A DNA stretch of 64,000 bases from Escherichia phage Gostya9. This document shows, in pieces, positions 1-64,000 of this stretch. Position numbers and translations under genes: made by a program. How positions within the stretch are numbered: the first letter of the stretch is position 1; every line of letters starts with the position of its first letter. The notes under the pieces were generated by a model. The model saw nothing but the letters and a program-made list of their open reading frames with translations. It had not been told where the DNA came from and did no database searches. The DNA lies in sequence record NC_047979.1. The stretch is one strand, 5' to 3'.

Positions 1-215
1 GTATAGATAACACTTGGTCTATTATCCTTTTTAACGGACCAACGTAGAGCTTCTACAATAGCCGTGAGTTCCATCTCATTATTTGTAGTTTTAGGATTAT
101 AACCAGATTTAGAGCCTAAACGATCGTCATTATCATCATAGACAATAAAACCCCAAGCACCCGGGCCAGGGTTGGACTTACAAGCACCATCTGTGTAAAT
201 GTGGAAAACCGACAT
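1..215 (-). CDS. rnh: Ribonuclease H, N-terminal part (gene runs off the window start)
   Basis: Minus-strand translation from ATG at 215 gives [28 protein letters not shown]...[13 protein letters not shown], the RNase HI TDG(A/S)C..NPGPG..MEL signature. Not in the ORF track because it is truncated by the window edge. Confidence 0.6.
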
Positions 216-217
216 TA

Positions 218-727
218 TTATTCCCCTTCGTAGGTATCTTCAGGCCAATGTGATGGTTCACTATCTGCTGGTTTATACATTCTAGGTAGTGCTAATAGTG
301 AGAGAAAAGCTGGCTCACTAAAGTAGTGAGTATATTCTTTAAACTCTGAGAACCACTCAGTTACCTCTTGAATATCCTCTTCACAAGGTGAGAGAGTTTC
401 TATGGAACAGGTTGCACCCCTCTTAGGTTTGGTTTTATAATAGTCATCTAGTACTCTTTGAACCTTCTGTGCTGTTTCCTCAGCAGTTAAAGATTCATCA
501 CACTCTATACTATCTATCTCCTCTGCTAGATAGTCCGGCCATTCCTCTCCCTGACCTACTCCATCATAACGAATGACTGGCTGGCAGTCCTCATCACTAT
601 TTAGTGCATGTAGTTCCATATAATGGAACGTTTGGGCTATTACATCTAGCAGCAACTTTAGTTGCTCTTTTGAGGCTGTCCCTTCTTTGTACTTAATATA
701 GGCATTAGCTACTTTTGGATTAATCAT
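218..727 (-). CDS. Hypothetical early protein (169 aa), acidic
   Basis: Intact ORF with its own upstream promoter-like element and RBS (aaggat); no motif recognised. Confidence 0.5.
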
Positions 728-761
728 ATTCGTATTTATCCTTTGTTTATTAATTGAGTAT

Positions 762-790
762 ATTATATTTAAATTTCACTAAATAAGCAA
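762..790 (-). promoter_or_regulatory. Sigma70-type early promoter, TTGCTT-17-TATAAT on minus strand
   Basis: Reverse complement reads aaatttcatTTGCTTatttagtgaaatttaaaTATAATat; same family as the other early promoters in this window. Confidence 0.45.
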
Positions 791-828
791 ATGAAATTTA
801 AGTATAATAGCCCCGAAGGCTATTTAAA

Positions 829-1602
829 TTATACAAACTCATACGCCGGGAACTTAGGTGAACGAACTCTATTACCTATAGTCGCTGTGGAACACCCCAA
901 TGCTCTAGCTGCTGCACTCATACTAACGTATTCCACACCATCCACACGTACTGCCTTAAAGTGAGTAGGAATGGGTGTCTTTCCCTCTCTAATACTTTCT
1001 TGGTACTGCTTAGAAGCCTGAGACATCTTGCTCAGAGCCTCTTCAGTGTGCTTCTTCCCATAAAAGGAGTTATTCTCACCTGTTCGATCCCTACAACTAT
1101 TACAGTACTCCCCATTAGTGTTATTAAGGGCTAGTAGGGAACCACAATCAATACATGTTTTTGAGCGAGTAGATACTCCTCCCTTCCAGTTATAGTTTAG
1201 CTCGCCTGGTCTACTCCACCGGGCTTTTCTTTCTTCTTTAGATAAGGACGCTATATGCTTTCTAACACTCTCACTAATTCTCTTAATAATCTCCTCTCTT
1301 CGAGGATTATTTGTGAGATTATCCCCGCCACCGTAGCTACCTATGTTGAACTCTGCTCCCAGCTCCTTAGCCCACTCTTCTTCTAGTAAGAACTGCTGAT
1401 CTACTTCTTCAGTAGTATCTAAGATGTCAAATACAAAGTCTTGCTTTCCGGTTTTATCATAAGCTCTCTGTAGAAAAGCGTTATGGTGGTTCCCCTTACT
1501 TAGTGAGTAAAAATGTTTACGCTTTCTAGCCTCAATATCCTTAGTCGATCCAACGTACTGTCTTCCCGTAGATAGCTGAGTTATACTATAGATGTAAATC
1601 AT
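829..1602 (-). CDS. GIY-YIG homing endonuclease (free-standing, Seg/I-TevI-like)
   Basis: N-terminal IYIYSI...YVGST GIY-YIG block; C-terminal Cys cluster CIDCG..CNSC and a helix-turn-helix-like tail typical of phage GIY-YIG endonuclease DNA-binding modules. Start overlaps the thyA stop. Confidence 0.8.
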   Translation of the reverse strand: MIYIYSITQLSTGRQYVGSTKDIEARKRKHFYSLSKGNHHNAFLQRAYDKTGKQDFVFDILDTTEEVDQQFLLEEEWAKELGAEFNIGSYGGGDNLTNNPRREEIIKRISESVRKHIASLSKEERKARWSRPGELNYNWKGGVSTRSKTCIDCGSLLALNNTNGEYCNSCRDRTGENNSFYGKKHTEEALSKMSQASKQYQESIREGKTPIPTHFKAVRVDGVEYVSMSAAARALGCSTATIGNRVRSPKFPAYEFV

Positions 1603-2432
1603 GCTGCCATTTTACCAGTTAATTTAGGGTGATGTTTATATTCTTCCAGGATAAAGTCTTTGGGTGTTAGGGCCAGAAGATCTTCTAAGGAAGAGAAGTT
1701 TGGCAGTACTAGTCTAGGTAGCTCCAGGGGTTCTCTAGTTACTTGCTCCTTTACTTGGTCTAGGTGATTTAAGTAAATATGAGTGTCCACAAGATGTCCT
1801 GTTACTGACCCAGGTTTCTTTCCTGTGAGTGCAGCTAAAATATGACAGAGTAAGGCATAGCTAGCTATATTAAATGGTAATCCTAGAAATACATCACAAC
1901 TAACCTGGTACCATGTTAAGTGTAGGTGTCCATCTCTTTGGTTTACAGAGAACATTACGTGGCAGGGAGAAAGCACAACGTCGTCAAGTTTTGCAGGATT
2001 CCATGCTGAGACTACCATTTTTCTATTATGAAAAATATCGGATTTGATATCCTCGATTAGTTTCATAATCTGGTCTGTACCGAAGAAGTCTCTCCAGTTT
2101 TTCCCATAAATATATCCCAGATAACCTTCAGTGTAGCCTTTTTCGACCCCTTGTTTTTCATAATTAGGATGCCAGATAGTACGCTTCTCTCCTCTAGTCC
2201 CATGAGTATACTCTTCTAGATCATACAAGTTAGTAGATCCTGAGAGGAACCACAACAACTCCCCTACCACGGATTTCCACGCTAGTGCTTTTGTTGTTAC
2301 TGCTGGAAACCCTTTAGTAAGGTCAAAAGAGACAATATTATTTAGGGAAGAGATAGTACCTACACCTGTCCGGTCAGACACGTGGGTTCCCTCAGATAAA
2401 ACTTTATTAATTAAATCAATATACTGTTTCAT
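1599..2432 (-). CDS. thyA: Thymidylate synthase
   Basis: Catalytic LSPCHVMF motif plus GLPFNIASYALL block; length typical of ThyA. Confidence 0.9.
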   Translation of the reverse strand: MKQYIDLINKVLSEGTHVSDRTGVGTISSLNNIVSFDLTKGFPAVTTKALAWKSVVGELLWFLSGSTNLYDLEEYTHGTRGEKRTIWHPNYEKQGVEKGYTEGYLGYIYGKNWRDFFGTDQIMKLIEDIKSDIFHNRKMVVSAWNPAKLDDVVLSPCHVMFSVNQRDGHLHLTWYQVSCDVFLGLPFNIASYALLCHILAALTGKKPGSVTGHLVDTHIYLNHLDQVKEQVTREPLELPRLVLPNFSSLEDLLALTPKDFILEEYKHHPKLTGKMAA

Positions 2433-2965
2433 TAATAAGTAACCAATTCCTGTACAAATCGCAGGCTGTTATCACTGTTTGCGCCAACTGCATAGACTAA
2501 TCTAGTGGATTCATAGTTATAATCCAGTATCATACTATCTAGGTATGTATCTGCCTCTAGCTTCTGTTCGCTAAAGATTGTAGATACAAAAGCACTTTCT
2601 ATATGCCCATGTTGGTACATTTCTAGAAGAAGATTAGCTCCGCCTAGAACTACTGTTTGCTGATCTTTTAGAAAAGTAGGTAATGTATCACCTATCATTG
2701 ATATGGGAGTGTAAATATCATGTGTAATATCGTCTGGCAGTGGACGATCAGCACGAATAAATAGGTCAGAAGTTCCAATCATACGTTCCCTAACGGCGTA
2801 TGGAAGAGCTAAATAAGTACCTGCCCCAATAATAATATTATCAGGATTTAGTACATCTAATTGTGAATAAAAAGCATCTAGTTCTTCTTTAAAAGAACCC
2901 CAGGGAAGCTTACCTCGGAGGCCGAACTCCCCATTCGGCCCAACTGCATACATTGCACTAATCAT
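2432..2965 (-). CDS. frd: Dihydrofolate reductase
   Basis: N-terminus MISAMYAVGPNGEFGLRGKLPW resembles DHFR; 177 aa; sits immediately downstream of thyA as in phage thy-frd modules. Confidence 0.75.
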   Translation of the reverse strand: MISAMYAVGPNGEFGLRGKLPWGSFKEELDAFYSQLDVLNPDNIIIGAGTYLALPYAVRERMIGTSDLFIRADRPLPDDITHDIYTPISMIGDTLPTFLKDQQTVVLGGANLLLEMYQHGHIESAFVSTIFSEQKLEADTYLDSMILDYNYESTRLVYAVGANSDNSLRFVQELVTY

Positions 2966-4107
2966 AGGAAATCTCCAAATTCATTGCCCAGATCTTTTAG
3001 AGTATCAGTAGAAGTCTCAGTTACCTGACCTACACGATAGGCTGCACCAATCTGGATTTCTTGTGGAGCAGGCTGTAGAGAAGTAGTATCCAACCAGTTC
3101 ATGATCCACGGAATAGGGTTTTTAGTGATTACTGGTAAGTGACTAGGCCATTCTACGCCAATGTGCATAAACGCGTTACGTCCCACAAAGTACAGGTACT
3201 CTTCTAGCAGTTCTGCATTCAGACCAATCAGACTGCGACCTTTGAAAATGAAATGACCCCATTCAATTTCAGTTTTCAGAGTTTTCAGGAGCTGTGCTGG
3301 TGCTTTAGCCACTGCCTCATCTACCAGATCTTTGTCAAACTGCTGGAACATAATCTGGATGATTGTTTTAGACATCTGGGTGTGCAGAGCTTCATCTTTA
3401 GCGATCAATTGCAGATTTTTAGCGATACCTTGCAGAATATCGTTCTCTGCTAACGCAAAGGTGCACGCAAAGGATGCGTAGAATTGCATTGCTTCCAGAC
3501 CGTAGATTGCAAAATAAGCATCTAACAGTTTAGCCTGAGTTTCACGCTTAACTTCAGGGAACTCAGTTTCTGGGTACGTATTGTCACCACGATGATCACG
3601 TACTGCGATGAAATACTGACCTAACTGGTACAGTTCATCGAACAGCTCAACAGAATCTGCGATACGTGCAAATGCTTCTTGGTTTTTAGTTACAGAATCA
3701 ATAAATTCTGCCGGATCAGTCAGCACATTACGAATAATGTTACTATAAGCACGGCTATGCAGGTCTTCAAAGTAGCTCCACTGCTTGAGCATACCTTCTA
3801 GTTCTGGACGGCTTACCAGCGGCATAATAGCTGCTTCAGGCGCTCGACTGATAAAGGAATCAGTTTGAGTCTGCCATGCTAAGTTCAGGAGTGTGATTTC
3901 CTGAATTTCACGTGGGAGATTGGGCCATTGTTTCTTATCGGCTTCTAAACTGATTTCTGTCTCAGTCCAAAATTGCGAGCGTTGCAGAAGTGCCAGACGC
4001 TCTAATTCTGGGTGTGCTACGCGTACATAATCTGCGATACCTAGAGAATCGCCCAGGAAAAGATCAGCGTTAGTATGATCCCAATTCAGGTTTAGTAAAG
4101 TAGTCAT
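2962..4107 (-). CDS. nrdB: Ribonucleotide reductase class Ia beta subunit
   Basis: 381-aa ORF with ferritin-like diiron architecture (EALH ligand block); adjacent to nrdA. Confidence 0.85.
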   Translation of the reverse strand: MTTLLNLNWDHTNADLFLGDSLGIADYVRVAHPELERLALLQRSQFWTETEISLEADKKQWPNLPREIQEITLLNLAWQTQTDSFISRAPEAAIMPLVSRPELEGMLKQWSYFEDLHSRAYSNIIRNVLTDPAEFIDSVTKNQEAFARIADSVELFDELYQLGQYFIAVRDHRGDNTYPETEFPEVKRETQAKLLDAYFAIYGLEAMQFYASFACTFALAENDILQGIAKNLQLIAKDEALHTQMSKTIIQIMFQQFDKDLVDEAVAKAPAQLLKTLKTEIEWGHFIFKGRSLIGLNAELLEEYLYFVGRNAFMHIGVEWPSHLPVITKNPIPWIMNWLDTTSLQPAPQEIQIGAAYRVGQVTETSTDTLKDLGNEFGDFL

Positions 4108-4138
4108 TGATTTTCCTCTTTCTCACTATTTCAGGAAT

Positions 4139-4167
4139 ATTATAGCAAATCAGATAGCGATTAGCAA
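4139..4167 (-). promoter_or_regulatory. Early promoter TTGCTA-17-TGcTATAAT on minus strand, upstream of nrdB
   Basis: Reverse complement reads aaattttacTTGCTAatcgctatctgattTGCTATAAT; extended -10 and conserved A/T-rich -35 flank. Confidence 0.5.
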
Positions 4168-4180
4168 GTAAAATTTCAAA

Positions 4181-4212
4181 GAAAAAGGAGACCCGAAGAT
4201 CTCCTTATTTTT
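4181..4212 (-). terminator. Hairpin terminator between nrdA and nrdB
   Basis: aaggaga-cccgaaga-tctcctt stem-loop flanked by A/T runs on both sides. Confidence 0.45.
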
Positions 4213-4213
4213 A

Positions 4214-6544
4214 TTAGATAGTACAACCACCAGAAGCACAGCCCGCTGCTTCTTCACCAGCCCCACCACCATTTGCAGTGTTGAAGTTAGCATAATACCA
4301 AGTCTTCCAACCATATTTAACAGCAGTCATGAAATCACGAACTACTACTGGGCCAGGAATAATTTCATTCTCAAACTTGGTGTAGTCATAGTACATATTC
4401 GTACTGATAGACTGACTGAAGAATTTCTGCATAGTTGCTACCCATTTGATCCATTCAATACGATCCACATCATAAGCCAGTTTATAGCTCATGAGAGTAT
4501 CCCAATCAGTTGCACCTGGAGCGATTGCAATTACTTTATTCACTGCACTACCCTTGATAGATACAATCTTACGAGGTGGTTCAATAGAGTTAGTAACCCC
4601 CAACAGAACGGAAGAACTTTCTCCAGGCATCTGCGCAGTCAGAACAGAGTTACGCATACCGTATTTCAGAATATCTGCACGCAGAGATTCCCAATCCATT
4701 TCTAGACCTACGGATACCAGCTCATCAACAGTTTTCTTATACGTGTCGATTACCAGTGTTCCTTTAGATGGTTTAGTACGATTAAACCATTCACACGCAC
4801 CTTGCTCTTTGGCTAGACGTACAGAGGCTTTATGCAGGAAGTAAGACAGTTTTTCAGCTTCACGATGAATCCAGTTACGTGCTTCAACGCCTTCATAAGC
4901 CAAACCTTCCGCCGCCATTGCACCTGCTGCGTTCATCAGACCAATACCAACGTTACGACGTTTCTTAGCTGTATATTCCATAGTTGGGAACGGGTAATCC
5001 TGAATTTCAATGATGGTATCAACGAATTTCAGAAGAATATAGCAAGTTTTTTCCCACTCAGCCAGAGATTCCATGCGTCCAAGTACAACACCACCTAAGT
5101 TACACAGAGATACTTCCCCAATATCCTCCGGCTTCATTTGATCAAGTTGTTCTTTTGTTTTATACAGCTCTGTAATGTGGTGGAATGGGCGTGTAGGCTG
5201 AGTAATTTCAAGGCATAAGTTACTCATACGGATCGGATCAAGGAAGTTACCGTGACGATTAGATTCCCCGATGTGGTGCGCATACATACGTCCTGTTTCC
5301 ATTCGGATACGTAGCCAAGTATCTAGGATTTCTTTTGCAGAGACTTTAGGAGCTGCTGGAACTGTTTTTCCTTCGTGGTCGATCTTTGTAAGAGATGCCA
5401 CACGTTTCTCCGCTGCCGCATAGATTTCTTCAAATTTAGCCTCGTCATCACTATAAAACGCTTCATGAACTTCTGGAGCATAGAAGTATGACATTAGCGT
5501 AATATCTTCATTTTTCAGATAACGTTTTAACAAAAGATTATTAAAGTTCAGAGAATAATCCATCTTATCGATTTTATTCTCGTCTGTAGCACGTTGTTGC
5601 TTAACCTGCATCAACTGAATGATTTCAGGGTCAAAGTAAGGATAGGATACAGTAGCAGAACCACCACGAGTTTGCTGAGTATTAGCCTTTACTGATCGGT
5701 CAATGTGTCGATAATATGGCAGTTTTCCGGAATGCGGGAATGCCCCGTTTCGCACCGGATCAGCAATTGATCGGCTTTCAAGATGATACCCGATTCCCGC
5801 TCTGGCTGCAACCATTTTGAAGACGATGTGTTCGGCTGTGTCGATTGAATCCAATGTGTCAGTGGAATCAACGAGGCAACAACTAGCAAATCCACGGTCA
5901 CTAGAGCGCAAGCCAACCAATGGCGGCGTAGGAACGTTGATCTTGTGGAGTGACATTGCATTGTAGAGATCGATTGCATCTAGAATTGTCCAGTTAGGTT
6001 GAGATAGCATCGCCATTGCCATGCCCATATAGGCAAACTGCGGGGTTTCGTAAATTTCGCCAGTTGCGATATTACGACGGGAATACTTATCAAAGAATTG
6101 TTTCAGTCCTCCACTAGTGAAAAGACGGTCGCGATCATGGTCGATAACCTGATTCAGAGCCTCAAACTGCTCATCGGTAATCCATGCACTCATGTCTTCC
6201 CATGCACCTACACTAACCATATGATCGTGGAAGAAGCGTAGAGAAGGCGGTTCGAAGGAATCATAAAGGCGTTTACGCATCTGCGCAAGACGTAATTCCT
6301 TTGCTGGCACGTCGTATGCTGGGTTATCTTTGATAAGACTTTCAGCAGCTTTAATTAACGCATCCATCAGAGTATCGGAATCTACAACCCCTTTAGGTAG
6401 AGTTTTTTGAGCAGCCATAGTAATGGCTGACCAACTTACATCAACTGTTTTGCAACCATACTCTGCCCAACCATTGAGTTTTTCAGGAGCAAAGTCTTCT
6501 ACAGTACCGTCACGTTTAATTACTTTTTCAATGCGATGGCTCAT
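4214..6544 (-). CDS. nrdA: Ribonucleotide reductase class Ia alpha subunit
   Basis: ATP-cone N-terminus (MSHRIEKVIKRDGTVEDF), large catalytic body, C-terminal Cys pair (CASGGCTI). Start moved to the ATG at 6544, which has an aaggaaaa RBS; the track ORF extends to 6649. Confidence 0.9.
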   Translation of the reverse strand: MSHRIEKVIKRDGTVEDFAPEKLNGWAEYGCKTVDVSWSAITMAAQKTLPKGVVDSDTLMDALIKAAESLIKDNPAYDVPAKELRLAQMRKRLYDSFEPPSLRFFHDHMVSVGAWEDMSAWITDEQFEALNQVIDHDRDRLFTSGGLKQFFDKYSRRNIATGEIYETPQFAYMGMAMAMLSQPNWTILDAIDLYNAMSLHKINVPTPPLVGLRSSDRGFASCCLVDSTDTLDSIDTAEHIVFKMVAARAGIGYHLESRSIADPVRNGAFPHSGKLPYYRHIDRSVKANTQQTRGGSATVSYPYFDPEIIQLMQVKQQRATDENKIDKMDYSLNFNNLLLKRYLKNEDITLMSYFYAPEVHEAFYSDDEAKFEEIYAAAEKRVASLTKIDHEGKTVPAAPKVSAKEILDTWLRIRMETGRMYAHHIGESNRHGNFLDPIRMSNLCLEITQPTRPFHHITELYKTKEQLDQMKPEDIGEVSLCNLGGVVLGRMESLAEWEKTCYILLKFVDTIIEIQDYPFPTMEYTAKKRRNVGIGLMNAAGAMAAEGLAYEGVEARNWIHREAEKLSYFLHKASVRLAKEQGACEWFNRTKPSKGTLVIDTYKKTVDELVSVGLEMDWESLRADILKYGMRNSVLTAQMPGESSSVLLGVTNSIEPPRKIVSIKGSAVNKVIAIAPGATDWDTLMSYKLAYDVDRIEWIKWVATMQKFFSQSISTNMYYDYTKFENEIIPGPVVVRDFMTAVKYGWKTWYYANFNTANGGGAGEEAAGCASGGCTI

Positions 6545-6625
6545 TTGGTTTTCCTTTTTATGGTTATCAGAATTTAGGAAATAGTTTACTTTATTCTCAG
6601 TCATTTGGCAAATAAAATTTTCTGA

Positions 6626-6660
6626 TAGAAAAGGCCCGGGTATTTTCATACCCAGGCCTT
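6626..6660 (-). terminator. Hairpin terminator upstream of nrdA
   Basis: 12-bp stem aaggcccgggta / tacccaggcctt with a 6-nt loop, followed on the minus strand by a T-run. Confidence 0.5.
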
Positions 6661-6688
6661 CTGTGTTGTCAGTCTAGTTTTTGGCCAC

Positions 6689-6886
6689 TTAAGTTCTCAG
6701 CAGAATATCTATTGAGGTACTTAGTTCATTATAATTGAAGGGCCGATTTGGATTTGAGGTTACAATTTTCCACGCTAGGGTAGTCTTAGGACTATCTTCC
6801 CCTTCCTTACGTGTAATCATATTAGCAGCGCTCAATGAGGTATGATGAATTTTAGTTTTTCGGCGTAGATGTACAACGTTTCCCAT
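6689..6886 (-). CDS. Small basic hypothetical protein (about 65 aa)
   Basis: ATG at 6886 lies 1 nt after the phoH stop with a ggggaagg RBS; followed by a terminator. The track ORF 6689-6955 overlaps phoH and is probably over-extended. Confidence 0.3.
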   Translation of the reverse strand: MGNVVHLRRKTKIHHTSLSAANMITRKEGEDSPKTTLAWKIVTSNPNRPFNYNELSTSIDILLRT

Positions 6887-6887
6887 A

Positions 6888-7649
6888 CTACACCTTCCCC
6901 ATGTCTTTAAAAATATCGTAGAATGCTTTAGACTCAGCAGAACGAACGTTATCAATCAATTCGATCATTGAGAATGGGGCATTTTCATACTTCTCATAAA
7001 CTTCCATAAGAAGTGCTAGACCTGAGTCACCTTTAATGTCTTTTTGGGCTATATCTCCACAGATAATTAAACGGCAGTCTTGTCCTACACGAGTTAGGAG
7101 ACAAACCATTGCCTCAACGGAAATATTCTGAGCTTCATCGACAATTACATAGGAGTTGTTGAAAGTTCTGCCACGAGCATGTTCTATAGCCAAAAATTTA
7201 ATTTTCTGACGTTCGACATATCCCTTATAGGCGTGATCACCGATGGCCCATTTCATACCATCAGCTATTGGCTCCAACCAAGGCTCTAGCTTTTCTGCTA
7301 GATCACCAGGAAGCATACCAAGAGACTTACCTAGAGGTTCATTAGGACGGACGAGAATCACTTGCTCAATATCTGAGTGAGTGTCTACGAGTTCCTGAGC
7401 TGCAAGAACGGACGGGATAAAGGTTTTACCAGTACCTGGCTCACCGATACCCACAGTCACTGTGTTGTTCTTGATCATATTGATATATGATTTTTGCTCG
7501 CGGTTTTTACCTACTAGGGATTTAGCAACTGGGTTGACGTAATCATTAGAAAAATCAGCCTGAATTACGTTACTCTCATATTTGTTGCCACGCTTTCTTG
7601 AACCATTGCGGTTCTCTCTTTTTTGACGTGCTTTTCCCATAAATAACAC
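6888..7649 (-). CDS. phoH: PhoH-like ATPase
   Basis: Walker A GIGEPGTGKTF and Walker B IVDEAQN; typical PhoH length. Confidence 0.9.
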   Translation of the reverse strand: MLFMGKARQKRENRNGSRKRGNKYESNVIQADFSNDYVNPVAKSLVGKNREQKSYINMIKNNTVTVGIGEPGTGKTFIPSVLAAQELVDTHSDIEQVILVRPNEPLGKSLGMLPGDLAEKLEPWLEPIADGMKWAIGDHAYKGYVERQKIKFLAIEHARGRTFNNSYVIVDEAQNISVEAMVCLLTRVGQDCRLIICGDIAQKDIKGDSGLALLMEVYEKYENAPFSMIELIDNVRSAESKAFYDIFKDMGKV

Positions 7650-7716
7650 TCCTATAGTGTACTTCGCTTCTAACAGAGGATCAACAAAAAGATCTTGTTT
7701 ATCAACTTACAAATAT

Positions 7717-7745
7717 ATTATACCAGTATATATAGTAAAAAGCAA
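7717..7745 (-). promoter_or_regulatory. Early promoter with extended -10 on minus strand, upstream of phoH
   Basis: Reverse complement reads aaaattgtagTTGCTTtttactatatatacTGGTATAAT. Confidence 0.5.
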
Positions 7746-7882
7746 CTACAATTTTAAATAAGCCTATGATATTGCATTTAAATAAAAAATTTGCTTGCTT
7801 ATAAAGGTAGAAATATGATACTAGATAATCATTTATTTATACGCGAAATATTACAGTATTAGATGGCGAAAGAAAAATTTAA

Positions 7883-7911
7883 TTGACATAGTGGGTAATA
7901 TTTAGTATAAT
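7883..7911 (+). promoter_or_regulatory. Consensus sigma70 promoter TTGACA-17-TATAAT upstream of nrdD
   Basis: Exact consensus hexamers with 17-bp spacer, followed by a ~130-nt leader before the nrdD ATG at 8045. Confidence 0.6.
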
Positions 7912-8044
7912 AAGTGTAAAAATTCTGAGGAGAAAACTAACCCACAGTAACTACTGTAAAGAGTAGAACTGTCAGTACAGAAGTTTTAACGGGGTATAGA
8001 GGTCCTCGGTACTGTAGCTACAAAATTTATAGAGGAAATAATTA

Positions 8045-9871
8045 ATGACAGAGAATGAATTAATTGAGAATTGCAAAGGTCTGCTCACTCTAACTGCGGA
8101 TAAAGACTTACAACATAATAATGCTAATAAGCCTAGTGAGATGTTCCATACTCAAAGAGACTTATTGGCCGGAGAAATCAACAAGTATTTAGTATCGCAG
8201 GAATTACCCAAACATCTATTAGACGCCCATAATCTAGGTAAGATACACATTCATGATATGGATTACAGAGCGCAGGGGTACACTAACTGTTGCTTAGTAG
8301 ACCTTGGTGGCATGCTGAAGAATGGTACTAAAATTGGTAATGCAAATATTGAAACTCCTAAATCCATAACTACTGCATGTGCAATCACTGCCCAGATTAT
8401 TGCACAAGTATCTGGTGCTCAGTATGGTGGCACCTCTATTGATCGTATCGACGAGGTTCTAGCCCCGTATGTCAGAAAGTCTTACAATAAACATCTGGGT
8501 CGTGGTCTACGTTGGCTCAAGGATGAAAGAAAAGCTGCCGTGTACGCTACTGAGCTTACTGAAAAAGAGTGTTATGATGCATTCCAAGCTCTAGAGTATG
8601 AAACTAATTCATTATTTAACTCTAACGGGCAGACTCCTTTTGTTACGCTTGGCTTTGGGCTAGGACAGGGGTGGGAGGAAAGGATGATTCAGAAAGCCAT
8701 CCTCCAAAATCGTATTAAAGGTTTAGGTGCTGCTGAGTCAACCCCTATCTTCCCTAAACTAGTATTCTCAGTTAAAGAAGGATTAAATAAAAATCCAGGG
8801 GATCCTAACTACGATATAAAACAGCTAGCACTTGAGTGTTCTGCTACTCGTATGTATCCAGACTATTTAAGTTACGAGAAAGTTGTAGCTGTTACTGGTG
8901 ATTTTAAAGCCCCTATGGGTTGTCGTAGTTTTTTATCTGCTATCCCCTCTGGAGAAATTGCAGGGCGTAATAATTTAGGTGTAGTGTCTATCAATCTACC
9001 TATGGTTGCTGCTGAGGCAGATGGAGTTTTTGAAGATTTCTGGGATATTCTAGACAAATATGTGGATGAGGCTTTTGAAGCGCATGACTTCTTCTTAAAC
9101 AGACTGAAGAAAGTTAAGGCTAAACAAGCCCCTATTCTTTATATGCACGGCGGTTTTGGTGTACGTTTAGATGGGGAAGAATATGTATGGCCTATTTTTG
9201 AAGGTAGATCTTCTGTATCTCTTGGGTACATTGGGGTCTATGAGATGTGTCAAATAATGTTTAGTTTACCACAGACTCATAGGGACTGTATTGAGTTTAC
9301 AGAGGAAGTTCTCACTCACCTAAAAAATCGTTGCGAAGTTAAAGCTAACGAGACTAATCTTGGGTTTAGCTTGTATGCAACTCCTAGTGAGTCTCTATGT
9401 AATCGCTTTAATAAACTACTGGAACGTAGATTCCCAGAGTATTCTTGGCTAACAGATAAAGGCTATCTCACTAATAGTCACCATTTGGACGTAAGAGAGA
9501 AGGTAGCTCCGGATACTAAATTTGAGTATGAAGCTCATTTCACCAAAATAGCTAATGGTGGTAATATATCGTTTGTGGAACTACCACAAATGAAAAAGTT
9601 CCATAAAGCTCTTGAATACGTAGTAGATAAGGGATTAGAATGTAGCCATTATATTGGTGTTAATATACCAATTGATGAGTGCTTCAACTGTGGGTATATG
9701 GGTGAATCTGTTGCCTCTGAACGTGGGTTTGTATGTCCGAGTTGTGGATCTGAAGAAATAGAGGTTACACGTAGGGTTTGTGGGTACCTGGGATCCCCGG
9801 GCAGTAGGCCTTTCAATTCTGGGAAACAAAAAGAAGTGCTTGGTAGAGTAAAACACTTAAATCTTAAGTAA
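8045..9871 (+). CDS. nrdD: Anaerobic ribonucleoside-triphosphate reductase
   Basis: C-terminal Zn ribbon (CFNCG...CPSCG) followed by the glycyl-radical motif RVCGYLG. Confidence 0.9.
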   Translation: MTENELIENCKGLLTLTADKDLQHNNANKPSEMFHTQRDLLAGEINKYLVSQELPKHLLDAHNLGKIHIHDMDYRAQGYTNCCLVDLGGMLKNGTKIGNANIETPKSITTACAITAQIIAQVSGAQYGGTSIDRIDEVLAPYVRKSYNKHLGRGLRWLKDERKAAVYATELTEKECYDAFQALEYETNSLFNSNGQTPFVTLGFGLGQGWEERMIQKAILQNRIKGLGAAESTPIFPKLVFSVKEGLNKNPGDPNYDIKQLALECSATRMYPDYLSYEKVVAVTGDFKAPMGCRSFLSAIPSGEIAGRNNLGVVSINLPMVAAEADGVFEDFWDILDKYVDEAFEAHDFFLNRLKKVKAKQAPILYMHGGFGVRLDGEEYVWPIFEGRSSVSLGYIGVYEMCQIMFSLPQTHRDCIEFTEEVLTHLKNRCEVKANETNLGFSLYATPSESLCNRFNKLLERRFPEYSWLTDKGYLTNSHHLDVREKVAPDTKFEYEAHFTKIANGGNISFVELPQMKKFHKALEYVVDKGLECSHYIGVNIPIDECFNCGYMGESVASERGFVCPSCGSEEIEVTRRVCGYLGSPGSRPFNSGKQKEVLGRVKHLNLK

Positions 9872-9878
9872 GCTAATC

Positions 9879-9912
9879 AGCCAGGTTGCTAGTCGACCTG
9901 GCTTTTATTTTA
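9879..9912 (+). terminator. Rho-independent terminator after nrdD
   Basis: agccaggt / acctggct stem followed by tttatttt. Confidence 0.6.
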
Positions 9913-9913
9913 T

Positions 9914-9942
9914 TTGCTTTCAGCTAAAAATATATGTATAAT
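9914..9942 (+). promoter_or_regulatory. Early promoter TTGCTT-17-TATAAT
   Basis: Followed by the conserved ATAGATTTATAAATTTGAGGAGG initial transcribed region and RBS. Confidence 0.55.
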
Positions 9943-9971
9943 AGATTTATAAATTTGAGGAGGTAGGAATT

Positions 9972-10352
9972 ATGGCTTTAAAACCGTATATAGTGGAGTC
10001 TACGTGTGGTGGTTTCCACCTGGGTGTGGATGATATTGCTGAGGCTGTCTTTGCTGCCACAGGTGATTACTCTCATATAGAGGGTGCTGGATACCCCACC
10101 GTTATTGGTGATTGGGTGGAAACAAATCTAGATGTATCGCCTTATAACCCGTATTGCTTGTTTGATGAAGACAGAGATGAAGTAAAATGTAATCTTGAAT
10201 TTGTGTATAATAGAGTGTTAAAAGTATACCAACGTAGTCCCGAGGGATACGAAGATATTACTTGGAGTATTAAACAGTATCTTAAAGATGTATACTCTAG
10301 TTTTTCTGACGAAGGCCTAGAAACAGTTGCAGTGGAGTTTAATAATGACTAA
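9972..10352 (+). CDS. Hypothetical early protein (126 aa)
   Basis: ATG with strong gaggagg RBS immediately downstream of the promoter. Confidence 0.6.
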   Translation: MALKPYIVESTCGGFHLGVDDIAEAVFAATGDYSHIEGAGYPTVIGDWVETNLDVSPYNPYCLFDEDRDEVKCNLEFVYNRVLKVYQRSPEGYEDITWSIKQYLKDVYSSFSDEGLETVAVEFNND

Positions 10353-10578
10353 GAATGTGAAACACCTTAAATATCGTTTAATCTATAACGGACGTATGGA
10401 AACTGAAGAGCTAGCTCAATTAGCTATTAACTCTAATGAGGTTATGGTGCGTGCGCTAGCAATTGAAAAGTTGCGGGCTTCTTATGAAAGTCGTATTATG
10501 GAACTAGAGGAGAAACTTTATGGACTTCTCGAAGCCGAAGCTAGAAGCAATTCAGAGGACAGGCCTACTAAGCAATAG
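10345..10578 (+). CDS. Hypothetical early protein (about 77 aa)
   Basis: ATG at 10345 with a ggag RBS, overlapping the upstream stop; the track start at 10327 lacks an RBS. Confidence 0.4.
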   Translation: MTKNVKHLKYRLIYNGRMETEELAQLAINSNEVMVRALAIEKLRASYESRIMELEEKLYGLLEAEARSNSEDRPTKQ

Positions 10579-10646
10579 AAGGTATGTATATAGGGAGTAA
10601 TTTTACCTCAAAACATTATTGAAGGATTTAAGAGAGGGATTGTACA

Positions 10647-11474
10647 GTGCGTAGATTAATTATTATTAGCGGTGCAGGTTTGAGTGTTGAAAGTGGTGTA
10701 CGAGCCTTCCGTACTGATACTGCTAGTGGTAAAGCATTGTGGGATGATTATGATCTAGAAGAAGTATGTAATATTCATGCCTTTCGTGGTAATTTTTATC
10801 ATAAAACTCATATGTTTTACAACAAGCGTCGTGAAGAGTTAGAAACTGTTGAACCCAATCTTGCACACTTGCGTATTGGTGAATGGCATAAGAAATACCA
10901 GGGTCAAGTAGTAAACTTGACTACCAACGTTGATGACCTTATTGAGCGTGCTGGCGTTCCACATAGTGACATTCTGCACATTCATGGGTATTTAAAAGAG
11001 GTTGTTGTAGCTGATAGCTACAATAGTAGCAATAAACGAGTTATTGATGTTGGGTATAGCTCTATTGACCCAGAGGATTATAAATGGGTTAAACCTAATG
11101 TAGTCTTCTTTGGTGAGCATGCTCCAGCGTACGCAGAAATGTACAATATTTTTGATGGTATTACCAGTCAAGATATGATTATTGTGGTTGGTTGCTCTAA
11201 CCAAGTAATTAACTTCTACTGGGAATTATTCCCTGTTCTTAACCGTACTGCTGCGAAACTTATGGTGGTTAACTACTACGATATTACCCTCGCGGCAGAA
11301 CCAGGCTATCAAGGTATGACTCGTAGTGAGATGTACCAACTGGAAGAACGGGGTATTCCTTACTGGGGTAAAGGTGCGGTAGATGCTTTCAGTGACCCTG
11401 ATTTTATTGCTCGTGTGGAAGCCCATTTAGAGGGTAGACCTTATATGCCGGGGAACAAATATGTCCATAGTTAA
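10647..11474 (+). CDS. Sirtuin (SIR2)-family NAD-dependent protein, no zinc ribbon
   Basis: GAGLSVESGVRAFR (sirtuin GAGIS..SGIP.FR), TTNVDDLIERAGVP..ILHIHG (catalytic His block) and VVFFGE; no CxxC...CxxC zinc module. GTG start with gagaggg RBS. Confidence 0.75.
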   Translation: MRRLIIISGAGLSVESGVRAFRTDTASGKALWDDYDLEEVCNIHAFRGNFYHKTHMFYNKRREELETVEPNLAHLRIGEWHKKYQGQVVNLTTNVDDLIERAGVPHSDILHIHGYLKEVVVADSYNSSNKRVIDVGYSSIDPEDYKWVKPNVVFFGEHAPAYAEMYNIFDGITSQDMIIVVGCSNQVINFYWELFPVLNRTAAKLMVVNYYDITLAAEPGYQGMTRSEMYQLEERGIPYWGKGAVDAFSDPDFIARVEAHLEGRPYMPGNKYVHS

Positions 11475-11643
11475 ATCTGTATGTACACATCCCGATGATA
11501 TATTTGTATGGGCGGATGGTAGTTGGTGTTATCGATGTGAGCTATGGGAAATGGACTATAAATCCGATGACTATGGTGTCATATATGTTGATACGGTTGA
11601 GTATGATACGTTCTTAGAAAGGAACAAAAATGGAAATAAGTAA
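11461..11643 (+). CDS. Hypothetical small Cys-rich protein (60 aa)
   Basis: ORF overlapping the upstream stop; Cys/His/Trp-rich (C..H.....W..C..C). Confidence 0.35.
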   Translation: MSIVKSVCTHPDDIFVWADGSWCYRCELWEMDYKSDDYGVIYVDTVEYDTFLERNKNGNK

Positions 11644-12016
11644 TACTCCAATTATTTTTCTAGACATTGATGGGGTGCTTAATTCGAGCATCTCCCATCA
11701 CCATGCACCTGATGATGAAAAGGTTTTCTTTGGAAGTGACTGGGTTTTTAAACCGCTTCTCAAGGTTTTTCAGGACTTTATTCGTCCTTCTCCAATAATG
11801 ATTGTTGGGGTATCCTCATGGTTCTCTGTCAGGAATGAGATGGAGAACGTTCAGATTATGACCGGATTAGGTCTTATCGATCGTTTTCTTGGTATAACGG
11901 GTTTTACTGGTGGTGGGCTATCTAGAGGTAATTCTGTTCTTCACTTCGTTGAAAAGCATAAGCTCAAACATTGGTGCTATGATGTATCAGTATCCAACGG
12001 TTATAGTCAACGGTAG
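11630..12016 (+). CDS. HAD-superfamily hydrolase-like protein (possible nucleotidase), possibly frameshifted
   Basis: N-terminal IIFLDIDGVLNS matches HAD motif I (DxDGV/T); aaaggaac RBS. Only 128 aa, with a second ORF (11910-12116) continuing in another frame. Confidence 0.4.
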   Translation: MEISNTPIIFLDIDGVLNSSISHHHAPDDEKVFFGSDWVFKPLLKVFQDFIRPSPIMIVGVSSWFSVRNEMENVQIMTGLGLIDRFLGITGFTGGGLSRGNSVLHFVEKHKLKHWCYDVSVSNGYSQR

Positions 12017-12118
12017 AACTGGAATAAATCTTCAAGATTTAAGAGCTGTTAGCTATATGCTAGAATTTAGTCCAGATCTTGAAATGTGTAAAGCTCTACA
12101 ACAATTTAAGGTGTAAAT

Positions 12119-12547
12119 ATGTTCAATAATGTATTCTCTAAAGAAGCTAACCCAATATTGGTTAATTTTTGGCGTACTCTTCCAGCCAACCTGTACAATG
12201 AGGCTATTAATGCTCTGAAAATATGGTGTGAGAATAATGAAATCTCCTTTGCTTTTAAGGATGAGATTGAAGAAGCTCCCTGTATTGGTTTAATTGTGCA
12301 GGTAGAGGATGGCTTTGAAGAGATTGTCGGCTGGAAAGAGTTGGATGAAATGGGATTGGTTTTTGCATTAAACTATAAGCTGTTTATGCCTAATAAACAC
12401 CGTATTGTTGTTAATTATAAAACCAGTGAATCTCCTGGTTTTCAAGTTAATGAACATTACGGTTGGTCTTACTCACCGGAAGAAGTAAATGATGGTATCC
12501 AAAGACTTCGTCGTTTTGGTTATCAAATTCCGGGTTTAACTGCCTAA
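12119..12547 (+). CDS. Hypothetical protein, paralog A of a tandem pair
   Basis: Shares with the next ORF PC(I/V)G...(W)xEL..MGL(V/I)xAL(N/D)..LF.P and a C-terminal G(Y/I)(Q/Y)(I/V)PGL block. Confidence 0.55.
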   Translation: MFNNVFSKEANPILVNFWRTLPANLYNEAINALKIWCENNEISFAFKDEIEEAPCIGLIVQVEDGFEEIVGWKELDEMGLVFALNYKLFMPNKHRIVVNYKTSESPGFQVNEHYGWSYSPEEVNDGIQRLRRFGYQIPGLTA

Positions 12548-12556
12548 GGGGGCACA

Positions 12557-12949
12557 ATGGAACAAGTATATTGGCGTCAGATTGATCCTAGTTTGGTGAA
12601 GAGTGCGGAGAAGCTGCTACAACGTTGGTTGGGGGTAAGACAAGCCTCCTTCACTTTTCCGGAGCAGCAAATAGACGATCCCTGTGTTGGTGTTTTCCTA
12701 TCAGGCTACGCTAGGGAAGTGGAATTGGATTGGAATGAATTGTCTGCTATGGGTTTAATTGTTGCACTAGATTTCTCTTTGTTCCATCCAAGTGGTTTGG
12801 CAATATGTCGTGTGCCTGATGACGGTTGTTCGCCCCATCTTTTACAGGTGGAAGATAATATTTGGGAGTACCCTCCAGATATTCTCAAAGAAGCTAAAGA
12901 ACAATTAAATCGTGTTGGGATTTATGTTCCAGGCCTGAATGATGAATGA
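12557..12949 (+). CDS. Hypothetical protein, paralog B of a tandem pair
   Basis: See paralog A; gggggc RBS before the ATG. Confidence 0.55.
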   Translation: MEQVYWRQIDPSLVKSAEKLLQRWLGVRQASFTFPEQQIDDPCVGVFLSGYAREVELDWNELSAMGLIVALDFSLFHPSGLAICRVPDDGCSPHLLQVEDNIWEYPPDILKEAKEQLNRVGIYVPGLNDE

Positions 12950-12972
12950 TTTTTATTAGCTGAACTCTGATT

Positions 12973-13000
12973 ACCGAGTCATTTTGGCTCGGTTTTCTCT
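12973..13000 (+). terminator. Rho-independent terminator
   Basis: accgag / ctcggt stem followed by tttctct. Confidence 0.45.
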
Positions 13001-13040
13001 ATGCTCAAAGACACTGGTAGCAGCATCCGGAAAATTTTAC

Positions 13041-13069
13041 TTGCATGATGCCCAAAATCTTGATATAAT
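13041..13069 (+). promoter_or_regulatory. Early promoter TTGCAT-17-TGaTATAAT with no ORF behind it for about 600 nt
   Basis: aaaattttacTTGCATgatgcccaaaatctTGATATAATatttatattgaattgagagac; downstream 13070-13666 has no ORF of 60 aa or more on either strand. Confidence 0.5.
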
Positions 13070-13666
13070 ATTTATATTGAATTGAGAGACATTAGTAAAA
13101 ATTGATTTTGCTAATTTTTCTTAGTGAAGCTGACAAGGGATTTACGGCGAGAGGAATCGATGACCCGTAAATAGCTGCATAAGGTACGTTGCTAGAGCTT
13201 TACGAAAAAGTTTTTTCTTGTTTACAATCCGCGATACGGAACAGTTAGGCTGCCCCATTAAGGGTTGTTTTAACTGTTACGTGTTAGTTTTTAAACAACT
13301 AATTAATAGAATACTTAGCGATCTGCGTCCCATAGGAACCCTGGTAAGGCCTCGAAGCAACCTAGTATGAGGTGGTTGTGAAGTGAGATGGGAGGAGTGA
13401 AAAACTACCGAGACGTGATTCTGTAAGTTATATTGCATCTAGTATGAGCTAGTATATGAAGCATTAGGTGAGCAAATCTGGCTTAGCGGCCATCCTCAAG
13501 GATTTGTGCGGTATAATGAGGCAGCAGCGCAGCGTGAAAGTGGAAGTTGCCACCCCACTTCAGTATTTGCAATTAATTTGTTGAGAAATTGACAGTAACA
13601 GTTGTTCTATTCTTTCTGAATAGTCCTAAAGAAAACTTATTTCATTTCCAACACAGGAGTATTGTT

Positions 13667-16456
13667 GTGTTTTCAATCCTACAAGGTCATGCAGGATTTC
13701 ATCGCGATTTAGCCACGGGCAATTGGCGAGAAGTTAAAGCAGAAGATTATCTTTTTGCTAAAAGATTTTCCTCAAAGCATCCTGAAGGTAAACCAGCTTC
13801 AATGCCCTTCAAGTTTGATGTAATTGACGAAGTTGATCCTCAAACCCTAGTAGAAATGCTCCCTCTTATGAGACGTTTAACGTCTGACCCTCATATCGTT
13901 GCGGTACGAGGTCGATGTCTTGCACCTAAAAATAATGTGCGGCGTAAGAAGGGCAACTTTAATGTATCTAATCCTAGTAATATTATTGCTATGGACGTGG
14001 ATGGTATTGTAGATACAGGTGGTTGTAACAAGTTTGATCTTGTTGGCATGGCTCGACATATTATTAGGATGTTAAATAGTATTAGTGAGGATATGTTTCC
14101 TCTTGATGCAGGGTTTATTGCTCATGCATCGTCTTCGGCTGGGCTAAAACCAGGTATCCGAATGCACTTAATACTAGAATCTAATGTTAAAGTAACTCAG
14201 GGTCAAATCAAGTTCTTATTTACATCTATCAACGAAAGTAGTAGACAAAAGTATGGCTTTGATATTGCCGACTTAGCTTATTACTCTTCCGTACAGCTCC
14301 ATTATTTTGCAGATCCTCTATTTATTGATGGTATAGTTGATCCGTTTAAAGCGGAGGGTGCTTCACGTCTGGTATTTGTTAAGGGTTCTAAAGTAAATTT
14401 ACCTAATAATCTAGTTGACTATGAAACAACTAGAGGAGAGTTTAAAGAGGAATTCTACTCTTTACTCGATCAAATTAAAGGTAAAAAAGCTGCCTCTGAT
14501 AAAGTAGAGGAAACTATCAGTGAGCTAGAAGAGGCTGATGATGGGGTATACTTACGTATTATTCCAAAGCTATATCACCGAGCGTTAGAGGATGGGGTAG
14601 ATTTTGGTTGGCTAGAAAAAGAAATCCGCCCAGCTTTATCAGAATATATTGCAACTAAAGATAATAGCCGTAATATTCAAGACTACTTTAACAACGGTCG
14701 AAAACAGGCTCTGAAAGCATTTGTTAATAATTCTAAACGTGATATACCCGATGTTTTAAAAGGTATTCCGCTTAAAAAGCTAGAAACTAATTCACTAGAG
14801 ACCGACAACTTCTTGAAATTAAATACTGTACCACCAGAAGGCTATATGACTTTTGTAAAAGCAAGTCTAGGTACAGGTAAAACCACGGCGGTTGTGCGTT
14901 GGCTGGATTCAGGAGTTATTAAAGGTAATTTCTTAGCAGTTACCAACACTAGAGCACTGGTATCTTCAAATGCTAAGAAATTTAGTGCAGGACAATACGA
15001 TAAGTCTGTAGATATGCTTAATTTTAAGCGTGGTGCTATTGACCGTATGTCCACAACCATTCACTCTTTGCATAAGTTTAAGAGTTTTATTGGTCAAATT
15101 GATGCAATCTTTATAGATGAATGTGATGCAGTAATGAATGACCTATTATTCGCCCCGGTTGTTAAGCAACGTCGTGAGTGTATTCAGGTTCTTCGTGATA
15201 TTCTTGCAACTGCAAAAATCATTATACTATCCGATGGTGATATTAGTGCCGAGACGATTGAAGCATATGGTTCTTTGATTGAGTTCGATAAACCAGTTGC
15301 ATTCTATAATCATCACCGTAAGATGCTGTCAAAAGCTCATGCTTATGAGTTCCCTGATGAGTCCAGTATTTGGGTTGCACTTCAGACTTCTCTAGAGATG
15401 GGTGAGAAATCTATTCTAGTATCTGATTGTGGCCCTGATGAGCTGAATGAGAAGGGTATGGCACTACGTCGTAATACTGGTGCATTAGTTAAAGAAATCC
15501 ATTCAAACTCCACTTCAGATGTGGATATTCGACGTATTCTGGATTATACAACTAATGAGCTAATTGATCAACAAATTGATTGCTTATTATGTAGTCCATC
15601 CGTAACGAGTGGTGTTGACTTTAACTATTTCGATAATGTATTTGTTATTACTAGAACCAGTAATCAGGCGCCAAACATGCGTTTTCAAGCAATCAGGCGC
15701 GACCGTGGTGCTCAGAATATCTATTATTTTATTGATAAATCCACTAGTGGATTCTCTGCGGGTTCTGAACAATATAATATCGATGAAGGTTGGCTGGAGT
15801 TAGCACAGCAATTATATGCACGTCGCAGGGAGCTGGAGTCTAGGAACTATACTAGTACTTTACGTTATTACTTGCTTGATCAGGGTGCAACTATTGATAT
15901 TTTCAGTGAAAGCTGGGGAACTATTGAAGGTGCTGGTAAAGAATACACAGAAGAGCGAATCAAAGCTATTCTACATTCAACTCCTGATTATTGTGCTCCA
16001 CGTCATGCGGATGCGTATGAGGCTAAACTACTTATTGTTCGCTATTATCATCTTGAGTCTATTAAAGATGTAACAGTTGAGCATGTTGAACAATATATCA
16101 AAGATAAGCCGAATGATCGAGCTGCATTCTTCCATAAGATGCACGAGATGTTCTGGGAAGATATTAAGAAGTGTTCAAATGTGACCATTAAACCATTCAT
16201 AGAAGCTCTGAAAGGTAAGAAGAAAGATTTCTTCCTTAAAACAGGTCAGAGTGCTAACCCAAAATATGCTAGAATGTATCTTGGTATGATGGGTATTGGT
16301 AAAGATATGAACACGGAGAATATCGTAGACTGGTATAGAACCTACTGCAAAATCGAATGTATGCCAATTCCTTTCAAATTCATGACAGAAGAAGAGAAAG
16401 CTATGGCAGAAGAAGCAATGTCAGAGCTAGGTGCTAGAAATGACAGTGAAGAATAA
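13667..16456 (+). CDS. Large replication ATPase, origin-binding-helicase-like
   Basis: Walker A KASLGTGKTTAVV and Walker B IFIDECDAV in the middle of a roughly 930-aa protein. Start placed at GTG 13667 (aggag RBS 7 nt upstream); the track begins at TTG 13589, so the start is uncertain. Confidence 0.6.
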   Translation: MFSILQGHAGFHRDLATGNWREVKAEDYLFAKRFSSKHPEGKPASMPFKFDVIDEVDPQTLVEMLPLMRRLTSDPHIVAVRGRCLAPKNNVRRKKGNFNVSNPSNIIAMDVDGIVDTGGCNKFDLVGMARHIIRMLNSISEDMFPLDAGFIAHASSSAGLKPGIRMHLILESNVKVTQGQIKFLFTSINESSRQKYGFDIADLAYYSSVQLHYFADPLFIDGIVDPFKAEGASRLVFVKGSKVNLPNNLVDYETTRGEFKEEFYSLLDQIKGKKAASDKVEETISELEEADDGVYLRIIPKLYHRALEDGVDFGWLEKEIRPALSEYIATKDNSRNIQDYFNNGRKQALKAFVNNSKRDIPDVLKGIPLKKLETNSLETDNFLKLNTVPPEGYMTFVKASLGTGKTTAVVRWLDSGVIKGNFLAVTNTRALVSSNAKKFSAGQYDKSVDMLNFKRGAIDRMSTTIHSLHKFKSFIGQIDAIFIDECDAVMNDLLFAPVVKQRRECIQVLRDILATAKIIILSDGDISAETIEAYGSLIEFDKPVAFYNHHRKMLSKAHAYEFPDESSIWVALQTSLEMGEKSILVSDCGPDELNEKGMALRRNTGALVKEIHSNSTSDVDIRRILDYTTNELIDQQIDCLLCSPSVTSGVDFNYFDNVFVITRTSNQAPNMRFQAIRRDRGAQNIYYFIDKSTSGFSAGSEQYNIDEGWLELAQQLYARRRELESRNYTSTLRYYLLDQGATIDIFSESWGTIEGAGKEYTEERIKAILHSTPDYCAPRHADAYEAKLLIVRYYHLESIKDVTVEHVEQYIKDKPNDRAAFFHKMHEMFWEDIKKCSNVTIKPFIEALKGKKKDFFLKTGQSANPKYARMYLGMMGIGKDMNTENIVDWYRTYCKIECMPIPFKFMTEEEKAMAEEAMSELGARNDSEE

Positions 16457-16673
16457 AAAATGGGAAACAAGGAAGTTTCCAGTAAAAGAACGTAAAGTTC
16501 CCATTTATGATACTTCGGAGAAGCTATGTAGGGTGGTACCGCACAGATTAGCTGGCATCCCTAACATATCCGAGTGGCTACTTAAACAACGGAGGACTAG
16601 CGTATCCCTTCGCATAGGGTTTGAGTTAGATAAAGTATATGCTGAACTTTCTTCTTTGCTCAAAGAATCATAA
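16431..16673 (+). CDS. Hypothetical small protein (80 aa)
   Basis: ORF overlapping the 3' end of the upstream gene; no clear RBS. Confidence 0.25.
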   Translation: MLEMTVKNKKWETRKFPVKERKVPIYDTSEKLCRVVPHRLAGIPNISEWLLKQRRTSVSLRIGFELDKVYAELSSLLKES

Positions 16674-16682
16674 AAAATTTAT

Positions 16683-16711
16683 TTGCATAGTTCAAAAAAT
16701 TTCTGTATAAT
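16683..16711 (+). promoter_or_regulatory. Strong early promoter, T5 PN25-like
   Basis: tcataaaaaatttaTTTGCATagttcaaaaaatttcTGTATAATagattcataaatttgagagaggagtt; from TTTCTGTATAAT onward this matches the T5 PN25 promoter as I recall it. Confidence 0.65.
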
Positions 16712-16742
16712 AGATTCATAAATTTGAGAGAGGAGTTTAAAT

Positions 16743-17447
16743 ATGGCTGGTTCTCGCAGAAAGAAACATATCCATGAAATCCCGGATGAAGTCTTTAAAA
16801 AGGTTATAGAGCATCTGGAGAACGGCGGTACTAAGAAAGCAGCATGTGAAATGCTCGGCGTATCATCCAACCCAACTATGGAAAGGATGATAGAAGAGTG
16901 GCAAGATCGCCAAATTCAAGTTGCCGAGATGAAGAAAAAGAAACGTGGTACACTCATTGAAGGCATCGAGTTAGCTAACGTTATTGAACAGTATTTATCT
17001 GGTGATTCTTTTGAAGAGATTGCCGATCGTAATTACCGCTCTGTAGCAATGGTTAAATCTGTTCTGGAACGATATGGTGCTCTACTTCGTTTGAACGATA
17101 TTGTAGATCCATTGAATCCACCAATTATTCCTGACGATGCTGTAGCAGAAGAATTTGAGGTAGGTGAGCTTGTTTGGGTTCCTGGATACCAGTGTATCGG
17201 TGAAATCAAAAAAGCAATGGATAATCCTGTTGGTTGTTACCGTGTATGGCTTCTATCAGAAGGCAAACAACAGAACGTTCATTATATGAATTACGAGCTG
17301 GCTTCTGTTAAACATCTGGAAAAGCTAGGGGTTGACGTAAAATCTCTGGGGTATAAATGGTCTCGGGAAGAAGTTATCACACTGATTAACGAAGCTGTTA
17401 AGGCCGCCCTGAAACTTGATAAAGAAAAAGGAAAACGCCGTGAGTAA
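16743..17447 (+). CDS. Hypothetical early protein with N-terminal HTH-like segment
   Basis: First gene behind the PN25-like promoter; GGTKKAACEMLGVSSNPTMERM resembles a helix-turn-helix. Confidence 0.55.
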   Translation: MAGSRRKKHIHEIPDEVFKKVIEHLENGGTKKAACEMLGVSSNPTMERMIEEWQDRQIQVAEMKKKKRGTLIEGIELANVIEQYLSGDSFEEIADRNYRSVAMVKSVLERYGALLRLNDIVDPLNPPIIPDDAVAEEFEVGELVWVPGYQCIGEIKKAMDNPVGCYRVWLLSEGKQQNVHYMNYELASVKHLEKLGVDVKSLGYKWSREEVITLINEAVKAALKLDKEKGKRRE

Positions 17448-17691
17448 ACTAACTGATTTACTTAAAGATGGGGAAGTAAAAACACTATATCGTAGAAGCT
17501 GGGGTAACGATAATAACGGCTTAGTGTTACTAACTTTAGATGCTGACTCGGATGTAGCTACTCAACATACCTGGGTAGCGGGCAACTATCCATATAGCGA
17601 GGTTGTTTCATTAACAGTATGCGAAGCTGTTGCAGACGATTGGGAGATTGCCAGCATTGATGATATGCTCGCTGTTGGCCTAGTGGAGTAA
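17440..17691 (+). CDS. Hypothetical small protein
   Basis: GTG at 17440 preceded by an aaaggaaaa RBS; the track start at 17416 is TTG. Confidence 0.35.
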   Translation: MSKLTDLLKDGEVKTLYRRSWGNDNNGLVLLTLDADSDVATQHTWVAGNYPYSEVVSLTVCEAVADDWEIASIDDMLAVGLVE

Positions 17692-17708
17692 CTACTTAAA
17701 AATTTCAG

Positions 17709-17737
17709 TTGCTTAATCCTACAATTCTTGATATAAT
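17709..17737 (+). promoter_or_regulatory. Early promoter TTGCTT-17-TGaTATAAT
   Basis: aatttcagTTGCTTaatcctacaattctTGATATAAT. Confidence 0.5.
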
Positions 17738-17794
17738 ATTCTCATAGTTTGAAAGAACTATTCTGTTTAATTCTTAATTAAGGAAATATAAAAT

Positions 17795-18205
17795 ATGACT
17801 ACTCCAACTCAGTGGACTGATGAACTGTTTGAAAAAATGTCTTCCGAATACGTTGCTCGTATGGAGCAATTCCCAGAGGATGAACGTCCGAGTGTTAGCA
17901 TGGAAATTGTTAGTGAAATTGCCCAGGAAAATGGTGTAACTCCGAACGGTTTTCGTATGAAGCTGACTAAAGCAGGTTTGTATATCAAGAAAGCTGCTGG
18001 CTCCGCTTCTAAATCTAGTGCATCTACTGGAGAAAAAGCTTCCGGTGGTTCTCGTACCTCCAAAGCCCAGGCCCATGCGGATCTTCGTTCAGCATTCTCT
18101 GATGCTGGCTTAGCACCAGATTTTCTGGATGATGCAATTATCGACAAACTGACTGGTAAAGCGGCTGCTCATCTGGCTGAAGCAATCCGAGCTATCACTA
18201 AGTAA
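17795..18205 (+). CDS. Hypothetical early protein (136 aa), optimal-codon rich
   Basis: aaggaaatataaaatATG RBS and start; codon usage resembles highly expressed E. coli genes. Confidence 0.6.
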   Translation: MTTPTQWTDELFEKMSSEYVARMEQFPEDERPSVSMEIVSEIAQENGVTPNGFRMKLTKAGLYIKKAAGSASKSSASTGEKASGGSRTSKAQAHADLRSAFSDAGLAPDFLDDAIIDKLTGKAAAHLAEAIRAITK

Positions 18206-18219
18206 TAGGGAGATTATAC

Positions 18220-18507
18220 ATGAATAAACAAGAAATTATCTCCGCATGTGAAGCCCATAATGAGTTCTACCTTCATTATGAGAAACTACGCCAAAAGGGT
18301 ACTACATACCTTCAGGGTACTATGGATTTTTCTGATAAGTACCTAAGTAAACGTTTTGCTCAGGAGCGTATCCGTCAACCAAAAGATGACGAAATTCTAG
18401 TGTTTAGTCGCACTAATGACAGCTTCCGTTTCATTCCTGTTGCGAAAGTTCGTCGCATTACGAGCCTTCAGTCAGAGTTAGATCGTGCTTCTCCAGTAGG
18501 CCGATAA
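18220..18507 (+). CDS. Hypothetical protein (95 aa)
   Basis: gggagattatacATG start, followed by a terminator. Confidence 0.5.
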   Translation: MNKQEIISACEAHNEFYLHYEKLRQKGTTYLQGTMDFSDKYLSKRFAQERIRQPKDDEILVFSRTNDSFRFIPVAKVRRITSLQSELDRASPVGR

Positions 18508-18517
18508 GATAGCAATT

Positions 18518-18541
18518 AAGCCCCTATATGGGGCTTTTTGT
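18518..18541 (+). terminator. Rho-independent terminator
   Basis: agcccc-tatat-ggggct followed by ttttg. Confidence 0.55.
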
Positions 18542-18558
18542 GTATTTGAGAAACGTAA

Positions 18559-18867
18559 ATGAGCGATCAGGTAAACCAAAACTATGAAGGACACGTTGAT
18601 GATCAGTCAATCCTTCTATGGGAAAAAGAAGGGGAACAAATAAGATTGACAGTATCTGAATTTCGTGGGAATCTATACATGGGAATTAGGTATTGGCTCC
18701 AGGATATTACTGGAGAATGGTTTCCAACGAAATCCGGCTTCTCTTTTCCGTACACTCTAGAAACTACTTCGCAGCTATTCTATGCTTTTACGCAAATCCT
18801 TAGTGAATCTGAGGTTCTTGCCGAAGTACAGAAACGAGCTGAAGAACTCAAAGCCAAGAATGCCTAG
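18559..18867 (+). CDS. Hypothetical protein (102 aa)
   Basis: ORF followed by a terminator hairpin. Confidence 0.45.
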   Translation: MSDQVNQNYEGHVDDQSILLWEKEGEQIRLTVSEFRGNLYMGIRYWLQDITGEWFPTKSGFSFPYTLETTSQLFYAFTQILSESEVLAEVQKRAEELKAKNA

Positions 18868-18883
18868 TTCTTGGCTTTTTCTT
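18853..18883 (+). terminator. Rho-independent terminator
   Basis: gccaagaa-tgcctag-ttcttggc followed by tttttc. Confidence 0.6.
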
Positions 18884-18894
18884 TATAAATGTAT

Positions 18895-18923
18895 TTGCTT
18901 TCAACTCAGTTTTGTTATATAAT
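18895..18923 (+). promoter_or_regulatory. Early promoter TTGCTT-17-TATAAT
   Basis: gtatTTGCTTtcaactcagttttgttaTATAATatttatataaatt. Confidence 0.5.
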
Positions 18924-18954
18924 ATTTATATAAATTAATGAGAGATATAAATAA

Positions 18955-19926
18955 ATGACTAATGTAAAAGAATTTATTAAACGCTGTCAAGAAGCATATT
19001 ATCAGGGCATGTCTTTAATCTCTGATGAGGAGTATGATCGCCTGGTAAAACGCTTCCCGTTAGAGGAAGAGATCGGGCCTAAGGGTGATATTCCACACCT
19101 ATATCGTATGTATTCTTTACAGAAAGTTTATTATAATCGTGGAGATAAACCCCCATTTGACCCGTTAGGTCAAGTAGAAACTGATAAGTTAGATGGTTGT
19201 GCGATTTCCCTGCTATATATTAACGGTGAATTTGTTCAAGCACTAACTCGTGGTAATGGTATTCTGGGAAATGATGTCACAAGCAACGTAAGATTGCTGA
19301 ACATCCCTAAAAAGATTTCCCAAAAAGTACCTACTCAAATCACTGGTGAAGTTCTAATTACAAAAGAAGTAGAAAATAAACGTAACTTTGCCTCTGGTGC
19401 TATTAACCTCAAAGATAGTGATGATTTCATGCAACGTATCGGGGAAGGTGGTTTAATCTTCGTTGCATACGGTATCCAGTGTTCTGCTGAATCTGTAGGT
19501 ATTACAGAAGCGTATTTAAAAGATATGCTTTGGCTAGAGAATGAGAACTTCTTAACAGTTGTTAATGTGCGTTCCTTCTTTAAATGGATTCCGACGGACG
19601 GTAAAGTTGTTCGTATTAATGACAATAACAAATTCTTCCGTGAAGGTTGGACTAATAAATTTCCTCGTGGGGCATTCGCTATTAAAGAGGATGAAGAAGG
19701 CGAGATTACAACTCTTACTAAAGTTGAATGGCAGGTAGGGGCTTCTGGTAAAGTAACTCCAGTCGGTTATTTTGAACCAGTAATTATTGATGATGCTACA
19801 ATTGTTAAAGCGACTCTTAATAATGTTGATTATATTAACTCTCTCGATCTAGAGATCGGTTGCCAGATTCGAGTGATTCGTGCTGGTGGTGTAATCCCGT
19901 GCATAGTAGAGCGAGTTTATGATTAA
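18955..19926 (+). CDS. NAD-dependent DNA ligase, adenylation-domain subunit (LigA-like N-terminal half)
   Basis: Adenylation-site KxDG motif (ETDKLDGCAISL); ends after the OB-like region, with the remaining ligase domains in the next ORF. Confidence 0.75.
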   Translation: MTNVKEFIKRCQEAYYQGMSLISDEEYDRLVKRFPLEEEIGPKGDIPHLYRMYSLQKVYYNRGDKPPFDPLGQVETDKLDGCAISLLYINGEFVQALTRGNGILGNDVTSNVRLLNIPKKISQKVPTQITGEVLITKEVENKRNFASGAINLKDSDDFMQRIGEGGLIFVAYGIQCSAESVGITEAYLKDMLWLENENFLTVVNVRSFFKWIPTDGKVVRINDNNKFFREGWTNKFPRGAFAIKEDEEGEITTLTKVEWQVGASGKVTPVGYFEPVIIDDATIVKATLNNVDYINSLDLEIGCQIRVIRAGGVIPCIVERVYD

Positions 19927-19976
19927 TACATAACCCTTTGCTACCCCTCTACCATATCGGAATTATAAAGTGGTTA

Positions 19977-20005
19977 TTGACATTTTCGCCGCTTAGGTAT
20001 ATACT
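19977..20005 (+). promoter_or_regulatory. Promoter TTGACA-17-TATACT inside the ligase split
   Basis: TTGACAttttcgccgcttaggtaTATACT. Confidence 0.4.
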
Positions 20006-20069
20006 ATTATCATTCAGTTGAGGGATAGAAAGTTATGGCGAGGGTAAGCAAAGTTAGTTAAAATTGTAG

Positions 20070-20098
20070 TTGCTAAATGCTTAAATACTTGCTATAAT
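20070..20098 (+). promoter_or_regulatory. Early promoter TTGCTA-17-TATAAT inside the ligase split
   Basis: aaaattgtagTTGCTAaatgcttaaatacttgcTATAATatttatataaattgataaggaag. Confidence 0.5.
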
Positions 20099-20125
20099 AT
20101 TTATATAAATTGATAAGGAAGAAAT

Positions 20126-20908
20126 TTGATGAAAATCGAAATTCCAACACAATGTCCCTCTTGTGGTTCTAAGCTAGATCTTGTCAACGGACAATTATTC
20201 TGTCGTAATAAGTCCAACTGTCCAGCGCAATCAAGTAAGTTAATTGAGAACTTCTGTACAAAAATGAAGTTAAAGGGCTTTGGCCCGAAAACTATTGAGA
20301 AGCTGGAGCTGACGAAGATTTCAGAACTATTTTACCTAACCGAAGAAGATTTGGTTAGAGCCGTGGGTAGCAAGGTTGCCGCTAAGTTAATTAGCGAATT
20401 AAATACTAAAGTTCGCGGAGACATTGACTTTGGTTCAGTTCTCGGTTCTTTAGGAATCCCTCTAATTGGAGAGGTTGCAGCAAAGAAATTATCCCAAAAT
20501 TGCACTAGCTTCCACGATGTGAAGGCTGACGGCAGGGCTGGAGAAAACTATAAAGCCTGGCTAAATTCCCCACAAGGCAAGGATGTTATCGAATTACCGT
20601 GGAAATTCACAACCGGTATTAAAGGTGCTAAAGCTGAGGTCAGCATTACTGATGGTCTAGTAGCCCAACCAAATGGAATCACGGTGTGTATTACCGGATC
20701 TTTGCAAGATTTTGCAAATAGAACGGATGCAACAAACTATCTAGAAGGTCTAGGGTATACTGTTAAAAAATCAGTTACCAAAGACGTTAAATACCTCATC
20801 TGTGAGGATGAATCTAAGCGTTCTTCCTCATCTTATAAGAAAGCCGAAACGAATGGGATAGAAATCCTGTCGATTAAAGAACTATTGGAGAAAAATAATA
20901 ATGTCTAA
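20126..20908 (+). CDS. NAD-dependent DNA ligase, Zn-finger/HhH/BRCT subunit (LigA-like C-terminal half)
   Basis: Zn finger CPSCGSKLDLVNGQLFCRNKSNC, HhH-like segments, C-terminal BRCT-like region; own aaggaag RBS. Confidence 0.7.
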   Translation: MMKIEIPTQCPSCGSKLDLVNGQLFCRNKSNCPAQSSKLIENFCTKMKLKGFGPKTIEKLELTKISELFYLTEEDLVRAVGSKVAAKLISELNTKVRGDIDFGSVLGSLGIPLIGEVAAKKLSQNCTSFHDVKADGRAGENYKAWLNSPQGKDVIELPWKFTTGIKGAKAEVSITDGLVAQPNGITVCITGSLQDFANRTDATNYLEGLGYTVKKSVTKDVKYLICEDESKRSSSSYKKAETNGIEILSIKELLEKNNNV

Positions 20909-21668
20909 ACTGAACTGGAACGTAGAAGGTGTAACCGAGTCTCTGAAAGCAAAAGCCACTGCTCTGGGTGTTGCTGTAATCTCTCAAGAACAAGTAGCTG
21001 CTATCGCTGCTGAACTGGCTGCTGAAACTGGCAAAGACGTTACCGCTCGCTCTGTTGGCTCTAAGCTGCGTAAAGAAGGTTTCGAAGTACAGAAAGCTAA
21101 CGAAGTACAGAAATCCCCGTGGACTCCTGAGCAGGAAGCTGAACTGGTTGATTTCCTGAACTCTCATGCTGGTCAGTATACTTATGCTGAAATCGCTGCT
21201 GCTGTAGCTGGTGGTCAATTTGGTGCTAAGCAGGTACAGGGTAAGATCCTGAGTCTGGAAATGACCGCTTCTGTTAAACCAACTGAAAAAGCTGCTGCTG
21301 TTCGTTCCTTCACTCCTGATGAAGAAACTGATTTTGTTAATCAGGTTGTTGCTGGTGCTACTATTGAAGCTATTGCTGCTCACTTCGGTCGTAATATCAA
21401 GCAGATCCGTGGTAAAGCTCTGAGTCTGCTTCGTGAAGGTCGTATCGCTGCTATGCCGGTACAGGAAACTTCAAGTGCTAAAACTCGTGAAGATCTGCTA
21501 GAAGGTCTGGATCTGGCTAACATGACTGTTGCTGAGATCGCTGAGAAAACTGGTAAGTCTGAGCGCGGTGTTAAATCTATGCTGTCTCGTCGTGGTCTGG
21601 TTGCTAAGGACTATGATGGTGCCGCTAAGCGTGCTAAACTGGATGCAAAAGCTGCGGCTGCTGAATAA
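20901..21668 (+). CDS. Hypothetical protein with four tandem about 45-aa HTH-like repeats, optimal-codon rich
   Basis: Repeats of T.(A/E)EIA....G.....(V/I).(G/S)K.LSL...G; E. coli-optimal codons (ctg, cgt, gct, ggt); followed by a strong terminator. Confidence 0.6.
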   Translation: MSKLNWNVEGVTESLKAKATALGVAVISQEQVAAIAAELAAETGKDVTARSVGSKLRKEGFEVQKANEVQKSPWTPEQEAELVDFLNSHAGQYTYAEIAAAVAGGQFGAKQVQGKILSLEMTASVKPTEKAAAVRSFTPDEETDFVNQVVAGATIEAIAAHFGRNIKQIRGKALSLLREGRIAAMPVQETSSAKTREDLLEGLDLANMTVAEIAEKTGKSERGVKSMLSRRGLVAKDYDGAAKRAKLDAKAAAAE

Positions 21669-21685
21669 TCTGGTAAATTAAACCT

Positions 21686-21717
21686 AAGGGGTGGGGGCTA
21701 TGCCTCTACCCCTTTTT
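21686..21717 (+). terminator. Rho-independent terminator
   Basis: aaggggtgg / ctacccctt stem followed by ttttt. Confidence 0.55.
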
Positions 21718-21750
21718 GCATTTAGAAGGCACGAAAGCGTGCAAAGGAGA

Positions 21751-23223
21751 ATGACCTTGTTTAACGTGCAAGCTGTAGTGTTGAAGATGCTTCTAGCTTC
21801 CGAACAGAAGCAAATAGCATTGGAAACATTCTCAAAACTGCATAAAGATCATTTTAATGACGCTTTCTCCTCAATTTACCAAGCCGTCCAGAATTATTAT
21901 AAAAAATATAACACAATGCCGTCCATTGACGCACTGATGCTTGAGGCTAATAGGAACGCCCGCCTTTCTCAAGCTCTAGTCGTTTTAGCTAACACTCAAA
22001 TTCCAGAAGTTAGCATGGAACAGGCACTTGAAGTCCTAGAGGCCGAGTATACACAGGATTTATTCCTGAAGCTTCTAGAAACAGACGTGCTTCAAGATTT
22101 AACAATGCTGGATCAGGGAGAAATTCTTAACCGAGTTGCCTCCCTTCACTTAAAATTAGAAGAGAAAGTAACGAATACTGGAAAAGTATTCAACGCAGAT
22201 AACATGCGTATTTTCCAGAGAGAAGAAGATACCAAACTGAACTTAATCGCTCTTGGTATTTGTAATGAGTTCGACGCTCAAATTGGTTTAGCTCGCACAG
22301 AAACGTTACTGCTTGGTGGTTGGCGTGGTACTGGTAAATCCATTATCTGTTCAAACATACAGGTTCAGCAATATTTGAATGGAGATATTGCTCCATACTT
22401 CTCAATTGAGATGAAAGAACATGAAGTATTTAGACGTAATCTAGCTATGTTAGCTGGTGTATCAGCACTAGCAATGCGTAATAATACTCTAGAAGGTGCA
22501 GCTCTGTTGAGATTAGCCAGAACTAGAGCTAGGATGTTTAACGGTGGTGAAGAGCTTTTCGATAACTTCGTTAAACAGTACACAATGGCTAAGATGAGTG
22601 ATTTCTACGATATGGAAAGTAAGCTAATAGAAGGATATGAGCTACATACTCCTATGATTATTGTTTATGATCCTGAGCTGTCTATTACAACAGTTGACGT
22701 AGAATTAAATAAATTAGTTGCTAGATATGGGGATAAAGTTACAGTAGCTTTACTAGACTATATTAACCAAACCCGACTTCCAGACTCTAAAACCATTGAT
22801 ATGTATGACTGGAAAGAACAGATGGTTGTTAGCTCGTCTTTCAAATCTATCTGCCAGAAACATAACGTGGCTGGTGTAGCTCCTTACCAGATCGATCAAG
22901 ATGGTAGAACACGTATGTCGAAGGGGATTCTTGATTCCGCAGACATGGCTGCTAATCTTAATGCTGCAAAAGCTGATAATGGTCAAGGTGCTATTATGTT
23001 TGACTTCGTTAAGACTCGGTCTTCTGATAGCGTGAAGTTTATGCCTAAAATGAACTGGGAAACCCTGCGGATGGATAACACTACCAACCTAGCAATGGAA
23101 GATATATCTCAAATGGAAGCTGAGTTCGTTATCCCTATTGAGAAGGATAAGCCGACTCAATCTAAACGTGCTAAGAAAGACAAAGCTGAAAATTCAACAG
23201 GTGAACAGGCCAGCGATATATGA
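21751..23223 (+). CDS. DnaB-like replicative helicase
   Basis: RecA-like core with Walker A GGWRGTGKS. Start moved to ATG 21751 (aaaggaga RBS) because the track start lies inside the upstream terminator; start uncertain. Confidence 0.6.
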   Translation: MTLFNVQAVVLKMLLASEQKQIALETFSKLHKDHFNDAFSSIYQAVQNYYKKYNTMPSIDALMLEANRNARLSQALVVLANTQIPEVSMEQALEVLEAEYTQDLFLKLLETDVLQDLTMLDQGEILNRVASLHLKLEEKVTNTGKVFNADNMRIFQREEDTKLNLIALGICNEFDAQIGLARTETLLLGGWRGTGKSIICSNIQVQQYLNGDIAPYFSIEMKEHEVFRRNLAMLAGVSALAMRNNTLEGAALLRLARTRARMFNGGEELFDNFVKQYTMAKMSDFYDMESKLIEGYELHTPMIIVYDPELSITTVDVELNKLVARYGDKVTVALLDYINQTRLPDSKTIDMYDWKEQMVVSSSFKSICQKHNVAGVAPYQIDQDGRTRMSKGILDSADMAANLNAAKADNGQGAIMFDFVKTRSSDSVKFMPKMNWETLRMDNTTNLAMEDISQMEAEFVIPIEKDKPTQSKRAKKDKAENSTGEQASDI

Positions 23224-23753
23224 TAACACAGGAAAGGCTAAAAGAGTTATTTGATTACTCCCCAGTTTCTGGGGAGTTTACTAGAAAAGTATCTAGAGGT
23301 AATCAGAAAGCTGGTAGTATAATAACCAGAAAAGACTCTAACGGTTATATAATTATTGGTATAGATGGCAAGGATTACAAAGCCCATCGGATGGCTTTTC
23401 TATTTATGGAAAATACATTGCCGGAAAAAGTAGACCATGTAAACAGAATACCTTTTGATAATAGGTGGTGTAATCTAAGAGACGCCACAGCTCAGGAAAA
23501 TAGTAGAAATAAAACCGCATGTAGTAAGTCTGGATATTTGGGAGTTGCTTGGGATATCGAAAAACAAAGATGGAGAGTTCAAGTAAGAGACTCTAATAGC
23601 ACTCTTAAAAATGGTGGCAGATTTAAGTATGAAGAGCTAGAGCTAGCTGTAAATTCAGCAAATATATTAAGGACTAAGTTACATGGAGAACGTGCTGTTA
23701 TAGAAATTTTTGATACATCTAATTATCCTTCACTGGAGGAGTTAAATTCATGA
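23220..23753 (+). CDS. HNH homing endonuclease with AP2-like DNA-binding domain
   Basis: HNH core VDHVNRIPFDNRWCNLR...ENSRN and AP2-like YLGVAWDIEKQRWRVQV; ATGA start/stop overlap with the helicase. Confidence 0.7.
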   Translation: MITQERLKELFDYSPVSGEFTRKVSRGNQKAGSIITRKDSNGYIIIGIDGKDYKAHRMAFLFMENTLPEKVDHVNRIPFDNRWCNLRDATAQENSRNKTACSKSGYLGVAWDIEKQRWRVQVRDSNSTLKNGGRFKYEELELAVNSANILRTKLHGERAVIEIFDTSNYPSLEELNS

Positions 23754-24640
23754 GTCGAATAACAGAATTACTTGATCTTAAGGGAATTGAGTATAAAGAT
23801 ACTGGTGGAGATATTTTAATCTGTTGTCTAAATCCAGATCATGATGATAAACACCCAAGTTTGCGTATTGACCCTGAAACAGGTATTATGCACTGCTTGA
23901 GTTGTGGCTTCGGTAAAGGTATACCGAGCATTTACCATTATTTTAATGAGACTCAGTACCGACAGTCCCCAAGACTATCCCAAGTACGTAAAAAGATTTC
24001 AGAGATTAGAAATGGATCTACAAATCTTGCAATCCCAGAATCTGCTTTTCTTTTTGAAGGTGATTTCCGAGGTATCAGTTCTAAGACCTTAAAGAAATAT
24101 TTTGCTTTCCAACACCAAGAGGACTGGGAGGGCAGAATTGTATTCCCAATCACAGATGCTGTTGGACGCAATATCCTATTTTTGGGTCGTTCTATAAACA
24201 GTTCTGCCCCTCCTAAATACTTAGTAAAACCAAAACAAGTTTCACCACCAATTTTCCCTGTACGATATAATACTCCAGTTCTTATTCTAGTTGAAGGCAT
24301 CTTTGATATGCTGAAGCTAGAGGATAATGGTATAGACTATGCTTCCTGCTGTTTTGGTACACATCAGTTTACTTCCGATAACATTGCAGATAAGTTCAGT
24401 CCTTATATTATTGCCGGTGTAAAAGTTGTTGTTATCTTACTAGATAATGATGCTTCTGGTAATAAAGCTGCCCAGTCTCTAGCGAAGTTAATTCGTACAA
24501 AAACGCGTTTAACACCTGTAGTTGCTAACTTTCTTCTGCCTGAAGGTAAAGACCCTGGTGACTTAAATAAAGAAGAAGTCGATACGTTAGCAAAACGTAT
24601 TGAAATTTTAGTTGCTGAATCGCTTAAAGATTTGGTATAA
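23750..24640 (+). CDS. DNA primase (DnaG-like, Zn finger plus Toprim)
   Basis: CHC2 zinc finger CLNPDHDDKHPSLRIDPETGIMHCLSCG; Toprim acidic motifs (VEGIFDML, LLDNDASG). Confidence 0.8.
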   Translation: MSRITELLDLKGIEYKDTGGDILICCLNPDHDDKHPSLRIDPETGIMHCLSCGFGKGIPSIYHYFNETQYRQSPRLSQVRKKISEIRNGSTNLAIPESAFLFEGDFRGISSKTLKKYFAFQHQEDWEGRIVFPITDAVGRNILFLGRSINSSAPPKYLVKPKQVSPPIFPVRYNTPVLILVEGIFDMLKLEDNGIDYASCCFGTHQFTSDNIADKFSPYIIAGVKVVVILLDNDASGNKAAQSLAKLIRTKTRLTPVVANFLLPEGKDPGDLNKEEVDTLAKRIEILVAESLKDLV

Positions 24641-24641
24641 T
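24612..24641 (+). promoter_or_regulatory. Early promoter TTGCTG-18-TATAAT inside the 3' end of the primase gene
   Basis: aaattttagTTGCTGaatcgcttaaagatttggTATAATatattgg. Confidence 0.45.
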
Positions 24642-24702
24642 ATATTGGTAAGTTAGAGAAGAAACACTGAAGTTATACTTACTTACCAAGAGGAGATTAA
24701 AT

Positions 24703-27700
24703 TTGAAAATTGCAGTAGTTGATAAAGCTCTAAACAACACTCGTTATGATAAACATTTCCAGCTATACGGCGAGGAAGTTGATGTATTCCATATGTGTAA
24801 CGAGAAGTTATCCGGTCGTTTGCTCAAAAAGCATATTACTATCGGGACCCCGGAAAACCCATTTGACCCGAATGATTATGATTTTGTTATACTGGTAGGT
24901 GCCGAACCTTTCCTGTACTTTGCGGGTAAGAAAGGTATTGGTGATTATACTGGTAAACGTGTAGAGTATAATGGATATGCTAACTGGATTGCTAGTATCA
25001 GCCCAGCCCAGTTACACTTTAAACCTGAAATGAAACCAGTTTTTGATGCAACAGTAGAGAGTATCCACGATATTATCAATGGTCGTGAGAAGATTGCAAA
25101 AGCTGGTGATTACCGTCCTATTACTGACCCTGATGAGGCAGAAGAATATATCAAGATGGTGTATAATATGGTTATCGGACCTGTCGCATTCGACTCCGAA
25201 ACCTCAGCACTATACTGTCGAGATGGTTATCTGCTTGGTGTTTCTATTTCTCACCAAGAGTATCAGGGTGTATATATCGATTCTGATTGTCTCACAGAGG
25301 TTGCAGTATATTATCTCCAGAAAATTCTGGATAGTGAAAACCACATTATTGTTTTTCACAACTTGAAGTTTGATATGCACTTTTATAAGTACCATCTGGG
25401 ACTTACTTTTGATAAAGCACATAAAGAACGCAGGCTCCATGATACCATGTTGCAGCACTATGTTCTAGATGAACGTCGTGGTACTCATGGCTTGAAATCT
25501 CTAGCAATGAAGTATACCGATATGGGTGACTATGACTTCGAACTAGATAAGTTCAAAGATGATTACTGCAAAGCACATAAAATCAAGAAAGAAGATTTCA
25601 CCTATGATCTGATTCCGTTTGATATTATGTGGCCATATGCATGTCTTACTCACGATTCCCAAGTTCGGATGGCTTCAGGGAATTGGAAGACTATTGGGGA
25701 ACTTGTTCGCACCAAATCTACAGAAGCTGTAGTATCATTCAACGAGTCAACTGGGCAATTTGAGAACAAACCGATTACTGGATGGTATAAAAATGAACAT
25801 AAATCCAAGCAATGGAAGAAGTTAATAGTTAAATCTCAGCAAAGAAACTCTAAGGGTACTATTAATGGGCCAGTATTTACACCAGATCATAGGGTATTAA
25901 CTCAGAATGGATACATAGAAGTCCAAGATATTATTCCAGGACAGGATAAAATCCTAACTGAAGAACTTGCTTTACCATCTGATAGTAAGCAAGTATTAAT
26001 GGCATCCCTATTTGGGGATGGTGCTCTGGTATCTAGAAATAATTGGGGCGCGGGTCTACAACTGACACAGTCAGAAGCGCATAAAGAGTATCTAGATTTT
26101 AAGGCAGCCTCTCAAGTAGAAACACCAACTCTTAGTTCCTCTACAAAAGGAGATAAAAAAGCATATACGTATAGTTTCCCCTATACCTCGGAGTATTCTG
26201 ACTTATTCTCTACCTTAGAGGTACGAGATAATACTACAAAATATAAGTTAAAAATTACTAAGAAAAATCTAGAAGGGTTAGATGAAAAAGCACTAGCTAT
26301 TTGGTATCAAGATGATGGTAACCTGCCACAAGGAAACGCACGCATTTGGTCTAGAACAGTTGCTGATTGTAAAGAAGAGCAGCAAAATTTCATAGAATGG
26401 TGTAAAAATCTAGGCATTACAGCACGCTACCATAACGATGGAGAAAATAACCAGTTCTTTGTATTAGATAATGAAGAACTATTCCCTTTGATTGCTCCAT
26501 ATATGCATAGCTCTATGGCTTACAAGGTGCCAGAAAGATTCAAGCACTTAGTAGGAACAGGAACTTGGGATTTTTCAACATCTAAGTACTACTATGCAGA
26601 AGTGTATGGGGTTGAGGATTGGGTAGTTCCAGCCTCTAGAAGAGGTTACTCTACCAGTTGGTGTATAGATGTAAAAGATAACCATAACTTTGTAACTAAA
26701 GTTGGTGTAGTTCACAACTGTAAAGATACAGATGCTACCATACGTTTGCACAACTTCTTCTTACCAAAAATTGAGAAGAATGAAAAACTTTGCAGTCTAT
26801 ATTACGATGTTCTAATGCCTGGTTGTGTATTCCTACAGCGTGTCGAAGATCGTGGTGTACCTATCTCTATTGATCGTTTGAAAGAAGCTCAGTATCAATT
26901 GACTCATAATTTGAATAAAGCCCGTGAGAAACTGTATACTTATCCAGAAGTTAAACAGCTAGAACAAGATCAGAATGAAGCATTTAACCCGAACTCTGTT
27001 AAGCAGCTGCGTGTTCTTCTGTTCGATTATGTTGGTTTGACTCCAACTGGTAAGTTAACGGATACTGGTGCAGATTCTACGGATGCAGAAGCTCTGAATG
27101 AACTGGCTACGCAGCATCCAATTGCTAAAACTCTACTAGAGATTCGTAAGCTGACTAAGCTGATCTCTACTTATGTTGAGAAGATTCTTCTGAGTATTGA
27201 TGCAGATGGTTGCATTCGTACTGGTTTCCATGAACATATGACTACTTCTGGTCGTCTGAGTTCTTCTGGTAAACTGAACCTGCAACAGCTACCTCGTGAT
27301 GAATCTATCATTAAGGGTTGTGTAGTTGCACCACCTGGATACCGTGTAATCGCATGGGACTTAACAACTGCGGAAGTTTATTATGCTGCTGTTCTATCTG
27401 GTGATAGAAATATGCAACAAGTATTTATCAACATGAGAAATGAACCCGATAAATACCCTGACTTCCACTCTAACATCGCCCACATGGTATTTAAATTGCA
27501 ATGTGAACCTCGTGATGTTAAAAAGTTATTCCCAGCTCTGCGTCAAGCAGCTAAGGCAATTACCTTTGGTATTTTGTACGGTTCTGGCCCGGCTAAAGTA
27601 GCACATTCTGTTAACGAAGCATTGCTAGAACAAGCAGCCAAAACTGGGGAACCATTTGTTGAATGTACTGTTGCAGATGCTAAAGAGTACATTGAGACTT

Positions 27701-28347
27701 ACTTTGGTCAATTCCCACAGCTTAAGCGTTGGATTGATAAGTGCCACGATCAAATCAAGAATCATGGGTTTATCTATAGTCACTTTGGTCGTAAACGTCG
27801 TCTACATAATATCCACTCTGAAGACCGTGGCGTTCAGGGTGAAGAAATTCGTTCTGGGTTTAACGCAATCATTCAGTCTGCTTCTTCTGATAGTCTCCTT
27901 TTAGGTGCTGTAGATGCAGATAATGAGATCATTTCTCTTGGCCTAGAACAAGAGATGAAGATTGTTATGCTGGTTCATGACTCCGTAGTTGCTATTGTTC
28001 GTGAAGACTTGATTGATCAATACAATGAAATTCTGATTCGTAATATTCAGAAAGACCGTGGTATCAGTATTCCTGGCTGTCCGATTGGTATTGATTCAGA
28101 TTCTGAAGCTGGAGGTTCTCGTGACTATTCTTGTGGTAAGATGAAGAAACAGCACCCATCAATCGCTTGTATTGATGATGACGAATATACTCGTTACGTT
28201 AAAGAAATGCTTCTTGATTCTGAATTCGAGTATAAGAAATTAGCTGCAATGGATAAAGAGCATCCAGATCATAGCAAATACAAGGATGATAAGTTTATTG
28301 CTGTATGTAAGGATCTGGATAACGTGAAAAGGGTTCTCGGTGCTTAA
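24703..28347 (+). CDS. Family A DNA polymerase with 3'-5' exonuclease domain, interrupted in-frame by an intein
   Basis: Exo I VAFDSETSALY; pol motif B RQAAKAITFGILYGSG; motif C LVHDSVV. 1214 aa in total; 855 aa once the 359-aa intein is removed. TTG start with aagaggaga RBS. Confidence 0.9.
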   Translation: MKIAVVDKALNNTRYDKHFQLYGEEVDVFHMCNEKLSGRLLKKHITIGTPENPFDPNDYDFVILVGAEPFLYFAGKKGIGDYTGKRVEYNGYANWIASISPAQLHFKPEMKPVFDATVESIHDIINGREKIAKAGDYRPITDPDEAEEYIKMVYNMVIGPVAFDSETSALYCRDGYLLGVSISHQEYQGVYIDSDCLTEVAVYYLQKILDSENHIIVFHNLKFDMHFYKYHLGLTFDKAHKERRLHDTMLQHYVLDERRGTHGLKSLAMKYTDMGDYDFELDKFKDDYCKAHKIKKEDFTYDLIPFDIMWPYACLTHDSQVRMASGNWKTIGELVRTKSTEAVVSFNESTGQFENKPITGWYKNEHKSKQWKKLIVKSQQRNSKGTINGPVFTPDHRVLTQNGYIEVQDIIPGQDKILTEELALPSDSKQVLMASLFGDGALVSRNNWGAGLQLTQSEAHKEYLDFKAASQVETPTLSSSTKGDKKAYTYSFPYTSEYSDLFSTLEVRDNTTKYKLKITKKNLEGLDEKALAIWYQDDGNLPQGNARIWSRTVADCKEEQQNFIEWCKNLGITARYHNDGENNQFFVLDNEELFPLIAPYMHSSMAYKVPERFKHLVGTGTWDFSTSKYYYAEVYGVEDWVVPASRRGYSTSWCIDVKDNHNFVTKVGVVHNCKDTDATIRLHNFFLPKIEKNEKLCSLYYDVLMPGCVFLQRVEDRGVPISIDRLKEAQYQLTHNLNKAREKLYTYPEVKQLEQDQNEAFNPNSVKQLRVLLFDYVGLTPTGKLTDTGADSTDAEALNELATQHPIAKTLLEIRKLTKLISTYVEKILLSIDADGCIRTGFHEHMTTSGRLSSSGKLNLQQLPRDESIIKGCVVAPPGYRVIAWDLTTAEVYYAAVLSGDRNMQQVFINMRNEPDKYPDFHSNIAHMVFKLQCEPRDVKKLFPALRQAAKAITFGILYGSGPAKVAHSVNEALLEQAAKTGEPFVECTVADAKEYIETYFGQFPQLKRWIDKCHDQIKNHGFIYSHFGRKRRLHNIHSEDRGVQGEEIRSGFNAIIQSASSDSLLLGAVDADNEIISLGLEQEMKIVMLVHDSVVAIVREDLIDQYNEILIRNIQKDRGISIPGCPIGIDSDSEAGGSRDYSCGKMKKQHPSIACIDDDEYTRYVKEMLLDSEFEYKKLAAMDKEHPDHSKYKDDKFIAVCKDLDNVKRVLGA
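25642..26718 (+). mobile_element. Intein with LAGLIDADG homing endonuclease inside the DNA polymerase
   Basis: Block A CLTHDSQVRMASG begins at Cys; block B FTPDHRVL; two LAGLIDADG motifs (LMASLFGDGAL, LAIWYQDDGNL); blocks F/G VKDNHNFVTKVGVVHN followed by +1 Cys (CKDTDA). Confidence 0.85.
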
Positions 28348-28837
28348 TTTCAAATTGCCCGTCTATGCGTTACGGGCGTTTGTATCAATTGAGCAAGAAG
28401 GTGATTATTCCGTAATTACAACAAGATATAATAAATATGTGCTAGATAACAGGAAGTTGCCTGGCACGTTTTCTCAACGTAGGCTTATTCTATTTGAGAA
28501 ACGGAAAGAATTACCATATAAGCTCTATCCTATTAGAGGTAGAATATCAATGTTGTCTCAATTAGTTGGGTCAAAGCGTAACCAATTTATAGATTCTGAT
28601 GGAAATCTTATTAATTGGAAGAAAACAACGTTCTACGATGTTGTCACCTCTAAAGTTTTGCATTCAGCTAGAATTTACAATGGAAAATACCAATGCTACG
28701 TGGCTAAAGTCCCTTATCCATTTGTATTATCCTATGTTCCAGCTTATATAAGCTATATTCTGGTAAATAATAGCCCTGTTATTTATCAAGTCCATCAAGA
28801 GGAGCCTGAAATTCCTAGACTTAGAATAAAATTATGA
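28340..28837 (+). CDS. Hypothetical protein (about 165 aa), AT-rich
   Basis: GTG start with aaaaggg RBS overlapping the polymerase stop; composition is more AT-rich than the flanking replication genes. Confidence 0.4.
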   Translation: MLNFKLPVYALRAFVSIEQEGDYSVITTRYNKYVLDNRKLPGTFSQRRLILFEKRKELPYKLYPIRGRISMLSQLVGSKRNQFIDSDGNLINWKKTTFYDVVTSKVLHSARIYNGKYQCYVAKVPYPFVLSYVPAYISYILVNNSPVIYQVHQEEPEIPRLRIKL

Positions 28838-30186
28838 AGGTTGTTATATCTAATAAAGCCTATTTCAAGCCCGATGATGAACTTTGGGATTATTGTAGTA
28901 AGCAAACCACTTACCACATAGAGACAATGACTAGTAAATACCCTATTATGTATAAGAATAGTGGTGTTGTTGCCAAAGAGATTAAGTGGATTCCTATTAC
29001 GCGTCTGGATTTACTAGATGCTAAAGGAATAAAATACGAATTAGTTGATAAACGCACGTTAGCTCCGGTAGATATACCAAAACCGTCGTTTAAACTGCGT
29101 GAAGAAGATCAGCTTCCAATATACGAAGAGTGCGATGATACCTGCATTATTAATGGTAAGCCTGGATTTGGTAAAACTATCCTAGCACTTGCACTTGCGT
29201 ATAAATTTGGCCAGAAAACTTTGGTAATCTGTACGAATACATCCATTCGTGAAATGTGGGCGGCGGAAGTTCGTAAATGGTTTGGGTTTGAACCGGGCAT
29301 CATAGGTTCTGGGAAATACAATATCGATCCACCAATTGTAGTCAGTAATATTCAAACAGTGAATAAGCATGCGAATAATCTTTCTAAAGTATTCGGTACT
29401 GTTATAGTTGATGAAGTTCACCATTGTGTAGCTACAACTTTCACTAACTTCCTAGAAATATCATGTGCTCGCTATAAAATTGGACTATCCGGCACACTAA
29501 AACGTAAGGATGGCTTGCAAGTTATGTTCAAAGATTTCTTTGGATATAAAATCTTTAGTCCTCCAGTTAATAATACTGTTGCTCCTACAATCCACAGGTA
29601 CTCCGTACCAGTTGAATTGTCTGGAAACCAAAACGTACCGTGGGCATTACGTGCTAACGATGTGTATAACCATCCTGAATATCGAGGGGCTATTATAAAC
29701 CTAGCACATTTATATGTGAATATGGGGCATAAAGTACTCATTGTAAGTGATAGAACAGAGTTAATCCAAACAGTACTAGAAGCTCTTACGCAGCGGGGTG
29801 TCACAACCTATGAAATTATAGGGGCAACCCACTTAGATGACCGATTAAAAATTCAGGAAGATATAGCAAAAGGTGGGCCTTGTGTACTTGCAGCAGCTCA
29901 AAGTATCTTCTCTGAAGGTATTTCCCTTAATGAGCTATCTTGTTTAATAATGGGAAGCCTCATTAATAATGAATCTCTCATTGAACAGCTTGCAGGCCGT
30001 GTTCAACGTATTGTCGATGGTAAACTCGACCCTATTGTTGTAGATCTAATTATGAAAGGTGGCACTGGACTAAGACAGGCTTCTGGACGTATGGCAGTAT
30101 ACCGTAACAATGGGTGGAAAACTATTACTATGACTCCTGAGAAAGCAGTTCAATTAGCCAAAATTGCATTTGGCAACAGCTCATAA
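28834..30186 (+). CDS. DEAH-box DNA helicase (superfamily 2)
   Basis: Walker A NGKPGFGKTILA; DEAH box VIVDEVHH; helicase C-terminal domain. Confidence 0.8.
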   Translation: MKVVISNKAYFKPDDELWDYCSKQTTYHIETMTSKYPIMYKNSGVVAKEIKWIPITRLDLLDAKGIKYELVDKRTLAPVDIPKPSFKLREEDQLPIYEECDDTCIINGKPGFGKTILALALAYKFGQKTLVICTNTSIREMWAAEVRKWFGFEPGIIGSGKYNIDPPIVVSNIQTVNKHANNLSKVFGTVIVDEVHHCVATTFTNFLEISCARYKIGLSGTLKRKDGLQVMFKDFFGYKIFSPPVNNTVAPTIHRYSVPVELSGNQNVPWALRANDVYNHPEYRGAIINLAHLYVNMGHKVLIVSDRTELIQTVLEALTQRGVTTYEIIGATHLDDRLKIQEDIAKGGPCVLAAAQSIFSEGISLNELSCLIMGSLINNESLIEQLAGRVQRIVDGKLDPIVVDLIMKGGTGLRQASGRMAVYRNNGWKTITMTPEKAVQLAKIAFGNSS

Positions 30187-30198
30187 ATGATGTATAAT
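30170..30198 (+). promoter_or_regulatory. Early promoter TTGGCA-17-TGTATAAT (first copy of a tandem pair)
   Basis: tgTATAATatatacataaatttgagagagaaag, followed by a hairpin (ttcgga...tccgaa). Confidence 0.45.
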
Positions 30199-30269
30199 AT
30201 ATACATAAATTTGAGAGAGAAAGTTTCGGATTGATAAGAAAGTCCGAAGCAGAAAAATAAAAATTTTAG

Positions 30270-30299
30270 TTGCTAAATTCTCTTGAAATCTAGTATAAT
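30270..30299 (+). promoter_or_regulatory. Early promoter TTGCTA-18-TATAAT (second copy)
   Basis: aaaattttagTTGCTAaattctcttgaaatctagTATAATatatacataaattcgaggag. Confidence 0.5.
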
Positions 30300-30406
30300 A
30301 TATACATAAATTCGAGGAGAAAACAAAAATTAAATTCTTCGATTATGAAAGGCTATATTTACTAGCTAGAGGAAATTCCGACCTAATTATTAAGCTATTC
30401 AAAAGA

Positions 30407-30691
30407 ATGCTTACAGAGCCTGATGCTCACCAATTATTGGTCGGTTCCTCATTCATTTTGAATGAATCAACAATAGTTGATAATCCAAATAAATTGTCTA
30501 ATAGACAACTGGCAGAATATCTAGGAATTTTAAGTCTACGAAATTATGCCGAATACAAGTTTACAAACGATCCTAGTTTGGACATACAATATGTTCCAGT
30601 ATGGATACCACGTTTAGTAATCGACACTAACCCACTAATCGCAATTAACAAATCGAAATTAATCTTTAAAGAGGAAATAAAATATGGCTAA
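30407..30691 (+). CDS. Hypothetical protein (94 aa)
   Basis: ORF downstream of the tandem promoters; no RBS or motif recognised. Confidence 0.35.
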   Translation: MLTEPDAHQLLVGSSFILNESTIVDNPNKLSNRQLAEYLGILSLRNYAEYKFTNDPSLDIQYVPVWIPRLVIDTNPLIAINKSKLIFKEEIKYG

Positions 30692-31457
30692 GTCTTGGGG
30701 CGAAACTACTGGCGGTTCTAACGATAAAATCGAATTCCTGAAGTTCAATAACGGTATCACTCGTGTTCGTATCGTTTCTGGTGTTCTTCCACGTTATGTT
30801 TATTGGCTGACTAATAAAGAAGGTGGCGTAGCTCCTTTCGAATGTCTCCGTTTTAACCGTGACAAAGAGAGCTTTGTTCGTGGTAAAGCTGATCCGGTTC
30901 ATGAGATGGGCTTCTTTGAGAAAGAGCTGGATAAAGATGGTAATCGCGTTCCACTGAAACCGAAGAAAAACTATATCGCTTTTGTTATCGACCGTTCTGA
31001 TAACAAACTGAAAGTAATGGAAGTCAAAGCTACTATTCTGAAAGGCATCCAGTCTATCATGAAACAGTTGAATCTGGCAACTCCGTTTGATATTGATATT
31101 TCTATCGAGAAAAAAGGCAAAGGTTTCGATACTGAGTATGATGTACAGCAGATTGCTGCTATGCAGTTCCAGATTAAGCTACAAGATCCTAACAGTGCAG
31201 AATCTAAGCAATATGCTGCAGATGTAGATCTGATTGGTGAAGCTATGTGTGATGAAGATGGCGACATCATTAAGTTCGAGAAAGTTCCTTCTCTGGAACA
31301 AACCTATCCGGTTCCTACCTATGAAGAGCAGAAAGAAGCAATTCAAGCCTTCATGGAAGGTCGTGAGAATAAAGATGATGATGCCAAGTCTGGTAATAGC
31401 AATGCTGGTTCCCAGAAAGGTATTGACCAAGAAGCTGCAAGCGATCTGGACGACTAA
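30684..31457 (+). CDS. Highly expressed early protein with acidic C-terminal tail, possible ssDNA-binding protein
   Basis: gaggaaataaaatATG RBS; optimal-codon bias; C-terminus ...SGNSNAGSQKGIDQEAASDLDD is acidic like SSB tails; followed by a terminator. Confidence 0.4.
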   Translation: MAKSWGETTGGSNDKIEFLKFNNGITRVRIVSGVLPRYVYWLTNKEGGVAPFECLRFNRDKESFVRGKADPVHEMGFFEKELDKDGNRVPLKPKKNYIAFVIDRSDNKLKVMEVKATILKGIQSIMKQLNLATPFDIDISIEKKGKGFDTEYDVQQIAAMQFQIKLQDPNSAESKQYAADVDLIGEAMCDEDGDIIKFEKVPSLEQTYPVPTYEEQKEAIQAFMEGRENKDDDAKSGNSNAGSQKGIDQEAASDLDD

Positions 31458-31463
31458 TAAATA

Positions 31464-31488
31464 GAGGGGCTTCGGCCCCTTTCTTTTT
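31464..31488 (+). terminator. Rho-independent terminator
   Basis: ggggc-ttcg-gcccc followed by tttcttttt. Confidence 0.65.
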
Positions 31489-31493
31489 AACTT

Positions 31494-32471
31494 ATGAGAA
31501 TATTATTTAGTGCTGATCATCATATTAAGCTGGGCCAAGATAAGATACCCAAAGAATGGCAGAAGCGTCGCTTCCTGATGCTAGGGGAACGGTTAAATGA
31601 TATATTCCATAATCATAACTGTGATCTTCATATTATTGGTGGTGATTTATTTGATCATTCCGACCCGTCGTCGGAAGAAGTAGAACTTCTAGAAAAATTT
31701 ATGTCTAGGCTAGATCATATAGGAATGGTATTTACAGGTAATCATGAATTAATAACTAAAACCATTTCATGTCTATACCATTATGCGGGAGTTATTAATA
31801 AAGTAACTAGTGGAAAGTGGGAAGTAATTACCAAACCATATCGTTCCCCTGAATTTGATATTGTTCCGTATGATGAGATTCATAAACCCAAGTGGAAACC
31901 TGCTGAATCAAAACTATGTTTCACGCATGTTCGTGGCGAAATCCCTCCACATGTAAAACCAGAAATTGATCTAACTAAGTACAACTGTTATGATACTGTA
32001 ATTGCTGGCGATCTACATTCTTATACTAATAGCCAGACTATCGGATCTACCAGACTTCTCTACCCAGGGTCTCCATTAACTACATCGTTCCATAGAGAAC
32101 GCACAAAAGGTACGAATGGTTGCTTTATCATTGATACCGACACATTAAAAGTAGAATGGATTGAACTAGGTGATTTACCACAACTGATTCGTAAAACAAT
32201 CGGAGCTGGTGAAGAAATGGAACCTAGTGATTATGATCGTGTAGTCTACGAAGTTACTGGTGACGTTGTTCAATTAAAGTCTATCAAAGACTCTGATTTA
32301 TTAGATAAGAAGATTAACCATCGAGTTACTAAAGACGCTAAGTTAAATCTTGTTGATCTTGATATGTTAGGTGAACTTGAACTTTACTTCCGTGAAGTTG
32401 AGAAGCTACCTCAAGGCGACATTGATAGAATCTTGGCTAGAGCTGCGAAATATGTCAAAGATTACAATTAA
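31494..32471 (+). CDS. SbcD/Mre11-like nuclease (calcineurin-like phosphoesterase)
   Basis: Metallophosphatase motifs ILFSADHH, GGDLFDH, GNHE. Confidence 0.8.
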   Translation: MRILFSADHHIKLGQDKIPKEWQKRRFLMLGERLNDIFHNHNCDLHIIGGDLFDHSDPSSEEVELLEKFMSRLDHIGMVFTGNHELITKTISCLYHYAGVINKVTSGKWEVITKPYRSPEFDIVPYDEIHKPKWKPAESKLCFTHVRGEIPPHVKPEIDLTKYNCYDTVIAGDLHSYTNSQTIGSTRLLYPGSPLTTSFHRERTKGTNGCFIIDTDTLKVEWIELGDLPQLIRKTIGAGEEMEPSDYDRVVYEVTGDVVQLKSIKDSDLLDKKINHRVTKDAKLNLVDLDMLGELELYFREVEKLPQGDIDRILARAAKYVKDYN

Positions 32472-34290
32472 GACACTAAAATTTAGTAACGTTATGTCTT
32501 ACGGTAAGGACATCGTAATTCATTTCGATAAGAATCCAGTTACTCAACTAATTGGCGGCAATGGGCTAGGGAAATCCACTATCGCCACTGTTATAGAAGA
32601 GCTATTCTATAATAAAAATTCTCGCGGTATCAAGAAGGATGCATTGTTCTCTTGGAATGCCCCTAAGAAAGAATACGATATGCACGCTTATTTCTCGAAA
32701 GATGATGATGAGTATGAGCTGCATAAAGTTGTCAAGTCAACTGCTAAGGTTACACTCATTAAGAATGGGGAAGATATTAGTGGACATACGGCAACCCAAA
32801 CATATAAGATGATTGAGGAGATTATGGGTGGTGACTTTCAAACATTCACCAAACTGATTTATCAATCAGTGGGTTCCAACCTAGACTTTCTAAAAGCAAC
32901 GGATGCAACACGTAAAGCGTTTCTTGTTAATTTGTTCAATCAAGAGCAATACAAAGAAATGTCGGAAACTATTAAGGCTGACCGTAAAGAAATAGCAAAT
33001 ACCTTAAATAATTTGCAGGGCCAAATGGCTGTAATTACGAAAATCCTTAATGGAAAAAATAATCTAGGAACTTTGCAGGAACCTGTAGAAGTACCGGAGT
33101 TTAATGAAGAGCCATTAGCACAAGAACTTACTGAATCGAAAATTAAGGCGGCATTAGCCAAGTCTCAAGAGGCTAATATTACTAAGTTGCGTAATTTGGA
33201 CAAAGCTGTACAAGTTGCCGAACAATCTTTCGAACCTTTCAAAAATTTGCCCGCGCCCACCGACCAAAATGAAGAGATCTCAAGTGTTACGCGTGACCTA
33301 ACGATTGTGACCTCACGTGCGAGCGAAGTTAAGAAACGTTATCAGAAGTTCAAGCAAGAGGCTTCAAATACTGAATGCCCTACTTGCGGTACTCATCTGG
33401 ATACAACTGCTGCTCAAAAAGCAATGGATATGGCTAGAACAGAATATGATCCTCTGTTCAAAGAGAAGCAGTCTCTTGAAGCTAAGCTAGAACAGTTGAA
33501 GAAAGAACAACTTGAGTACGTTGCGTATACTAGAGCAAAAGATGCTTTGGATAAAGCAGTGGCAGCTAGAGACGAGTTCAAAAATTCAATGAGTGATGCT
33601 TCTTTTGAAGAACTCAATGTGCAAATCCTACAGGTGCAAATCCGACAATTAGAACAGGAAATCGCTGATGGCCGCTCTAAAGTTGCGATTGCCAAAGAGC
33701 ATAATGCAAATGTCGAATTAGCTAATGCAAAATATAAAGCGAAACTAGAACAGATTGAGAAAGCTGAAGCAGAAATGACTGAGATTACTTCCAAACTTGA
33801 TGGAGTAGCCGAAGCTGTAGCTGATCTTGATATTCTAATTGCTGCTTTGAAAAATCTGGTAGGATATAAACTAGAGCATAGTGTGAAAGTATTTGAAGAA
33901 CTAATTAATAAATACCTTTCCATTATGACTGGTGGTAAATTCGCACTTGGATTTGAGCTTGATGAAACGAAATTACAAGTAGTAATCTTCAATGATGGAA
34001 ACCGTACCAGTATGGAGAACTGCTCTACTGGTCAGCAAAGTCGAATTAATCTAGCAACCCTGCTAGCTATTCGGATGCTGTTAACATCTATTAGTAAAGT
34101 TAATATTAATCTTCTATTCCTTGATGAGGTAATTAGCTTTATTGATACGAAAGGACTTGATACTCTCGTTGAACTATTAAATGAGGAAGAAAGTCTAAAT
34201 TCTATCATTGTTTCTCACGGGCATACGCATCCATTGGCTCATAAGATTACTGTCAAGAAAGATGCAGAAGGATTTTCCTACTTAGAATAA
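32452..34290 (+). CDS. SbcC/Rad50-like ATPase
   Basis: N-terminal Walker A GGNGLGKSTI; long coiled-coil middle with a CPTCG zinc hook-like motif; C-terminal Walker B LLFLDEV. Start taken at ATG 32452; the track start is further upstream. Confidence 0.75.
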   Translation: MSKITIKTLKFSNVMSYGKDIVIHFDKNPVTQLIGGNGLGKSTIATVIEELFYNKNSRGIKKDALFSWNAPKKEYDMHAYFSKDDDEYELHKVVKSTAKVTLIKNGEDISGHTATQTYKMIEEIMGGDFQTFTKLIYQSVGSNLDFLKATDATRKAFLVNLFNQEQYKEMSETIKADRKEIANTLNNLQGQMAVITKILNGKNNLGTLQEPVEVPEFNEEPLAQELTESKIKAALAKSQEANITKLRNLDKAVQVAEQSFEPFKNLPAPTDQNEEISSVTRDLTIVTSRASEVKKRYQKFKQEASNTECPTCGTHLDTTAAQKAMDMARTEYDPLFKEKQSLEAKLEQLKKEQLEYVAYTRAKDALDKAVAARDEFKNSMSDASFEELNVQILQVQIRQLEQEIADGRSKVAIAKEHNANVELANAKYKAKLEQIEKAEAEMTEITSKLDGVAEAVADLDILIAALKNLVGYKLEHSVKVFEELINKYLSIMTGGKFALGFELDETKLQVVIFNDGNRTSMENCSTGQQSRINLATLLAIRMLLTSISKVNINLLFLDEVISFIDTKGLDTLVELLNEEESLNSIIVSHGHTHPLAHKITVKKDAEGFSYLE

Positions 34291-34293
34291 AAC

Positions 34294-34776
34294 ATGGCCG
34301 TAGATAGTAGAGAGAAAGGCAAACGTGGTGAATATCAGGTAAGAGATATTCTACGTGAGCGTACTGGTCTTGAGTGGGAACGTGTTCCAGGCTCTGGTGC
34401 TTTTGGCCAGAGCCACGGACTGAAAGGTGACATTTACCTTCCCCCACAAAGTGGACATATTAGTAAATACTGCTTCGAAGTTAAGTGGTATAAAGACGAC
34501 GCATTATCAAGTAATTTATTTAATGTTGGTGAATCCACTCTAGAGAAGTGGTGGCAGCAGTGCTCACGTGAAGGTGAGCAGATGAACTCCAAACCTGCAT
34601 TAATATTCAAAAAAGACAGAGGACAGTGGTTAATAGCTTTGGATAGCTCAGACCCGATGGTTGACAACTTAATGAGTCGTACCCATATGGTGTTAAATAA
34701 GAAAGATATGGAAATTGTAATAGGGTTGTTTGAACCGTGGCTACATCATGCATCTGTTGAGGACTTAATTAAATAA
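34294..34776 (+). CDS. Putative PD-(D/E)xK-type nuclease (160 aa)
   Basis: GDIYLP...FEVKWYK resembles a D...E.K restriction-fold core; lies between the SbcCD-like genes and the flap endonuclease. Confidence 0.35.
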   Translation: MAVDSREKGKRGEYQVRDILRERTGLEWERVPGSGAFGQSHGLKGDIYLPPQSGHISKYCFEVKWYKDDALSSNLFNVGESTLEKWWQQCSREGEQMNSKPALIFKKDRGQWLIALDSSDPMVDNLMSRTHMVLNKKDMEIVIGLFEPWLHHASVEDLIK

Positions 34777-35651
34777 TGAGTAAATCCTGGGGAAAATTTA
34801 TTGAAGAAGAGGAAGCTGAAATGGCTTCCCGTCGCAACCTAATGATTGTCGATGGAACTAACTTAGGCTTTCGCTTCAAACATAATAATAGTAAGAAACC
34901 ATTTGCCTCAAGTTATGTTTCCACTATTCAGTCTCTGGCAAAGTCTTATTCTGCTAGAACTACAATAGTTTTAGGGGATAAGGGGAAATCTGTATTTCGT
35001 CTAGAACATCTACCAGAGTATAAAGGTAATCGTGATGAAAAGTACGCACAACGTACGGAAGAGGAGAAAGCATTAGATGAGCAGTTCTTTGAGTATTTGA
35101 AAGATGCTTTCGAGTTGTGTGAAACTACATTCCCAACTTTTACCATTCGTGGCGTAGAAGCAGATGATATGGCAGCTTATATTGTTAAACTCATCGGGCA
35201 TTTATATGATCACGTTTGGTTGATTTCTACTGACGGTGACTGGGATACCTTATTAACTGATAAAGTTTCTCGTTTCTCTTTCACAACACGTCGTGAATAC
35301 CACCTTCGTGATATGTATGAGCACCATAATGTTGACGATGTAGAGCAGTTTATCTCTCTAAAAGCAATTATGGGTGATCTAGGGGATAATATTCGTGGTG
35401 TTGAAGGTATTGGGGCAAAACGCGGGTATAACATTATTCGTGAATTCGGTAACGTTCTGGATATTATTGATCAGCTTCCACTGCCTGGAAAACAGAAATA
35501 TATACAGAATTTAAATGCTTCGGAAGAATTGCTCTATCGAAACTTAATTCTGGTTGATTTACCAACCTACTGTGTAGACGCTATTGCTGCTGTAGGTCAA
35601 GACGTATTAGATAAGTTTACAAAAGATATTTTGGAGATTGCAGAACAATGA
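34776..35651 (+). CDS. Flap endonuclease / 5'-3' exonuclease
   Basis: N-terminal MIVDGTNLGFRF and acidic metal-binding clusters of the FEN/5'-nuclease family; 291 aa. Confidence 0.8.
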   Translation: MSKSWGKFIEEEEAEMASRRNLMIVDGTNLGFRFKHNNSKKPFASSYVSTIQSLAKSYSARTTIVLGDKGKSVFRLEHLPEYKGNRDEKYAQRTEEEKALDEQFFEYLKDAFELCETTFPTFTIRGVEADDMAAYIVKLIGHLYDHVWLISTDGDWDTLLTDKVSRFSFTTRREYHLRDMYEHHNVDDVEQFISLKAIMGDLGDNIRGVEGIGAKRGYNIIREFGNVLDIIDQLPLPGKQKYIQNLNASEELLYRNLILVDLPTYCVDAIAAVGQDVLDKFTKDILEIAEQ

Positions 35652-36094
35652 TTAAAATTAAGTTAACTCATCCAGATTGTATGCCTAAGATTGGTTCCGA
35701 AGATGCCGCAGGTATGGATCTGCGAGCATTCTTTGGTACTAACCCTGCAGCGGATTTACGTGCTATTGCACCAGGCAAATCCCTAATGATTGACACCGGT
35801 GTCGCGGTAGAAATTCCGCGAGGTTGGTTCGGTTTGGTGGTTCCGCGTAGTTCTTTAGGAAAGCGCCATTTGATGATCGCAAACACCGCAGGAGTGATCG
35901 ACTCAGACTATCGTGGTACTATTAAGATGAACCTTTATAACTACGGTTCTGAAATTCAAACTCTGGAGAATTTTGAAAGACTTTGCCAACTAGTGGTACT
36001 ACCACATTACTCAACTCATAACTTTAAAATCGTTGACGAACTAGGGGAGACTAATCGTGGGGAAGGCGGATTTGGAAGTTCAGGAAGTAAATAA
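35648..36094 (+). CDS. dut: dUTPase
   Basis: dUTPase motifs AGMDLRA and GVIDSDYRG; 148 aa. Confidence 0.85.
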   Translation: MIKIKLTHPDCMPKIGSEDAAGMDLRAFFGTNPAADLRAIAPGKSLMIDTGVAVEIPRGWFGLVVPRSSLGKRHLMIANTAGVIDSDYRGTIKMNLYNYGSEIQTLENFERLCQLVVLPHYSTHNFKIVDELGETNRGEGGFGSSGSK

Positions 36095-36320
36095 TTTTAC
36101 TGATCCTAATATGGTAGGTATTGATACTAATGTGTCAACTTATCAGACTAAAACTACTGAACCAGAAACATTTATACTAAAAACAGACAAAGAAGGTAAT
36201 GTTACTTTCTGGGATCCTGAAGGTTTTGTAGAGCTTTGTACTAATACAGATAATGAGCAGTTAAAATTACTACTAACTATTTATAATCTTGGTATTATAG
36301 AAGGTTGTAGAAGAGAATAA
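36057..36320 (+). CDS. Hypothetical small protein
   Basis: ORF overlapping the dut 3' end (alternative start); last plus-strand ORF before the convergent terminator. Confidence 0.3.
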   Translation: MGKADLEVQEVNNFTDPNMVGIDTNVSTYQTKTTEPETFILKTDKEGNVTFWDPEGFVELCTNTDNEQLKLLLTIYNLGIIEGCRRE

Positions 36321-36323
36321 TAG

Positions 36324-36358
36324 AAAACCCCAGTGGACAAAATCCACTGGGGTTTTAT
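36324..36358. terminator. Bidirectional terminator where the early (plus) and late (minus) blocks converge
   Basis: 14-bp perfect stem aaaaccccagtgga / tccactggggtttt with loop caaaa; A-run on one side and T-run on the other. Confidence 0.7.
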
Positions 36359-36377
36359 TGTACTTAGCATCATAAAA

Positions 36378-36575
36378 CTATGCTAAGTTCTCTATATTAA
36401 CAAGTTTATTTACAAAGGCTTTAAGTTCTTCAGCGAAGTTACCGCGACCACCCAAACCGTTACCGATCCAGGAACCAATTAAACCACCGATCGCACCACC
36501 GATACCAGCCGCACCAGCTTCACCGCCGAAACCGTCGCCACCGAGATTAGTAGGTAAAAGAGTCGTGTCAGACAT
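36378..36575 (-). CDS. Small glycine-rich protein (about 65 aa)
   Basis: ATG at 36575 with a ggag RBS 8 nt upstream: MSDTTLLPTNLGGDGFGGEAGAAGIGGAIGGLIGSWIGNGLGGRGNFAEELKAFVNKLVNIENLA. The track ORF extends upstream to 36698 without an RBS. Confidence 0.45.
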   Translation of the reverse strand: MSDTTLLPTNLGGDGFGGEAGAAGIGGAIGGLIGSWIGNGLGGRGNFAEELKAFVNKLVNIENLA

Positions 36576-36796
36576 AGGAAAATCTCCATATATGGATTTG
36601 TTAAGCGGATGTAACCAACTGGTTACGCTGGTAAGTATACTCGTTAACATATTATTTACCATGATATGCGTGTAAATAAATTGTAAATAGTTTGGCATTG
36701 GTACTCTTATAATGCAATGGACGTCACGACTTGAACAAAATGAGGAAGCTATGTTTAAACGCGGTGCGGTCGCAGGTAAGGTGAGAAAGTAACAAC

Positions 36797-36820
36797 TAAA
36801 AAAGGAGCCAAACGGCTCCT
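36797..36820 (-). terminator. Rho-independent terminator after the tail-fibre gene
   Basis: On the minus strand: aaggagcc-gttt-ggctcctt followed by ttttttag. Confidence 0.6.
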
Positions 36821-36832
36821 TAATTATTGTGG

Positions 36833-39502
36833 TTATGGCAGATCGTTGTTAACCACATTGCCCTTCAACGCAGCTATCTCCGCTTTCAAACTATCAATTT
36901 CTGCTTTGAGCGCTTGAGTGGCACCCATCAAGTCCATAATAATAGGGTTAGTATCAATTGAAGGTCTGTCTCGGGTCTTCTGTGAAACAATTTTCTTCTC
37001 GACTTCACGACGAATAAATTTATGTTCAATGCGTTGTTCTTTGATTTGTTCTGTAATACCAGTCTCGGGGTCGGTATGATCTACAGTAACCTCTACAGGT
37101 ACATCCTCATATATATCCTTATAAACATCCTCGTATACATCCTCATAAATCTCTTCATTGTGCTTCACATATTGTGGGGTGACTTTCTCCGATTCTTCTG
37201 CAATAATACCAAATCTTATTCTTTCTTGTTCATCGTCCTTATAAATAAAAGTGACCATGCGTTGTGCCATGATGCGGTTTAAAGCATCAATAGGATTACC
37301 GTCATTGATCTCCTTTTTATATGCTAAGCCCGATGTTCCTTGCAGTGCAAGGGTTCCGGCAGCACTCGGAAGTCTAATCCAATGCTCAGGCGAACCTGCT
37401 ACGGTATATGTTTGAAATCCATAGCTCCCTACAGTTTCGCTAAACCCCACACGGTTTCGAATAACTCCATTTGCTGCTAAGTTACAAACATAAGACGCTG
37501 CACCATTGGATTTAAACGTTGCAGCGTCGGTTCCTGCGTCCCCGCCACCCGCTGTAATTCGCCCGGTAATATTGGTAGAGAACGCAATTGCAATCCCAGT
37601 ACCCGCACCCCCAATGGCTAACGGAGTAGAATGATACGAGCCATCCTCATTGTAGTAGTAGAATGCGTAGCCCCCGCTGATAGCAAGCCCTGATCGCCAT
37701 CTTACAGTAGATGGACTGGAAGGTCCGGTATAAGCTGTGTAAGCCGAACCCGGTCCCGTCGCTCTAATTAATACGCTGTCTTGACTATAACCCCCAGTTG
37801 TCCTGAGCTGACCAACTTCCCCAAATGAACTAGTCTTGTGAGCTGGTAGCGTGACTGTTTTAGCTGAAGCGCTGTAGTTAAAGACAACATTAGTGTTACC
37901 AGTATCGTTCTCCTGGAGTCGTATGTTACCGCCATCCATAACCATAACATAGCCAGTTACATCATCTGGGGCGCCAACTTCTTCAAATTTAATTGCTGGG
38001 TTAACACTCTTGATTAAAAGAGGATTACCAGCGTTCGCCCCAAATTCTGCATTAAGGTTAAACTTCTGCTTTTTGGTAAAAGTATTTTCAGCATCAAGTT
38101 TAGCTAGGCTGGAGGGGTCCAGTGAATCCGCATACCCTTTCGCGCGGTTAGCTTCCTCTGTTGCTAGGGTGGCTTTCTGCCCTGCGGTTGCAGCGCTGCC
38201 TGCGGCTGCTGTAGCTTGTTCCACCGCTTCGGTTGCACTAGCACCAGCTTGAGCTGCAGAAGCTGCGGCAGCGTCTTTTAGCGGGGTTATTGTATTAATT
38301 GCTTCCGTCTTAGCGGTGTTGACCGCAGCAACACCCGATGTTTTAACTGTATTAACTTCTTCGACTGCGTCGGCTTTAGCTATTGCGACTTCAGTCAACG
38401 CGGAGTCTTTAATTGCTTGAGTATCTGTTTTTAACTGAGTAACGTCAGCTTTAAGCTGGGTAACTGTAGTTACAGCAGCACTAGCTGTGCTAGCAGATCC
38501 CGCCGCGTCAGCTTGTGCTTGGCTAGCAGCGTCTTCACTAGCTTTTGCGTTAGTTTCTGAAGTTTTTGCAGCAGTTTCTGAGTTTTTTGCTGATTCAGCA
38601 TCAGCAGCAGCTTGTGTAGCGAATATTTCTGCCTCATCCCTAAATCCTTTAGAGTCAGAAGCAGCACTAGCACTATTAGCAGCATTAATCTCAGAAGTTT
38701 TAGCCGCAGAAGCAGATGCAGCAGCATTAGTTTCTGAGATGTTTGCTGCGGAGGCCGCGGCAGCTGCAGTAGTTTCGCTAGCGTTTGCATTAGTTTCTGA
38801 AGTTTTAGCTGCCAGTTCACTAGCCTTTGCATTGGTTTCTGAAGTTTTAGCTGCGGTTTCACTATTAGCAGCCGCAGTAGCAGAAGAAGCAGACTGAGTT
38901 GCAGATTGCTGAGAAGATGCTGCAGAGATTTCCGCTTCATTTTCAGAGTCCTTAGCATTTAGCTCTGACTGCTTAGCATTAGTTTCTGATGTTTTAGCTG
39001 CTGAAGCAGAAGCAGCCGCAGCAGTTTTACTACTATTAGCGTTGGTCTCAGAAGTTCTAGCTGCGGTTTCACTAGCTTTTGCGTTAGTTTCTGAAGTTTT
39101 AGCTGCGGTTTCACTAGCTTTTGCGTTAGTTTCTGAAGTTTTAGCTGCGATTTCACTAGCTTTTGCATTAGTTTCTGAAGTTTTAGCAGCGGTTTTACTA
39201 TTGGCAGAAGCAGTAGCAGAAGAAGCAGACTGAGCTGCGGATTGCTGAGAAGATGCCGCAGAAATTTCTGCGGCATCTTCCGAATCTTTAGCATTTAGCT
39301 CTGACTGTTTTGCATTAATTTCAGATTGCTTAGCTGCTGCAGCAGATGCTCTAGAAGACCCTATTGCAGAGGTTAGCTCTCCTGCAGTAATAGAGCTAAT
39401 TGTGTTTCCCAGAACTACGGTATACTTAGGGTATTTACTTGCAGTTATACTATTCTGGTCCATAGTGACCATTTGTTGTAGAATTATTTTAGTTATAGCC
39501 AT
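36833..39502 (-). CDS. Tail fibre protein with repeat-rich shaft and C-terminal intramolecular-chaperone-like domain
   Basis: N-terminal third made of 14-aa repeats (AAKTSETNAKASE-like); beta-rich Gly/Ser/Thr middle; C-terminal about 150 aa resembles the self-cleaving chaperone domain of phage fibres; final coiled coil ALKAEIDSLKAEIAALK. Confidence 0.75.
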   Translation of the reverse strand: MAITKIILQQMVTMDQNSITASKYPKYTVVLGNTISSITAGELTSAIGSSRASAAAAKQSEINAKQSELNAKDSEDAAEISAASSQQSAAQSASSATASANSKTAAKTSETNAKASEIAAKTSETNAKASETAAKTSETNAKASETAARTSETNANSSKTAAAASASAAKTSETNAKQSELNAKDSENEAEISAASSQQSATQSASSATAAANSETAAKTSETNAKASELAAKTSETNANASETTAAAAASAANISETNAAASASAAKTSEINAANSASAASDSKGFRDEAEIFATQAAADAESAKNSETAAKTSETNAKASEDAASQAQADAAGSASTASAAVTTVTQLKADVTQLKTDTQAIKDSALTEVAIAKADAVEEVNTVKTSGVAAVNTAKTEAINTITPLKDAAAASAAQAGASATEAVEQATAAAGSAATAGQKATLATEEANRAKGYADSLDPSSLAKLDAENTFTKKQKFNLNAEFGANAGNPLLIKSVNPAIKFEEVGAPDDVTGYVMVMDGGNIRLQENDTGNTNVVFNYSASAKTVTLPAHKTSSFGEVGQLRTTGGYSQDSVLIRATGPGSAYTAYTGPSSPSTVRWRSGLAISGGYAFYYYNEDGSYHSTPLAIGGAGTGIAIAFSTNITGRITAGGGDAGTDAATFKSNGAASYVCNLAANGVIRNRVGFSETVGSYGFQTYTVAGSPEHWIRLPSAAGTLALQGTSGLAYKKEINDGNPIDALNRIMAQRMVTFIYKDDEQERIRFGIIAEESEKVTPQYVKHNEEIYEDVYEDVYKDIYEDVPVEVTVDHTDPETGITEQIKEQRIEHKFIRREVEKKIVSQKTRDRPSIDTNPIIMDLMGATQALKAEIDSLKAEIAALKGNVVNNDLP
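39059..39184 (-). repeat. Three tandem 42-nt repeats inside the tail-fibre gene
   Basis: Plus-strand unit agctgcggtttcactagcttttgcgttagtttctgaagtttt repeated 3 times with 1-3 substitutions; a larger degenerate duplication spans about 38470-39350. Confidence 0.85.
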
Positions 39503-39924
39503 TATTGAGTCACCCCATCGCTAATATAAATTTTGCCTTCCATAATACGGAAAGAACTAGCAGCATTACCAACAGCTGTTCTAGTAATAATTACATCATA
39601 GTACCCAGCTAATCTCTGTCTGGGGTTATATCTATCTCTTTCTTTGGATGCTTTGGAAGCAATAGTAGCTACAGCACTAACAGGTAGACTTATAGAGGCT
39701 ACCCCCTGTGCAGCATCAACAATAGATGTAGTAAAAGATGCTAAAGTTTCAGCCCCATCTTCAAAGCTACTTTTAATACTTCCTCTAAGAGAAAAGCCAG
39801 TAAGGTCTACTGGTGTAGATGTAGGGGGATAAACACTATCATCTACATCCATAAATTGCATAAGTAAACCATAAGGTACGTTCTCATCTACTACTAAATC
39901 AATAACTCTATTTTCTGTACTCAT
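39502..39924 (-). CDS. Small tail/collar-associated structural protein (140 aa)
   Basis: Position between the baseplate-protein gene and the tail-fibre gene; stop overlaps the fibre start. Confidence 0.5.
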
Positions 39925-39928
39925 TATT

Positions 39929-42013
39929 TTACCTTATATGGATATACCCGTTTTGCAGGTCTATCTTCATTTTGTAAGATCCCTCTGGGTTAGAGGATAG
40001 TGCTGCTGCACGATCATATATAATATTTACACCTATTTGTGATAAGAAAGCATTATTAGCAACAATTTTACTAGCAGTTACCGTACCATTAACTATCATA
40101 TCACCATGTAAAACCATTGCAGGGCTAGCCCATGCTGAACCATTCCACTGCCTAGTAAACGCTGTTCCAGGTGCATCACTTTTATACTCAGTCAATACAT
40201 CATACTTAACAGGGCCACTACCGAAGTTAGATGTAAAAAACGAATTGGCTTGAGAATCATTCCATGCCGTTAAATTAGTAATAGCAACGGAGTACATACC
40301 GGGACCACGTTGTCCATTAGCACCTGGACTACCATTGGCCCCTGGCCTACCATCAACCCCTTCTGTACCACTCCATTGAACTACATCTGACCAACTGGTT
40401 CCAGATACTAACTGATTAGTAACAGGGTCTAAAGTACCAGTAGAACAATAAATATTCTGAGTATTAGATGTTCTATTCGGTGGAGTTTTAGACCAACCTG
40501 AAGGTGGGTATGCAGGACTTGTTGGTTTAGCAGGCAATGAAGTACCTAGAATATAGATAAATACTGTCTGCTTACCTTGTATACCTGTTGCTATATCGAT
40601 GTCACCGTTAGGTGTACCAATTACAACCCCACTAGAGATTCTTAACGTATCCCCATCATAACGAATGTACTGTGTAGCATTACCAATGTCCAGTTTTGGT
40701 TTAGCAGTAGCGTTATCCATGCCCATCCAAATGCCGGATTTTGTGTCTCCCCAAGTTTTGCCTTGAGTATAGATTGCTGGGTTGTCTTGACCAGTTAAGT
40801 TAGTCATTACAAAGTTCGCAGCATTAATGGTTTTAGTTATTACACTTCCATCAACGTTAACTATCTTTTTAATAGGGTCAAAAGATATTGGTGCTTTTCC
40901 TTCTGCATCTAGAAGACCTATATTAATAGCACCGGTGGCAGCATCTATTAAGAAGGTTTGTTTCCAGGTCGATCCATCTTTAATTTTACCCTTAATGTGC
41001 GCGTAATTTACTTCGATACCAGTTTCATTAACAAAACTATTATCTAGTGGAGTACTCTCATTTAATATAAATGTCTGTACTGCGGAATCAGTAACATCTT
41101 GGGCATCTGGTCCCCAGGCAATAGATGACACTTTAAATTTATGTTCTACTTTCCACGGGAATGAGATAATTGTTGCAGCTTGAGCAGCACCAACGTTAAT
41201 CTTTTGAGCTTTAGTCCAACCACTACGTGCGAACTCTGCTGAGTCTATATAAGAAACAACAAACTCTCTAACGTTAGCACCAGCACCACGTTCCCAGTCC
41301 CATTCTACTCTAACATCATATCGTTCCTTACCATCTGCAATTCGTGCAGCTTTAAACACGATATTAACAGGAGCTGTAGGAGGCACAAAGTTATATTTAA
41401 CTTCAAAGACGGTAGGATACTCAAAATACCCTGAGGAATCAACTGTTACCCCGTCAGGTAGGGTTACTTGTCCTGAGATCCTTACTTTATAGAATCCAAT
41501 AGGTACTCCACCAAACATAATAGTTGGCATCAAAGCACCCACGTAATATTTAATCCAAGGACTATCTGCACTAGAATTATCTTTTAACTCTATAGTACAA
41601 TAATCGGCCTCCCCGGTAGTATCTATATAAACTATTGGAGAACCAACACCAACGTCCACCGGTTCTGACTCGCATCGAGCACCCGTGATTCTAGGTGCTG
41701 ATTTCATTCTAAAAGTTTGTTTGTCAGATAAATTAATACCTATCTGAGCATTAAGTAGTTCAGAGTCTATTATAGAATCATAAAATGCACCCTGAACTTC
41801 ATAAGTTGTCGTAGGTTTTAAGTTATTAATAGTTACAGAGAATGTATCAACACCAGTAAAATCCCTACGAGTGATGTTGTTACCTTCTTTAAGCCAGAAG
41901 GATCTACCAATAACGTCGTAATCCGAGTAAATGGAGTGCTGGATATACGCTAAGGTATATCCAGTCAGTACGCTATTTAAGACCATCTTGGCTGGTGCAT
42001 TATTTGAAATCAT
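39929..42013 (-). CDS. Baseplate/tail-tip structural protein (pb4-like position)
   Basis: 694 aa from ATG 42013 (TAATG overlap with the upstream stop, ggag RBS); beta-rich; position downstream of the pb3-like gene. Confidence 0.6.
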
Positions 42014-44862
42014 TAAATGGATGCCCACTCCACAGACTGTTCTCCATCATCTCCTTCAGCTCTAATACGAAAATACAATTTTCTATTTATACCTAGAGCA
42101 CCGCTGTTCTGGAGAGCAAAGTCTGCCTTATTATATATTAATAAATAGTCATAAGTATACTGATTTTCAATACGTACACTTCTTAACATCCTATTTTGCG
42201 AATCGTGTATTTCAAGTGTATAAAATATACTATCTATTATATCTTCTTCAGGTATTCTATCCCAAGCTAGTTTCACATCTGGGCCAACAAACTCAGTTAC
42301 ATCTCCAGAAGCAGTATTAGTTACCCTAAAATTAGATACTACACTAAGGTTTTTAGCAGAATTAAGTTCTATAGACAGAGTCACCGGGGAACTTCTTCTA
42401 CCATTAATATCTACTGCCCTTATCTCAAATATAGCCAGACCTGCTGGTTCCCCAATTATCTCTTGGATCATACGTTCGTTAGGATTATTCTCTAACTGTT
42501 GTACTATGTAAGGTTCAGCATGACCGGAATGCACGATAGAGTAATAAACTACGTTATTAGTTAAGCTTGGAAGCCAGGATAATTCACCATTTTTTCCTAT
42601 AGAACCAACTAAACCACCAGGTGTAGGAGTATACTTAAAATCTCTAGGTGGAAGGACATTGTTACTAATATCTGGTATATCATTACCACTATTATCTACT
42701 TGATCAGAGTTGATGAATACATCTTCTCCATACTCCTGTAGAGTAACATTTATCTTACCTTCTCTAGAGTTTTCCACTTCGTCTACTAGGAAGTACTTCC
42801 TATCCCACCCATAACGGCCATATGTGAATGCAATAGCATCGTTAGGTTCAATACCAATGAATTGATACGGCAATGAGAAAGAAAGTGTTCTTGAGTATCT
42901 GGATTTCTTAAGTTCTCTATCAGCAAAACTTCTTGCAGTATAGTAATTAGTAATATTAGCAAAAGATAGTTGTAATTTTTTATCTAGGTTCTTGTCCTGT
43001 TCCTTATACTGGGAGTTATAGAATGTAATGGAATTAGTTTTCCAGCTAAGGGCTGGATCTACGATAGATGCTTGAACTGAGTTGAATTTATTTCTACCAG
43101 TAGTATCTGATAGCTCCAAATCACCGTAAGTATCTAGAAAATTAATCTCTAACGGAGTATTAGAGTATTTTTCTACAGTAACCCTGTACTGGCCAGATAA
43201 GTTGTTAATAGCCCCACCAAAGGATTCTAATATACCTTGAACGTTTTTAAATACTGATTCAGAAGTGTCTAGTATGGTGTTTAGTTGAACTATTTGACGA
43301 TGCTCGGAGTAAGAATCTTCCCAACCAACGTAGCGCCAGTAGGGTTGCCAGCCAACTTGGTAAGATTCATCAATTATATCTAGAATCTTAGCTTCGGCGA
43401 TTACCTGCTGCAGCGGGAACTGATCAATGGTGATATTAGCCCCGTAACGTTCGGAAGTCAAATAATCCATTAACTGCCAGATACCGTTTAAGCTAGTTTT
43501 GTTGGCCACTACAGAACCGTCAGAATGGTAGACTTTTACTTTTTTACCTTGAATTTCAGCACTAACTTCAGGAATATCAGTTCTGTTTTCATTAATAGTA
43601 AAACGCACTACGGCATAAGCGGTATCTAGTAGCTTATATCTGGCGTCCCAGTACTCCGGTCCATTGCCATTCATATTCTGAAGGTAGAACCCACGTTCTC
43701 TAGCTATATCTACTAGTACTTCAGAAGCCGTTTGATTAGACTTTCCGTGGTAAGTCCAAATCCTTATATCACCATTTCCATCATTATACCTATACTCTTG
43801 ACCATGAACGGATGGACTACTAGAGGAAATTCCAGATGCTATCCTCTGCATGGTATCTCCTACTATTTTTTTAGTACCGAAGCAGGTTCTAGCGGAGCTA
43901 TCATTATCGTCTACACAAATCATAGGGTTATCACCAAAGGAGAAATCAAGAAAACCATCAATCTCTCCCTCAGCAAAGGCGTATACGACATAAACTATGT
44001 TGGGATTGTGTAGTTCTGTATCAGCAAAAATAGGTATCCCCGGTATTTTCTGTACACCATAAACTACTGGTATATATTTAGCAGCAAGGTTAAAATCTAT
44101 ATCTACTTCCTTAGTAACAGTTTCATAGTATTTTTTAAGGCTGTAGCTTCTAGATAAACCAAATAATTTTTTCTTTGATTTTAGCTTGTATCTTTCTTCC
44201 TGTACTTGGTACTTTGCCAGTATAGATATACTTTTATTAGCATGAAAGAACCCATAGTCTTCTTGGTACTCAGGTCTTTTAGCACCGTTAGATGGTACTA
44301 GCTGTCCAGCTACAACTTCAAGCCCCCTATGAGAAGCATCATCAGTATATCTGCCATTAACCCTATCAAAGTCATAGAATTGGTTAGAACAATTCCAGGT
44401 AATTGTAGAAGTTCCTACTCCAGAGGTACTAATGTTATCTTTAATGCCTCCTCCAGTAATCCTTCCCCTAAAGTACAGTAAAGGACCATTTGTATCTGGG
44501 TCTACTGGCAGAATAGAACCATCTTCAGTAATAATTGCTTGATGAATTGATACGGTTCTATCTAAGAAGGACACGCCATTTTGTACTAGTTTTAGCACTT
44601 CATCCTGTGCTGTGCCAGTAATGGTAAAAGATAGACTTCCAATAGATAAATCTCTGTTTTGTTTGTGTGGGCTAATAGACTTAACTTTACCCGCTTGGTA
44701 TAGGATGCCATTATATATTACATCTCTAAAATAATCAGTTAAATAAATAAAAGCAGTACTAGTACCAGTAGAGCCAGGTAACTCTAGAGAAATTAGACTA
44801 GCAGTTTTTATTCTGCTATTATTTTTTAAGTAGTTTCTAGCACTATCTAGTATTTTTTTCAT
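42013..44862 (-). CDS. Baseplate hub / tail-tip protein (pb3-like)
   Basis: 949-aa structural protein between the Dit-like and pb4-like genes; size and position match the T5 baseplate hub as I recall it. Confidence 0.65.
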   Translation of the reverse strand: MKKILDSARNYLKNNSRIKTASLISLELPGSTGTSTAFIYLTDYFRDVIYNGILYQAGKVKSISPHKQNRDLSIGSLSFTITGTAQDEVLKLVQNGVSFLDRTVSIHQAIITEDGSILPVDPDTNGPLLYFRGRITGGGIKDNISTSGVGTSTITWNCSNQFYDFDRVNGRYTDDASHRGLEVVAGQLVPSNGAKRPEYQEDYGFFHANKSISILAKYQVQEERYKLKSKKKLFGLSRSYSLKKYYETVTKEVDIDFNLAAKYIPVVYGVQKIPGIPIFADTELHNPNIVYVVYAFAEGEIDGFLDFSFGDNPMICVDDNDSSARTCFGTKKIVGDTMQRIASGISSSSPSVHGQEYRYNDGNGDIRIWTYHGKSNQTASEVLVDIARERGFYLQNMNGNGPEYWDARYKLLDTAYAVVRFTINENRTDIPEVSAEIQGKKVKVYHSDGSVVANKTSLNGIWQLMDYLTSERYGANITIDQFPLQQVIAEAKILDIIDESYQVGWQPYWRYVGWEDSYSEHRQIVQLNTILDTSESVFKNVQGILESFGGAINNLSGQYRVTVEKYSNTPLEINFLDTYGDLELSDTTGRNKFNSVQASIVDPALSWKTNSITFYNSQYKEQDKNLDKKLQLSFANITNYYTARSFADRELKKSRYSRTLSFSLPYQFIGIEPNDAIAFTYGRYGWDRKYFLVDEVENSREGKINVTLQEYGEDVFINSDQVDNSGNDIPDISNNVLPPRDFKYTPTPGGLVGSIGKNGELSWLPSLTNNVVYYSIVHSGHAEPYIVQQLENNPNERMIQEIIGEPAGLAIFEIRAVDINGRRSSPVTLSIELNSAKNLSVVSNFRVTNTASGDVTEFVGPDVKLAWDRIPEEDIIDSIFYTLEIHDSQNRMLRSVRIENQYTYDYLLIYNKADFALQNSGALGINRKLYFRIRAEGDDGEQSVEWASI

Positions 44863-45473
44863 AAACTTTCCCGTAAATTTAATGAGATGCCGGAATATGT
44901 TCCGTTATTATTTAATGTAGATCCGAAAGCATCACCATTCATGAGTTTTGTTCTAAACAGTATCCCATTAAATACTGGTTTTTCAGCTCCAGTGGTGGTT
45001 ATAAATAGGTCAGGGTATACGTTAATAGACCATGAATTGCCAGATCTATTAAATGATGTTATTTTATAAACTTTTGGGTGATTGGATAATTTAAATAAAT
45101 CACCTGGTTTAGGGATACCAGTAAGAACACCTCCTGTATTCATAGTAATATTGGAACCTCTTTGTCCTGCTGGTATATTTACTAAGTTAGTATTGCCCCT
45201 AACCCTAAAAGCTTCATACTGAGGTAATATAACATCTATATAGCCACCGGTCCTTTTGTACTCTAGAATAAAAGCATCTAGAACACTATATTCATCTGGA
45301 AATAATTCTGGATAAGAAATATTTATACCCCAGTATTGAGCAGATACCTTAACTTCGTTAACTTTACCATTTGGTAACTCATCACGAATTACTGGGTCAT
45401 TATCAATCAGGTTAACACTTTCGAATCCTAAGCCTGAAAGTTCTGGATTCGTGTATGGGTCTGGTAATCTCAT
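44859..45473 (-). CDS. Distal tail protein (Dit, pb9-like)
   Basis: 204-aa ORF immediately downstream of the tape-measure gene, the canonical Dit position. Confidence 0.65.
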   Translation of the reverse strand: MRLPDPYTNPELSGLGFESVNLIDNDPVIRDELPNGKVNEVKVSAQYWGINISYPELFPDEYSVLDAFILEYKRTGGYIDVILPQYEAFRVRGNTNLVNIPAGQRGSNITMNTGGVLTGIPKPGDLFKLSNHPKVYKITSFNRSGNSWSINVYPDLFITTTGAEKPVFNGILFRTKLMNGDAFGSTLNNNGTYSGISLNLRESL

Positions 45474-45551
45474 AGTTAATTTCTCCTCTTTAATAACAAT
45501 ATTATAATAGTATTAGAAAATTTTATCAAGAAATTTTTATTTTTCCATAAA

Positions 45552-45577
45552 GAAAAGGAGGACTCAAAGTCCTCCTC
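45552..45577 (-). terminator. Hairpin between the tape-measure and Dit genes
   Basis: aggaggact-caa-agtcctcct stem-loop with flanking A/T runs. Confidence 0.4.
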
Positions 45578-45582
45578 CAGTT

Positions 45583-48500
45583 TTAAGAATTTCCTAGTGT
45601 TTTTAGGCTAGCACCATTCTCATTCAGAGCTAATTCTACTGCATCCCTCAGAGCACCGCTATTACTAGAGGCGAACTCTCTAAAACTAGCAGCATCCATA
45701 GCACTAATATTCAGGATGATAGGTCTTCCTGAAGCTGAATTAGAGGAATTTTTTAACTCATCATTAGGTGTAGCTTTCATAGGAACCATAGGAGTAATTA
45801 CTTCTGTACCGTGTTCTCCCATCTGGTAGCTAACCCCTGGGTACATATTACCACCTTCGGCACGCGGCACAAATGAGTTGGCATTACCAATACCTTTCTC
45901 ACCCCGTACATAAGATAGTTCTCCAGCATTAGCAGACATAGATACATCAATGCTCTTCTGACGCTCTCCAAGAGTTAAATAACTAGTGGTATTTGCTCCA
46001 GAATCCACAGAGGGCATAGAGGATGCATTAGAAGCAGCGGCTAAGGATAGTGCGCCTGCAGCAGCCGCAGTGGCCATCATCGTTAACCCTAATGGTAAGA
46101 ACGGTTGGGTAGCTGCAGCGTTCATCATAGCTACGGCTGTAGATATGATTATTTGCTTTTTAGCTTCTCGCTGCTGTATCTTAGTCTTTTCTGCCTCCAA
46201 CTTCTTGATTTTAGCTTTAGATTCCTCAGATTTACCATCACGCTTCTGTTCTGCTGCAATAGCCTGGTCTATTGCACTTATTTGCTGGTTAGCAGAATAT
46301 GCCATCATCTGTCCCACCATCTGCATACCTGCAGATATGGTTGTTATGCTATCCAAGCTATCTTGTGCATTAGCCACCACTGCTAAGGAGAAATTACCTA
46401 TGCTGTTAGCCAATGCTGTAGAAGCAGAATCCACTTCTGACATCTTAGCTATAGCCTGATCATACATAGACATTCTATTCTCAAAATCAGCAAACTCTTT
46501 ATCAGCACCAGATAATCCATTGGTAGGAGTGAATGTACCCCCTAGTGAGGATACGACTGATTTGTACGTTTGATCCTCTCTTTGCTTTTTAAGCTGTTCT
46601 AGGGCCGCTGAAGTTTTATAAATCTCATTACGATACCTGATCTCTTCCTCGGTATTGCCCTTAGATAGTTCCAGCTGTTGCTGCAGAATGGATAGTCTTT
46701 CCGTAAGAATTTGGGATTGGCCAGTAACATTTCTCTGTGTTTGGCTAACCTCTAATGCATCCATGAGGGCTGATACATGTGAGGCAGTTGCCTGATTTTC
46801 TGCTTCCCATAGCTCTCTACTTATTTGTGCCTGAGCGCGCCTTGACTGTTCTACCTTAGCTTGACCATCCGCTTGTTTAGAGTATAATTCCGTTTTTTCC
46901 TGCTCTAACTGCAGCTCTAGTCTTAACTGCTCCAAACGATACTGAGTACTCGTCATAGTGCGGTCATTAAGAAGAGCTATTTCTCTATCAATACCAAGAA
47001 TCTTATCTGTGTAATCCTTGACCTTCTTCTGAGCTTCCATTCCCTGGTTAGTGAGTTTAATTTTCTCCAGCTGAATTTTTTCAATTTCTCTCTCAACAGC
47101 TTTGTTCCCCTGGTTTGTTTGAAGAACACGGCGTAAAGCAGCTTCTTGCTCTTCTAACTGTTGGAGTTCTAAACGCCTACCAGCTTCCTGTGCCTTTTCT
47201 TTATCCTTAGTTTGATTATATACATCAGCTATCTTCTGTTGAACTGCTAACTGATTTTTAGTTTCATTACCAGTTAGTTTAACGTACTCAGATAGAGCCT
47301 GGGATGCAGTTTTCATTTCAGACAGGGTGTTATAACCCAGGTTAAGGTTTTTAACGTACTCATCTGCACTTTTACCAGTACCTTGAGATAGTGATTCTAT
47401 ATTTTTTATAGCATCTGCTAGTGTAGCACTAGTTTTAGCGGCGGTATCTGTACTCTGAGCAACGTTCTGTATATCATTAGCTAGGTCACTAGCAGTTTTC
47501 TTAGTTTGATTATATGCTTTCTGTTGTTCAGTTAGTCCTTTTAGTACTGTAGAGTTAAAGTCATATACAGCACCAGGATCAGTAGTATCCCTATGTAGAT
47601 TAATCTGTTTCTGGAACTCTGGGTTAGCTTTTGCAGCAGCCGCACCCGCAGCTTGATAGGCTGACTTCCAAGCATTAAGGTTTTCAGTAGAATCCTCTAC
47701 TTCCTTATCTAGTCTGGCTACTTGTAGACCCATAGCCGCTGTTTCTTCTACAAACTTTTTATTAGCTTCGGAAGAACCTATGCGCATCCCTCCTACTTCA
47801 AATCCCCCAGCAGCTAACCCAACGGGCATTCCCTCGCCCACCAACCTAATAGCGGCGGCAGTACTAGCGTCTGCTTGCTCCATTCGTTTATCGAACTCAG
47901 ATTTTAGCTTATTACGCTTATCCAGGGATTCCCTATACATATCTAGAGCTTTATTATACCCCTCTTCAGAGGCAGATAGACTTAAAGCAACAGCACCAAC
48001 GTTGGTAGGATCTATCTGTCTATTAGTTTTTTCTTGAGCTCTAGCTGCTTCAGCAGATACAGAAGCCTGAGAAGTATAAAATACTGTGTTGATAGCATCA
48101 ATTACTGGTCCTAAGTACTTAGCAGCAGCTTGTTGTATTGTTCTTAGTGCAGCATCTGCGTTAGCAGCAAACTGCTCCCACGGAGTAGCACGTAAAACTT
48201 CATCTAAGTAACCAAAACGTTTAGTAGACTCTGCTATAACAGCATTAGCATACGCTTGCTGTTTCTGGAAAGTAGTGAGACTATTAATATTATAAGTTAT
48301 ACCCGTGTTAGCAGCATTTAGCTGTTTAACATAGTCAGCATATGCGTCATTAAGACGAATAGTAACACCAAGTTCATCCAGAAGTTCGATTTCCTGTTTT
48401 GATACACCCTTAATTACACGGTTAAGTGCATCAGTCATATCAACACCAAGAACAGCAGCAGCACGACGGGCTACTAGACCAAATTTATTAAGTTGCTCGG

Positions 48501-49290
48501 CATCAAATCCGTATGCAGAAGCAGAGGATGCTTGTCTCATAGCTTCTTCAAAGGAAATAGCGTACCCGGCTGCTTCTTGTAGTGATCTAGCAAGAGACTG
48601 AACAGGAGTACCTGTCTGAGTACCCACTATAACACCAAATTCTTCTAGACGATTTAGCTGGTCACCTAGTTTAAGTTGTTCGAGTGCAGATTGCAGAACG
48701 AAGATGTTAGAAGCAATAGCAGCGTACAGAAGAGGTAAACCACCACCAACTTTAGCCATTGCCGCAAAGTTACGAGTAGCTCCGCGTGCTGAACCAGAAG
48801 TATTACCAATAGCTCTAGAAGCTCTACCAGCGGCACCAGCAGTATCATTAAAACCTCTAGCTGTACCGCCTAAAACTCTATTGGTGTCGTACAATCTATC
48901 TTGAACTTTCTCTGTTGCAGCTGCAACATCATTACCCATTGCTTTAACAGACCTAGATACTCCATCAAATCCAGCCTCTAGTTTGTCTGCTACTTCAATC
49001 ATTGCAATAGATAGATCATCCAGCTTAGCACCTATACTATCAATAGATTTAGTGATACCAGCCATACCCCTACTAGCTTGCATTTTAGTAAGACTTTTCG
49101 CTGCTCTGTCTGCCGCCCTCTCAATGGAGTATAGAGTTTTGGGCATTTTACCTAACTGTTCATTTGTCAGTTCGGAAGCAGCAGCAGCATTTTCTAATGC
49201 ATCAGATACGTTTTCGATAGACTTTGCAGTACGGGTTGCCCCCTTCTGTTTAACGTCTATTAGTAATTCTCGTATTAGCTTATCAGTCAT
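45583..49290 (-). CDS. Tape measure protein (pb2-like)
   Basis: 1235 aa; long Ala/Gln/Glu-rich predicted coiled coil; hydrophobic Ala/Met-rich segment near the C-terminus; canonical position upstream of Dit. Confidence 0.85.
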   Translation of the reverse strand: MTDKLIRELLIDVKQKGATRTAKSIENVSDALENAAAASELTNEQLGKMPKTLYSIERAADRAAKSLTKMQASRGMAGITKSIDSIGAKLDDLSIAMIEVADKLEAGFDGVSRSVKAMGNDVAAATEKVQDRLYDTNRVLGGTARGFNDTAGAAGRASRAIGNTSGSARGATRNFAAMAKVGGGLPLLYAAIASNIFVLQSALEQLKLGDQLNRLEEFGVIVGTQTGTPVQSLARSLQEAAGYAISFEEAMRQASSASAYGFDAEQLNKFGLVARRAAAVLGVDMTDALNRVIKGVSKQEIELLDELGVTIRLNDAYADYVKQLNAANTGITYNINSLTTFQKQQAYANAVIAESTKRFGYLDEVLRATPWEQFAANADAALRTIQQAAAKYLGPVIDAINTVFYTSQASVSAEAARAQEKTNRQIDPTNVGAVALSLSASEEGYNKALDMYRESLDKRNKLKSEFDKRMEQADASTAAAIRLVGEGMPVGLAAGGFEVGGMRIGSSEANKKFVEETAAMGLQVARLDKEVEDSTENLNAWKSAYQAAGAAAAKANPEFQKQINLHRDTTDPGAVYDFNSTVLKGLTEQQKAYNQTKKTASDLANDIQNVAQSTDTAAKTSATLADAIKNIESLSQGTGKSADEYVKNLNLGYNTLSEMKTASQALSEYVKLTGNETKNQLAVQQKIADVYNQTKDKEKAQEAGRRLELQQLEEQEAALRRVLQTNQGNKAVEREIEKIQLEKIKLTNQGMEAQKKVKDYTDKILGIDREIALLNDRTMTSTQYRLEQLRLELQLEQEKTELYSKQADGQAKVEQSRRAQAQISRELWEAENQATASHVSALMDALEVSQTQRNVTGQSQILTERLSILQQQLELSKGNTEEEIRYRNEIYKTSAALEQLKKQREDQTYKSVVSSLGGTFTPTNGLSGADKEFADFENRMSMYDQAIAKMSEVDSASTALANSIGNFSLAVVANAQDSLDSITTISAGMQMVGQMMAYSANQQISAIDQAIAAEQKRDGKSEESKAKIKKLEAEKTKIQQREAKKQIIISTAVAMMNAAATQPFLPLGLTMMATAAAAGALSLAAASNASSMPSVDSGANTTSYLTLGERQKSIDVSMSANAGELSYVRGEKGIGNANSFVPRAEGGNMYPGVSYQMGEHGTEVITPMVPMKATPNDELKNSSNSASGRPIILNISAMDAASFREFASSNSGALRDAVELALNENGASLKTLGNS

Positions 49291-49305
49291 AATTTATTTT
49301 TCCCA

Positions 49306-49338
49306 ATAAAAAAGGCTCTGGGCAAATCACCCAGAGCC
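49306..49338 (-). terminator. Hairpin terminator upstream of the tape-measure gene
   Basis: On the minus strand: ggctctggg-tgatttg-cccagagcc followed by ttttttatt. Confidence 0.5.
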
Positions 49339-49373
49339 AAGCCTCATCGTGGAACGCCCATTGGAGGAAACTT

Positions 49374-49865
49374 TTACCGTGCTCGAGATTTGGCATGTGG
49401 CTTAACGTTAGGTATTCTACCGTTTTGCGGTTTATGCTTCTCAGCACGTTTACGTGCAGCGTCTACAGCTTTAGCATCAAATATATTGATAATGTGTAGA
49501 ACAAATTCTTTTTCTATAGGATCGGTAATCCCATAAATATCGAATAAGACACCTAAAGCAGCTTTGTCTTTGCCTATAAATATAGGAAAGTCACCCGGTA
49601 TGAAACAGTCAACTAGACTGTTATAGATATTCATACTAATAGCTACAATAGGTGGAAAGTCTTCAAGTTCAACAGGCATAGCCTTAGGATCAGGTTCTAT
49701 ACCCATTGACTCACAAAGTATTAAGTATTGTTGTTTAGTCATTTTAGATGCTGAGCTTTTAATACACTTATCTGCAAAATCAGCAACAGCATCTAGTAGT
49801 TCTTTACGCTTTTGAGCTACGAAAAGTGTCGAGGTGGAACACTGTCTGGTTGATCCAAGAATCAA
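49374..49865 (-). CDS. Candidate tail assembly chaperone, downstream frame
   Basis: Overlaps the upstream ORF by 62 nt in another frame; track start is TTG; first ATG (49742) has no clear RBS. Confidence 0.4.
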   Translation of the reverse strand: MILGSTRQCSTSTLFVAQKRKELLDAVADFADKCIKSSASKMTKQQYLILCESMGIEPDPKAMPVELEDFPPIVAISMNIYNSLVDCFIPGDFPIFIGKDKAALGVLFDIYGITDPIEKEFVLHIINIFDAKAVDAARKRAEKHKPQNGRIPNVKPHAKSRAR

Positions 49866-50208
49866 ACGCAGCAGAGTTCTGCATAAGCATTACAGCATTA
49901 TCACGACTAAATGGAACTTCAGTAGTAGGATCAGCATCTGTTTCAATCAGCATCAGCTTTTCAACGTCGCCTACAGTCAAACCAGTCCAACCTTTAATTG
50001 CAGCATCAACGAAAGCTTCAATAAACTTATCGTCATCCTGTACTTGAATTAGGGTACCATTAACCCATTCATCGCGTTTGGCAGAAGAGATAACACGTTT
50101 AGAAGTAGCACGAGACATATAATTAAGCTCTAGCTTAAAGTTTGGCATACCTGGGTATGAAAGAGTAATAGTACGGGTATCAAGAGTAATATCTTTTAAG
50201 TTAATCAT
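49804..50208 (-). CDS. Candidate tail assembly chaperone, upstream frame
   Basis: 134-aa ORF immediately upstream of the tape-measure gene, the usual chaperone position. Confidence 0.45.
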   Translation of the reverse strand: MINLKDITLDTRTITLSYPGMPNFKLELNYMSRATSKRVISSAKRDEWVNGTLIQVQDDDKFIEAFVDAAIKGWTGLTVGDVEKLMLIETDADPTTEVPFSRDNAVMLMQNSAAFDSWINQTVFHLDTFRSSKA

Positions 50209-51104
50209 TATTTTCTTTCTCCAAAGAAGTTTATTTCTACAGGGTCTGAATCAGCAGTAGGGATTACATCATACTCTACCTGATACAAATCTGAGAAGTT
50301 TAGGCGTTTTGAAATACGTGCTAAAGGGAATGTTATAGAAACATATTTATTTTTAATAATTAGTGGAGTTCTTGTTTCAGGATCTAGATTCAAGAACTTA
50401 TCTCCTACCAATCTCTTAACATAATAGAAAGCTAGCGTTGCGGAAGCATTCATCTCATTGACATAAGCTCGTTTATTAGTATAAACTTTGTTTATATCAA
50501 ATATACTTCTATCCTCTCTCCAAGAACATTGTTGCTGGAAGGACATAGATGCTGAAACTAATGCAGGCAATGGTGCGCTATTGGTATACACAGCCGGAGG
50601 ACTATATGGGAGTACCTCACCTTGTGTAATTGTATATCCATCACGGAAAGTAGATACTTCAGAGAATTTTCCAGACTCAATACCAACATTTAGAATCGGT
50701 ATACTCTTATCTAGAGAAAAGTCAACTGTTGATACATAACAGTTTTCAAAATAAATACAGCTATTATTATGATTAATAATATACATATTGAACATAATAG
50801 GTTCAATATTGGGAGTATTTCTTGGCAAAAATAAAGAATTTCCCTCACGCGTGAATCCCATCCAGTCAAAGAAATTAGACTCAATAAGCGTAGTACTGAA
50901 ATTTATTGCCAATGAAATAGATGAAGGATCTTGAGCATTAATAATAGAGTCTGCATAGTTAGTACGATTATGGATAGTACGCCTAAGGGTTTTAAACTCC
51001 TGAAAAGACGTACTAGCATCATAGTTAGAGAGGGCATCGAAATGATACCCTCTACCGTCATACTCAATAACTATTTTAGACTCTCGCATGAGAGAATAAA
51101 ACAT
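50208..51104 (-). CDS. Tail-associated structural protein (298 aa)
   Basis: Position between the tail tube gene and the chaperone pair. Confidence 0.45.
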   Translation of the reverse strand: MFYSLMRESKIVIEYDGRGYHFDALSNYDASTSFQEFKTLRRTIHNRTNYADSIINAQDPSSISLAINFSTTLIESNFFDWMGFTREGNSLFLPRNTPNIEPIMFNMYIINHNNSCIYFENCYVSTVDFSLDKSIPILNVGIESGKFSEVSTFRDGYTITQGEVLPYSPPAVYTNSAPLPALVSASMSFQQQCSWREDRSIFDINKVYTNKRAYVNEMNASATLAFYYVKRLVGDKFLNLDPETRTPLIIKNKYVSITFPLARISKRLNFSDLYQVEYDVIPTADSDPVEINFFGERK

Positions 51105-51108
51105 TTAA

Positions 51109-52503
51109 TTAACCACCTGCTGTTACAGTAATCTGCTTAGTGCCTTTAACTCCAGAACCATCTTTAGCAGTAGCTTCTATGGTTACTACACCAGTTTTAC
51201 TAGCATCTGCTGTTAACAGTCCTGCTGCACTGATAGTAGCTGCGTCACCAGCAGTGATAGCCCAAGTAACTTCCTTATTCTGTGCAGAAGAAGGAGTAAC
51301 TTCAACACTCATTTGGAGAGTAGCCGAGTTGTTTACTGTAGTAACATCACCAGCAGATTTAACAGTAATTGCGGTTACAGCATCAGTAGACCCATCACCA
51401 TTAACAATCAAGTTATTAATAGTTGTTTTAGTATACTTGTTAGAAAATCCAAGATAACCTTCGTCACCAGTATCCAAATCTGTAGGAATAGCCTTAAATT
51501 CCACTGAGGTACCAAGTACATCATCAGTTTCAATAGTAGGAATATTAACGTGCGCCTGTTTAGCTACTAGAATAGCTGCAGGACGTTCTTCGTCATATTC
51601 ACCACCAAGTACCAGAGCGATTTCGAAGCGGTTAACTACTTTCAGAGTTTTGATAAGATCTTTATACAGTTCCATAGAACCAAGAGATTTATCATTCAGA
51701 TAAGCAGTTAATGAACCCGTTAACTCAAACGCACCAGTAAATGAACCGATAGGAATATTTACACGGGACATAATATTTGGGGTTAGATATGTGATGTTGT
51801 TATTAACGGTAAAAGTACCACCAGTAATAGGTATGTCATATGCCTTACCAGAATCCATATCCTTAATTTTCAGGATAGTTAACTTGTTCTTAATGTAAGA
51901 ACTCTGAATAGTCATATAAGTTTCATCATCAATACCTAGCGCATCTGGATCAAATGGTTGCTCATCCAGTGGGATTAGCTGATTACCATTACCAGACCAA
52001 GTTACACGACCAATATCTTCAATATCAACGTTAACTTCTGCCTGGTTGATCTGGCAAGAGTCAATGTAACTCCACGCATTGTCAGTCAGAATGTAAATAT
52101 GCAGCATAGCCAGTTCGTGATATGCGTTATCTTTGAAGTTAACCATGAAGTTAGTAGCATTATTATGTGCTCCAGTATCTCCATCAAGGTCAATAGCTTT
52201 ACCACTAGAAAGTGCATGCCATAACATATAGTCAGGAACAATTTGTTTACCAGTAGTTGTATCCTCGTATGGTAGGATATAGGTGGAAAAGCTCCACTCA
52301 GCCGCGTTCAAGGAATCGTTAAAACGTTTAGAACCACGAGTAGGACGCGGACCAGCTTCGTTAACAGTAATATCTGTTGAGTTACTGTCCTGACCCCAAG
52401 AAATATCATCCTGAACTAGAATCTCTTGCGTGTTGGTCGTATCATGACCAGTCTTAACCGTAGACACGAAGATTCGAGTATTACGTAATAGTTGTAAAGA
52501 CAT
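51109..52503 (-). CDS. Tail tube protein with C-terminal Ig-like domain (pb6-like)
   Basis: 464 aa; optimal-codon rich; C-terminal about 80 aa is Ig-like (TVEVTPSSAQNKEVTWAITAGDAATISAAGLLTA...GVVTIEATAKDGSG). Confidence 0.75.
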   Translation of the reverse strand: MSLQLLRNTRIFVSTVKTGHDTTNTQEILVQDDISWGQDSNSTDITVNEAGPRPTRGSKRFNDSLNAAEWSFSTYILPYEDTTTGKQIVPDYMLWHALSSGKAIDLDGDTGAHNNATNFMVNFKDNAYHELAMLHIYILTDNAWSYIDSCQINQAEVNVDIEDIGRVTWSGNGNQLIPLDEQPFDPDALGIDDETYMTIQSSYIKNKLTILKIKDMDSGKAYDIPITGGTFTVNNNITYLTPNIMSRVNIPIGSFTGAFELTGSLTAYLNDKSLGSMELYKDLIKTLKVVNRFEIALVLGGEYDEERPAAILVAKQAHVNIPTIETDDVLGTSVEFKAIPTDLDTGDEGYLGFSNKYTKTTINNLIVNGDGSTDAVTAITVKSAGDVTTVNNSATLQMSVEVTPSSAQNKEVTWAITAGDAATISAAGLLTADASKTGVVTIEATAKDGSGVKGTKQITVTAGG

Positions 52504-52529
52504 TTAATTATTTTCTCCTAATCTGTAAC

Positions 52530-53015
52530 TTATCTGCGAAGTGACCTACGTGGAGGCTGATACCTCACTGTTACATTTATTTCTGCTAAACCATATGGGG
52601 CCAGTAGACCCTCATCTGTACTAACTGATGTAATGCTCATATCAGTCGCCTCACATGGGACGGTCGATCCATTAGGTTTACTAACAGTATATTCTAAATT
52701 TCCACCTGTGTCAATAACGGTTTTTATATCCGCCACGAGTTTTTCAAGCTGCTCTTGAATGTCTGTTTTCTCTTTATCATAGACCAGAATTGGAAGTTCT
52801 AAAAACATCCACTGTTGACCTGAAGGAAGATACTGCCCAGTTTCAGTTCCGATATGAACTGCAACATAAGGAAACTCTCGTATCTCCTCAAACTTATAAG
52901 TTTGACGTGAGACGTTTCCATACAAGTTATTAAAATATTCATCTGGTTGAGAGCCATCCATTTGTGTAGCTATTCGGTCAACCAGAGCTTGTGCTATACT
53001 TGTTCTGTGATCCAT
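52530..53015 (-). CDS. Head-tail joining / tail completion protein (161 aa)
   Basis: Position between the capsid and tail tube genes. Confidence 0.4.
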   Translation of the reverse strand: MDHRTSIAQALVDRIATQMDGSQPDEYFNNLYGNVSRQTYKFEEIREFPYVAVHIGTETGQYLPSGQQWMFLELPILVYDKEKTDIQEQLEKLVADIKTVIDTGGNLEYTVSKPNGSTVPCEATDMSITSVSTDEGLLAPYGLAEINVTVRYQPPRRSLRR

Positions 53016-53018
53016 TTA

Positions 53019-53786
53019 TTAGGTCCCTTGATTAACCTTAATTTTGTATCTGGAGTGAATTAAGTCTCTTGCAGCTTTAGCTATCGCCTCTCCAATTAGT
53101 CTTTGAGGGTTTCTAGCACCAGGGTAGGGTCGTAATGATAATCTTCGATATGTAGATACTGCAGGATTAAATACTGAATATGGACGTACCATATAATTAT
53201 ATGTAACATTTAATTCAGGAGCACCTTTGCTAGTCCCAGCATCTCTAAGCATAACATCTTTAACTTTTAGAGAATTTGCAAAACGACCTGTTCTAAATTT
53301 AAGTGGAGCTCCTGCTTTTTTCATATCCTTTATTAAGTATTCTTTGGCAACCAACTCCAGAATAACCTTCATATTACTATTTGATACAAAACGACCAGAA
53401 GCCCCTGTTACTGCACCTGAGTATCCATCCTCAACATCACTAGGGTCCCCAAAGTTTACCTCTACTCTACCAGTAGAGCGTTTTTTACCTACAGAAGATT
53501 TCTTACCGGCGGTTGCTTGAATAAGGCTTTCTAAGGCCCCTAGATCTCCAGTTAGGTCTAAGCTAGAAGAAACTGCTTTTAGAATAGAGGCTGTCCTAAC
53601 ACTAAGGAGATCCTGAGATACCGGTTTTGAGAATTTAAAAGATACTTGAGCAACAGTACCATCTCTAGTAGGATCCTTTAATCCTGTTTCAACAGAATAT
53701 ACAACAGTATTCTTATTGTTCTCGGAACGCCCAACATTATCTAGCTGCTCTTTAATAATTCGTGTAGCTAAATCAGAAAGAGACAT
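53019..53786 (-). CDS. Head-tail joining protein (255 aa)
   Basis: Position in the neck module. Confidence 0.4.
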   Translation of the reverse strand: MSLSDLATRIIKEQLDNVGRSENNKNTVVYSVETGLKDPTRDGTVAQVSFKFSKPVSQDLLSVRTASILKAVSSSLDLTGDLGALESLIQATAGKKSSVGKKRSTGRVEVNFGDPSDVEDGYSGAVTGASGRFVSNSNMKVILELVAKEYLIKDMKKAGAPLKFRTGRFANSLKVKDVMLRDAGTSKGAPELNVTYNYMVRPYSVFNPAVSTYRRLSLRPYPGARNPQRLIGEAIAKAARDLIHSRYKIKVNQGT

Positions 53787-54298
53787 TATACTCTCCTGTA
53801 AACTTCAATAATAGTACGAATATGCTCTGGAATACCAGACTTAGTATTATTAAAAGTAACTGTTTCACCCCCAATAGTCTTGGCTTGACGATAATCTTGT
53901 TTATGCCAGTGATCTACTAATAGACATGCTGCAAGTTTGAGATCTTCAGGGATTGGGTTAAATCCACCTTGTGTGTACTCTACATCCATATAACCTTCTG
54001 GGGGATTAAATTTAAGAAGTATAACCCCATCAGAGTATAATCTGTATTGCTCGGGGTCTATCTCCTTATCATTAATAGTCATTTTGGTTACTGAAGTAGC
54101 TGAGGGAGAACTTAAAAAGTATTTTTTACGAGTAGGTTTTGTATTGATTAACTGGTCTACCGCGTCAGCATCATCCATACCTAAAAGGCTAGTAATCAGC
54201 GCATTGGCAGCAGTAATCATCATCTCTACTCCAGATTCTAGTTCAGGTCGTTTTAAACCACCGTATAATCTATAGTCTTCAGCTGTGATGATTTGCAT
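53786..54298 (-). CDS. Head completion / connector protein (170 aa)
   Basis: First gene after the capsid terminator; neck module position. Confidence 0.4.
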   Translation of the reverse strand: MQIITAEDYRLYGGLKRPELESGVEMMITAANALITSLLGMDDADAVDQLINTKPTRKKYFLSSPSATSVTKMTINDKEIDPEQYRLYSDGVILLKFNPPEGYMDVEYTQGGFNPIPEDLKLAACLLVDHWHKQDYRQAKTIGGETVTFNNTKSGIPEHIRTIIEVYRRV

Positions 54299-54312
54299 TT
54301 ATTTTTCCTAAT

Positions 54313-54341
54313 AATAAAAAAGGAGAGCCGAAGCTCTCCTT
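54313..54341 (-). terminator. Rho-independent terminator after the major capsid gene
   Basis: On the minus strand: ggagagc-ttcg-gctctcc followed by ttttttatta. Confidence 0.65.
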
Positions 54342-54360
54342 ATCGGCTGAAAAGCCTGTA

Positions 54361-55737
54361 TTAAGATGCAGCGTAAGCACCGGATACAACGCCGTTCTCG
54401 AAGTAACGTTGCAGGTTAACACGCTGAGTAACGTAGTATGCGTCACGCTGTTTGCCAGCTTGGCGCTCACGTTCAACAGTAACAGCACGCTGACGTGGCA
54501 TCACGAAGTTATCTTTATAAACAATAACCGCGAACTCTTTACCAGCTGCTTTAGCTGGGAAGTACTCAGAAACTACAACCGGCAGACCATAAATACGACC
54601 AACCTGACCCTGCAGTTTAACAGCATCATTACCAACCTGAGCAACATCCTGCCATTCTTCGTCTTCCAGCAGATCGTAGTAAGCATCCATAGATACAATC
54701 AGTACCAGTTTGGACAGTTTCAGACCATGACGGCCCAGCTTACGACGCAGTTTAGAGATAGTTTTAGCAGTTACCAGAACAGAACCATCAGCTTTAGCTT
54801 CGGTAGTAACTTTAGCACTATCTTCACTAGCAAGAGTCAGCAGACCTTTCGGCTTACCGGAACCATCACCAGTCATGAAGGCTTCTTCAATAGAAACAGC
54901 GTGTGCTTCAATTAGACGCTTACGAAGCAGTGGCAGCAGGGAGAAGATTGCATCTTCTTCAGTTTCATCAGTAATGAAGGATTTAGCAGCCAGTTTGTAA
55001 GTACTGAAGTGGATTTCTGTAAGAGCGCCTGTAACTTCGCTACCAGTAGTATTGTCACTACCATAAGCAGAAGCAGCAACCCAAGTAGCTCTACCAGCAT
55101 CCGGTTCAACCAACATAGTAAGAATCTTACTGGACATCGGCAGTTCTTCGAACAGTGCGCCAACTACCAGCTCTTTCTGCAGGTCACGGATAATACGCTG
55201 AGAGAAAATAGTTTCATAGCTTTCACTAGAAACTTCTACAGAAGAGGACTGATTCACTGCTTTCAGGTGTTTTTGACCGTGTTCGGTTTCAAATACGCCT
55301 TTTTCCATTACATAGGACAACAGAACCAGTTTTTCTACTTCGTCTTCAAAGTTTTCCTGAGTACCATACAGTGCTTTAGCAACACTATTACCAACGAAGG
55401 AACGACCTTCACGAGCTGTTAGCAGGGATTTAATTTCGTCCTGAAGACCAACAATAGTTTCCTGTTGTTTTTCTACAGTTTGTGCAAACAGTTCTGCACT
55501 CTTCTTAGATTTTTCATCCAGGGACTTAACCAGTTCCAGAGCTTGTTCCAGTTTCTGACGATCTTCGCCAACTGCTTTAGAAACCAGGGCATTCATACGA
55601 GCCAGTTCTTTTTCTTCCTGCTCTTTACGCATACGTTCAGCTTCCTGAGCTTTCTGAGCAGCGGTCAGACCTTCCAGAGATTTAGCCAGATCACCCAGAC
55701 CAAGTTCTTCTTTCAGCTTATTAATATCAATAGTCAT
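54361..55737 (-). CDS. Major capsid protein (HK97-fold, pb8-like)
   Basis: 458 aa directly downstream of the prohead protease; strong optimal-codon bias; followed by a terminator. Confidence 0.8.
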   Translation of the reverse strand: MTIDINKLKEELGLGDLAKSLEGLTAAQKAQEAERMRKEQEEKELARMNALVSKAVGEDRQKLEQALELVKSLDEKSKKSAELFAQTVEKQQETIVGLQDEIKSLLTAREGRSFVGNSVAKALYGTQENFEDEVEKLVLLSYVMEKGVFETEHGQKHLKAVNQSSSVEVSSESYETIFSQRIIRDLQKELVVGALFEELPMSSKILTMLVEPDAGRATWVAASAYGSDNTTGSEVTGALTEIHFSTYKLAAKSFITDETEEDAIFSLLPLLRKRLIEAHAVSIEEAFMTGDGSGKPKGLLTLASEDSAKVTTEAKADGSVLVTAKTISKLRRKLGRHGLKLSKLVLIVSMDAYYDLLEDEEWQDVAQVGNDAVKLQGQVGRIYGLPVVVSEYFPAKAAGKEFAVIVYKDNFVMPRQRAVTVERERQAGKQRDAYYVTQRVNLQRYFENGVVSGAYAAS

Positions 55738-55754
55738 TTTTAAATAATTCTCCG

Positions 55755-56387
55755 TTATTCTTTAACGTAGCCTAAAGCTATCGCAAGTTTTTCTAGTTCA
55801 GAAAGATTACGTTCTTGAGCTGGGACAGCTTTAGAACTTATTGCAGTAAAAGATTTACGCCATTCAGTATAATCATGACCATTCATACTCTTAGCGAGAT
55901 TGAATGTTGAGTCCTGATTACAAGGTACAGAAACTACCGAAACTTCGTATAGTTCTAAATCTTTAATAATAAATATATCAGTAGCTTCATCCCATTCTGC
56001 ATCTAGGCAGCGGAATCCGATACTAAAAGTTTTCAGTACACCGTTTTTAATTAGTGAAAAGATAGCTGGGTCAGAACTTTCATAGATCTCACATTCAATT
56101 TCGAGACCCATTTCAGTAGGGTTAAGATCAATACACTTACCGATTGGACGACGATGATCGTGTCCGAAAAGAATAATCGGGTTTTTCATGTAGTTAGTAA
56201 GTGCATTAGACGTTTTCCACGCAGAAGCAGGAATTACATCACCAGCGCGATCTTTACTAATTGTATTAGCGAATCCACGGATTTTTACAACGCCCTCTTT
56301 GGATTCGCTATCAATAGATTTAATATAAGCATCTAAATGAACGGGTGCTGATTTTAACTTGTTATAGTCAATAGCAGCTTGTGTCAT
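55755..56387 (-). CDS. Prohead protease (HK97 / S78 family)
   Basis: 210 aa; N-terminal block KIRGFANTISKDRAGDVIPASAWK resembles the S78 signature; sits between portal and capsid genes. Confidence 0.7.
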   Translation of the reverse strand: MTQAAIDYNKLKSAPVHLDAYIKSIDSESKEGVVKIRGFANTISKDRAGDVIPASAWKTSNALTNYMKNPIILFGHDHRRPIGKCIDLNPTEMGLEIECEIYESSDPAIFSLIKNGVLKTFSIGFRCLDAEWDEATDIFIIKDLELYEVSVVSVPCNQDSTFNLAKSMNGHDYTEWRKSFTAISSKAVPAQERNLSELEKLAIALGYVKE

Positions 56388-56390
56388 TTA

Positions 56391-57128
56391 TTAGTCTCCA
56401 GGAACAACAGGATTAACTGTCACAGCACATATAGTAGAGTCCTTGCTTACTTGCTTACTATCTGTTACAGTTACTTTATAAGAGCCGGCATCCTCAGCTG
56501 CTGCTGCAGGCTTAGTATAGGTAGCTTCTGAAGCATCCGGAATAGGAGAACCATCTTTAGTCCATGCATAAGTATATGGACCAGTACCACCAGTTGCAGT
56601 AACAGAAAGTGTTAATGCTGCTCCCTCTTCGACTGACATGCTAGCAGCTAAATCTGTAGAAAGAGTTAATGGTGGAATAACTGTAGTCACACACTCAACA
56701 GACGTTATACTAGCTTGTTTACTATCAGTAACTACTACTTTATAAGTACCAGCGTCTTCCGCAGCTGCTGTAGCTTTAGTAAAGTTAGGTCCTGATGCTT
56801 CTAGAGGAGAACCATCCTTAGTCCAAGCATACGTATATGGAGCTGTACCGCCACTAACTGTTACGCTTAGATTAATTGCCTCTCCAGTATCAACTTCCAA
56901 AGTGCTATCTAGATCCTTAGTAAAAGCCAGAGGAGGAAATGCTTTATCATAAGCCTCTACAAATTTCTTCCATACTTTACGGTTAGTATGCGCAGATGAA
57001 AGTCCTAGTTCTCTACGCAGAAAAGCATAGCTAGGAACATATTCATGCGCAGCGACCGTAGCAAAGAAGATATGAGATTCTGGCAGGTTTTCACCAAAAA
57101 TGGTCTTTAGACCATTATAATCAATCAT
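56391..57128 (-). CDS. Capsid decoration-like protein with two tandem Ig-like domains
   Basis: Two about 55-aa repeats (SVTVSGGTAPYTYAWTKDGSPLE... and SVTATGGTGPYTYAWTKDGSPIP...). Confidence 0.6.
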   Translation of the reverse strand: MIDYNGLKTIFGENLPESHIFFATVAAHEYVPSYAFLRRELGLSSAHTNRKVWKKFVEAYDKAFPPLAFTKDLDSTLEVDTGEAINLSVTVSGGTAPYTYAWTKDGSPLEASGPNFTKATAAAEDAGTYKVVVTDSKQASITSVECVTTVIPPLTLSTDLAASMSVEEGAALTLSVTATGGTGPYTYAWTKDGSPIPDASEATYTKPAAAAEDAGSYKVTVTDSKQVSKDSTICAVTVNPVVPGD

Positions 57129-58342
57129 TCTTTATCTCCCTCGGTGGAACCTTGAGGTCTACCACCTTCTTGACCAGATACACCTGTTGCAGAACCAGCA
57201 ACGTTAGCAGGAATACGAATCCTATTCATCTGCTCATCATCTAAAGGTTCAAGGTTCAGCTCTAAACGAGCTTCGTTACCAGTCATAATACCATTATTAA
57301 CCAATGAGGTTAAATGTTTAGCCTCAGCTTCTTTATCTGGTGTTAATGCAGCTACCTCCTTAGTATTAGGGGTAATCCTATAACCAAAAAAGAAAGTAAG
57401 AGAACTAGTCAGTTTGTTCAGCATAGGAATGATAGTCATATAATAGAACAATTCGATGTTTGGTCGAATATTCGCATTATTACCACCATCAATCAGTACT
57501 TGCGGAACACCAAAGGCTAGACAGATAGATTTATTAAATCCTGCGATGTCTTCCTTAAAGTCTAGATCTTTAAAAGAGGATATTTGGGAGTACGGTTTAG
57601 CTTTCATACCACCATCTAGAATCAGGACAGAAGACTGACCCGTACTAGGATTATAATCGAGTTGTAATTCTTCTTGTTTACGCTCACGCAATTTCTTGTT
57701 CAGGATTTCATCCGTTTCAAGAATAAGACCAATCACGGTTCCGTTATCTAGGAACTTCTCTTTAAAGTTAAGCATTTTAGAACGCTTCTCAAGAGAATCA
57801 ATAACAGTAGCAACACGAGATTGTCCAGAAATTTGAGAATTTGTGCCACACACGTAACTGTTATCCTTTATAAAGATAATCTCATCTACGCGATAGTTTA
57901 TCTGATTATTAAATATAAATTTTTTGATAAACTTATTGGCATCTGCCTCGACCTGCATAAGAGCGGCCGGGACGTGGTAAAGCGATGTGCCATCCCAATA
58001 GATGTATGCACAACCCTCAAAAAGTAGGTCAGTGACTACAAGTCTACGGAATGTGCTTATATCCATGAATGGATTAGGTCGTACATTTAAGAGAGTGTCT
58101 AGAGTCTTTGTTTTGACGCCATTAGCGTACGTAACAATATTATATTTATCTCCGACAGTATAAGAACACTCCGCCGCACTATCTATAACCATATTGGCAG
58201 TTCGATTGAGAATCTCAATCTTGCTATAGGCTTGTCCAGTGGTAAAAGGCTTACGGTTAGTGCGATGACTAACTGGTTCCATGTCTCTTATAATACGTTG
58301 ACCCGGATTTAGCTTTTCAGTAATCCAGCTTTTAAAACCCAT
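57125..58342 (-). CDS. Portal protein
   Basis: 405 aa directly downstream of terminase/HNH and upstream of the protease. Confidence 0.7.
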   Translation of the reverse strand: MGFKSWITEKLNPGQRIIRDMEPVSHRTNRKPFTTGQAYSKIEILNRTANMVIDSAAECSYTVGDKYNIVTYANGVKTKTLDTLLNVRPNPFMDISTFRRLVVTDLLFEGCAYIYWDGTSLYHVPAALMQVEADANKFIKKFIFNNQINYRVDEIIFIKDNSYVCGTNSQISGQSRVATVIDSLEKRSKMLNFKEKFLDNGTVIGLILETDEILNKKLRERKQEELQLDYNPSTGQSSVLILDGGMKAKPYSQISSFKDLDFKEDIAGFNKSICLAFGVPQVLIDGGNNANIRPNIELFYYMTIIPMLNKLTSSLTFFFGYRITPNTKEVAALTPDKEAEAKHLTSLVNNGIMTGNEARLELNLEPLDDEQMNRIRIPANVAGSATGVSGQEGGRPQGSTEGDKE

Positions 58343-58794
58343 TATAAGAACCTTGCGAATCCTGATTTTGTTTCAGTCTTGACTTGTGTCTTTTCTTGAG
58401 GATTCTGTAATTTGTCTTTCTGCTTTTGAACCCATGCTTTCTGTTTATCAGCAGAAAATAATGGAGGTTCTTTCGTGTAAACCTTATGTAGTAATTGGTG
58501 ATGGTGCTGGCACAATGTTACCACGTCCCTAACTAACTCATGCTCATATTTCTTGTAGAATGCTTCCCTATTTGAAAGGACGATATTCTCATCAGTGAAA
58601 TCCAGCTGGAGTTCTTTAGCAAATTTTTTTATTAGCTGAGATATAGTATGATAATGGTGAAGTTCTAGGTCTTCACTACTACCACATATAGCACAGCAAC
58701 CATCCTTACTATACCTAGATTTTATACCATCCCTCATTATAGAAATGGCATCACGTTTGTACTTAGTATTAGTGGCCATAATCCTCCAATCCAA
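58342..58794 (-). CDS. HNH endonuclease, terminase-associated
   Basis: CAICGSSEDLELHHYH...LCQHHHQLLH HNH/Zn motifs; 150 aa; between terminase and portal. Confidence 0.75.
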   Translation of the reverse strand: MDWRIMATNTKYKRDAISIMRDGIKSRYSKDGCCAICGSSEDLELHHYHTISQLIKKFAKELQLDFTDENIVLSNREAFYKKYEHELVRDVVTLCQHHHQLLHKVYTKEPPLFSADKQKAWVQKQKDKLQNPQEKTQVKTETKSGFARFL

Positions 58795-59297
58795 AGCTAC
58801 TTAGAAAGATTACTATATCCTCTAGGGCAACATTGAGATTCCATCTAATGTGGTATAGCATATATGACCCTTATTGTGTTATAGATGTAGTTTTTATTAG
58901 TATAGTTATTTGATAGCACATACCCTATTCTGAGTATTTTGGCTTTAATAGCTACATCTAGTGATATAGTGTAGAGGTGTAATGTGGTGTTGCTTCCCAA
59001 ACGTGTGCTCTCTGGCATTTAAATACTGTTTTTGTACGTTGGTTTACATATTCACCGACAATTTGGATTCCACGATCAGCTAATCTAATATTTATATCTT
59101 TTATTGTTAGCTTTTGTCGACCCGTAGAATCTCCTACACCTCATGTAGAGCATTAATTTTTTCTTGTTTACGTTCTATTATGGGAGAAGTTCTCCCGATC
59201 AATGAATATAGTATACATAATCGTATCGAATTTGTAAAGGGGATTTTAAAATACAGGAATGGGATACCAACTGAGTAGTATCCCATCCTATACTTAT

Positions 59298-60614
59298 TTA
59301 TTTACCACGGGAAATAGAGTAAATTCCATAGCGGAGCGCATCACAAAGGTGAGAGTTAGCATCATGACGTGGCCTTTCACGTGATAATTTCTCTTCACCT
59401 TCTTGGAAGTCCCACTTATAGTTCTGCAATGCATGAATTAAGGAGGAACATGAGGCATCCACAATAATTTTCCCTTGCTGGAATAGTGCTTGCAAGCATG
59501 CTAGGCCATCTAGGACAGATTTTTTAGCCGGAGCCGACGCGATTTCATGCTCATACGCTAAGTCCTGGCGGAACTGAGCTGCTGCAGAGTCAACAAAAAT
59601 ACGATCAACTTTATAACGATCTATACAGTGCTGAATATAAGCAGCATGCTGAGCTGTAGTTTTCTCCGCCTGCTGGTATTCTTCTAACACATAGTAGGTA
59701 TCTGTATCGTAATGATACTTAATAGTAAGAACTGCTGTAGGATCACGATAACCAACGTCAATACCAAGCAACGTTTCGAATGCTTCATCATCTTTAAAGA
59801 AGTGACGCATACCTTTGAGGTCTTTAACATGATCGATAGCATTAAAGGTATCAAATATCTGTCCTTCGAATACAGAGAAGTCAGCCTCGTATTCCTGGCG
59901 GAAATAGTTTTTACTAACTGTACGACGTGCTTCCTCAATGTCATGCAAGTCAGCACGTGGGTTATCACGATATGTACCATGAATAGATACCCAGTTAGGC
60001 AACGTATCATCAAATCCGTAGGCGTAAAACTCTTTAAACCAGTTACCTCCACGAGGAGTGGAAATAAATAGAGCCTTAGAATTAGGTTTATCTAGAGTAG
60101 GACGCAGCTGAACCCTGAAGGCATCACCGCCCACGTCGGAAATTGCAGCCTCGTCAAAGATGATAAAATCATATGAACGTCCAACTGCGGAGTCAGCCTG
60201 AGCCGCGGAAGCTAGTTTAAATAGAGAACCATTAGCTAACTCAATCTCTTTATCTTTGGCGTTTTCACGTTCGGTTTGTAGGCCATACTTCTTAATAAGA
60301 CCACGAATCTGAGACCATCCGATATTAGCTAGTGAATAGTTAGGAGCAACTACTAGTACCTTCACATTAGGTTCCAGCAATTTTAGGAACCCTAGTGTGT
60401 ATGCTATAAAGGACTTGCCCACACGGCGTGATACACACGCCGTTACAAAACGATGTCTAGGGTCTTCTAGCGCATTGATAATCGCTATTTGAGGGCCATT
60501 AGGTGTAATACCCTCTTGTGCTAATATTCCTGAAACAGGTAGACGAAAGAAACGTTTGTCTACCCCGAAATCAATAACATCTACTGTGTTAACGTAGGGT
60601 CTTGATACTTCCAT
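59298..60614 (-). CDS. Terminase large subunit
   Basis: N-terminal ATPase with Walker A-like CVSRRVGKSF and Walker B-like IIFDEAA; C-terminal nuclease region; 438 aa. Confidence 0.85.
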   Translation of the reverse strand: MEVSRPYVNTVDVIDFGVDKRFFRLPVSGILAQEGITPNGPQIAIINALEDPRHRFVTACVSRRVGKSFIAYTLGFLKLLEPNVKVLVVAPNYSLANIGWSQIRGLIKKYGLQTERENAKDKEIELANGSLFKLASAAQADSAVGRSYDFIIFDEAAISDVGGDAFRVQLRPTLDKPNSKALFISTPRGGNWFKEFYAYGFDDTLPNWVSIHGTYRDNPRADLHDIEEARRTVSKNYFRQEYEADFSVFEGQIFDTFNAIDHVKDLKGMRHFFKDDEAFETLLGIDVGYRDPTAVLTIKYHYDTDTYYVLEEYQQAEKTTAQHAAYIQHCIDRYKVDRIFVDSAAAQFRQDLAYEHEIASAPAKKSVLDGLACLQALFQQGKIIVDASCSSLIHALQNYKWDFQEGEEKLSRERPRHDANSHLCDALRYGIYSISRGK

Positions 60615-61096
60615 TACTTCTTACCTCCAGTAGCTAGGGAAGTAATTAAGTCCATGTAGTTTTGATCCCCAGCTCCAGCAATAATGTTATTCTGGATATT
60701 GGTCTGGTTAGCAGGAGCTCGAACGGCGGCTTTAGCTTTCTCTAGCTCTACCATCATCTTCATTTCTTCCATCTTCATTTTGTGTGCCTTCCAGAGAATA
60801 TCCATAATATCCTGGTCAGAGCCCATGCCAGTTTCTTCCAGTTCCTCTAGTTTACGCTTAATAACTTCGTCTAGAACCCCAAACAAACGATCCCTATTAC
60901 GGAATCCACTCTCCATAAAAATATCGTTTAAGTAGTTCTTAACTTCACTACGATTCATAATATCTCGAAAAGCAATTTCAGACATTCCAAGACTACGTGC
61001 GGCAGAAGGCACATCACTGCCGCACTGTAAATAAGCTTCAATCACATCCATCCCTTCAGGGGACATAAGATCTGGTACTAATACATCATTTGCCAT
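60614..61096 (-). CDS. Putative terminase small subunit
   Basis: 160 aa immediately upstream of terminase large with overlapping stop/start; HTH-like [17 protein letters not shown]. Confidence 0.5.
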
Positions 61097-63033
61097 TATG
61101 TTAACCTCTGTATATTTAATCTTAGCTTAGGAAATTGGATGTACGGCGGTTTGCCTGTGGAAACTCCACCAACCGTTAGAGGAGTAGCACGAGAAGTTCC
61201 CCAGAACTCCAGATTACCAGTACTGCCATTCTTCCTTATATAGTATTGGAACCTGCTCTTTGGTTTACCACCACTAGAGCTAGAAGCCCCTGAGTAGCTA
61301 AAAGCATTTTCCACATAGATAGGAACGTAGACGTTAGGGTTTAAAACTATTATTTGGTGAGATACAGCATCACCTTTATCATAGTCAAATTTGGTTAATC
61401 TTTTGCTAACCCCTGCCGGACTGTATATAGAGCTATTTAAACTCCAGAGATAACCCATTGAAGGATCTCCATTAGGGGAGCATAGGTCATTTCCCATCCA
61501 TTCTATGCTCATAAGCACTACTGTAGTACCAGATGCCGGTAATCCCATCCCAACACTACTAATCATTTTTGTACCACCAGTGGCTATCTCGTGTAGCCAC
61601 TCGTTATCTCCTATAATTACATTACTAGCCTTATTACCAGTAAAGAGCTGTAGAGGCCTAACTGTAGGACTCCAAATATCTACATTATTTATAGAGATTT
61701 TAGGACCCGAGCTATTAATAGCAATACTGCTATTGGTGGGGAATTTGTAAAGCCCAATATTCCATTGTGTTGTAGAACCTATGGAAGTTTCAACGTTTGA
61801 AGCTGCCCAGCTACCTGAACCTCCGGATCCGGTAGTACCATAAAACCTGAAAGCGCCCCCATCCGGTAACGCAGTGGCAGAAGATGCCTGAGTATTACTG
61901 CAAAAGTAGGTATTGCTTATACTAGGAGTACCTGTACTAACCGCTGATAACATTTCATAGGATGTGCTGCGCAAATTGACACCTTTTATATTAAAGTCAG
62001 TCCTACTAACTTTTATATCACTACCCGTAAAAAGGTTTTGAGCTGTATATCCACCAGTATTACTGAATGTTACGTTTAGAACTAGGTATTCCATACGTAC
62101 AGGGGTCATCCCAGCGTAGGTAGCTTCAGTAAACCCAGAAATTAATCCATTCCTAACATGGCGTTCAATCCCAGCACGAACAAATTTAGACATAGGTACA
62201 GAAGCATATAAATCTGGAATACTATTAGCGTAATAATCTATATTCCTAACAGATGAGGCTGTAGTACCTGCATATGTATTTTTTATCCCTGTTAGATTTC
62301 TGGCCCCACCTGCCCTAACGAATACAGTATCATAGGTGCTACTAGATGGGCCTAGGGGATACATATAATCTGGGTTTATCAGAAAGTTTTTTTCCATATC
62401 ACGAATATTTCCTGTGTATGGATTACTGCCTCTAGGAAGCCAATTCCTATTAGGTGTCCTTTTATACGGGTATTGAGACCATACACCAGTAATAGTAGCC
62501 CCCGAAGCTATATCAAAAGCATACGCTGGGTCATAATCCTCTCCAGCCTCAACATTAAATATAGTATAGCCACCAGTACCTGCCACACCAATTCTATCTG
62601 CTACAGTAACTCCCGAAGCAGCCGTATAGTACCCCCATTCTAAGTTGAGATCAAAGGATAAAGACCCACCATATAGACAGGACACACCTATTAAATCTAA
62701 GTCATGCCAAAGGTAGCTAGAAGCTCTGGCCATCCCAAACATCTGATGGTAATATTCAGTACCACCGCTGTTCTTACATACTAAAACAGGAATAACAACG
62801 TTGGCTCTATTGGCCAGGATAGTACGTAGTTCGGTTGGAAGTGTACCAATGAAGTAACCATCACCACCAGCACCTAAGTTTACCGTATAACGTGTCTTCA
62901 CGAAAAGATGTGGCATGTCTGAGTGAAATATAGTATTCCCGTTTGGCGTGTTATGTATGTTAACATCTCCCCCAGAAGCCGTATTGAGGGAAAGGACAGT
63001 TTTCGTTCCTATTCTTCCGGCAAAGAAGCTCAT
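61096..63033 (-). CDS. Putative receptor-binding tail protein (pb5-like position)
   Basis: 645-aa Gly/Ser/Thr/Asn-rich beta-type protein at the head of the late block; size and position match the T5 receptor-binding protein as I recall it. No sequence comparison was possible. Confidence 0.5.
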
Positions 63034-63194
63034 AAAACCTCAAAATTTCACTTGTCAACAAGTCTTTATTTTTGTATACTATAAGTATAAATTAAAAAGG
63101 TATCCAAGTAAACTAAATTTTTTATTTCTTGGACGGTATACTGGCAGAAACCACTATGTAAGAAAAGTAGAAGTCCTTCTAGGAGTCCACAATC

Positions 63195-63386
63195 ATGGTC
63201 GGTTATGCACAAATTATAAAATACTTTAAATATCACATTTATAGGAGCATGAAAGATATGTCAAACAAGAGAAAAAGTAGACGCGGAGAAGTGTATGAGA
63301 GTTGGGTTAATAGTTTTGGACTTGGGACTATCCTATTTTTTATTTTCGTAGGTTTTTGGTTGGCAGCTATGGCGGGGTGGATTTAA
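63195..63386 (+). CDS. Small membrane protein (C-terminal transmembrane helix)
   Basis: aggag RBS 9 nt before the ATG; C-terminal GLGTILFFIFVGFWLAAMAGWI; stop overlaps the next start (TAATG). Confidence 0.45.
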   Translation: MVGYAQIIKYFKYHIYRSMKDMSNKRKSRRGEVYESWVNSFGLGTILFFIFVGFWLAAMAGWI

Positions 63387-63487
63387 TGGAATGGGTAATT
63401 GTTACATTGCTAGGGATTGTGATTATTGGGCAATGTATTAATCACTTAGCTAGAATTGAAACTTTATTACTGGAGAAACGTAAATGA
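63386..63487 (+). CDS. Tiny membrane peptide (33 aa)
   Basis: MEWVIVTLLGIVIIGQCINHLARIETLLLEKRK; translationally coupled on both sides (TAATG and ATGA overlaps). Below the track length cut-off. Confidence 0.35.
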   Translation: MEWVIVTLLGIVIIGQCINHLARIETLLLEKRK

Positions 63488-63678
63488 TGGAAGTAGTAGC
63501 TACACTAATAGTAGTACAAGTCTGGGCAACTTTCATTGTTTCTTATAACGCGTATGTTCGCCTAAAAACTCTAGAAGCTCAAGTAAAACAACAACAAGTT
63601 ACTCTAGAAAAGCTAGTACTACTGCAACGTTGTGATAGTACCCGCATTTTGCAAATTGAGAGGGAATTAGATGTTTAG
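63484..63678 (+). CDS. Small membrane protein (N-terminal transmembrane helix)
   Basis: MMEVVATLIVVQVWATFIVSY... then a coiled-coil-like tail; coupled to its neighbours. Confidence 0.4.
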   Translation: MMEVVATLIVVQVWATFIVSYNAYVRLKTLEAQVKQQQVTLEKLVLLQRCDSTRILQIERELDV

Positions 63679-63916
63679 TATTATACTTGCTTTTATTATC
63701 GGGGTGCTTGCTGGAATTTTCGGAATGACTGCGGCTATTAACAAGCATCGCAAATATATTGCGGGAGTATCGCGGGAGATTGCGGAAAGGGAGCGGAAGT
63801 TTGACGAGAAACGTGCGGAGTTTGAGCGGGAGTGGAGTGATGGTTCTCGGGCGTCGCGGAAGAGATTTCGTGAGTTTAAACCTGAACATCGGTTTGATGA
63901 CCATTCTATGCGCTAA
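63671..63916 (+). CDS. Small membrane protein (N-terminal transmembrane helix, charged tail)
   Basis: MFSIILAFIIGVLAGIFGMTAAI... followed by an Arg/Glu-rich tail; 8-nt overlap with the upstream ORF. Confidence 0.4.
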   Translation: MFSIILAFIIGVLAGIFGMTAAINKHRKYIAGVSREIAERERKFDEKRAEFEREWSDGSRASRKRFREFKPEHRFDDHSMR

Positions 63917-64000
63917 TTGGGAAATCTCGAAATTTCATAAGATTACACATGGAGGTGTGCTCACTGCCGGAGGCGAAAATACTTAGTCTGCTAACCGCCA

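Follow-up and report, generated by a model that had tools for sequence, protein, structure and literature searches.

A free-standing I-TevI-family endonuclease gene and its divergent thymidylate synthase partner: a putative mobile cassette of T5-like phages

I-TevI, the endonuclease encoded by the group I intron of the phage T4 td gene, is the model GIY-YIG homing endonuclease as well as a genome-editing tool, and comparison with its natural relatives reveals how such enzymes have come to choose their targets and to live inside or outside introns. The enzyme mobilizes its own intron, reaching back to cut within the sequence CAACG, which corresponds to codons Gln165-Arg166 of thymidylate synthase (TS) (PMC5009752). 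By its description, I-BmoI, the GIY-YIG endonuclease of the Bacillus mojavensis thyA intron, targets the homologous stretch of TS DNA, and both enzymes need a G at the cleavage motif, a base critical at the I-BmoI site (PMC5009752).

Two other arrangements bear comparison with the locus described here. The Seg endonucleases of T4 (for example, SegF and SegG) are free-standing GIY-YIG proteins, present in some phages and absent from close relatives; the presumption is that they cleave a neighboring gene in its endonuclease-less form and spread, taking flanking DNA along by co-conversion (PMC2988022). In collaborative or trans homing, free-standing endonucleases target the insertion sites of introns (Bonocora and Shub 2009; Zeng et al. 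2009; mobE/I-TevIII; PMC2988022).

The locus lies in a 64,000-nucleotide stretch of Escherichia phage Gostya9 (NC_047979.1), referred to below as the window, whose DNA matches identify it as part of a Tequintavirus genome (T5-like, Demerecviridae). The window endonuclease resembles I-TevI in its link to the thymidylate synthase gene of a phage, in its domain order (GIY-YIG, zinc finger, NUMOD3 helix, and helix-turn-helix), and in its catalytic residues, which are the same. Whereas I-TevI is intron-encoded, the window gene follows an unbroken thyA, its start codon overlapping the thyA stop, and the unit that appears to move includes an entire thyA xenolog rather than an intron. The window gene shares its free-standing state and patchy distribution with the Seg genes, and by analogy the locus functionally resembles Seg-type intronless homing with marker exclusion. 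By sequence, however, the enzyme falls in the intron-endonuclease subfamily (TIGR01453) and not among the Seg proteins, and its putative co-converted tract, as known from sequence, takes in a whole gene of high divergence, with limits that coincide exactly with those of the open reading frame (ORF). The likeness to collaborative homing is that this endonuclease family occurs both free-standing beside its target gene and inside the introns of that gene, with the introns of its relatives sitting directly after the Arg166 codon; the difference is that Tequintavirus thyA has no endonuclease-less intron to collaborate with. A search of the literature found no paper on the window endonuclease or on GIY-YIG elements in Tequintavirus, though existing annotations call the gene a "putative homing endonuclease" (phage SelmaRatti) or a "homing endonuclease" (SP01). 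The features of note are the apparent co-mobilization of a whole thyA xenolog, a series of I-TevI family members that runs from free-standing to intron-borne, and a synthase that lacks Arg166.

The endonuclease gene and its product

Genes in this part of the window are arranged in the order nrdA, nrdB, dhfr, thyA, endonuclease, orf169, RNase H. The endonuclease gene (829-1602, minus strand) was recognized from the ORF list and from matches in Pfam, NCBIfam, PHROG, and PDB, and encodes 257 amino acids from an ATG start. It follows a thyA xenolog (1599-2432, minus strand; 277 amino acids; Pfam Thymidylat_synt 1.3e-82) that forms one continuous ORF, and it begins at the stop of that ORF: the endonuclease ATG (1602-1600) overlaps the thyA TGA (1601-1599) in a shared ATGA (1599-1602, minus strand; plus-strand bases "tcat"). 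The gene is therefore free-standing and not encoded by an intron, as I-TevI proper is. Rfam found no intron in window positions 1-7000 even at E<=1, while the relative in phage PA02 gives an Intron_gpI match of 69 bits. A hidden or degenerate intron around the endonuclease was also considered and rejected, the only Rfam match over the same interval and threshold being a chance snoRNA-like one. No paralogues of the endonuclease were found by tblastn across all 64 kb.

The protein is built in modules that follow I-TevI along most of its length. An N-terminal GIY-YIG nuclease domain (about residues 1-95; 1318-1602, minus strand) aligns to I-TevI residues 5-87 and matches the Pfam GIY-YIG model at 1.6e-8 (35.1 bits against a cut-off of 22.6). 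The linker contains a four-cysteine zinc finger (Cys150, Cys153, Cys167, and Cys170; 1093-1155, minus strand), which is followed by a NUMOD3 minor-groove helix (residues 173-194; 1021-1086, minus strand; Pfam NUMOD3 5.6e-8) with a GENNSFY motif that aligns to I-TevI, and by a C-terminal helix-turn-helix DNA-binding module (residues 212-253; 844-969, minus strand). The zinc finger and the helix-turn-helix were both aligned to the I-TevI structure 1i3j, and their Pfam matches (I-TevI_ZnF, 3.9e-4; I-TevI_DNA-bd, 4.3e-6) fall slightly under the curated cut-offs. When PDB was searched with phmmer, residues 4-86 matched the I-TevI catalytic domain (1mk0, 1ln0) and residues 126-251 its DNA-binding domain (1i3j, E 4.9e-10). 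Over its full length the protein scores 101 bits against the NCBIfam model TIGR01453, "group I intron endonuclease" (cut-off 56), and it matches PHROG 314, "homing endonuclease," at 1.5e-34. Both the nuclease domain and the modular DNA-binding region that define the I-TevI subfamily (TIGR01453 / PF01541+PF22635+PF07460+PF20987) are thus present. The first motif reads YIY rather than GIY.

The catalytic set of I-TevI (Y6, Y17, G19, R27, H31, H40, E75, and N90) has its counterparts in Y5, Y16, G18, R26, H30, H39, E74, and N86, all invariant across an alignment of 16 sequences. An earlier note on this DNA had described a free-standing GIY-YIG homing endonuclease next to thymidylate synthase, overlapping the thyA stop codon; the Pfam, TIGR01453, and PDB matches, the uninterrupted thyA, and the ATGA at 1602-1599 bear this out, and the Tyr, Arg, and Glu residues on which it had made the case depend (here Y5, Y16, R26, and E74) are intact. 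Judged by everything that sequence can test, the protein is a GIY-YIG homing endonuclease. Its nearest characterized relative is I-TevI, at 35% identity over 96% of its length, and its best phage matches outside the T5-like group are the I-TevI of T4-like phages and the td-intron enzyme of Melville. Identity to I-TevI in the DNA-binding domain is likewise low, at about 35%, and conservation of the target is therefore not assured. Both genes of the pair are under purifying selection: dN/dS is 0.06-0.18 for the five intact copies of the endonuclease and 0.03-0.14 for the linked thyA.

Signals for expression of the endonuclease are modest. No hairpin of the I-TevI kind, which sequesters the ribosome binding site, was detected over the start codon, folding of 1560-1680 (minus strand) giving z=+1.1, no better than shuffled sequence. 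There is no evident strong Shine-Dalgarno sequence before the gene, and a search for a dedicated promoter returned one weak sigma-70-like match (1638-1609, minus strand), promoter-like sites being as frequent as expected from shuffling. Another promoter-like site lies at 4167-4139 (minus strand); in the block of nrdB, dhfr, thyA, and endonuclease, the endonuclease comes last. The 22-nt junction between thyA and the endonuclease gene, AAAATGGCAGCATGATTTACAT, is nearly identical in three lineages (the window, L014, and L026) whose proteins are otherwise 20-40% diverged. Taken together, the want of an evident strong Shine-Dalgarno sequence, the overlap with the stop codon, and the conserved junction suggest that the endonuclease is expressed at a low level and is translationally coupled to thyA.

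A thyA-endonuclease cassette among T5-like phages

Endonuclease DNA occurs in 8 of the 238 T5-like records that match this 3-kb region, and always at the 3' end of thyA. Five phages with an intact copy (SelmaRatti, SP01, SP1a, Kenya-K36, and Kenya-K42), one RefSeq duplicate (that of SP01), and two records of phage SP3 make up the eight; a scan of IMG/VR for further carriers returned SP01 and SP3 only. The remaining relatives hold an intact alternative allele, so the locus is fixed and its content polymorphic, as the earlier note had anticipated for the thyA flanks of the T5 family. In the endonuclease-minus phages EC100, chee24, K38, and DaisyDussoix this allele is a thyA of 840 bp (T5-type below), which differs greatly from the thyA of the window (about 54% amino acid and 55-60% nucleotide identity).

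The boundaries of the divergent DNA coincide with gene edges. Nucleotide identity between the two kinds of thyA is 50-70% (60-bp windows) over the whole ORF and reaches 95-100% immediately past the thyA ATG. A blastn reading that confined the foreign DNA to the 3' two-thirds of thyA was rejected, since sliding identity and protein alignment show the entire ORF to be divergent. On the right, homology with the endonuclease-minus phages breaks just after the shared cat/ATG at the border of dhfr and thyA; on the left it breaks exactly at a TAA stop (829-831), which ends the endonuclease in carriers and thyA in non-carriers. The resident thyA is thus swapped out exactly, from codon 2 to the stop codon. 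Beyond the left boundary is a conserved intergenic segment (759-828) with a hairpin at 807-823, common to endonuclease-plus and -minus phages, which forms the left homology arm. At the right end, the window is 96-100% identical to other carriers up to about position 2485 and then only 64-86% identical in dhfr, which places the crossover of the Gostya9 cassette between 2432 and 2485, an interval that comprises the 3' end of dhfr and the thyA start.

The endonuclease is always accompanied by its own divergent thyA, and this, with the exact junctions, argues for replacement of one ORF by another rather than insertion behind a common thyA. From these comparisons the mobile unit would be a 1.6-kb cassette of divergent thyA and endonuclease and not the endonuclease ORF alone. 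The suggestion in the earlier note that the overlap marks a mobile insertion therefore largely survives: mobility is supported by the polymorphism (8/238) and by a young cassette in older flanks, while the unit is a pair of genes that replaces the resident thyA. Its further idea, that the enzyme may target thyA alleles of related phages during co-infection, forms part of the scheme proposed below.

Indeed, the cassette is far more uniform than its surroundings. Among cassette carriers, mean dS is 0.073 for the endonuclease and 0.058 for thyA, compared with 0.42 and 0.37 for the adjoining dhfr and nrdB genes, a synonymous divergence 5-7 times lower; among endonuclease-minus phages, thyA itself has a dS of 0.35. 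So large a difference implies that the cassette is much younger than the genomes that hold it, and the phylogenetic incongruence expected of an element younger than its flanks is indeed seen. The cassette sits beside at least four left-flank gene contents, namely orf169 (the window and SelmaRatti), a 282-bp ORF (SP01), the 282-bp ORF with one of 204 bp (SP1a), and nothing (K36), and beside two dhfr allele types. These left flanks recur in endonuclease-minus phages, K38 being 98% identical to window positions 1-831 and chee24 having the 282-bp ORF. In the same way, the window dhfr is 98% identical to those of the endonuclease-minus phages EC100 and chee24 and only 81-86% identical to those of other carriers, and the replication-gene backbone of the window is nearest endonuclease-minus phages, at about 93-96.5% (HildyBeyeler, 94.6%; DT571/2, 96.5%). 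Low divergence within the cassette, together with differing flank alleles among its carriers, points to horizontal spread.

There are also signs of decay. In SP3 the equivalent of window positions 958-1547 has been lost between two CAGTACGT repeats, leaving a frameshifted endonuclease stub next to an intact cassette-type thyA, and P0002, a metagenomic copy of the endonuclease, is frameshifted. These degenerate copies are consistent with a homing cycle, and invasion of different backgrounds, upkeep by selection, and occasional decay would together make up the picture expected of a homing element. Alternatively, selection could have swept the thyA allele through these phages by ordinary recombination, with no drive from the endonuclease, and so have left the cassette uniform. 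Moreover, with the cassette in only about 3% of records, such drive, if it exists, is not overwhelming.

Relatives of the endonuclease and a synthase without Arg166

All 14 endonuclease homologues with a context that could be examined are linked to thyA, six as free-standing genes and eight in an intron or split thyA, and on this evidence the family appears to be dedicated to thymidylate synthase. Four of the free-standing genes (L014, L026, L018, and L035) lie directly downstream of thyA in the same orientation; the endonucleases of L014 and L026 are 60% identical to that of the window and likewise start in an ATGA overlap. The other two, those of Acinetobacter phage AB1I1P (L013) and L022, converge on the 3' end of thyA. 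Homologues in an intron or split thyA are those of T4/RB5, Melville, PA02, L015, L016, L021, L023, L024, and L025. The introns of T4 and Melville are annotated, and that of the phiKZ-like phage PA02 is confirmed by Rfam; those of L015 and L016, which Rfam did not confirm at its gathering threshold, are assigned from a split thyA with 1.03-1.13 kb of intervening sequence alone. In a rough neighbor-joining tree, built without bootstrap and silent on the direction of transitions, free-standing and intron-borne forms are interleaved.

The split genes share a common insertion point. Exon 1 ends in CAGCGT, the codons for Gln165-Arg166, in all seven non-T4-type split thyA genes (PA02 included), and exon 2 resumes at Ser167 in six of the seven (that of L024 was not located), with 1.03-1.13 kb between exons. 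The T4 intron lies 21 nt downstream of this position.

At the same two codons the thyA of the cassette departs from the norm. It is a bona fide member of the ThyA family (PF00303; Pfam, 277 bits), and its alignments contain the catalytic Cys146 along with Glu58, Tyr94, Asp169, Asn177, His207, and Tyr209. Where the endonuclease-minus T5-type genes have CAACG(T/C), however, it reads CAG GTT (Gln-Val; 1902-1907, minus strand; E. coli numbering). Two of the four phosphate-binding arginines (Arg21, Arg126', Arg127', and Arg166), a set regarded as invariant, are replaced, Arg166 by Val and Arg127 by Lys. Arg166 is held to be fundamental, an R166Q mutant being nearly inactive, and the natural loss of any of the four was previously unreported (PMC6005164). 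The residue is kept in 115 of the 115 next-nearest TS sequences and in 147 of 149 representatives of clusters at 50% identity. Both exceptions (Ser and Ala) have Arg127Lys and Ser144, which suggests a wider TS lineage without Arg166; the one with a readable context has no endonuclease. The closest relatives of the cassette synthase form a 277-residue clade with Val or Pro at position 166. The Val166 members (the Tequintavirus cassette, L014, and L026) are all linked to an endonuclease, and within Tequintavirus this type of thyA is confined to the 8 records with the endonuclease or its remnant. The Pro166 members, from the Pectobacterium T5-like phages My1 and DU_PP_V and from L027, have none.

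Because Gln-Arg codons necessarily spell CNNNG, a gene that loses Arg166 also loses the G on which I-TevI and I-BmoI depend. One attractive reading, which we nevertheless regard as doubtful, is that loss of Arg166 may make the linked allele uncuttable, so that a TS without the residue would serve, or would have been selected, as an immune harbor for a free-standing I-TevI-type enzyme that drives replacement of thyA as a whole gene. Were this so, a TS would function in the absence of a residue considered indispensable for catalysis, and hosts would have a way around endonucleases aimed at "unmutable" codons. Much speaks against it: the endonuclease-plus allele still contains a CNNNG (CCAGG), shifted by 1 nt, TS genes without Arg166 occur without any endonuclease (My1, DU_PP_V, L027, and P0229), and the free-standing endonucleases of L018, L022, L013, and L035 adjoin thyA genes that keep the residue. 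The last two facts also weaken a related proposal, that a free-standing endonuclease beside thyA requires the loss of Arg166. Whatever its relation to the endonuclease, the locus exposes a TS lineage without Arg166 that is worth biochemical study.

A proposed route of spread and its alternatives

The interpretation we favor, and consider probable, is that the window gene encodes an active free-standing endonuclease of the I-TevI lineage and that thyA and endonuclease home together as a cassette. What is inferred here is that the enzyme cuts DNA, where it does so, and that the linked allele is immune. In such a scheme the endonuclease would share a transcript with thyA, and the ATGA overlap would probably couple its translation to that of thyA. 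During mixed infection the enzyme would cut both strands of the T5-type thyA that resides in a phage without the cassette, most likely at or near the Gln165-Arg166 codons (CAACG), since I-TevI cuts there and the introns of relatives sit there. That cleavage falls specifically at these codons of T5-type thyA is a narrower claim, to which we give somewhat less than even weight. The site would lie about 310 bp from the endonuclease gene, a distance typical of free-standing endonucleases (PMC2988022). With the two thyA alleles only 55-60% identical in nucleotide sequence, only the conserved flanks would allow repair to be resolved: the 3' end of dhfr on one side and the intergenic terminator region on the other. 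The entire cassette would then be copied, a version of intronless homing in which a whole gene is co-converted, and this would account for boundaries that match the ORFs exactly. The thyA of the cassette, presumed to be a cleavage-resistant allele, would be spared from cutting because its sequence differs.

The endonuclease may instead be a passenger, the divergent thyA without Arg166 having spread by ordinary homologous recombination in conserved flanks, through selection or drift, while the enzyme has some other role, such as attack on unrelated competitors or regulation of expression, and does not cut T5-type thyA. The synthase lineage has a life independent of the endonuclease, as My1, DU_PP_V, L027, and P0229 attest; boundaries at gene edges are usual in ordinary phage mosaicism, and the rarity of the cassette fits this account too. 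Yet the endonuclease is under purifying selection, every homologue examined is linked to thyA, and the Tequintavirus Val166 allele never occurs without the endonuclease or its remnant. Since, in addition, the gene has been kept beside the R166-less type of thyA, with a conserved ATGA junction, across 40% amino acid divergence, we think the passenger account unlikely. A current lack of activity, with the gene an inactive relic in the course of decay, would accommodate the degenerate SP3 and P0002 copies and the want of both a strong Shine-Dalgarno sequence and a dedicated promoter. The window copy, however, is not truncated and retains all its catalytic and zinc-binding residues, and a dN/dS of 0.06-0.18 is hard to reconcile with decay, which makes this explanation very improbable.

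It is also conceivable that the endonuclease is active and homing but has its target outside Gln165-Arg166, which might be another part of thyA, the 3' end of dhfr, the intergenic DNA, or some remote locus. For free-standing endonucleases, a cut site hundreds or even thousands of base pairs away from the gene is common (PMC2988022), the identity of the DNA-binding domain to that of I-TevI is low, and the Arg166-keeping thyA genes that adjoin the endonucleases of L018, L022, L013, and L035 indicate that resistance need not map to that codon. The putative co-conversion tract, on the other hand, consists of thyA and endonuclease only, and its junctions lie no more than about 55-70 bp from where the genes end, which argues for a break inside or very near thyA, and characterized and intron-borne members of the family converge on the Gln165-Arg166 codons (PMC5009752). 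A target elsewhere thus seems rather improbable to us.

If homing of the cassette is indeed the explanation, an endonuclease apparently moving a complete gene of an essential pathway between phages would provide a concrete mechanism for allele replacement in the T5-like group. The locus and its relatives also form a natural series in which one enzyme family and one target gene are found in free-standing co-oriented, free-standing convergent, and intron-borne arrangements, the last at two insertion sites. With SelmaRatti and endonuclease-minus T5-like phages both in the BASEL collection, the proposed pathway by which a free-standing endonuclease leads to a mobile intron can be tested on this series in phages that can be grown. 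Two of the homologues in split thyA genes, L015 and L016, are themselves T5-like, by synteny or by a Phage_T5_A2 gene, so both the free-standing and the intron-borne lifestyles are found among relatives of the window phage.

Thymidylate synthases beside the endonuclease and its relatives

The thymidylate synthase (TS) encoded by the thyA gene of the window (1599-2432, minus strand) carries Val in place of Arg166, a residue held to be invariant; the codon lies at 1902-1904. All 115 of the nearest TS sequences have Arg166, as do 147 of 149 TS cluster representatives. Arg166 is likewise missing from the enzymes of the Pectobacterium phages My1 and DU_PP_V, of two lineages with endonucleases of 60% identity (L014 and L026, both with Val), and of loci L027 and L028. 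Related lineages carry Pro, Ala or Ser at position 166. In the window TS, Arg127 is replaced by Lys and the remaining catalytic residues are all kept. The dN/dS of thyA from the cassette (thyA plus the GIY-YIG endonuclease gene) is 0.03-0.14.

Arg166 is retained at three loci with other free-standing relatives of the endonuclease, and there the normally conserved FLGLPFN stretch is altered, reading FLGSGYN in L018 (thyA at 3057-3965), PIGVGMGN in L013, from Acinetobacter phage AB1I1P (3777-4652), and FLGAPFN in L035 (2501-3343). These variants may represent other routes to changing the endonuclease binding site.

Endonuclease remnant and cassette flanks

Phage SP3 retains only a remnant of the endonuclease gene (L006, 1997-2253), lacking the segment equivalent to window 958-1547. 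A pair of direct CAGTACGT repeats bounds the deletion that produced it, and what is left is a 25-codon frameshifted stub adjoining an intact cassette-type thyA. By comparison with all nine relatives, the hairpin that follows the endonuclease stop codon in the window (807-823) has lost 1 nt; its stem measures 6 bp (atagcc/ggctat) rather than 7 bp.

Beyond it lies orf169 (218-727, minus strand), whose acidic 169-aa product has neither a Pfam nor a PHROG match. The gene content at this position, flanked by RNase H and thyA/endonuclease, is hypervariable: relatives have a 201-bp ORF, a 282-bp ORF, 282-bp and 204-bp ORFs, 546-bp and 387-bp ORFs, or nothing. On the other flank, dhfr (2432-2965, minus strand), compared with loci L001-L009, falls into two allele types of about 83% nucleotide identity. 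The window has the type found in the endonuclease-minus relatives EC100, chee24 and DaisyDussoix (97-98.5%); the second type is present in every cassette carrier except the window.

Selfish elements at other loci

The nrd cluster of the window (4108-6649) is free of the selfish elements seen in three relatives: an intein in nrdA of SelmaRatti, a homing endonuclease gene between nrdB and nrdA of SP01, and, in SP1a, an HNH endonuclease gene that overlaps the end of nrdB. An apparently intron-borne relative of the window endonuclease occurs on L016, a T5-like metagenomic contig (Phage_T5_A2 gene), which also has a full-length match to the Rfam family for permuted tmRNA (RF04321, 82 bits; 7012-7368, plus strand).

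Follow-up and report, generated by a model that had tools for sequence, protein, structure and literature searches.

Sirtuins are among the best-studied of the NAD-using enzymes, and the copy carried by Escherichia phage T5 is also found in hundreds of phages that are candidates for therapy. The T5 protein, T5.102 (YP_006930.1), has been labelled “Sir2 (NAD-dependent deacetylase)” since about 2005. In 2016, the Sir2/CobB proteins of the KVP40-like Vibrio phages phiSt2 and phiGrn1 were reported to be devoid of zinc ligands, were modelled on CobB, and were linked to phage NAD salvage; that study named the T5 protein as a homolog and proposed, from modelling and transcript data only, that host acetyl-CoA synthetase is deacetylated (PMC5107563). 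More recently, a clade of phage sirtuins was predicted to act in RNA repair, with one of its gene-neighborhood types (type 3) typified by the T5-like phage SP15 (Iyer, Burroughs, Anantharaman, and Aravind 2022, PMC9503650, section 3.7.3). Our literature search turned up no member of this clade that has been tested biochemically or genetically.

In this report, we describe the counterpart of T5.102 in the T5-like Escherichia phage Gostya9 (NC_047979.1). The window, that is, the whole stretch of DNA that was analyzed, is 64,000 nucleotides long, and all features below lie on its + strand. The gene occupies positions 10647–11474, starts with GTG, and encodes 275 amino acids. Every close homolog opens with MRRLI, which supports the assigned start. 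The product matches the Pfam SIR2 profile (PF02146) over residues 9–187 and profile positions 1–178 of 180 (E=6.8e-26; 91.8 bits against a gathering score of 24), and a profile search aligns it with PHROG 2162, “Sir2” (E=2e-119). It has an AF2 model with a pLDDT of 89.9, to which the top 50 Foldseek matches are sirtuins only, E. coli CobB being the first (TM 0.85 by target length; E=1.8e-17). The gene is a re-discovery, having been annotated already as Sir2 in T5-like phages. The locus is that of T5.102, which likewise lies between nrdD and the origin-binding gene and has the same motifs and the same neighbors; the T5 region is 94% identical to that of Gostya9 in DNA, and the representative of the T5-type 90%-identity cluster (P0001) has 93% protein identity. 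The two proteins differ in their last ~8 residues because T5.103, a tandem paralog of T5.104, has been deleted in Gostya9.

The NAD-binding and catalytic-His blocks on which the original prediction was founded are all present as quoted. The NAD-binding loop, GAGLSVESGVRAFR (residues 9–22; 10671–10712), aligns to GAGISAESGIRTFR of CobB and has a complete GAGxSxxSGxxxFR pattern, in which G9, A10, G11, S13, S16, G17, F21, and R22 are invariant in the family. The segment TTNVDDLIERAGVP...HIHG comprises residues 92–114. It begins with TTNVDD (residues 92–97; 10920–10937), where alignments to CobB and the family indicate that Asn94 and Asp96 are retained and that Thr93 stands at the place normally held by Gln in the TQN(I/V)D motif; near its end is the catalytic His113 of HIHG (10983–10985), which aligns to CobB His147 (residue 122 of the crystallized chain). 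The same alignments locate the sirtuin substrate-side loop, VVFFGE, at residues 152–157 (11100–11117) and the sequence GCS, replacing the usual GTS, at residues 182–184 (11190–11198). The catalytic His and the NAD-binding residues are thus intact on alignment: His113 and Asn94 occur in 151/151 family representatives, and Asp96 in 146/151.

The acyl-lysine pocket of CobB and SIRT5 also appears to be kept, since the alignments preserve Tyr58, Arg61, Val95, Val132, and Val152. Tyr58 and Arg61, found in 145 and 116 of the 151 representatives, respectively, constitute the Tyr-x-x-Arg pair of class III sirtuins; they lie in FYNKRR (residues 57–62; 10815–10832) and align to CobB Y92 and R95. In SIRT5 and CobB, this pair binds the acidic end of succinyl- or malonyl-lysine. 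Cys41 (10767–10769), which never varies within the close family and occurs in 125/151 representatives, aligns to CobB Ala76 by our own indexing of the alignment, and presumably corresponds to Ala86 of the SIRT5 acyl pocket. Further, the pocket positions aligned to CobB A76, I131, V162, and V187 are conserved.

By sequence and predicted fold, the protein derives from the class III sirtuins, which include E. coli CobB and SIRT5. CobB (PDB 1S5P, 6RXJ; profile E=6e-29) is the best match in both respects alongside human SIRT5, and profile searches of the PDB rank CobB ahead of Sir2Af2 and Sir2Af1, followed by SIRT5, Sir2Tm, and SIRT2. The phage protein shares with CobB and SIRT5 the NAD loop, including a GIR-type arginine (Arg19), the Tyr-x-x-Arg pair, the catalytic His, and the FGE loop. 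Its identity to CobB, however, is about 26%. It has Thr for Gln in TQN, Cys for Thr in GTS, and Cys for Ala at A76; CobB bears C...CxCC in its zinc segment, whereas the phage protein has no zinc cysteines; and, unlike CobB, it has an additional helical stretch at the C-terminus. We considered and rejected the status of a CobB ortholog: the protein scores 103.2 bits against a cut-off of 243 and 93.6 bits against one of 320, the cut-offs for CobB orthology at the equivalog/subfamily level being 243–320 (NCBIfam NF040867, NF001753, and related models). The original prediction had named clustering with housekeeping CobB deacetylases that carry a degenerate zinc site as an outcome that would contradict it. 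A derivation from CobB is indeed what we find, but not orthology, and the zinc site is absent rather than degenerate.

The kinship just described makes it possible, if somewhat doubtful, that the protein is a conventional NAD-dependent lysine deacylase, most likely with a SIRT5/CobB-like preference for acidic acyl groups (succinyl, malonyl) or for acetyl. Early in infection, such an enzyme would remodel the acylation of proteins of the host or the phage; its zinc ribbon would simply have been swapped for a hydrophobic mini-sheet. Its nearest relatives in sequence and fold (CobB, Sir2Af1/2, and SIRT5) are deacylases; the catalytic His, Asn, and Asp, the cofactor loop, the Tyr-x-x-Arg pair, and the pocket positions are conserved; and the small domain is confidently modelled as a three-stranded sheet that contains no zinc. 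Yet three near-universal features (Cys4, TQN, and GTS) are altered together, mutation of the zinc cysteines inactivates classical sirtuins, and the scores fall far under the CobB ortholog cut-offs. Nor does deacylation explain the repeated linkage, detailed below, of these genes to RNA ligase, cREC, kinase, phosphoesterase, RlaP, and Thg1. A gene for NAMPT adjoins the sirtuin gene of one relative (locus L063), an arrangement that fits the recycling of nicotinamide by any sirtuin. The modelling study of 2016 argued along the same lines for the zinc-less KVP40-type protein (PMC5107563).

The original prediction was also right that the CxxC...CxxC zinc module is missing. The only cysteines of the protein are C41 and C183, too few for a Cys4 zinc site; the Cys4 ribbon of the classical deacylases (classes I–IV and U) is accordingly not found. 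The segment that replaces it, located by the CobB alignment and the model at residues 115–149 (10989–11093), is free of cysteine and bears the clade motif D-V-G-Y. In the model, the small domain consists of three beta strands (residues 114–122, 131–134, and 147–152) with a pLDDT of about 89–98. A cysteine pattern in the zinc-ribbon segment was seen in 0/36 aligned family members. Zinc loss co-varies with the changes from TQN to TTN and from GTS to GCS in the NAD-site motifs, and the joint alteration hints at a remodelled site. Zinc-bearing relatives have gene contexts similar to those of the zinc-less members; therefore, the functional switch probably does not lie in the zinc loss as such. Mutation of the zinc cysteines inactivates classical sirtuins, and so the activity of a zinc-less sirtuin is not to be assumed.

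These considerations, together with the dependence of classical sirtuins on zinc ligands for stability, could be taken to mean that the protein is an inactive or purely structural remnant. Knock-down of T5.102 by CRISPRi-ART in a laboratory host had no effect on fitness (“Not Fit”; PMC11879866 supplement), as a remnant would lead one to expect. This negative is a weak one, since the same screen also scored the T5 origin-binding gene as “Not Fit” (PMC11879866), and it would fit a conditional role resembling that of T4 pseT/rnlA; the texts on PhageMaP (Bas63) and HIDEN-SEQ (Bas54) make no mention of the sirtuin. The residues for catalysis and NAD binding all stay constant in hundreds of diverged sequences, the fold is predicted with confidence, and the gene is kept in > 400 phage records by DNA search. 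In comparison with its T5 counterpart, it is under purifying selection (dN/dS 0.12). We thus regard a remnant as very improbable. The gene is best explained as an accessory early gene of the phage.

The defense SIR2 NADases (ThsA, DSR1/2, SIR2-HerA, and SPARSA) and SirTM have a SIR2 Rossmann-type NAD-binding domain in common with the phage sirtuin, and some of them likewise have no canonical zinc ribbon. This resemblance had suggested kinship with the NAD-consuming, defense-type enzymes, a proposal that did not survive comparison. No defense SIR2 model of PADLOC matches the protein, for which PADLOC returned only a restriction enzyme model at chance level (E=0.019); its sequence and fold neighbors are all deacylase-type sirtuins, the best being CobB, Sir2Af1/2, and SIRT5, and the class III Tyr-x-x-Arg pair is kept. 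Further, unlike the defense NADases, the phage sirtuin is a stand-alone protein of 275 residues that has neither sensor nor partner domains. The related idea that the phage uses it to manipulate host NAD pools has fared little better. The window encodes a split NAD-dependent DNA ligase, which makes NAD depletion by the sirtuin unlikely; and, as related phages invest genes in rebuilding NAD, its bulk destruction would be self-harming. A small-molecule enzyme in a wider sense, be it an NAD+ glycohydrolase or one that makes or destroys ADP-ribose-derived signals against NAD-based host immunity, is also an unlikely identity for this protein. Deacylase-type sirtuins, from which the family comes, couple the cleavage of NAD to an acceptor. 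On the other hand, zinc-less, divergent SIR2 domains can be NADases, and both the V5-like phages and L063 have NAD-salvage genes close to the sirtuin cluster. In a jumbo-phage relative (L062), the neighbors of the sirtuin include a DUF4326 gene and a nucleoside deoxyribosyltransferase-like gene, both of which have been tied to NAD/ADP-ribose networks (PMC7824862).

Another possibility, which we rate slightly lower still, is that the protein is a mono-ADP-ribosyltransferase with a protein of the host or the phage as its target, either in the manner of SirTM or as a side activity of a sirtuin, comparable to T4 Alt and Mod. Phages often ADP-ribosylate host proteins early, and the sirtuin is encoded in the early region; protein ADP-ribosylation is within the reach of sirtuin scaffolds, as reviewed in PMC9503650. 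Such a role would leave the RNA-repair neighbors unaccounted for. A SirTM-type kinship is not borne out either: a macrodomain partner of the SirTM type is absent from the operon proteins and from the sampled neighborhoods of orthologs, and no SirTM-type structure is among the 60 best PDB matches listed.

It is the gene neighbors of the orthologs that point to RNA repair, rather than to the draining of NAD or to CobB-type housekeeping deacetylation. In the sampled T5-like loci, the sirtuin gene is followed by one for a “HAD domain in Swiss Army Knife RNA repair proteins”. Orthologs that are 49–63% identical lie on the same strand as, and directly 3' of, genes for RNA_lig_T4_1 (Rnl1), cREC_REC, and an AAA_33 kinase, with Metallophos nearby; the arrangement Rnl1-cREC-kinase-sirtuin is seen in Raoultella phage Ro1 and in four more sampled contigs. 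The linkage survives rearrangement, for two loci (L003 and L039) have inverted kinase and Metallophos genes, and the cREC gene is relocated in another (L033). Altogether, the repair-gene cluster is present in about 14/36 non-T5-like viral loci. Among the zinc-bearing distant relatives (36–38% identity), one (L064) has Rnl1 two genes upstream, and in the jumbo-phage relative the sirtuin gene is 1.3–3.1 kb from RlaP (an “RNA repair pathway” nucleotidyltransferase) and Thg1. Both neighborhood types set out in section 3.7.3 of PMC9503650 (HAD_SAK; Rnl1/cREC/kinase) were thus reproduced independently here, and the SP15 region is 93.7% identical to the sirtuin region of Gostya9. Set beside that section, which offers a computational prediction, the zinc loss, the co-variation with TTN and GCS, and the similar contexts of zinc-bearing relatives are points of the present analysis. 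We therefore favor, with a probability of about 0.4, a role in the repair of RNA ends, in which this sirtuin would carry out an accessory, NAD-dependent step that is possibly Tpt1-like.

Tpt1/KptA consumes NAD+ and releases nicotinamide in two steps by way of an ADP-ribosylated intermediate, and it acts beside an RNA ligase, a kinase, and a cyclic phosphodiesterase. The reactions of sirtuins and of Tpt1 both begin with the attack of an oxygen nucleophile on C1'' of NAD+, followed by that of the ribose 2''-OH. In the favored explanation, the protein belongs to a phage-specific clade that branched off the class III sirtuins and, within it, to a subgroup that dropped the zinc cysteines and kept the small beta-sheet domain. 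Judging from its residues, the enzyme would be catalytically competent and NAD+-consuming, and would carry out one step of a counter-defense pathway in which the phage mends RNA, probably tRNA, that host nucleases have cleaved. In this explanation, it is an inference both that the substrate is RNA and that the reaction resembles that of Tpt1. Following the proposal in section 3.7.3 of PMC9503650, NAD+ would donate its ADP-ribose to an anionic oxygen at the damaged end of the RNA, e.g., a 2'-phosphate, and the catalytic His would help the ribose 2''-OH to displace the phosphate, as in Tpt1/KptA. The products would be nicotinamide and a cyclic ADP-ribose phosphate, and partner phosphoesterases would process the phosphates: HAD_SAK_2 in the T5-like phages and, in the V5-like phages, Metallophos, cREC, and kinase enzymes with the Rnl1 ligase. 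Tpt1/KptA is proposed here as a functional analog only and not as a homolog; its fold belongs to the ADP-ribosyltransferase superfamily and is unrelated to that of sirtuins (PMC9503650). Pfam and fold searches of the phage protein for the Tpt1/KptA (PTS_2-RNA) fold returned sirtuins only.

Several facts count against RNA repair. The preserved acyl-lysine pocket offers no positive sign of a switch to RNA in the sequence, and the low pI of the family (5.55 for the Gostya9 protein; median of 5.2 among 120 members) would be atypical of an enzyme that binds RNA. The 64-kb window has no detectable homolog of Rnl1, cREC, or the kinase; Rnl1 matches just 14 Salmonella phage records, compared to 246 Salmonella records with the sirtuin locus, and so few T5-like records can have it. 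The HAD gene is frameshifted in Gostya9 while the sirtuin gene is intact, and HAD is undetectable in some related sirtuin-bearing loci (L053, L057, and L058). Two sampled lineages have a sirtuin gene with no informative neighbors. Viewed from the side of cREC, a sirtuin gene is within 4.5 kb at only 7/68 loci, many of the distant cREC hits perhaps not being true orthologs; at the other cREC loci, ten recurrent neighbor families were scanned, none of which is a KptA in place of the sirtuin (PRPP synthetase-like, MazG/PRA-PH-like, thymidylate synthase, helicase, Metallophos, glucosaminidase, and four that have no Pfam match). Finally, the synteny among V5-like phages may in part reflect shared ancestry instead of function.

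To our knowledge, no sirtuin has a demonstrated activity on RNA. A bolder form of the repair proposal, which we hold only tentatively and think about as doubtful as conventional lysine deacylation, is that the phage CobB-like clade, the zinc-less T5-type form among it, comprises no protein deacylases at all, but the first sirtuins to act on nucleic acid, e.g., an NAD-dependent RNA 2'-phosphotransferase, or a kindred enzyme for processing RNA ends, that completes tRNA repair after host anticodon nucleases have acted. Under this reading, zinc loss, TTN, and GCS would mark a further specialization of the NAD site within the clade. As a speculative variant, the clade might strip acyl groups that host acetyltransferase toxins have put on aminoacyl-tRNA. 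If the prediction of RNA repair is true, sirtuin chemistry extends from proteins to RNA, and phages possess a new tool against tRNA-cutting immunity, which would help to explain the NAD-rebuilding genes in such phages. If the protein proves to be a plain deacylase, it is a compact, zinc-independent sirtuin and thus informative on the purpose of the zinc module.

In Gostya9, positions 9972–12949 hold a single gene unit bounded by terminator-like hairpins at 9879–9903, after nrdD, and at 12973–12993; at the equivalent places, T5 annotates a terminator and promoter and a terminator, respectively. The flanking genes encode NrdD upstream and an origin-binding/helicase-like protein downstream. The original prediction had placed the sirtuin in a stretch of small, uncharacterized ORFs between nrdD and the replication ATPase; the location is correct, but not all of these ORFs are uncharacterized, since they include HAD_SAK_2 and two DUF7415 genes. 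Ahead of the sirtuin gene are the homologs of T5.100 (9972–10352; 126 residues; phrog_11748), which is variable among T5-like phages, and of T5.101 (10345–10578; 77 residues; phrog_5236), identified by the T5 annotation and PHROG. Behind it, comparison with T5 identifies the homolog of T5.104 (11461–11643; 60 residues; phrog_5116) and the HAD_SAK_2 phosphatase gene, the ortholog of T5.105 (11630–12016), which is frameshifted only in Gostya9 and encodes 128 residues versus 168. The cause is a 20-bp deletion at a TGGTG repeat (junction at 11972–11976), which shifts the frame and loses the residues WCVLDDAG; it is shared by 0/207 phage records that span the junction (of 294 matching records). The C-terminal 50 residues persist as an out-of-frame remnant (11964–12116) that is 94% identical to residues 119–168 of T5.105.

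The unit ends with two DUF7415 genes identified by profile search: the T5.106 ortholog (12119–12547; 142 residues), which has two DUF7415 repeats, and its paralog at 30% identity, the T5.107 ortholog (12557–12949; 130 residues). A single-unit DUF7415 gene adjoins nrdD/nrdG in T4-like Klebsiella phages that have no sirtuin gene at that spot. The link between DUF7415 and the sirtuin is thus probably incidental, and we dropped these neighbors as a functional clue. We also entertained an allele replacement at the sirtuin gene in one T5-like sublineage (L041–L044), in which the protein is 52% identical. The flanks there are diverged or mosaic too (77–81% DNA identity), however, and the difference is ordinary mosaic divergence; in this comparison, the sirtuin evolves faster than the HAD gene.

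The sirtuin ORF (10647-11474, + strand) opens with a GTG codon and encodes 275 aa; this start is fixed by the homologs, as MRRLI forms the N-terminus of every close one. Pfam SIR2 spans the full catalytic core of the product (E=6.8e-26, 91.8 bits vs. a cut-off of 24), and PHROG 2162, "Sir2", matches it with E=2e-119. The sirtuin motif blocks lie at aa 9-22, 92-114 and 152-157. C41 and C183 are the protein's sole cysteines, and its counterpart of the CobB zinc-cysteine segment (VRC...CHCC), which is VVVADSYNSSNKRVIDVGYSSIDPEDYKWVK in an alignment to E. coli CobB, is Cys-free. The original prediction of a sirtuin ORF at this position, with these three blocks and without the zinc module, is thus borne out.

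The window derives from a T5-like phage. Its 3.1-kb stretch around the sirtuin (9900-13000) shares 94% identity with Escherichia phage T5, and over 400 phage records resemble this stretch. The sirtuin is the ortholog of T5.102, variously labelled "Sir2 (NAD-dependent deacetylase)", "putative Sir2-like protein" and "cobB putative transferase" in T5 records. In the T5 annotation, T5.100-T5.107 form a single promoter-to-terminator unit, and terminator-like hairpins at 9879-9903 and 12973-12993 occupy places in the window equivalent to the boundaries of that unit. The sirtuin has a dN/dS of 0.12 relative to T5. Taken together, these facts indicate that the gene is real and expressed within an early-region operon, and that it is already known as an annotation. 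In T5-like phages, T5.100 and T5.101 precede the sirtuin, which is followed by one or two small phrog_5116 paralogs, then by a HAD_SAK_2 phosphatase and a pair of DUF7415 proteins.

With a profile built from 36 family members, the best PDB match was E. coli CobB (E=6e-29), followed by the archaeal Sir2Af2 and Sir2Af1, SIRT5, Sir2Tm and SIRT2. The AlphaFold model of the sirtuin is confident (pLDDT 89.9), and Foldseek also placed CobB first (E=1.8e-17, TM 0.85 by target length), then SIRT5 and Sir2Af1. The Tyr-x-x-Arg pair of class III sirtuins is present as Y58 and R61, aligned to Y92 and R95 of CobB, and is conserved across the family. CobB is therefore the closest protein of solved structure by sequence profile and fold and shares the class III pair, but of the two only CobB has the zinc cysteines. 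As judged from sequence, the phage protein keeps the full catalytic machinery of a sirtuin on a class III scaffold from which the zinc ligands are absent, and it is predicted to be active. Three strands (114-122, 131-134 and 147-152) are confidently modelled in place of the zinc ribbon; the small domain is thus retained without metal ligands. Models of defence-system SIR2 proteins did not match the sirtuin. The proposal of a zinc-less phage sirtuin consequently stands, while its suggested kinship to NADase or defence types gives way to the CobB/SIRT5-type neighbors found by profile and fold. Clear clustering with housekeeping CobB, named beforehand as one of the findings that would overturn the proposal, is seen only in part: the protein is of CobB-type descent but is not a CobB ortholog, as its scores of 93-103 bits fall far short of the curated cut-offs (243-320).

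Searches of 1.8 billion representative proteins yielded relatives in 41 clusters at E<=1e-30 and 787 at E<=1e-10, and residues were scored in 151 near relatives. The catalytic His and Asn are present in 151/151 and the Asp in 146/151; Tyr58 is found in 145 and Arg61 in 116 of the 151. Position 93 (Thr93 in the window, 10923-10925) is Gln in 83 relatives and Thr in 57. A small domain with at least three Cys tracks Gln93 (72 vs. 10) and one with at most one Cys tracks Thr93 (47 vs. 10; Fisher p=2e-17), with ten intermediates each way. Further, the GTS motif occurs in 82/83 Gln93 members, and GCS, GSS or GAS in 50/57 Thr93 members. Three features thus change together in the clade: the four zinc Cys disappear (10989-11093 in the window), the Gln of TQNxD becomes Thr, and the Thr of GTS becomes Cys, Ser or Ala (Cys183, 11193-11195). 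In solved sirtuin structures, the NAD site is lined by the TQN and GTS motifs. The co-variation suggests that zinc loss was a late event within a wider clade, together with two NAD-site motif changes; we found no mention of it in the consulted passages on the clade. Zinc-bearing and zinc-less members alike have a D/N-(I/V)-G-Y motif in their small domains. Cys41 (10767-10769) aligns with CobB Ala76; it never varies in the close family and recurs in 125/151 relatives, zinc-bearing or zinc-less; we take this position to be that of SIRT5 Ala86, in the acyl pocket.

The sirtuin is under purifying selection, and its linkage to RNA-end-processing genes is conserved in several lineages. Sirtuins 49-63% identical to it, from phages of 90-150 kb, lie on the same strand directly 3' of RNA_lig_T4_1 (an Rnl1-type RNA ligase), cREC_REC and an AAA_33 kinase, with a Metallophos phosphoesterase upstream and a DNA ligase downstream. 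This linkage outlasts rearrangement among the sampled loci: L003 and L039 carry the kinase and Metallophos genes in inverted orientation, cREC has been relocated in L033, and L065 has acquired small ORFs by insertion. Among more distant viral relatives, at 36-42% identity, variants of this context occur. In a 607-kb contig, Rnl1 lies two genes upstream; in a 278-kb jumbo phage, the sirtuin is flanked by DUF4326 and a nucleoside deoxyribosyltransferase-like gene, with RlaP and Thg1 at 1.3-3.1 kb; in a 120-kb contig, NAMPT is directly upstream. The sirtuins of the 607-kb contig and the jumbo phage keep the four Cys and TQN, and the RNA-linked context is therefore not confined to zinc-less members. 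Sirtuin neighbors were uninformative in two sampled lineages (ECO340P2-like). One locus (L066 1-5786, CATQRX010000037.1) has a second, inverted RNA ligase-cREC-kinase-SIR2 copy facing the first, its ligase truncated; this arrangement is either a genuine inverted duplication or a palindrome created during assembly. Iyer, Burroughs, Anantharaman and Aravind (2022, PMC9503650) already describe the clade's neighborhoods, the HAD-linked one being typified by the T5-like phage SP15. Earlier literature on phage sirtuins also includes Skliros et al. The gene and its likely role are thus already in the literature, and novelty is low.

The favoured reading, with a probability of about 0.4, is that the sirtuin consumes NAD+ at one step of phage RNA (tRNA) repair, possibly in the manner of Tpt1. 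An oxygen nucleophile would attack C1'' of NAD+ with loss of nicotinamide, after which the ribose 2''-OH would attack the transferred group. The neighboring cREC and phosphoesterases might serve to open cyclic phosphates, or to process the cyclic ADP-ribose phosphate that results. Sirtuin and Tpt1 reactions both proceed by these two steps, and the conserved sirtuin His promotes the 2''-OH attack; by this analogy, the proposed chemistry appears reasonable. Conventional lysine deacylation, though somewhat less likely, is a serious rival, because the CobB/SIRT5 acyl pocket is seemingly preserved in alignments, the protein is acidic (pI 5.55; family median 5.2), and the RNA-repair partners are inconstant. 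No Rnl1, cREC or kinase homolog is detectable within the 64-kb window, and Rnl1 can occur in few T5-likes (14 Salmonella phage records match it vs. 246 with the sirtuin locus). HAD is not detectable at some related loci that retain the sirtuin, cREC mostly occurs without a nearby sirtuin, and no KptA was found in the sirtuin's place among the ten recurrent neighbor families scanned at the other cREC loci. The biochemical choice between a deacylase and the first nucleic-acid-directed sirtuin is of moderate interest.

Neither a biochemical nor a genetic test of a clade member turned up in our literature search. The sole experimental datum is a CRISPRi-ART screen of T5 (PMC11879866 supplement), in which T5.100-T5.106, including T5.102, scored "Not Fit" and the DUF7415 gene T5.107 "Fit". 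Knock-down of T5.102 therefore had no fitness effect in the one available T5 screen, whose sensitivity is limited, as the origin-binding gene T5.108 was likewise "Not Fit".

Two observations make it unlikely that the sirtuin depletes NAD. The phage's own replication is NAD+-dependent, since its DNA ligase is a split NAD-dependent enzyme (18955-19926 and 20126-20908), and genes for rebuilding NAD are found close to the sirtuin cluster in related phages. The ligase has its adenylation and OB domains in one ORF and HhH and BRCT in the next, as in T5 ligA/ligB. In V5-like phages, NAD-salvage genes (NAMPT/NAPRTase, PRPP synthetase-like) lie no more than a few kb from the cluster in two loci (L002 1-2209; L065 1-416), and in one distant phage (L063 8057-9490) such a gene is directly upstream of the sirtuin. 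Bas63 is presumably a V5-like phage. PhageMaP, which describes it only as non-model, identifies its g79 and g80 as NAD+ biosynthesis enzymes that counter SIR2-HerA defence.

The HAD_SAK_2 gene, named in Pfam for the "HAD domain in Swiss Army Knife RNA repair proteins", is full-length in ~450 phage records. In the window, the T5.105 ortholog (11630-12116 together with its out-of-frame remnant) is frameshifted and encodes 128 aa vs. 168 normally. A 20-bp deletion between TGGTG repeats (junction ~11972-11976) shifts the frame after residue ~115. The product thereby loses WCVLDDAG as well as its last 50 aa, whose coding sequence is still present in another frame at 11964-12116. None of 207 junction-spanning phage records (294 matching) shares this deletion. 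Either this isolate has dropped a predicted partner yet keeps a constrained sirtuin, or the lesion is an assembly error; if it is real, the sirtuin has no strict need for the HAD enzyme. The HAD gene is labelled "Sir2 (NAD-dependent deacetylase)" in RefSeq and other records (L001 4875-5381, T5.105, and many T5-likes). This is a propagated misannotation that stems from PHROG 18062, which bears the Sir2 name but in fact corresponds to the HAD protein's C-terminal half (T5.105 aa 77-168, E=3.5e-58).

Around the sirtuin end (11442-11474) and the phrog_5116 gene (11461-11643), the window lacks T5.103, one of two tandem phrog_5116 paralogs, through a ~175-bp deletion that rewrites the sirtuin C-terminus (YMPGNKYVHS vs. 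YVSGSKK in T5); T5.103 is missing from many T5-likes as well. Upstream, nrdD (8014-9959) is mosaic among T5-likes, with 96.6% identity to sampled locus L043 and only 64-68% to L036, L041, L053 and L057, and relatedness runs the other way in the genes that follow it. Its ORF is 608 aa in the window vs. 574 aa annotated in T5.

What the first reader, a model, noticed from the sequence alone, without database searches (positions are those of the whole stretch)
12119..12949. Tandem paralogous gene pair of unknown function
Two adjacent ORFs of 142 and 130 aa share a conserved core and C-terminal block but differ in flanking sequence, indicating an old tandem duplication that has been retained. Duplicated small accessory genes in phage early regions are often host-takeover factors.
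Basis: seen in the sequence. Interest (0 to 1): 0.4.

Follow-up and report, generated by a model that had tools for sequence, protein, structure and literature searches.

The report
Duplicated DUF7415 early genes of T5
The two adjacent genes are real, anciently duplicated copies of a small acidic phage protein (T5.106 and T5.107, Pfam DUF7415) whose function is still unknown; this is a known but uncharacterised gene pair, not a new kind of system.

Summary
ORF A (12119-12547, 142 aa) and ORF B (12557-12949, 130 aa) are paralogues: 30% identity over 126 residues, E=2e-19, shuffle z=26. The window is a T5-like phage, and the pair is T5.106/T5.107 (96% nt identity). The pair lies contiguously in at least 435 Demerecviridae records. 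Both copies are under purifying selection.

Each protein has a lineage-specific N-terminal lobe and a widespread ~55-residue core, Pfam DUF7415. The core usually occurs as a stand-alone 60-110 aa protein in T4-like, P2-like and other phages of Gammaproteobacteria. B keeps the family's conserved motif, and it is the only copy in Pectobacterium T5-likes. A has lost the motif, so it is probably the derived copy.

The genes end an early operon (nrdD | small ORFs-Sir2-HAD-A-B | terminator), outside T5's pre-early host-takeover region. A published CRISPRi-ART screen marginally calls T5.107 a fitness gene and T5.106 not.

My best guess is an acidic protein-binding accessory factor of replication or nucleotide supply. 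That is an inference; the function remains unknown.

The parts
12119..12547 (+). ORF A, 142 aa, orthologue of T5.106. It is the diverged paralogue and has lost the family's HP-GLA motif.
   Evidence: ORF. 96% nt identity of the pair to T5 58097-58927. DUF7415 at 113.6 bits. AF2 pLDDT 87.7. dN/dS 0.07-0.16.
12557..12949 (+). ORF B, 130 aa, orthologue of T5.107. It keeps the ancestral DUF7415 core motif.
   Evidence: It scores 61.0 bits against my single-domain HMM, versus 30.9 for A. dN/dS 0.19-0.54. T5.107 is called 'Fit' in CRISPRi-ART.
12161..12304 (+). N-terminal lobe of A (residues 15-62). In the phage collection this lobe is found only in T5-like phages.
   Evidence: Scanned alone, it hits Pfam DUF7415 at 64.7 bits. 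My own profiles did not detect homology to the core.
12317..12493 (+). DUF7415 core domain of A (residues 67-125).
   Evidence: hmmsearch with a profile of 51 single-domain homologues gives E=2e-11. Pfam gives 52.9 bits when the half is scanned alone.
12563..12706 (+). N-terminal lobe of B (residues 3-50).
   Evidence: Pfam DUF7415 at 57.2 bits when scanned alone.
12722..12904 (+). DUF7415 core domain of B (residues 56-116), carrying the conserved W-N-E-L-S..G-L...H-P.G-L-A...D.G.S-P...W-E-Y motif.
   Evidence: hmmsearch E=9e-21. Also hits phrog_3954 at E=9e-17.
12108..12113 (+). Shine-Dalgarno-like AAGGTG, 5 nt before the ATG of A. The stop codon of the upstream reading frame (12114-12116) lies 2 nt before the ATG.
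   Evidence: Read directly from the sequence.
12546..12552 (+). Shine-Dalgarno-like AAGGGGG between the stop codon of A (12545-12547) and the ATG of B (12557). The intergenic spacer is 9 nt.
   Evidence: Read directly from the sequence.
12973..13003 (+). Intrinsic terminator-like hairpin plus T-run, 24 nt after the stop codon of B. It marks the end of the operon.
   Evidence: Terminator scan. T5 has an annotated terminator at the equivalent place, 58952-58976.

Best explanation
Shown: the two ORFs are the T5.106 and T5.107 orthologues of a Tequintavirus. They are tandem paralogues, are closely spaced with their own ribosome-binding sites, and are the last two genes of an early operon. That operon starts after the nrdD terminator and ends at a terminator just after B. 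Each protein is a compact, acidic (pI 4.5-4.7) two-lobed alpha/beta protein. Its C-terminal lobe is the widespread ~55-residue DUF7415 core. Its N-terminal lobe is restricted to T5-like phages in the phage collection. The whole two-lobed gene was duplicated before Markadamsvirinae and the Klebsiella T5-likes diverged. B retains the ancestral sequence motif and A has diverged from it, yet both are under purifying selection.

Inferred: DUF7415 is a non-catalytic protein-binding or oligomerisation module. It works alongside the phage's early DNA-replication and nucleotide-handling enzymes. B carries the ancestral activity, which contributes measurably to phage growth even on a laboratory host. 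A is a sub- or neo-functionalised partner, possibly forming a heteromer with B. No step of this mechanism has been demonstrated.
For: Paralogy. Identity with T5.106/T5.107. Operon boundaries: terminators at 9879-9903 and 12973-12993, matching the T5 annotation.

Conservation: the tandem pair is contiguous in at least 435 of 439 matching records. The synteny nrdD-Sir2-(HAD)-A-B-origin-binding helicase is kept in T5, ESCO40, SB10, phiR2-01 and Klebsiella P5010. Purifying selection and orthology are shown.

B is ancestral-like. It scores 61 bits against the single-domain profile, versus 31 for A. The Pectobacterium T5-likes My1 and DU_PP_V carry a single copy, and it is B-like.

Domain partners: dATP/dGTP pyrophosphohydrolase, thymidylate kinase, ASCH/DUF3850, a DEDD exonuclease, HTH_37, Lar, DUF5405 and DUF551.

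Neighbours: the core lies between nrdD and nrdG in Jiaodavirus. It lies beside a NUDIX gene and near a dNMP kinase gene in Slopekvirus. It lies in the frd-td-HAD-nrdA.1-denA-rnlA cluster of Aeromonas phage PX29. It lies next to the gpA replication initiator in 8 of 17 locus groups and next to a ribonucleotide reductase large subunit in 3 of 17.

Experiment from the literature: in the CRISPRi-ART screen, T5.107 is one of 17 'Fit' genes of T5 (score -2.90, KS p=0.0215, 5 guides). T5.106 is 'Not Fit' (-3.28, p=0.167) (PMC11879866, supplement 16). B is the last gene before a terminator, so a polar effect on downstream genes is unlikely.

Independence from Sir2 and HAD: phage DT57C has deleted most of Sir2 through HAD but keeps A and B intact. 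In this window the HAD gene is frameshifted.
Against: No partner protein, ligand or activity is known. Guilt by association is weak in phage early regions. The fusion partners are many and each is rare: at most 2 of the 51 longer homologues scanned share any one partner domain. Small ORFs inside nrd clusters can be anti-defence genes, such as T4 nrdC.1 against Septu (bioRxiv 10.1101/2025.11.20.689424).

The single-domain family has several nearly invariant polar residues (S, N, H, S, Y). Those would also fit a ligand-binding or catalytic site.

The CRISPRi-ART call for T5.107 is marginal. The p-value of 0.02 is uncorrected among roughly 150 genes, and many known essential genes are 'Not Fit' in the same screen.

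An A-B heteromer was not tested.
Confidence: 0.35

Rival explanations
1. Anti-defence or host-protein inhibitor. A and B would be acidic decoy or inhibitor proteins that bind and neutralise a host factor such as an immune sensor, a restriction enzyme or a nucleoid protein. The duplication would have allowed two targets or two variants of one target.
For: The proteins are small and strongly acidic. The fold has no known enzyme relative. The duplicated copies have diverged. The core is fused to a Lar restriction-alleviation domain in some prophages, and a PAPS-reductase-type gene lies beside it in others. Small ORFs in phage nrd clusters have proved to be anti-defence genes (T4 nrdC.1).
Against: dN/dS is low, especially for A at 0.07-0.16, with no sign of the diversifying selection typical of arms-race genes. 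The pair is fixed in essentially all Markadamsvirinae rather than patchy. T5.107 knock-down has a marginal fitness cost on a laboratory E. coli strain. No anti-defence library was available to test this idea; PADLOC covers defence systems only and gave no hit.
Confidence: 0.25
2. Ligand-binding or catalytic domain. The DUF7415 core would bind or convert a nucleotide-like small molecule such as a dNTP, NAD/ADP-ribose or a signalling nucleotide. B would be the active copy and A a degenerate regulatory copy.
For: Polar residues are nearly invariant in a 55-residue domain: S10, N19, H24, S39 and Y52 of the single-domain alignment. B keeps them, while A has lost the Ser and His. The core is fused to nucleotide enzymes, namely dATP/dGTP pyrophosphohydrolase and thymidylate kinase. 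In the same operon as A and B sit a Sir2 (NAD-dependent) gene and a HAD phosphatase gene.
Against: No similarity to any nucleotide-binding fold. The domain is very small for an enzyme. Sir2 and HAD can be lost while A and B are retained, so a shared pathway is unlikely.
Confidence: 0.15
3. The genes encode an exonuclease, as annotated in some GenBank and RAST records ('Phage exonuclease (ACLAME 70)').
For: The label appears in records such as ESCO40, GEC_vB_N5 and T5_ev212/ev219.
Confidence: 0.02
4. The genes encode a tail tube or other virion structural protein, as annotated in several records.
For: The label 'tail tube protein' or 'tail protein' appears in DU_PP_V, vB_Sen-E22, HMD-P5, JLBYU43 and other records.
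Against: The genes lie in the early operon between nrdD and the origin-binding helicase gene, not in the late structural block. There is no structural similarity to tail tube proteins. In the DU_PP_V record the gene in the Sir2 slot is likewise labelled 'tail assembly protein', so that record's labels in this region are unreliable.
Confidence: 0.01

Closest known systems
Phage T5 genes T5.106 and T5.107 (hypothetical proteins YP_006934 and YP_006935)
   Same: They are direct orthologues. The 831-nt pair is 96.1% identical in nucleotides. Lengths (429 and 393 nt), order, spacing, flanking genes and downstream terminator are the same.
   Different: In this window the upstream HAD gene (the T5.105 orthologue) carries a 20-bp frameshifting deletion. 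The pair itself is intact.
Pfam DUF7415 (PF24187) and PHROG phrog_2502
   Same: Both proteins score far above the Pfam cut-off and match phrog_2502 end to end.
   Different: Most family members are single-domain proteins of 60-110 aa, found in T4-like and P2-like phages and in prophages. The two-lobed 130-145 aa form was found only in T5-like phages in the phage collection, and the tandem A+B pair only in a subset of those.
Single-domain DUF7415 genes of T4-like Klebsiella phages (for example KP179 gp172, phrog_3954)
   Same: They share the core domain and the W-N-E-L-S...H-P-L-G-L-A...G-x-S...W-E-Y motif, and they also lie in an early nucleotide-metabolism context.
   Different: They have one domain and are a single gene. 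The gene is embedded between nrdD and nrdG and overlaps both. They lack the N-terminal lobe.
Small accessory ORFs in phage nrd clusters, such as T4 nrdC.1 (a Septu inhibitor)
   Same: They are small proteins of unknown fold encoded among nucleotide-metabolism genes.
   Different: There is no sequence or structural relationship. The comparison is an analogy only, cited as a caution against reading function from position.

Membership tests
Pfam DUF7415 (PF24187) | Score against the family HMM at or above the gathering threshold of 27 bits | tested here: met
   A scores 113.6 bits and B scores 100.7 bits.
PHROG phrog_2502 (two-lobed T5-type form) | Full-length match to the 134-position profile | tested here: met
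   A residues 11-142 match profile positions 2-134, E=2.8e-62. B residues 1-129 match positions 4-134, E=1.6e-58.
Tandem paralogue pair (T5.106/T5.107 type) | Significant pairwise similarity, adjacency on one strand, and orthologues of each copy in related genomes | tested here: met
   E=2e-19. The genes are 9 nt apart. A-type and B-type orthologues are present in five other T5-like genomes.
Internal repeat (each protein made of two DUF7415 units) | The N-terminal and C-terminal halves are homologous to each other | tested here: inconclusive
   In favour: each half scanned alone passes the Pfam threshold (64.7, 52.9, 57.2 and 47.5 bits), and both halves have the order strand-helix-strand-strand. 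Against: pairwise z is only 0.2-2.0. My N-lobe profile finds no single-domain member. hhalign gives an in-register but weak match, reached by 10 of 300 column shuffles. The N-lobe modelled alone matches only the N-lobe of a T5-like B orthologue in BFVD.
Exonuclease (DEDD / RNase T / Rv2179c-like) | Match to a nuclease family profile or nuclease fold with its acidic catalytic motifs | tested here: not met
Tail tube protein | Tail-tube fold and location in the late structural module | tested here: not met
T5 pre-early host-takeover genes | Location in the first-step-transfer region, about the first 10 kb of the genome | tested here: not met
   The orthologues lie at 58,097-58,927 of the 121,750-bp T5 genome. 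The extent of the first-step-transfer region is taken from PMC11879866 and PMC13250531.
Known anti-phage defence proteins (PADLOC) | Match to a PADLOC model | tested here: not met
   No hit at E<=1. PADLOC does not cover anti-defence proteins.

The most novel reading that the evidence does not exclude
DUF7415 may be a structurally new, phage-specific domain. It has no PDB relative by fold or by sequence profile. Its ancestral form, represented here by B (T5.107), would be a needed accessory factor of phage DNA replication or deoxynucleotide supply. It would have been recruited repeatedly next to ribonucleotide reductase and replication-initiator genes and fused to nucleotide enzymes. In T5-like phages it would have duplicated into an obligate A/B heteromer in which one subunit has lost the conserved site.
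Probability: 0.2. Interest if true: 0.55.

Novelty: already known. Interest (0 to 1): 0.3.

Why it matters
The pair is conserved in hundreds of T5-like phages, including phages used or proposed for therapy and biocontrol. Its core domain occurs in at least 908 of the 50,697 phage records searched. Even so, nothing is known about what it does. One copy (T5.107) is among the few T5 genes of unknown function with a measurable, if marginal, fitness signal in a genome-wide knock-down screen.

This analysis gives experimenters a cleaner starting point. It defines the domain boundaries. It says which copy looks ancestral and which derived. It shows that the neighbouring Sir2 and HAD genes are dispensable for retention of the pair. 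It also shows that the 'exonuclease' and 'tail tube protein' labels now spreading through databases should not be trusted.

Tried and rejected
1. Internal duplication within each protein. Pfam suggests it, but I could not reproduce it with my own profiles, with hhalign plus a column-shuffle control, or by modelling the N-lobe alone and searching BFVD. One hhalign run gave 96% probability for N against C. That was an artefact: a few sequences were cut in the wrong place, so N-lobes ended up in the C-lobe file. I discarded it.

3. Sequence relatives in the PDB. None were found with either single sequences or profiles.

4. Hits to very long proteins in the representative search, with many short stretches each. 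The two I scanned carry bacterial Ig-like, cadherin and Kelch repeats. I treated all of these hits as spurious repeat matches.

5. Apparent extra DUF7415 paralogues next to the single-domain genes in my neighbour clustering. These were single-linkage artefacts caused by fusion proteins (DUF5405, DEDD exonuclease), not real tandem copies.

6. Functional dependence on the neighbouring Sir2 and HAD genes. I rejected this because HAD is absent in Klebsiella P5010 and apparently in DU_PP_V, is frameshifted here, and is deleted together with Sir2 in DT57C, while A and B persist.

7. RNA families, repeats and promoter scans in and after the pair found nothing beyond the terminator.

8. Literature searches for DUF7415, PF24187, the PHROG numbers and the protein accessions found no functional study. 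The phiR2-01 proteomics paper does not mention the orthologues in its main text, and no supplement is held for it.

Full report
**What is there.** The window carries two closely spaced ORFs on the + strand: A at 12119-12547 (142 aa) and B at 12557-12949 (130 aa). Each is preceded by a Shine-Dalgarno-like sequence: AAGGTG at 12108-12113 and AAGGGGG at 12546-12552. Only 9 nt separate the stop codon of A from the ATG of B. A hairpin with a T-run at 12973-12993 follows B. A similar terminator at 9879-9903 closes the preceding nrdD gene. A and B are therefore the last genes of an operon of about 3 kb.

**Is the similarity real?** Yes. BLASTP gives 30% identity over 126 columns, covering A 17-140 and B 5-127, with E=2e-19. 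A shuffle test gives z=26, with a score of 158 against a maximum of 55 in 2000 shuffles. Both proteins hit Pfam DUF7415 (113.6 and 100.7 bits, cut-off 27) and match phrog_2502 over its full length. The similarity runs over almost the whole length, not only a core and a C-terminal block. A differs mainly by a 12-residue N-terminal extension, which is modelled as disordered.

**Where it comes from.** The region is 94-98% identical to Tequintavirus genomes. The 831-nt pair is 96.1% identical to T5 58097-58927, which holds genes T5.106 and T5.107, both annotated 'hypothetical protein'. The gene order is conserved in T5, ESCO40, SB10, Yersinia phiR2-01 and Klebsiella phage P5010: nrdD, terminator, small ORFs, Sir2, small ORFs, HAD, A, B, terminator, a gap of about 600 nt, then the origin-binding helicase gene. 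P5010 lacks the HAD gene. The whole pair is found contiguously in at least 435 of 439 matching records. tblastn with A finds two places per record in nearly all of 522 records.

**Age and direction of the duplication.** In all six T5-like genomes compared, including this window, each copy is closer to its orthologue than to its neighbour. At the deepest comparison, with Klebsiella P5010, A to A and B to B are both 36% identical, against 22-27% for A to B. The duplication therefore predates the split of Markadamsvirinae from the Klebsiella T5-likes.
- Both copies are under purifying selection. dN/dS is 0.07-0.16 for A and 0.19-0.54 for B where dS is not saturated.
- The Pectobacterium T5-likes My1 and DU_PP_V (Mccorquodalevirinae) have a single two-lobed copy at this position, and it is B-like. 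My1's copy matches B at E=1e-14 to 1e-20 and A at about 1e-8. The A slot in My1 holds an unrelated hydrophobic 90-aa protein.
- Against a profile of 51 single-domain homologues, B scores 61.0 bits, My1 60.9, DU_PP_V 71.5 and A only 30.9.
- B keeps the family's near-invariant residues (S, G-L, N, H-P, G-L-A, G, S, Y). A reads F-M-P-N-K-H-R-I where the family has L-H-P-L-G-L-A.

B therefore looks like the ancestral copy and A the derived one. Whether the Pectobacterium phages never had A or lost it cannot be decided from these data.

**Architecture.** An exhaustive HMM search of 1.84 billion representative proteins found 161 hits at E<=1e-3. Roughly two dozen match the whole profile. The two of these that I traced (P0047, P0052) come from Pectobacterium T5-likes. 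Most other hits match only profile positions of about 55-110, which correspond to A 67-125 and B 56-116. These are proteins of 60-110 aa, or terminal domains of longer proteins. Each T5-type protein is therefore a lineage-specific N-terminal lobe plus the widespread DUF7415 core.

The Pfam model also matches each N-lobe on its own, above threshold, and the model shows strand-helix-strand-strand in both halves. That would make each protein an internal repeat. I could not confirm this independently:
- Pairwise z is only 0.2-2.0.
- My N-lobe profile finds no single-domain member.
- hhalign gives an in-register but weak alignment, reached by 10 of 300 column shuffles.
- The N-lobe modelled alone (pLDDT 82) matches only the N-lobe of a T5-like B orthologue in BFVD.

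I leave the internal repeat open.

**Context of the core domain elsewhere.** tblastn with a single-domain member finds 908 phage records.
- In T4-like Jiaodavirus the gene sits between nrdD and nrdG and overlaps both.
- In Slopekvirus it lies beside a NUDIX hydrolase gene and near a dNMP kinase gene.
- In Aeromonas phage PX29 it lies in a frd-td-HAD-nrdA.1-denA-rnlA cluster, 1.8 kb from a homologue of the T5 HAD gene.
- In P2-like phages and prophages it follows the gpA replication initiator gene.

I also took a census of 101 loci in 17 sequence groups. It found the gpA replication initiator in 8 groups, a ribonucleotide reductase large subunit in 3, and also DksA/TraR zinc-finger, DUF2732, DUF5405, ASCH/DUF3850 and PAPS-reductase genes.

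Fusion partners of the core include dATP/dGTP pyrophosphohydrolase, thymidylate kinase, ASCH/DUF3850, a DEDD exonuclease of the Rv2179c-like family, Lar, HTH_37, DUF5405 and DUF551. The common theme is the early replication, nucleotide and nucleic-acid-handling module. No single partner dominates.

**Database labels.** Some records call these genes 'exonuclease (ACLAME 70)' or 'tail tube protein'. Neither label has support.
- There is no nuclease or tail-tube profile or fold.
- The genes are in an early operon.
- The exonuclease label is plausibly a transfer through proteins in which a real DEDD exonuclease is fused to DUF7415. That step is my inference.
- The DU_PP_V record, which uses the tail-tube label, also calls the gene in the Sir2 slot a 'tail assembly protein'.

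**Experimental evidence in the literature.** No paper mentions DUF7415 or these accessions functionally. The CRISPRi-ART knock-down screen of T5 lists T5.107 among its 17 'Fit' genes, 'of entirely unknown function'. Its fitness is -2.90 with KS p=0.0215 from 5 guides. T5.106 (-3.28, p=0.167), the HAD gene, Sir2, nrdD and T5.108 are 'Not Fit' (PMC11879866, supplements 1 and 16). The call is marginal and the screen is insensitive, since primase and several other known replication genes are also 'Not Fit'. It is nonetheless the only functional datum, and it concerns the copy that looks ancestral. B is followed by a terminator, so a polar effect is unlikely.

**Natural deletions.** In this window the HAD gene (the T5.105 orthologue) has a 20-bp deletion between two TGGTG repeats, with the junction at 11971|11972. 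The deletion shifts the reading frame. Phage DT57C has lost most of Sir2, the small ORFs and HAD in one deletion. P5010 lacks HAD. In all of these A and B are intact, so their retention does not depend on Sir2 or HAD.

**Interpretation.** The following is established: identity as T5.106/T5.107, paralogy, age of the duplication, selection, architecture, early-operon position, and the lack of any known enzymatic fold.

The mechanism is inferred. The evidence in its favour is the acidity, the small size, the absence of a catalytic fold, the promiscuous fusion to and adjacency with replication and nucleotide enzymes, and the weak fitness signal on a laboratory host. From these I judge it most likely (about 0.35) that the DUF7415 core is a protein-binding or oligomerisation module serving the phage's early replication and nucleotide-supply machinery. 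B would carry the ancestral role and A would be a diverged partner.

An anti-defence or host-inhibitor role is the main rival (about 0.25). A ligand-binding or catalytic role comes next (about 0.15).

**Verdict.** This is a real and correctly observed tandem paralogue pair. It is already present in the T5 reference genome, in Pfam and in PHROGs as a family of unknown function. It is ordinary as a finding, but a reasonable target for experiment.

Noticed in passing
window 11630-12116 (junction at 11971|11972): The HAD_SAK_2 phosphatase gene upstream of A, the orthologue of T5.105 (507 nt in T5), carries a 20-bp deletion between two TGGTG direct repeats. The deletion removes the codons for W-C-V-L-D-D-A and shifts the frame. 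The gene now reads as two ORFs, 11630-12016 and 11910-12116. T5, ESCO40 and DT571/2 have the intact gene.
   Followed up: partly
L116 (Escherichia phage DT57C, NC_027356) 1354-1626: DT57C has a larger natural deletion that joins the start of Sir2 to the end of the HAD gene; the record annotates the result as 'defective' Sir2. T5.106 and T5.107 remain intact. Together with the frameshift above, this shows that the Sir2-HAD segment is repeatedly lost in Tequintaviruses.
   Followed up: partly
L003 (Klebsiella phage KP179) 4001-4219: In Jiaodavirus a single-domain DUF7415 gene is wedged between nrdD and nrdG. It overlaps the end of nrdD by 14 nt and the start of nrdG by 29 nt, which suggests translational coupling within the anaerobic ribonucleotide reductase operon. 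The same arrangement is listed for at least eight related Klebsiella phages.
   Followed up: partly
window 12950-13588: A gap of about 640 nt with no convincing ORF lies between the terminator after B and the origin-binding helicase gene. T5 annotates a promoter there and then a long leader. I found no Rfam family and no notable repeats.
   Followed up: partly
window 13589-16456: The mechanical ORF for the origin-binding helicase starts at a TTG and is 955 aa. The PHROG profile aligns only from residue 27, and the T5 gene is 928 aa. The real start is probably about 27 codons downstream.
   Followed up: no
public records: T5-like sequences of this locus appear in records named Listeria phage LM 4-11-1 and 4-14-1 and Campylobacter phage C13, and as partial proteins attributed to Enterococcus faecalis, E. 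coli and Salmonella enterica. These are probably contamination or mislabelled records rather than real host range.
   Followed up: no
L112 (Pectobacterium phage DU_PP_V) 1237-2899: In this record the gene in the Sir2 slot is labelled 'tail assembly protein' and the DUF7415 gene 'tail tube protein'. This may be a source of the 'tail tube protein' label now attached to T5.106/T5.107 orthologues in other genomes.
   Followed up: partly
L113 (Aeromonas phage PX29) 5968-8535: A homologue of the T5 HAD gene and a single-domain DUF7415 gene lie 1.8 kb apart in a T4-like phage, separated by nrdA.1, denA and RNA ligase 1. The T5 record's own notes point to the same pairing in phage Aeh1. This could be a weak conserved linkage or a coincidence.
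   Followed up: partly
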